A DNA stretch of 6,459 nucleotides, from the IMG/VR virus record IMGVR_UViG_2651869750_000008. One strand, written 5' to 3'. Made by a program: the position numbers and the translations under genes. How positions within the stretch are numbered: position 1 is the stretch's first letter; the number at the start of each line of letters is the position of its first letter. Below the pieces are notes generated by a model, which saw only the letters and a program-made list of their open reading frames with translations, ran no database searches and was not told the DNA's origin. Of this stretch, positions 1 through 6,459 are shown piece after piece. The DNA is from a virus. Lineage: Duplodnaviria > Heunggongvirae > Uroviricota > Caudoviricetes.

Positions 1-486
1 GAAGAAGGTCAGAAAGGGCTTATAGGCTGGTTTGAAAGCGGGGATGTGCGGGCCTATAAAATCCGTTTTCCGAATGGCACGGTGGATGTGTTTCGTGGCT
101 GGATCAGCAGTATCGGTAAGGCAGTGACGGCGAAAGAAGTGATCACCCGAACAGTGAAAGTGACCAACGTGGGCAAACCTTCCGTGGCGGAAGAACGCAG
201 CGAAATTACGCCGGCCACTGCAATTAAGGTGACACCGACATCCGGTACCGTGGAAAAAGGAAAAACAACCACCCTGACTGTTTCTTTTGAGCCGGAAAGT
301 GCAACCGACAAGACGTTCAGAGCGGTTTCCGCCGATCCGTCGAAAGCCACCATTAGTGTGAAAGATATGACAATTACGGTAAACGGCGTGGCGACAGGTA
401 AGGTGCAGATCCCTGTGGTGAGCGGAAATGGTCAGTTCGCCGCAGTGGCTGAAGTCACCGTTACTGAAGCGGGCGCTGCAGGGTAA
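1..486 (+). CDS. V: Major tail protein V, C-terminal part (5'-truncated by window edge); includes Ig-like (Big_2-type) C-terminal domain
   Basis: Frame 1 is open from nt 1 with no stop until TAA 484-486; the GTG at 46 in the ORF track is internal. Translation ([34 protein letters not shown]...) matches recalled lambda gpV C-terminus. The T/S/V-rich segment [10 protein letters not shown]...VTVTEAG fits an Ig-like fold. Followed 13 nt later by the G start, as in lambda. Confidence 0.9.
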
Positions 487-499
487 ACGGAGGTAATAC

Positions 500-931
500 A
501 TGTTTCTGAAAACAGAACAATTTGAATATAACGGTGTGTCCGTCACGCTTTCCGAGCTGTCTGCGCTGCAGCGTATTGAGCATCTTGCCCTCCTGAAACG
601 GCGTGCAGAACAGGCAGAATCCAGCGGCAACCTGCAGGTAAGCGTGGAAGATCTCGTCAGAACCGGCGCGTTTCTGGTGGCGATGTCCCTGTGGCATAAC
701 CATCCGCAGAAAACGGCATCACCGTCAATGAATGAGGCTGTGATGCAGATCGAACAGGAGGTGCTCACCACCTGGCCTGCGGATGCCATTGCCCGGGCGG
801 AAGATGTGGTGTTGCGTCTGTCCGGGATGAGCGGGGCTGTTCATGCGGATACTGACAGCACCGAAGTGGCGAAAAATAACGCACTGACTGATGATGATTT
901 TTCTGCGGGAAAGTCTTCGACGGCGAGCTGA
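500..931 (+). CDS. G: Tail assembly chaperone G
   Basis: ATG 500 preceded by GGAGG (489-493, 6-nt spacer). 143 aa; MFLKTEQFEYNGVSVTLSELSALQRIEHLALLKRRAEQAES... closely matches recalled lambda gpG. Position between V and H. Stop TGA 929-931, 16 nt after the slippery heptamer. Confidence 0.92.
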   Translation: MFLKTEQFEYNGVSVTLSELSALQRIEHLALLKRRAEQAESSGNLQVSVEDLVRTGAFLVAMSLWHNHPQKTASPSMNEAVMQIEQEVLTTWPADAIARAEDVVLRLSGMSGAVHADTDSTEVAKNNALTDDDFSAGKSSTAS

Positions 932-1371
932 ATTTTGCCCTCAGACTGGCGCGTGAGATGGGGAGGCCTGACTGGCGCGCCATGCTTGCCGGGATGACAT
1001 CCACCGAATATGCCGACTGGCGACATTTTTACCGTACGCATTATTTTCACGATACCCAACTGGATATGCATTTTTCCGGGCTGACGTACGCCGTACTCAG
1101 CCTGTTTTTTTGCGATCCGGATATGCATCCCTCTGATTTCAGTCTGCTTGCCCCCCGGCATGAGGAAGAGCAGACGGAGAGGCCGGATGAGGAAAAAATG
1201 CTGATGCAGAAAGCGGCAGGACTTGCCGGAGGCGTACGGTTCGGTGGGGACGGAGGGCGCGAGATTTTATCGTCTGCGGATGTGGCGGATGTCAGCGAGG
1301 ATGATGCCGCATTAATGATGGCTTCAGCGGGGATTCCCGGAGGTGTGAGATATGTCCCAGCCGGTTGGTGA
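500..1371 (+). CDS. T: Tail assembly chaperone G-T fusion (G residues 1-~138 joined to T by -1 frameshift at 907-913)
   Basis: The T reading frame (frame 1, open through 1371; ORF track 958-1371) has no ribosome-binding site of its own and its first ATG at 958 is internal. The sequence after the shift (GRPDWRAMLAGMTSTEYADWRHFYRTHYFHD...GGVRY) matches recalled lambda gpT. The 3' end overlaps the H start by 20 nt. Confidence 0.85.
907..913 (+). other. Programmed -1 ribosomal frameshift slippery heptamer G GGA AAG (G to G-T)
   Basis: GGGAAAG sits in G zero frame as GCG GGA AAG (X XXY YYZ), six codons before the G stop. The -1 frame continues open as VFDGELNFALRLAREMGRPDW... to TGA 1369-1371. 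Same heptamer and placement as the lambda G/GT shift site. Confidence 0.85.
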
Positions 1372-3931
1372 TCTTGTTATTGACCTGAGTCTGGATGCGG
1401 TCCGTTTCGATGAGCAGATGAGCCGGGTAAGGCGTCATTTTTCAGGACTGGAGACCGACGCCAGAAAAACCGCCAGTGCCGTTGAACAGAACCTGAGCCG
1501 CCAGGCGCTGGCTGCACAAAAAGCCGGGATTTCCGTCGGGCAGTATAAAGCGGCCATGCGAACCCTGCCCGCACAGTTTACGGATATCGCCACGCAGCTT
1601 GCCGGTGGTCAGAATCCCTGGCTGATCCTGCTGCAACAGGGCGGTCAGGTGAAGGACTCCTTCGGCGGGATGATCCCCATGTTCAGGGGACTTGCCGGTG
1701 CGATCACCCTGCCGATGGTGGGGGCCACCTCGCTGGCGGTGGCGACCGGTGCGCTGGCGTATGCCTGGTATCAGGGCAACTCAACCCTGTCCGATTTCAA
1801 CAAAACGCTGGTCCTTTCCGGCAATCAGGCGGGACTGACGGCAGATCGTATTCTGGCCCTGTCCAGAGCCGGGCAGGCGGCAGGGCTGACGTTTAACCAG
1901 ACCAGCGAGTCACTGACGGCGCTGGTGAATGCCGGTGTGCGTGGTGGTGAGCAGTTTGATGCCATCAACCAGAGTGTCGCGCGTTTTGCGTCTGCATCCG
2001 GTGTGGAGGTGGACAAGGTTGCAGAGGCTTTCGGAAAACTGACCACCGACCCGACGTCGGGACTGATGGCGATGGCGCGCCAGTTCCGTAACGTGACGGC
2101 AGAGCAGATTGCGTATGTTGCACAGCTGCAGCGTTCCGGAGACGAGGCCGGGGCATTGCAGGCGGCGAACGATATCGCCACGAAAGGCTTTGATGAGCAG
2201 ACCCGTCGCCTGAAAGAAAACATGGGAACACTGGAGACCTGGGCGGATAAAACAGGGAAGGCATTCAAATCGATGTGGGATGCCATTCTGGATATCGGTC
2301 GTCCTGAGTCCTCAGCGGATATGCTCGCCAGTGCACAGAAGGCATTTGATGAGGCGGATAAAAAATGGCAGTGGTACCAGAGCCGGAGCCAGCGCCGGGG
2401 AAAGACCTCCTCTTTCCGTGCCAACCTGCAGGGCGCATGGGATGACCGGGAAAATGCCCGTCTGGGGCTGGCAGCGGCCACGCTGCAGTCGGATATGGAA
2501 AAAGCCGGTGAACTGGCTACCAGGGACCGGGCCGAACGGGACGCATCACAGCTGAAGTATACCGGAGAGGCGCAGAAGGCGTATGAGCGTCTGCTGACGC
2601 CGCTGGAGAAATATACTAACCGGCAGGAAGAGCTGAATAAGGCCCTGAAAGACGGGAAAATCCTGCAGGCGGATTACAACACGCTGATGGCGGCGGCGAA
2701 AAAGGATTATGAATCGACGCTGAAAAAGCCGAAGTCGTCAGGTGTTAAAGTGTCAGCCGGTGAGCGTCAGGAAGACCTGACGCATGCGGCGCTGCTGGCG
2801 CTTGAAACCGAGCTCCGGACGCTGGAGAAGCACAGCGGAGCGAATGAGAAAATCAGCCAGCAGCGCCGGGATTTGTGGAAGGCGGAGAGTCAGTTCGCGG
2901 TACTGGAGGAGGCGGCGCAACGTCGCCAGCTGTCTGCACAGGAGAAATCCCTGCTGGCCCATGAGCAAGAGACGCTGGAGTACAAACGCCAGCTGGCTGA
3001 CCTGGGTGACAAGGTTGAATACCAGAAACGGCTGAATGAGCTGGCAAATCAGGCTGTGCGGTTTGAACAGCAGCAGAGTGCGAAGCAGGCTGCAATCAGC
3101 GCAAAAGCCCGGGGGCTGACGGACCGTCAGGCACAGCGGGAGTCGGAATCGCAGCGCCTTCGTGACGTGTACGGTGATAATCCGGATGCGCTGGCGAAGG
3201 CCACATCTGCACTGAAGAACACCTGGTCTGCGGAGGAGCAGCTTCGTGGAAGCTGGATGGCCGGTCTGAAGTCCGGCTGGGGCGAGTGGGCAGAAAGTGC
3301 GACGGACAGTTTTTCGCAGGTTAAAAGCGTGGCCACGCAGACCTTTGACGGTATTGCACAGAATATGGCAGCGATGCTGACCGGCAGCGAACAGAGCTGG
3401 CGTGGTTTCACCCGTTCTGTGCTCTCCATGCTGACAGAGATTTTTCTGAAGCAGGCCATGGTGGGGATTGTCGGGAGTATTGGCAGCGCCATGGGTGGTG
3501 CTTTCGGTGGTGGGGCGTCTGCCTCCACGGGGACGGCCATTCAGGCTGCGGCGGCGAACTTCCATTTCGCGACCGGAGGATTTACGGGAACCGGTGGCAA
3601 ATACGAACCTGCCGGTATTGTCCACCGCGGGGAGTTTGTCTTCACGAAGGAGGCAACCAGCCGGATTGGCGTCGGCAACCTGTATCGTCTGATGCGCGGG
3701 TATGCGGAAGGTGGTTATGTGGGCGGTGCCGGAAGTCCGGCGCAGATGCGGCGGGCGGAAGGCATTAGTTTTAATCAGAACAATCACGTGGTGATTCAGA
3801 ACGACGGCACCAACGGACAGGCGGGGCCGCAGCTGATGAAGGCGGTGTATGACATGGCCCGCAAGGGGGCGCAGGATGAGATTCAGGCGCAGATGCGTGA
3901 TGGCGGCGTCTTTTCCGGAGGCAGGCGATGA
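1352..3931 (+). CDS. H: Tail tape measure protein H
   Basis: 859-aa ORF; ATG 1352 preceded by GGAGG (1339-1343). N-terminus MSQPVGDLVIDLSLDAVRFDEQMSRVRRHF and C-terminus ...GEFVFTKEATSRIGVGNLYRLMRGYA...MRDGGVFSGG match recalled lambda gpH (853 aa). Long charged, alpha-helical central region plus Gly/Ala-rich hydrophobic segment near the C-terminus, typical of tape measure proteins. Confidence 0.95.
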   Translation: MSQPVGDLVIDLSLDAVRFDEQMSRVRRHFSGLETDARKTASAVEQNLSRQALAAQKAGISVGQYKAAMRTLPAQFTDIATQLAGGQNPWLILLQQGGQVKDSFGGMIPMFRGLAGAITLPMVGATSLAVATGALAYAWYQGNSTLSDFNKTLVLSGNQAGLTADRILALSRAGQAAGLTFNQTSESLTALVNAGVRGGEQFDAINQSVARFASASGVEVDKVAEAFGKLTTDPTSGLMAMARQFRNVTAEQIAYVAQLQRSGDEAGALQAANDIATKGFDEQTRRLKENMGTLETWADKTGKAFKSMWDAILDIGRPESSADMLASAQKAFDEADKKWQWYQSRSQRRGKTSSFRANLQGAWDDRENARLGLAAATLQSDMEKAGELATRDRAERDASQLKYTGEAQKAYERLLTPLEKYTNRQEELNKALKDGKILQADYNTLMAAAKKDYESTLKKPKSSGVKVSAGERQEDLTHAALLALETELRTLEKHSGANEKISQQRRDLWKAESQFAVLEEAAQRRQLSAQEKSLLAHEQETLEYKRQLADLGDKVEYQKRLNELANQAVRFEQQQSAKQAAISAKARGLTDRQAQRESESQRLRDVYGDNPDALAKATSALKNTWSAEEQLRGSWMAGLKSGWGEWAESATDSFSQVKSVATQTFDGIAQNMAAMLTGSEQSWRGFTRSVLSMLTEIFLKQAMVGIVGSIGSAMGGAFGGGASASTGTAIQAAAANFHFATGGFTGTGGKYEPAGIVHRGEFVFTKEATSRIGVGNLYRLMRGYAEGGYVGGAGSPAQMRRAEGISFNQNNHVVIQNDGTNGQAGPQLMKAVYDMARKGAQDEIQAQMRDGGVFSGGRR

Positions 3932-4257
3932 AAACATTTCGCTGGAAAGTGAAGCCGGATATGGAGGTGAACTCGCAGCCATCGGTGCGTGAAGTGCGTT
4001 TTGGTGACGGGTATTCGCAGCGTATGGCGGCGGGGCTGAATGCTGACCTGAAAACATACCGTGTGACGCTTTCCGTGACCCGGGAGGAGGCCCGACATCT
4101 GGAGGCATTCCTGGCAGAGCACGGTGGCTGGAAGGCGTTTCTGTGGACACCGCCTTATGCCTGGCGGCAGATAAAGGTGACCTGTGCCGCCTGGTCATCA
4201 CGGGTTCGCATGCTGCGGGTTGAATTCAGTGCCGAGTTTAAGCAGGTGGTGAACTGA
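3928..4257 (+). CDS. M: Tail tip protein M
   Basis: 109 aa; MKTFRWKVKP...GGWKAFLWTPPYAWRQIKVTCAAWSSRVRMLRVEFSAEFKQVVN matches recalled lambda gpM. ATG 3928-3930 overlaps the H stop (ATGA); GGAGG at 3917-3921. Confidence 0.93.
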   Translation: MKTFRWKVKPDMEVNSQPSVREVRFGDGYSQRMAAGLNADLKTYRVTLSVTREEARHLEAFLAEHGGWKAFLWTPPYAWRQIKVTCAAWSSRVRMLRVEFSAEFKQVVN

Positions 4258-4955
4258 TGCAGGATATTCACGAAGAAAGTCTGAACGAGTCGGTTAAATC
4301 AGAGCAGTCACCGCGGGTGGTGCTCTGGGAAATTGACCTGACGGTGCAGGGCGGTGAGCGGTATTTTTTCTGTAATGAGCTGAATGAAAAAGGGGAGGCG
4401 GTCACCTGGCAGGGGCGGCAATATCAGGCATACCCGATTGACGGCAGTGGCTTTGAGATGAACGGGAAGGGCAGCAGTGCCCGCCCGTCGCTGACGGTGT
4501 CGAATCTGTTCGGTCTGGTCACCGGAATGGCGGAGGACCTGCAGAGCCTGGTGGGGGCCACGGTGGTCCGCCGCCGGGTGTATGCCCGTTTTCTGGATGC
4601 GGTGAATTTTGTGGCGGGCAATCCGGAAGCGGACCCGGAGCAGGAGCTGAGCGACCGCTGGGTGGTGGAGCAGATGTCAGAGCTGACGGCCATGACAGCC
4701 TCGTTTGTGCTGGCAACACCGACGGAGACGGACGGAGCGCTGTTTCCCGGTCGCATCATGCTGGCGAACACCTGTATGTGGGATTACCGGGGAGATGAAT
4801 GCGGGTATAACGGTCCTGCGGTGGCGGATGAGTTCGATAAACCCACCACCGATATCCGTAAGGACAGATGCAGCAAGTGCATGCGCGGGTGTGAGATGCG
4901 CGGCATGGTGGCTAATTTTGGCGGTTTCCTTTCCATTAACAAACTTTCGCAGTAA
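4257..4955 (+). CDS. L: Tail tip protein L (predicted iron-sulfur cluster binding)
   Basis: 232 aa; MQDIHEESLNE...VVLWEIDLT...GGERYFFCNE...FGGFLSINKLSQ matches recalled lambda gpL. Start overlaps the M stop by 1 nt (TGATG at 4255-4259). C-terminal cysteine cluster with codons at 4773, 4800, 4869, 4878 and 4890. Confidence 0.95.
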   Translation: MQDIHEESLNESVKSEQSPRVVLWEIDLTVQGGERYFFCNELNEKGEAVTWQGRQYQAYPIDGSGFEMNGKGSSARPSLTVSNLFGLVTGMAEDLQSLVGATVVRRRVYARFLDAVNFVAGNPEADPEQELSDRWVVEQMSELTAMTASFVLATPTETDGALFPGRIMLANTCMWDYRGDECGYNGPAVADEFDKPTTDIRKDRCSKCMRGCEMRGMVANFGGFLSINKLSQ

Positions 4956-4960
4956 ATCCA

Positions 4961-5704
4961 ATGACACAGACAGAATCAGCGATTCTGGCGCATGCCCGGC
5001 GGTGTGTGCCTGCGGAGTCGTGCGGCTTCGTGGTGAGAACGCCGGAGGGGGAGCGGTATATCCCTTGTGTGAATATCTCTGCAGAGCCGGAGGCGTATTT
5101 TCGTATTGCACCGGAAGACTGGCTGCGGGCAGAGATGCAGGGGGAGATTGTGGCACTGGTCCACAGTCATCCCGGTGGTCTGCCCTGGCTGAGCGAGGCC
5201 GACCGGCGGCTGCAGATAAAAAGTGCACTGTCCTGGTGGCTGGTCTGCCGGGGGGAAATTCATAAATTCCGCTGTGTGCCACATCTGACAGGACGGCGCT
5301 TTGAGCACGGGGTGACGGACTGTTACACGCTGTTCCGGGATGCCTACCATCTGGCGGGAATTGATATGCCGGATTTTGAGCGTGAGGATGACTGGTGGCG
5401 CAACGGTCAGAACCTTTACCTGGACAATATGGAGGCGACTGGTTTTTACAGGATTTCCCTGCCTTCCGCACAGCCTGGCGATATCCTGCTGTGCTGCTTT
5501 GGCGCATCGGTGGCCAATCATGCCGCCATATACTGCGGCAACGGTGAGCTGCTTCACCATCTGCCTGAACAACTGAGTAAACGGGAGAGGTATTCCGAAA
5601 AATGGCAACGACGAACGCATTCAGCCTGGCGTCACCGCCACTGGCACGTATCTGCCTTCACGGGGATTTACAACGATTTGGCCGCCGCCTCAGCCTGTAT
5701 GTGA
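4961..5704 (+). CDS. K: Tail tip assembly protein K (N-terminal JAMM/MPN metalloprotease-like domain + C-terminal NlpC/P60-like domain)
   Basis: 247-aa ORF; MTQTESAILAHARRC...matches recalled lambda K. Exact JAMM motif H-x-H-x7-S-x2-D (HSHPGGLPWLSEAD) at nt 5162-5203. C-terminal half carries conserved Cys/His (GVTDCYTLF ... NHAAIYCG ... LLHH) consistent with NlpC/P60. The start at 4961 is needed to include the sequence upstream of the JAMM motif; no in-frame Met occurs before M59. Confidence 0.9.
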   Translation: MTQTESAILAHARRCVPAESCGFVVRTPEGERYIPCVNISAEPEAYFRIAPEDWLRAEMQGEIVALVHSHPGGLPWLSEADRRLQIKSALSWWLVCRGEIHKFRCVPHLTGRRFEHGVTDCYTLFRDAYHLAGIDMPDFEREDDWWRNGQNLYLDNMEATGFYRISLPSAQPGDILLCCFGASVANHAAIYCGNGELLHHLPEQLSKRERYSEKWQRRTHSAWRHRHWHVSAFTGIYNDLAAASACM

Positions 5705-6282
5705 ACACGGCAGCGGAAGCCATCCGTGCCCTGTCGATGCAGATGCCGGGATTCCGCCGTCAGATGAACGAAGGCTGGTACCAGATACGTATTCGCGGTG
5801 AGGACACGGCACCGGAGGCGGTGTACGCCCGTCTTCACGAACAGCTGGGTGAGGGAACGGTCATCCACATTGTGCCGCGACTGGCCGGGGCCGGAAAGGG
5901 TGGACTGCAGATTGTGCTGGGGGCGGCAGCCATCGTGGGCTCTTTCTTCACGGCCGGAGGCTCGATGGCGTTATGGGGTACAGCCCTGAGTGCCGGTGGT
6001 TTTTCTGCCACCACGATGCTGTTTTCACTGGGGGCCAGCATGATTCTGGGCGGTGTGGCCCAGATGCTGGCCCCGAAGGCAAAAACACCGGATTACCGCG
6101 CAACGGATAACGGCAGACAGAACACGTACTTTTCCTCGCTGGATAACATGATTGCCCAGGGGAACCCGATGCCGGTGCCTTACGGTGAAATGCTGGTTGG
6201 CTCCCGCCGTATATCCCAGGACATCAGTACCCGTGATGAAGGCGGTGACGGGAAGGTGGTGGTTATCGGGCGGCAGGCATAA
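5602..6282 (+). CDS. I: Tail tip assembly protein I (N-terminal ubiquitin-like domain ending in Gly-Gly + hydrophobic C-terminal region)
   Basis: 226 aa; ...ARICLHGDLQRFGRR...IHIVPR...QIVLGAAAI...LGGVAQMLAPKA...TDNGRQNTYFSSLDNMIAQGN...VVVIGR matches recalled lambda gpI (223 aa). ATG 5602 lies inside the 3' end of K in a different frame (103-nt overlap). Stop TAA 6280-6282. Confidence 0.93.
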   Translation: MATTNAFSLASPPLARICLHGDLQRFGRRLSLYVNTAAEAIRALSMQMPGFRRQMNEGWYQIRIRGEDTAPEAVYARLHEQLGEGTVIHIVPRLAGAGKGGLQIVLGAAAIVGSFFTAGGSMALWGTALSAGGFSATTMLFSLGASMILGGVAQMLAPKAKTPDYRATDNGRQNTYFSSLDNMIAQGNPMPVPYGEMLVGSRRISQDISTRDEGGDGKVVVIGRQA

Positions 6283-6325
6283 AAGCGAAAAAATCCCGCA
6301 GTGCTCACGGACAGGAACTGCGGGA
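6283..6325 (-). terminator. Candidate Rho-independent terminator oriented for minus-strand transcription
   Basis: Inverted repeat CCCGCAGT (6295-6302) / ACTGCGGG (6317-6324), extendable by a T6294-A6325 pair, with a 14-nt loop. The plus strand has an A-run (6288-6293) 5' of the stem, so the minus strand reads stem-loop then ATTTTTTCGCTT. The plus-strand 3' flank (AGAGTTACG) is not U-rich. The loop is rather large for a canonical terminator. Confidence 0.4.
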
Positions 6326-6459
6326 GAGTTACGAAGATTGAGTGTAAGGAATTATTCTTATGTGTAAGCGCATCATTTAAACCGTCTTTCGCCTCCCTTT
6401 CCTGTTTCCGATACTAATGTCCATTTTCGCAGTAAAAGGACATTTAAGATGAATGCACG

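Follow-up and report, generated by a model that had tools for sequence, protein, structure and literature searches.

The closest described counterparts of the locus analyzed here are the tail assembly chaperones of bacteriophage lambda, gpG and gpGT, which were studied by Levin, Hendrix and Casjens in 1993 and by Xu, Hendrix and Duda in 2004, 2013, and 2014 (cited in PMC5009743). In lambda, gpG and its frameshift product gpGT are made at a ratio of about 30:1, and the T sequences are produced only as part of frameshift-derived gpGT. Of the two regions, G attaches to the tape measure protein and T binds and recruits the major tail subunit; tail assembly requires both gpG and gpGT, and both are absent from the virion (PMC5009743). 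The motif G_GGA_AAG is, moreover, highly shift-prone in Escherichia coli (PMC5009743).

We analyzed a 6,459-nt stretch of DNA, hereafter referred to as the window, and asked how it compares with this system. With a probability of roughly 0.93, positions 500 to 1371 correspond to the G/GT tail assembly chaperone cassette of a lambda-like E. coli prophage, working by -1 slippage as in lambda. The sequence anatomy, the family membership, the synteny, and the conservation of both the slip motif and the trans-frame peptide were observed directly in the data on the window. Homology, synteny, and conservation point to the same mechanism as in lambda, from which slippage, its efficiency, and the chaperone roles would carry over by analogy. 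Such a recoding cassette is already known, being a textbook feature of a very common prophage family.

Tail module and G/T junction of the window

The plus strand of the window carries a lambda-type tail module in the order V'-G-T-H-M-L-K-I, with Pfam cut-offs passed throughout. All eight tail ORFs are full length and pass the cut-offs of their families, the V' ORF running off the 5' end of the window, and the further genes of the module identified by Pfam are M, L, K (JAB and NlpC/P60), and I. Flanking the cassette are the homologue of V, which ends at 486, and that of H (1352-3931), with G at 500-931 and T ending at 1371. H begins within T, the two genes sharing 20 nt, and the Shine-Dalgarno (SD) of H forms a duplex of -10.8 kcal/mol. 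At the DNA level, prophages of E. coli O111, O103, O121 and others share 98-99% identity with the window, compared with about 97% for Stx-converting phages and about 79% for lambda. A search of 5,426 complete E. coli genomes gave matches to the window in 4,471 of them. An Rfam search with the whole window returned no family at the gathering score. The features on which our analysis centers are as follows.

1-486, plus strand: major tail protein gene, 3' part (lambda V homologue with a C-terminal Ig-like domain; Pfam Phage_TTP_12 and Big_2)
489-493, plus strand: Shine-Dalgarno GGAGG for G, 6 nt before ATG500 (anti-SD duplex of -10.8 kcal/mol; direct reading)
500-931, plus strand: gene G, tail assembly chaperone, zero-frame product of 143 aa and 15.5 kDa (PF06894, Phage_TAC_2; TIGR01674 equivalog)
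898-931, plus strand: overlap of 11 codons between the last -1-frame stop and the G stop (TGA at 895-897 closes the -1 frame upstream)
907-913, plus strand: slippery heptamer G GGA AAG, predicted site of programmed -1 ribosomal frameshifting (phase, lambda alignment, homologues)
913-1371, plus strand: T segment in the -1 frame, 152 codons and a stop (PF06223, Phage_tail_T; TIGR01715)
921-991, plus strand: predicted RNA stem, not supported as functional (RNAfold)
1352-3931, plus strand: tape measure protein gene (lambda H homologue, 859 aa; PF06791, TMP_2; PF09718, Tape_meas_lam_C)

Gene G starts at ATG500, ends with TGA at 929-931, and clearly belongs to its family, scoring 170.7 bits against PF06894 (cut-off 27) and 167 bits against the TIGR01674 equivalog (cut-off 74.45). 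Close to its 3' end, the heptamer GGGAAAG at 907-913 is indeed in the X XXY YYZ phase that the original prediction had assigned to it, base 907 being the third base of a G-frame codon (GCG GGA AAG). The AAG codon at 911-913 is followed by TCT TCG ACG GCG AGC (encoding SSTAS) and then by TGA, which bears out the predicted position near the G stop. After the site, the -1 frame is open for the announced 152 codons, up to the stop at 1369-1371, and the junction reads SAGK/VFDGELNF as expected, with GUC UUC GAC GGC GAG CUG AAU UUU as the post-shift reading. Since the -1 frame is closed upstream by the TGA at 895-897, a -1 shift can join G to T only within 898-931. The predicted fusion GT (500-913 joined to 913-1371) would comprise 290 aa, with a mass of 32.0 kDa, and the T segment would be translated only as its C-terminal part. 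T scores 53.6 bits against PF06223 (cut-off 25.9) and 209.6 bits against TIGR01715 (cut-off 77.35), model position 1 of the latter corresponding to residue 5 after the junction. Neither G nor T of the window shows any damage. A PDB sequence search with the fusion protein gave no match at E <= 0.01, and thereby no solved structure of a relative.

The original prediction was overstated with respect to the detection by mass spectrometry of a peptide spanning the junction. Because trypsin cuts between the K and the V at this point, a tryptic digest would give no such peptide. VFDGELNFALR is a -1-frame tryptic peptide encoded upstream of any ATG, and NNALTDDDFSAGK is common to G and GT.

What is unusual about GGGAAAG is its placement, not its presence. 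The bare heptamer is not rare, with two copies in the window compared with 1.14 expected from shuffles. By contrast, when the codons of G were shuffled 20,000 times, the 11 codons at the end contained an in-phase X XXY YYZ motif in 1.4% of the trials and an X XXA AAG motif in 0.035%. The genes of the window contain eight in-phase slippery motifs, and a long -1 frame is found only at the G site, where 152 codons are opened compared with 1 to 70 at the other motifs.

Two of these other motifs were considered and set aside. The second in-phase (X XXY YYZ) copy of GGGAAAG, at 2398-2404 in the tape measure gene, leads into a -1 frame that is closed 13 codons later and is situated in a segment not alignable with lambda H; this copy is probably incidental. 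In gene I, the in-phase CGGAAAG / AAAGGGT at 5892-5901 opens a -1 frame of 70 codons, which was taken as the background of a GC-rich gene.

Two further observations concern individual genes of the module. T contains two copies of a G(L/I)xGGVR(F/Y) motif, at 1219-1242 and 1330-1353 of the window (T residues 103 and 140). Both copies are present in lambda-type T, and T proteins of the N15, phi80, and Fels-1 type end after the first; judging from the sequences, the C terminus of lambda-type T looks like a duplication-extension of roughly 37 aa. Gene K (4961-5704) encodes 247 aa, as it does in the PGAP annotation of relatives, and its Prok-JAB domain begins at residue 3. The lambda K of RefSeq is only 199 aa, its start lying 48 codons later, which would truncate the Prok-JAB domain. 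With no Shine-Dalgarno (+0.7 kcal/mol) and a position 6 nt downstream of the L stop, the K start, ATG4961, may depend on translational coupling.

Slip motif across homologues

Conservation was assessed on a comparison panel of 12 annotated phages, the G proteins of which are 77% to 30% identical to that of the window, and on a wider set in which the panel was complemented by 80 viral contigs and by 73 loci from one-genome-per-species contigs. The 80 viral-contig loci, all at least 92% identical, are of little use for conservation but useful for decayed copies. A strict X XXY YYZ scan missed the N15-type G GAA AAG and was replaced by a scan for N NNA AAG, which was adopted after direct reading of the 3' ends of G.

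In all 12 panel phages, an open -1 frame of 118-159 codons spans the end of G and reaches the tape measure gene, and an in-phase motif ending in A AAG is found at the homologous position. This motif is G GGA AAG in lambda and ev099, A AAA AAG in an Stx1 phage, and G GAA AAG in N15, mEp237, phi80, mEp043, mEp460, Ayreon, Kp4865-4, Fels-1, and Gifsy-2. Two of the records concur, since that of N15 annotates the GGAAAAG heptamer as a slippery sequence and that of Gifsy-2 refers to a frameshift hybrid, G+G'. In 79/79 distinct G homologues, down to about 30% identity, the last codons include an in-phase N NNA AAG, which takes the form GGGAAAG in 34, GGAAAAG in 44, and AAAAAAG in 1. The phase of the heptamer, the conservation of which had been put forward as a check of the original prediction, is thus kept throughout, with no homologue lacking a slippery site. 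Furthermore, wherever the sequence reaches the stop of the -1 frame, this frame extends at least 105 codons past the G stop, except in two decayed copies.

The two decayed T frames belong to close relatives of the window. In one of them (L062, about 2520-2584), there is a 1-nt indel after EYADW; in the other (L050, about 2491 onwards), homology to the window is lost partway through T. As for the motif of the family majority, G GAA AAG (44/79; loci L086-L094 and L114-L164), it does not conform to the canonical X XXY YYZ and is therefore missed by strict heptamer scanners. Many of the G GAA AAG loci have a single codon between AAG and the G stop.

A separate remark applies to some of the one-genome-per-species loci (L097-L109), which are short or low-coverage contigs filed under unrelated organisms, including Neobacillus, Oceanobacillus, Kitasatospora, Pseudomonas, Shewanella, Leeuwenhoekiella, and Pseudoxanthomonas. 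Their G has the same identity to our query as that of lambda (69%). The exact 124-nt junction segment of lambda is also present in 13 other loci, of which these contigs are likely members, and they look like lambda DNA contamination of assemblies.

The run of six A in the single AAAAAAG homologue is what could be cited for a fusion arising from transcriptional slippage of RNA polymerase rather than from ribosomal slippage. However, polymerase slippage operates on A runs far longer than three, and three consecutive A are all that the window offers. The conserved, codon-phased N NNA AAG points instead to tRNA re-pairing, and it is of ribosomal frameshifting that the literature on lambda GT speaks (PMC5009743). 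We consider slippage by the polymerase extremely improbable and retain ribosomal slippage as the source of the fusion.

Trans-frame peptide, start signals within T, and candidate stimulators

Right after the junction, the T frame encodes a peptide, ELxFxxxLARE(F/M)GRPDWR, that is conserved across the panel and lies upstream of the first ATG. In the zero frame, the tail of G is variable and consists of 1 or 5 residues (SSTAS, CSTVS, HSKAS, PSPVS, PLPAS, P, or S). Within the 18-nt overlap that follows the heptamer, the window and lambda show two differences, 915 C/G and 924 C/T, both of which are silent in the T frame but alter the encoded residue in the G frame. The first ATG of the T frame, ATG958, comes 15 codons after the junction, and the corresponding codon in most homologues is not Met but Phe (TTC/TTT). 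Because the equivalent of ATG958 is mostly Phe, the conserved N-terminal part of T is without a possible start codon of its own. The statement of the original prediction that T has no start signals of its own is essentially right, ATG958 having no usable Shine-Dalgarno. A small qualification is that T does contain ATG codons and that one of them, ATG982, is preceded by GGAGG.

These start codons bear on whether T could be an ordinary separate gene, translated from ATG958 or ATG982, with the heptamer being incidental. In PGAP annotation, the equivalent of ATG958 does serve as the start of a stand-alone "phage tail assembly protein T", and the GGAGG upstream of ATG982 forms a duplex of -9.3 kcal/mol. 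However, ATG958 is essentially without SD (-2.3 kcal/mol and 2-nt spacing, compared with -10.8 for G and H), its position is occupied by Phe in most homologues, and the T equivalog model and the ELxFxxxLARE peptide both start 11 codons farther upstream, right after the slip site. The GGAGG of ATG982, which stems from Gly-Arg codons, is 13 nt away from it and is not conserved in lambda, where these codons read GGGCGA. A heptamer of no consequence is also hard to reconcile with a motif in phase in 79/79 homologues, and lambda makes its T sequences exclusively as gpGT (PMC5009743). We therefore regard a separate T gene as very unlikely and favor translation of T by frameshifting from G, alongside which a minor N-terminally truncated T product might conceivably be made from ATG982.

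The original prediction also anticipated that automatic annotation would miss the fusion, and this is what we found. In two near-identical prophages, PGAP calls a stand-alone T from ATG958, the equivalent of 958-1371, separate from G, and in RefSeq lambda, too, G and T are two distinct CDSs that are not joined. According to the PRFect paper (PMC10885494), chaperone pairs left unjoined are a common gap in annotation. Because T is listed as a separate gene, the predicted proteomes of thousands of E. coli genomes are without the 290-aa GT, and the annotated 137-aa "T" is probably never made. For the G/GT family, a simple rule would be to take the last in-phase N NNA AAG within G as the point at which the two frames are joined; this rule held in 79/79 distinct homologues. 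The practical value of our analysis lies in annotation, and biologically nothing new is implied.

To our knowledge, the accepted view is that the lambda-type shift has no stimulatory signal and needs none. RNAfold nevertheless predicts a stem in the window, in which an outer helix, starting 7 nt after the heptamer, pairs 921-928 with 984-991 and encloses an inner hairpin at 947-982. Measured against dinucleotide shuffles, the stem has a z of -2.5 in the window and down to -5.5 in Gifsy-2. Further tests were done on 52 distinct junction segments in a gap-free alignment, in which pair counting showed 77.7% of cells to be paired, with a covariation score of 0.172 compared with 0.094 in shuffles. 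Covariation measures robust to relatedness were not significant for these segments (136/500 and 365/500), and RNAalifold found no consensus structure in them. When the T protein was kept fixed and its codons were resampled, the z of the window was -1.3, with 12% of the recodings at least as stable. The mean z for all 52 sequences was -1.0, and values at or above 0 were obtained in Kluyvera, Phytobacter/Kosakonia, and most Proteus loci. Since the stem does not beat this recoding null, most of its apparent stability comes from the GC-rich codons of the conserved peptide. A tree-aware count identified seven same-branch compensatory events, all in the outer stem, compared with 0-3 for slid partners, but also 59 pair-breaking events. 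One outer-stem pair alternates between G-C, A-U, and C-G, its 3' partner being a synonymous site.

We largely set aside a downstream stimulatory structure on the basis of the recoding z of -1.3, the lack of an RNAalifold consensus, and the 59 pair breaks. It is conceivable, though unlikely, that the outer stem (921-928/984-991) acts as a modest tuner of the G:GT ratio in the lambda/N15/phi80 subgroup, which includes the window; this would run contrary to the accepted view of a shift without stimulator. Upstream of the heptamer, the 887-906 stretch reads GACTGATGATGATTTTTCTGC and by direct reading contains no GGAG, GAGG, or AGGA that could form an SD-like element. This stretch is not conserved with lambda.

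State of the prophage and comparison with known systems

The 3' end of the window, 6364-6459, corresponds to the left end (tnpA-proximal) of IS679, which belongs to the IS66 family. This part begins at 6364 with GTAAGCG, includes the tnpA ATG at 6449, and matches the IS679 end of NZ_CP077479 at 100% identity. A distance of 81 nt separates the insertion from the gene I stop, at a place where relatives have sodC and then J. In NZ_CP077479, which harbors a near-identical prophage, IS679 is present at the same junction in the opposite orientation, and behind it there are only tail-fibre fragments. In NZ_CP066032, the IS is inserted about 94 bp farther upstream. The window ends 96 nt into IS679, and J, if present, and the remaining prophage would lie beyond it.

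On the minus strand just after gene I, at 6285-6311, we noted a hairpin with a run of T that resembles a terminator. In NZ_CP066032, the hairpin sequence continues into a minus-strand sodC gene, and the hairpin in the window probably represents the terminator of sodC, which the IS has separated from its gene.

The prophage may be defective, with a cassette that is intact but idle. The cassette would then be a relic, intact in sequence but with a frameshift that has no current function in phage production, as could be expected from an IS679 end at 6364, just after gene I, in the place of sodC and J, from the tail-fibre fragments that alone follow IS679 at the same junction in NZ_CP077479, and from the decayed T frames of L062 and L050. 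Decay does happen among relatives. However, the cassette of the window is intact, unlike these two copies, G and T are undamaged, and all eight tail ORFs are full length and pass their family cut-offs. Moreover, the window covers only the first 96 nt of the IS, so that J, if present, and the rest of the prophage would lie past its end, and a relic would concern the present use of the element, not what it is. We find a relic rather unlikely, and the identity of the locus as a G/GT cassette is the same in either case.

In a cassette working as in lambda, ribosomes would start at ATG500, and most of them would read to the stop at 929-931, producing gpG (143 aa). A small fraction would slip back by one base, with the Gly and Lys tRNAs on GGA and AAG re-pairing with GGG and AAA, and would continue with GUC UUC GAC in the -1 frame up to 1371, producing gpGT (290 aa, 32 kDa). 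By analogy, the G part of both proteins would coat the tape measure protein (encoded at 1352-3931), while the T part of GT would recruit the major tail protein (the gene of which ends at 486). The tail tube would then polymerise to the right length, and neither chaperone would stay in the virion.

This predicted shift can be compared with several known systems. One of them is E. coli dnaX, which also undergoes -1 tandem slippage ending on the Lys codon AAG, a codon decoded by a single E. coli tRNA-Lys. In dnaX, however, A AAA AAG is assisted by strong stimulators, an upstream SD-like element and a downstream hairpin, and shifting reaches roughly 50%, whereas the window has no upstream SD-like motif and its downstream stem is unsupported.

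In the cassettes of N15 (gp14/gp15), phi80, Fels-1, and Gifsy-2, G and T are homologous proteins (30-50% identity for G) encoded in the same synteny; the -1 frame likewise stays open across the slip site, and the peptide that follows the junction is conserved, as in the window. These cassettes differ from it in using G GAA AAG, on which re-pairing of the P-site tRNA is imperfect, where the window has G GGA AAG. In addition, many cassettes of this type have the G stop one codon after AAG, and their T ends without the second C-terminal G(L/I)xGGVR(F/Y) repeat, which T of the window shares with that of lambda.

The closest match is lambda itself, which has the same gene order (V-G-T-H) and the same Pfam/NCBIfam families as the window. 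Its gpGT is 71% identical to the conceptual fusion of the window, with an alignment that is unbroken across the junction. The proteins differ slightly in length (140 aa in lambda compared with 143 aa in the window for G, and 279 aa compared with 290 aa for GT), the acidic linker before the site is TDDDFSAGK in the window and PAEPVSAGK in lambda, and T of the window has a 4-aa insertion in an acidic stretch and a slightly longer C terminus. None of these differences touches the recoding site, where the aligned lambda heptamer is an identical G GGA AAG in the same phase, followed as in the window by five sense codons and a stop.

Follow-up and report, generated by a model that had tools for sequence, protein, structure and literature searches.

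A phage lambda-type gpK/gpI pair in an E. coli lambdoid prophage and a candidate processing site for its ubiquitin-like domain

The closest described counterparts of the locus analysed here are gpK and gpI of phage lambda (PDB 8iyk, 8iyl, 8k35, 8xcg, 9e7m). In lambda virions, the C-terminal part of gpI assembles into a trimeric tripod, which plugs the lumen of the tail tip and holds the C-terminus of gpH; gpI has been modelled over residues 134/135–223 only, and its linker is not resolved (PMC10721106, PMC12617516). By mass spectrometry, gpK is absent from lambda virions (PMC10721106). The same technique detected a single gpI peptide in virions (9.87% coverage, equal to 22 residues), which we infer to be the C-terminal tryptic peptide. 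Processing of I by K was predicted in 2006 by Iyer et al., who suggested that both peptidase domains of K act on I (PMC1779556), and has since been reported experimentally for lambda. A 2025 meeting report states that gpK cleaves gpI; its summary describes zinc-dependent cleavage at the C-terminus of the ubiquitin-like (Ubl) domain and gives no site (PMC12908700). Our literature search for a full paper on gpK–gpI cleavage found this meeting report only.

The relationship is remote (E 1.2e-10 to the profile) for the P. aeruginosa F-pyocin, a tailocin and not a phage, in which PA0639 is gpK-like and PA0640 is the tip plug. PA0640 carries an N-terminal domain as in I, ending in IVP-x3-GSK, that is removed on maturation, and of PA0640 only the C-terminal part is visible in the particle; mass spectrometry found the N-terminus in stalled tips and not in mature particles. 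On expression of PA0640 by itself in E. coli, host proteases removed the N-terminus, indicating that K is not the sole possible protease. The initial annotation of our locus considered K–I processing to have little experimental support, a view made out of date by the lambda meeting report and the F-pyocin mass spectrometry. Outside phages, archaeal JAMM1 with SAMP1/SAMP2 and M. tuberculosis Mec+ with CysO also combine a JAMM protease with a MoaD-type Ubl protein, and in both the protease cleaves its beta-grasp partner at the C-terminal tail.

A lambda-type K–I pair in an E. coli prophage

The window (the whole stretch of DNA analysed, 6,459 nucleotides) belongs to an E. coli lambdoid prophage with a gpK/gpI pair of the phage lambda type, and is an ordinary copy. 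Open reading frames and Pfam searches identified V, G/T, H, M, L, K and I as the only genes encoded, with the order L–K–I common to the window and lambda. Identity to phage JLK-2012 was 98%, and tail modules of this kind are very common in lambdoid prophages: 4471 of the 5426 complete E. coli genomes had matches, at a median of three places per genome. Over K–I, DNA identity was 96–98% to Escherichia phage JLK-2012 and to Stx-converting lambdoid E. coli prophages, homology to which stops at position 6363, 3' of I. Every relative obtained from a scan of viral contigs was at least 95% identical, too close to be of use for comparison, and the diverse relatives came from a scan of genome contigs. 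K lay directly 5' of I, with translational overlap, in 44/44 loci compared, and the annotated neighbours of K–I in relatives were tail genes, J, an IS element and sodC. The K–I pair of the window is real, intact and already known, and the window, as one of thousands of near-identical prophage copies, adds little by itself. Every coordinate of the initial annotation proved correct on re-reading of the sequence (Table 1), as did its description of the architecture as fully intact: intactness and conservation extend to both domains, every catalytic residue, the fold and the arrangement of the genes.

Table 1 Features of the K–I region, numbered from the first nucleotide of the window
Feature	Position	Strand	Basis or remark
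Gene K	4961..5704	+	247 aa; open reading frame; start 6 nt past the L stop; predicted tail-tip assembly protease
JAB/MPN+ (JAMM) metalloprotease domain, K residues 3–105	4967..5275	+	PF14464
Glu19 codon, upstream catalytic Glu of the JAMM motif	5015..5017	+	Sequence; invariant in 18 diverged K orthologues
JAMM zinc-binding motif H68-S-H70-x7-S78-x2-D81	5162..5203	+	Exact match
NlpC/P60 (C40) papain-like domain, K residues 111–224	5291..5632	+	PF00877
NlpC/P60 residue Cys121	5321..5323	+	
NlpC/P60 residue His187	5519..5521	+	
NlpC/P60 residues His199-His200	5555..5560	+	
K/I overlap, 103 nt	5602..5704	+	Different frames; K stop 5704, I start 5602
Gene I	5602..6282	+	226 aa; predicted tail-tip plug precursor
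Ubiquitin-like beta-grasp domain, I residues 14–97	5641..5892	+	PF06805 and AF2
Pro92-Arg-Leu-Ala-Gly96-Ala97, conserved Ubl tail	5875..5892	+	Putative cleavage region
Gly100-Gly101, diglycine of the initial annotation	5899..5904	+	Kept in close relatives
Hydrophobic Gly/Ala-rich linker, I residues 102–136	5905..6009	+	Read from sequence
C-terminal plug domain, I residues 137–226	6010..6279	+	Match to virion gpI

Relative to lambda, the window's K is 86% and its I 65% identical, with the same domains and identical JAMM and NlpC/P60 residues; I is 3 residues longer than lambda I, to which it aligned over its full length (8iyk_I, E 9.4e-94). Profile searches assigned two peptidase domains to K. 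Prok-JAB (PF14464) matched the N-terminal domain at 56.6 bits (cut-off 25; E 2.9e-15), for which the best solved sequence match was the Prok-JAB protein 2kks_A, and NLPC_P60 (PF00877) matched at 49.9 bits (cut-off 23; E 3.5e-13). The exact JAMM motif claimed for K in the initial annotation was borne out by residues 68–81, HSHPGGLPWLSEAD. Across 18 K orthologues with identity down to 35%, E19, H68, S69, H70, P71, S78 and D81 were invariant, as were D120-C121-Y122, N186-H187 and H199-H200 of the NlpC/P60 domain. Structural comparison used P0310, a K homologue 86–88% identical to, and distinct from, the window's own K, which AF2 modelled at pLDDT 85–97 over K. The top Foldseek matches of its JAB domain were P. 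furiosus JAMM1 (5lda_A, E 6.5e-6; 5ld9_A, E 1.5e-5), the SAMP-cleaving enzyme, solved with or without SAMP2, together with Rpn11 and CSN5; fold matches of its NlpC/P60 domain included MepS and LytE. Profiles and the homologue's model confirm the assignment of K as a Prok-JAB plus NlpC/P60 protein, with a predicted MPN fold and a Cys-His-polar catalytic triad.

Fold and tail of the I N-terminus

The Lambda_tail_I profile (PF06805) matched I residues 15–97 at 59.2 bits (cut-off 23.8; E 5.6e-16); like the two matches in K, this one does not arise by chance. The AF2 model of I had pLDDT 94–98 at residues 11–90 and placed elements in the order b1 14–19, b2 29–33, helix 37–47, strand 60–64, helix 71–78 and strand 87–92. 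The top Foldseek match of this region was MoaD (6jc0_A, E 1.3e-4, TM 0.74), with further matches to SAMP1 (3po0), CysO (3dwg_C), ThiS, Urm1 and ubiquitin. A sequence profile of the Ubl domain searched against PDB sequences gave no significant match to MoaD and reached only a MoaD-related protein at E 1.2; the fold search did reach MoaD. The I N-terminus is confidently predicted, on the model, to be a beta-grasp fold with MoaD, SAMP1 and CysO as its nearest solved relatives. The initial annotation had extended this fold over approximately residues 14–101; the fold itself is upheld by the prediction, but the domain ends at about 96–97. Beyond it, pLDDT fell below 50 at residues 98–103, and AF2 placed low-confidence helices at 101–117 and 121–130 in the linker. 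The C-terminal plug domain matched the 90-residue gpI chains of 9e7m at E 8e-38.

Systems that pair a JAMM protease with a MoaD-type Ubl protein supply the nearest solved folds of both partners: PfJAMM1 (5lda/5ld9) is nearest to the K JAB domain, and SAMP1, MoaD and CysO are nearest to the I N-terminus. Unlike JAMM1/SAMP and Mec+/CysO, the window's Ubl domain makes up the N-terminal part of a structural protein, its tail has Gly-Ala in place of Gly-Gly at the probable homologous position, its K has an additional NlpC/P60 domain, and neither an E1 partner nor sulfur chemistry is implied.

Residues 92–101 of I read PRLAGAGKGG, offering two candidate ends for the Ubl tail. The first, Gly96-Ala97, is conserved family-wide: among 90 diverse relatives, P92 was present in 86, G96 in 85, alanine or serine at position 97 in 75, and P-x3-G in 81. 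An hhalign comparison aligned G96-A97 to the Gly-Gly that ends MoaD, SAMP1 and CysO, at low probabilities (10–68%), which would make Gly96-Ala97 the position homologous to the Ubl terminal Gly-Gly. The second is the Gly100-Gly101 pair highlighted by the initial annotation, which is present as described but is not the conserved end of the domain: it lies 4 residues past Gly96-Ala97 in the stretch of pLDDT below 50, G100 was found in only 39 of the 90 relatives and G101 in 69, its spacing from the domain shifted by 1–5 residues, and the pair is missing altogether from some relatives, such as those reading GAGK-FGQ and GAKSGFF. Both the fixed Pro92-x3-Gly96-Ala97 and its alignment to the MoaD, SAMP1 and CysO termini favour a cut near Ala97. 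On sequence conservation, the scissile bond of I more likely lies at Gly96-Ala97 (after Ala97, or after Gly96) than after Gly101.

Cleavage after Gly101, with Gly96-Ala97 only part of an extended recognition tail, is possible but doubtful. Gly-Gly is the canonical P2-P1 pair of JAMM enzymes, G101 was invariant in 18 K/I pairs, and both glycines are found in lambda and the window, which share a Pro-x3-Gly-Ala ... Gly-Gly tail (GAGKGG in the window, GAKSGG in lambda); against this stand the poor conservation of G100, the variable spacing, the relatives lacking Gly-Gly, and the homology alignments that place the MoaD/SAMP1/CysO terminus on G96-A97. The preferred site yields a testable prediction, namely that processing would occur at the family-wide Pro-x3-Gly-Ala (Gly96-Ala97) and not at the local Gly-Gly.

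Probable processing of I and alternative roles of K

We consider it likely that K trims a Ubl handle off a tail-tip plug precursor, I, and that the residual I is the trimeric plug. I would be made as a precursor consisting of a MoaD/SAMP-like Ubl domain (residues 14–97), the hydrophobic linker and the C-terminal plug domain. K would be a cytoplasmic assembly factor that stays out of the virion, and its JAMM zinc protease would recognize the Ubl domain of I and remove it after I enters the J/L tip complex. The remaining C-terminal I would then form a trimeric plug that holds the C-terminus of the tape-measure protein and closes the tail tip, making the Ubl domain a removable handle or an assembly checkpoint. 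Profiles, models, fold searches and the literature agree with the initial idea of a JAB/MPN protease that processes an N-terminal Ubl partner; the cleavage activity of K, its absence from virions and the visibility of gpI from 134/135 onward come from the lambda literature rather than from this prophage. A K:I model built on P0310, which is a natural frameshift fusion in a relative, folded K well and gave Ubl b1–b2 a pLDDT of ~40. The low b1–b2 values in the fusion model are probably due to K tails filling those alignment columns.

The division of labour within K could differ from this scheme. The NlpC/P60 domain, and not JAB, may cut I, or may cut a second time, within the I linker or tape-measure H, a reading we regard as improbable. 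It would account for the invariance of the Cys-His-His triad and for the ordering of virion gpI from residue 134 only, it has a precedent in the proposal of Iyer et al. that both peptidase domains process I (PMC1779556), and it would provide a candidate for the gpH to gpH* protease; the absence of K from virions also makes a peptidoglycan-cutting role during infection unlikely. However, the meeting report credits gpK while describing only a deubiquitinating domain, without mention of NlpC/P60, the pairing of a JAB domain with a Ubl protein is recurrent and specific, and gpH is cleaved late, after tube assembly, whereas K acts at the tip stage.

Speculation in a preprint on Bil (10.1101/2023.09.04.556158) suggests another target, in which the K JAB domain would also, or instead, serve as a counter-defence deubiquitinase that strips host Bil-type Ubls from the central tail fibre J. 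K would act at the tip complex, where J is located, but it is always paired with its own Ubl substrate, I, which is sufficient reason for its presence, and we find a counter-defence role quite unlikely.

[quoted passage not shown] Cryo-EM cannot tell a disordered domain from an absent one, yet widely diverged orthologues share invariant JAMM catalytic residues, the meeting report says that cleavage occurs, F-pyocin N-terminal peptides were found in stalled tips and not in mature particles, and lambda virions yielded a single gpI peptide.

Conjugation of the I Ubl domain through its C-terminus to another tail protein, with K as the maturing or deconjugating enzyme, was raised by the initial annotation and recalls the MoaD/SAMP-like fold and the conjugation of SAMPs in archaea, but it is extremely improbable and unsupported here. 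Unlike the conjugation systems Bil and CBASS Cap2/Cap3, which encode E1/E2 with a Ubl and a DUB, no E1 or E2 gene was found in the window or beside K–I in related loci by open reading frames, Pfam and annotated neighbours; the Ubl domain is N-terminal with the structural part after it, and so needs only removal; and no such adduct appears in lambda virion structures or mass spectrometry. We give similarly little credence to the analogy, based on the fold and the adjacency of L, in which the released MoaD/CysO-like domain would carry sulfur or act as a small modifier, with charging by a host MoeB/ThiF-type E1, and would serve the [4Fe-4S] cluster of L, with K resembling the JAMM enzyme Mec+ acting on CysO.

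Overlapping frames and start codons

The initial annotation placed the start of I 103 nt inside K, as in lambda, and this arrangement matches lambda-identical loci (in one of these, L085, K stops at 2103 and the I ATG is at 2001). Overlaps of 97–106 nt were found in Escherichia, Citrobacter, Edwardsiella, Morganella, Providencia and Xenorhabdus loci, compared with only 4–8 nt in the Xanthomonas, Burkholderia and Stutzerimonas clade. The substitution rate per nucleotide was 0.235 inside the overlap versus 0.396 outside. In a codon-position test, I codons 1–13 varied in the K-frame pattern and codons 14–33 were constrained in both frames, leading us to reject conservation of the overlap from K alone.

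The ATG at 5602 was the sole start codon of the I open frame within 5581–5692. In two RefSeq relatives inspected, I was automatically annotated from a GTG at Val34, truncating the Ubl fold. We rejected this start, which would remove the first two Ubl strands, a point of consequence for annotation. Clusters comprising thousands of sequences have short I forms (193–210 aa) as their representatives. Glu19 of the JAMM site is absent from the classical 199-aa K. The window differs from lambda in having neither Met14 of I nor Met49 of K, so that it can encode each protein in its long form only.

The protease and its ubiquitin-like partner

The initial annotation had read the K–I gene pair as a JAB/MPN protease coupled to a ubiquitin-like domain, and that reading proved essentially right: the gene pair is genuine and intact and lies where it was placed, with all coordinates given for the JAMM motif, the Gly-Gly codons and the 103-nt overlap correct. 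Pfam assigned K residues 3–105 to Prok-JAB (E 2.9e-15) and residues 111–224 to NlpC/P60 (E 3.5e-13). Across 18 K/I pairs from diverged loci, with identity down to 35%, the complete JAMM motif (E19, C21, G22, H68, S69, H70, P71, S78 and D81) and the NlpC/P60 triad (D120-C121-Y122, N186-H187 and H199-H200) were invariant. The fold of K was modelled on P0310, a relative's natural K–I fusion comprising K 1–219 and I from about residue 7 to its end (checked block alignment). Its K part was predicted at pLDDT 85–97, with P. furiosus JAMM1, alone and with ubiquitin-like SAMP2 (5ld9, 5lda), as the nearest solved folds, then Rpn11, CSN5 and AMSH; for its second domain, these were MepS and LytE. The ubiquitin-like b1–b2 region was predicted poorly in this model.

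Residues 15–97 of I matched Lambda_tail_I (Pfam, E 5.6e-16), and an AlphaFold2 model from an 82-sequence alignment reached pLDDT 94–98 over residues 11–90, in the order b1 (14–19), b2 (29–33), helix (37–47), strand (60–64), helix (71–78) and strand (87–92). Model confidence dropped from residue 96, falling below 50 at 98–103, and the C-terminal half was predicted poorly as a monomer. Because Foldseek ranked MoaD (6jc0_A, E 1.3e-4, TM 0.74) as the best PDB match, followed by SAMP1 (3po0, 2l52), human MoaD, CysO (3dwg_C), ThiS, Urm1, NEDD8 and ubiquitin, the modelled N-terminal domain was confirmed as a beta-grasp fold of the MoaD/SAMP branch. The hydrophobic linker helices of I scored pLDDT 64–80 in the K–I fusion model (model residues 311–350) versus about 48–56 in I alone and may pack against K, although the two models compared use different sequences.

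The candidate cleavage site

The annotation had the ubiquitin-like domain ending at Gly100-Gly101, the last residues of PRLAGAGKGG (92–101). This pair is present but is not a conserved domain end. At E <= 0.001, the I family comprised 3247 representatives in a library that had been clustered at 50% identity. In a diverse set of 90 full-length members, Pro92 (86/90), Gly96 (85/90), Pro-x3-Gly spacing (81/90) and Ala or Ser at 97 (75/90) predominated, Gly101 occurred in 69/90 and Gly100 in 39/90. The distance from Gly96 to the hydrophobic segment varied (for example, GAGK-FGQ, GAKSGFF and GAGGDNKG). When MoaD, SAMP1 and CysO were aligned by profile, their terminal Gly-Gly fell on Gly96-Ala97 in all three cases, at low probabilities (10–68%). 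Their tails, which we take to be FPPVTGG (MoaD), FPPVSGG (SAMP1) and LPAVAGG (CysO), aligned to IVPRLAGA of I, and the three alignments agreed with one another and with the point at which model confidence drops. A protease that binds the beta-grasp body requires a constant spacing between that body and the bond it cuts; by inference, this favours Gly96-Ala97 as the cleavage site, in the simplest case after Ala97, rather than cleavage after Gly101. This corrected candidate site and the annotation notes below are what the analysis adds.

Proposed processing of I during tail assembly

The K–I system is already known, and the window carries an ordinary family member, its I 65% identical to lambda gpI and its K 86% identical to gpK. 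Iyer, Burroughs and Aravind described exactly this arrangement in 2006 and predicted that the JAB domain frees the ubiquitin-like domain (PMC1779556). The initial annotation was right to cite such a prediction, but its view that this had little experimental support is superseded. An October 2025 bacteriophage conference report of a Davidson laboratory talk states that gpI is cleaved by gpK, only once bound to other tip proteins, timing that enforces assembly order (PMC12908700); searches of the literature library turned up no full-length publication of the lambda gpI cleavage experiment. In a 2026 F-pyocin preprint, peptides from the N-terminus of PA0640, the gpI homologue, were seen in stalled tips but were missing from mature particles, and deletion of the gpK homologue gave tubes without tips. 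Residues 137–223 of I matched the gpI chains, each 90 residues long, in structure 9e7m of the Ur-lambda virion (E 8e-38). In lambda virions, gpK was undetected and gpI was modelled at 134/135–223 only, as a trimeric tripod closing off the tip lumen and clasping the gpH C-terminal helix (PMC10721106, PMC12617516). Virion mass spectrometry recovered one gpI peptide at 9.87% coverage, which equals 22 residues and probably represents the C-terminal tryptic peptide, of that same length.

In the best-supported account, I would be made as a precursor whose ubiquitin-like domain maintains its solubility or prevents it from docking too early; I would then enter the J/L tip complex, the K JAMM site would remove the domain, the C-terminal domain would stay as a plug holding the tape-measure C-terminus, and K would depart last. 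The invariant NlpC/P60 triad of K may carry out a second proteolytic step, in the I linker or gpH. More speculatively, the Bil preprint (10.1101/2023.09.04.556158) suggests that deubiquitinase domains of phages may be directed against the host's attachment of ubiquitin-like tags to the central fibre. Peptidoglycan cutting by K during infection is unlikely, because K is not in virions, and conjugation of the I domain, as also entertained initially, is unsupported, since no E1 or E2 gene lies in the window or beside K–I in related loci.

Gene starts, overlap and the tail module

The window holds a lambda-type tail module from V to I, ending ahead of J.

Features of the tail module in the window
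Feature	Position (nt)	Residues	Detail
V, end of gene	46–486
G	500–931
Slippery heptamer	907–913		GGGAAAG, near G end
T frame	958–1371		open
H	1352–3931
M	3928–4257
L	4257–4955
L cysteine cluster	4770–4925	about 172–223	CMWDYRGDEC ... CSKCMRGC
K	4961–5704
K JAMM motif	5162–5203	68–81	HSHPGGLPWLSEAD
I	5602–6282
I Gly-Gly codons	5899–5904	100–101
I hydrophobic linker helices	5905–6009	102–136
Terminator-like hairpin and T-run	6285–6327		minus strand, directly past I stop
End of homology to most relatives	6363

K lay directly upstream of I in 44/44 loci compared. I starts 103 nt ahead of the K stop in another frame, and loci with lambda-identical sequence have the same overlap, bearing out the likeness to lambda noted initially. 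Overlaps were 97–106 nt, with a conserved ATG, in an enterobacterial clade (Escherichia, Citrobacter, Edwardsiella, Morganella, Providencia and Xenorhabdus); in a Xanthomonas, Burkholderia and Stutzerimonas clade they were 4–8 nt (ATGA or GTGA), with I starting right at b1. By codon-position count, variation followed the K-frame pattern over I codons 1–13, and both frames were constrained over codons 14–33 (b1–b2); the overlap had 0.235 differences per nt versus 0.396 downstream. The ATG at 5602 is the sole window start codon able to supply b1–b2. RefSeq/PGAP entries of close relatives (L001 6741–7322; L143 9201–9785) give I as 193–194 aa, overlapping the K stop by 4 nt, and many database entries are 193–210 aa because the start is set at the Val34 GTG (window region 5602–5703), a choice we rejected as it would delete b1–b2 from a domain whose fold is predicted with confidence. 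Frameshifts or deletions within the 103-nt overlap underlie the fusion proteins P0310, P0294, P0099, P0092, P0384 and P0389; P0310 has the JAB, NlpC/P60 and I domains all complete within one polypeptide. Classical lambda K is 199 aa from Met49, without JAMM Glu19, and Pfam shows NlpC/P60 alone in such entries. Window K starts 6 nt past the L stop and has Ile at residue 49, so the 247-aa form is the only one possible (4961–5107 region).

The G–T layout is the lambda programmed -1 frameshift arrangement, and the L cysteine cluster is consistent with the [4Fe-4S] site reported in lambda gpL and F-pyocin PA0638. Across K–I, identity was 98% with Escherichia phage JLK-2012 and 96–97% with Stx2c-converting phages. 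The whole window, a very common lambdoid prophage module, matched 4471/5426 complete E. coli genomes, and the median number of places per genome was three. E. coli FDAARGOS_1059 carries IS679 at the point matching the end of homology, and a minus-strand sodC between I and J. Lambda-identical K–I loci (L085–L098) on low-coverage contigs of unrelated organisms (Neobacillus, Chromatium, Shewanella, Bradyrhizobium, Paenibacillus and others) look like assembly contamination, as does a Streptomyces flavalbus contig (L082) bearing I at 96% identity to that of this prophage.

Follow-up and report, generated by a model that had tools for sequence, protein, structure and literature searches.

Probable junction of a prophage small RNA locus and IS679 after gene I of a lambda-like tail operon

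PasB is an Hfq-dependent small RNA (sRNA) of 83 nt, confirmed by Northern blotting, that is encoded in prophage PP6 of EPEC E2348/69 at NC_011601.1 1466343..1466261 on the minus strand (probe AATCCCGCAGTGATCGCGGAGCT; Pearl Mizrahi et al. 2021, PMC8550237, table S6). The distribution of PasB is treated in a preprint (10.64898/2026.05.13.724894). From prophage Sp15 of EHEC O157:H7 Sakai, EcOnc22 was detected by Northern blotting at approximately 85 nt and was destabilised without hfq, and EcOnc23 (Sp14) and EcOnc24 (Sp11) are its homologues (Tree et al. 2014, PMC4104026, Table S2). The phage sodC genes of E. coli O157:H7 examined by D'Orazio et al. 2008 (sodC-F1/F2; PMC2569942) include ECs_1989, which is the sodC gene of Sakai Sp10. 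Elements of the IS66 family consist of tnpABC between repeats and come with 8-bp duplications (PMC6778807).

Here, we analyzed the entire contig JHRY01000157.1 (6459 bp, referred to as the window) of the draft assembly GCA_001265715.1. Its open reading frames and annotated relatives identified a lambda-like, plus-strand tail operon, of which the window contains the right half. We concluded, with a probability of roughly 0.88, that the 177 nt after gene I are the junction of two known elements, a prophage sRNA remnant and the left end of IS679. Every element of the segment 6283-6459 has already been described; the coordinates are summarized in Table 1.

Table 1 Features of the window and IS66-family insertion sites around the I–J spacer (positions with an L number refer to comparison loci)
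Feature	Position	Strand	Remark
Tail genes, in order: V (partial), G, T, 859-aa tape measure, M, L, K, I		+	
Gene I, tail assembly protein	5701..6282	+	193 aa, GTG start, 4-nt overlap with the end of K
I–J spacer, first 81 nt	6283..6363	.	Conserved in this lambdoid tail module
PasB/EcOnc22-24 family sRNA gene remnant, 5'-truncated, 76 nt	6288..6363	-	Alignment to PasB
Terminator hairpin	6294..6325	-	9-bp stem, 14-nt loop; U-tract 6293-6288
IS679 (IS66 family) left end	6364..6459	+	Cut by contig end
Left terminal inverted repeat, imperfect, ~25 bp, begins GTAAGCG	6364..6388	+	IRL versus IRR comparison
tnpA Shine-Dalgarno AAAGGA	6435..6440	+	8 nt before annotated tnpA start
tnpA, first 11 nt (M-N-A-...)	6449..6459	+	IS66-family accessory protein gene
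IS66-family site 1: 3' end of I, FDAARGOS_1059	L002 6263-6270/8974-8981	+	Target duplication GGTTATCG
IS66-family site 2: AGATTGAG	L005 10640-10647/13350-13357	-	
IS66-family site 3: this window, after TCTTATGT		+	
IS66-family site 4: after GGATGTGC	L006/L007/L009 ~10700, L013 ~751	-	

The sRNA locus after gene I

Gene I ends with the TAA stop at 6280-6282; identical coordinates are annotated for it in FDAARGOS_1059 and RM14723, and Pfam Lambda_tail_I is listed for a protein identical to its product. On the left, the window opens inside the gene for the major tail protein V (1-486). Both contig ends are probably repeat-induced breaks, because similar lambdoid prophages in one genome share this region. 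A GGGAAAG heptamer at 907-913 precedes the end of the ORF for the G chaperone (500-931; the T ORF spans 958-1371) by 18 nt, which is the position expected for the slippery site of a lambda-type G/GT -1 frameshift; the window contains two matches to the motif, no excess over chance, and the case for a frameshift site is one of position alone.

The GC content was calculated as 0.580 for the tail genes (1-6282), 0.429 for 6283-6459, 0.385 for 6330-6459, and 0.417 for 6364-6459. The AT-richer stretch from about 6330 that had been noticed in the initial annotation was therefore borne out, and all of the feature coordinates given there proved correct when the sequence was read again. Its observation that the 177 nt after the I stop contain no J start also held, with J of the relatives beginning at least 240 nt downstream: the distance from the I stop is 240 nt in loci without sodC and approximately 850 nt in those with sodC.

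The first 81 nt of the spacer (6283-6363) were 100% identical to RM14723 (L003 5284-5364), identical at 80 of 81 positions to Sakai Sp10, and 97.5% identical to phage JLK-2012. The hairpin within them is formed by the pairs T6294-A6325 through T6302-A6317, with U6 next on the minus strand. Its RNA fold was estimated at -16.1 kcal/mol (z = -2.86), two of 200 shuffled sequences being as stable, and a simple terminator scan also flagged it on the minus strand. The minus-strand terminator that had been read from the letters, with its stem and U-run, was hence confirmed by both approaches. The stem CCCGCAG/CTGCGGG was found with other loops in PP6 of E2348/69, Sakai Sp11, Sp14, and Sp15, and JLK-2012, and was invariant across the alleles, which indicates conservation without covariation. 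When four alleles were subjected to RNAalifold, MAFFT misaligned the 5' arm of the stem owing to the unequal loop lengths, and the stem was again without variation. A search of 5600-6459 against Rfam (E-value mode) gave no matching model, the sole match being a meaningless lncRNA with E = 2.2. By the same search of 5600-6459, AgvB and AsxR, known EHEC prophage sRNAs, were rejected as candidates for this locus.

The relation of the hairpin to PasB was evident from the genome positions. In NC_011601.1, the I gene ends at 1466255 and J begins at 1466496; comparison with the coordinates of PasB identified PasB as a minus-strand transcript of the I–J spacer, whose 3' end lies 6 nt past the I stop. 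The U-run of the window ends at 6288, likewise 6 nt past the I stop at 6282. At aligned positions, the identity to PasB was 78% for the intact allele of RM14723 and 85% for the 76-nt remnant in the window. The sRNA body showed 77-85% identity to PasB and to the Sakai type (aligned positions), with an AAUCUUC core in common. Three sequence types of the locus were distinguished, which are 77-83% identical and all fold as an open stretch of approximately 45 nt followed by one hairpin and U6-7; the third type comprises the allele of the window as well as those of JLK-2012, RM14723, and Sakai Sp10. Judging from sequence, the hairpin and U-run (6288-6325) are the predicted intrinsic terminator of a PasB-type sRNA, and the A/U/C-rich stretch 6326-6363 would form most of its single-stranded body. 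In one of its two readings, the initial annotation had placed this terminator about 50 nt past a minus-strand protein gene; it is instead the 3' end of a PasB/EcOnc22-type sRNA locus. The hairpin after I accordingly marks an experimentally supported sRNA locus that annotation misses in more than 1000 E. coli genomes.

The printed coordinates of EcOnc22-24 fall inside three I–J spacers, antisense to the tail genes and 115-150 nt off the hairpin. The location near the start of J that they imply was rejected, as the table follows an earlier Sakai record with 128 nt less upstream sequence. The shift of +128 to NC_002695.2 was deduced from three calibrations and not from the old Sakai record: an Rfam AgvB match in NC_002695.2 has coordinates 137-146 nt higher than the EcOnc01a peak as printed, the STnc100 match in Sp17 contains EcOnc06 only once 128 is added, and EcOnc51 + 128 ends exactly at the T-run of a terminator. 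After the shift, the EcOnc22 peak (2902842-2902902) spans the body of the sRNA together with the 5' stem arm of the homologous hairpin. PasB and EcOnc22-24 are, as far as sequence comparison can tell, one locus. No such link was found in the papers on these sRNAs that were consulted, and the equivalence is a small addition to the known facts. The evidence of expression concerns the alleles of E2348/69 and Sakai Sp11, Sp14, and Sp15 only; the window-type allele is known by sequence.

The offset itself is of practical relevance. The EcOnc coordinates in Table S2 of PMC4104026 are 128 nt below those of NC_002695.2 at least from 1.94 Mb to 3.49 Mb, and EcOnc sRNAs put on NC_002695.2 from the printed values will be misplaced. 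In Sakai Sp12 (L019 669-784; 2237568-2237683), the 3' half of a second PasA-like terminator ends at 2237683, beside the PasA homologue at 2237468-2237535, and the shifted EcOnc51 peak ends at 2237683 as well; Sp12 may contain two tandem PasA-like genes. Separately, in I–J spacers without sodC, the strand of the tail operon has a further hairpin, ACAGGCACC...GGTGCCTGT with TGTTTT after it, approximately 50-90 nt before J (L016 1530-1575 in Sakai Sp15, L001 ~2370-2400, and L015 ~1945-1975). It is absent from the window and looks like a sense-strand terminator within the late operon.

The reported 5' end of PasB was mapped by alignment to approximately 6 nt right of 6363. The best sigma-70-like box in E2348/69, TTCACA-16-TATAAT, is too remote, with 21 nt between it and the reported 5' end downstream, and reads AATAAT in Sakai and JLK-2012. 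A weaker TAnnnT box has the right distance from the reported 5' end, and the promoter could not be assigned with confidence.

The sodC gene of related prophages

Prophage-borne sodC is analogous to sodCI of Gifsy-2. A minus-strand sodC encoding a Cu,Zn superoxide dismutase of 175 aa was identified in the I–J interval of 539 of the 5426 complete E. coli genomes, including O157:H7. The order I, sodC (-), J was observed in RM14723, L004, L008, L010-L012, and Sakai Sp10, and all intact loci with an identical I protein have sodC (-) followed by J; sodC was also sought in Sakai Sp17 and was not found there. Before the insertion, sodC and then J would by this comparison have stood to the right of the spacer. 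The proposal of a moron or cargo site between I and J therefore stands for the relatives, which carry sodC there, but fails for the AT-rich DNA of the window, which is IS679.

These relatives suggest another function for the hairpin, namely that it terminates the sodC moron, or does so as a back-up, in which case the AT-rich stretch would belong to the cargo locus. Relatives with an identical spacer do transcribe sodC toward the hairpin from approximately 190 nt, and as the sodC module replaces the AATAAT/TATAAT box, a transcript reaching the hairpin would be most simply explained as sodC read-through. However, sodC already has a GC-rich hairpin and T-run of its own directly after its stop (L003 5445-5468), and the window-type hairpin lies about 150 nt beyond it. 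The sodC-free JLK-2012, Stx1a/Stx2c phages, PP6, and Sp11, Sp14, and Sp15 equally have the hairpin and the initial 106 nt of the spacer, and in sodC-free loci the hairpin is the mapped 3' end of PasB (PMC8550237). Furthermore, the AT-rich stretch from 6364 is IS679 and not cargo. Since sodC has its own terminator and the hairpin also occurs in phages without sodC, the hairpin of the window is not primarily a sodC terminator but could catch read-through, and we consider the explanation by sodC as a whole unlikely but not negligible.

At its left edge, the sodC module meets the region upstream of the sRNA precisely at the AATAAT/TATAAT box, and the module replaces this box (L003 5385-5400 versus L001 2283-2300). 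The Sakai copies with Hfq peaks (Sp11, Sp14, and Sp15) are without sodC, and for the sodC-linked Sp10 copy, which is of the window type, no EcOnc peak is listed in PMC4104026. A loss of their own promoter by the sodC-linked sRNA copies is faintly hinted at. What the sodC module may do to the promoter of the sRNA is again a small addition to the known facts, and prophages with sodC may have come to make the sRNA as an RNA derived from the sodC 3'-UTR.

The IS679 left end and the end of the contig

A PasB-type remnant accounts for the spacer up to 6363, where the homology to prophages ends. In a megablast search of 5602-6459 against phage records, query positions 1..762 (to window 6363) were matched in 129 records, including JLK-2012 and many Stx1a/Stx2c/Stx2a phages, and the prophage matches in the 5426 complete E. 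coli genomes also ended at 6363. A four-way alignment located the switch after ...ATTCTTATGT, from which the window goes on with GTAAGCGCATCATTTAAACC... The sequence 6351/6364-6459 was detected at 2853 places in 1829 of the 5426 genomes, where the annotation has the beginning of an 'IS66-like element accessory protein TnpA'. The segment 6364-6459 agreed at 96/96 positions with the left end of an IS679 copy of 2704 bp in FDAARGOS_1059 (L002 6270-6365) and was 100% identical to the IS copies in L006, L007, and L009. The view that the segment is foreign to the tail operon is thus supported from 6364 onward, where the left end of IS679 begins.

IS679 was reportedly described by Han et al. in 2001 (J Bacteriol 183:4296). 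As in IS679 and the IS66 family, the terminal repeat of the window starts with GTAAGCG (6364-6370), and positions 1-7, 10-11, 17-22, and 24-25 of the IRL match the reverse-complemented IRR of the complete copy. The copy in FDAARGOS_1059 has the ends GTAAGCG...CGCTTAC, finishes with ...GCCGCTTAC, and is flanked by the 8-bp duplication GGTTATCG; tnpA (216 aa), tnpB, and an 'IS679 family transposase' are annotated in it. The length of 2704 bp and the gene order, which we take to be those of IS679, come partly from this RefSeq copy. Position 6449 of the window aligns with L002 6355, where tnpA (WP_000993956.1, 216 aa) is annotated to start; HTH_Tnp_1 is listed for its product, and complete copies with identical ends have all three genes, tnpA, tnpB, and that of a DDE transposase. 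The comparison with annotated genomes therefore led from the frame at 6449 to the annotated start of an IS66-like tnpA: the plus-strand gene at ATG 6449 is real, whereas its interpretation as phage cargo has to be abandoned, since the gene is tnpA of IS679. The call as IS679 rests on 96 nt, and a near-identical relative in the IS66 family may be the alternative.

We propose that IS679 transposed into the I–J spacer in the same orientation as the tail operon. The part of the IS within the window comprises the inverted repeat of the left end, then a leader of 85 nt, and finally the ribosome-binding site with the first tnpA codons. The 8-bp duplications at other copies are GGTTATCG (L002) and AGATTGAG (L005). 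For the window, TCTTATGT would be the expected duplication, with the right end of the IS beyond the contig, and the right junction of a simple insertion would be predicted to read ...GCCGCTTAC/TCTTATGT/CACGACAAAAACATTAAC.

A search with the tape-measure protein showed that the window is the whole contig, which leaves no sequence for the extension to the right that the initial annotation had proposed. The right end of the window is an assembly break and not a biological boundary: short-read assemblies break at a multi-copy IS, and the contig consequently ends inside the repeat, 96 nt in. Such a repeat-induced break accounts for everything from 6364 onward in the window. Where a short contig ends with a change of composition and an unclear gene boundary, a repeat-induced assembly break should therefore be the first explanation to test.

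The exact prophage-IS junction was absent from all 5426 of the 5426 complete E. coli genomes and is known from one draft contig; an exact search for the 37-nt junction in the GTDB representative genomes also gave no match. A single match of at least 80% to the junction in complete E. coli was rejected, as it consisted of two separate pieces joined. A chimera of the assembly without any real insertion would agree with this occurrence in one 6459-bp contig and in no complete genome searched, and with the stop of the contig 96 nt into a repeat. The break is nevertheless located exactly at the first base of the terminal repeat (GTAAGCG), as transposition would give, and genuine IS66-family insertions with 8-bp duplications were found in other genomes at three other positions within approximately 140 nt. 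A chimera is accordingly very improbable.

The second reading of the initial annotation, a minus-strand protein gene that enters from the right and stops at 6373-6375, can hardly be upheld: the frame is open from the window end to this stop (TCA on the plus strand), but in the complete IS it has 74 codons only, is antisense to the 5' end of tnpA, begins inside the terminal repeat region, and is unannotated in the RefSeq copies examined, and the sequence is the end of a mobile element that occurs in 1829 genomes in unrelated contexts.

Effect of the insertion, recurrence, and comparison with known systems

With IS679 present from 6364, the complete transcription unit of the sRNA, including its 5' end and promoter, is not retained in the window, and a scan of both strands of 5600-6459 gave no promoter-like site. 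The IS would remove the first few nucleotides of the sRNA and everything upstream, and 2.7 kb would lie between the remnant and its former source of transcription. As an independent sRNA, the remnant of 76 nt (6288-6363) is probably silent, because it was cut from its upstream sequence by the IS and because 5600-6459 has no promoter-like site. The IS would also put 2.7 kb between I and J with the distal tail genes, with polarity on J as the presumed consequence. With the sRNA interrupted and I no longer joined to J, the prophage is likely to be defective for tail-tip expression and for the PasB-type sRNA.

IS66-family elements were found at four different sites within approximately 140 nt around the I stop and the I-sodC spacer (equivalent to window 6262-6400). 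The IS copies in L006, L007, and L009 had been considered as insertions at the very nucleotide of the window in the opposite orientation; this was rejected, their junctions being 37 nt further right. Beyond the far end of their IS, the sequence is unrelated (nleB region), and an IS-mediated deletion is therefore suggested for these three loci. Whether the sRNA locus in the I–J spacer is a recurrent landing pad for mobile DNA is doubtful, and the four sites may instead represent a permissive site sampled in thousands of genomes. If it were true, through target preference or selection, mobile DNA would repeatedly rewire or silence the sRNA.

The locus of the window agrees with PasB in its location between I and J, its orientation antisense to the tail operon, its 3' end 6 nt past the I stop, its terminator stem and U-run, and its arrangement as an open 5' part with a single hairpin. 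It differs from PasB in the loop (14 nt in the window and 11 nt in PasB) and, owing to the IS, in being without the first approximately 6 nt and all upstream sequence. EcOnc22, EcOnc23, and EcOnc24, which are Hfq-crosslinked RNAs, showed 78% identity to the intact window-type allele and represent a different sequence type; the Sakai counterpart of the window type is the Sp10 copy (80/81). Compared with the prophage sodC loci, gene I and the spacer are alike, whereas the window holds no sodC sequence. The IS679 site of the window, in the I–J spacer 81 nt past the I stop in the plus orientation, was not shared by any other genome searched. Complete copies of IS679 have tnpA-tnpB-transposase and 8-bp duplications, while the window holds the first 96 nt only, and these comprise the same left 96 nt with the GTAAGCG repeat, the tnpA start, and its Shine-Dalgarno sequence.
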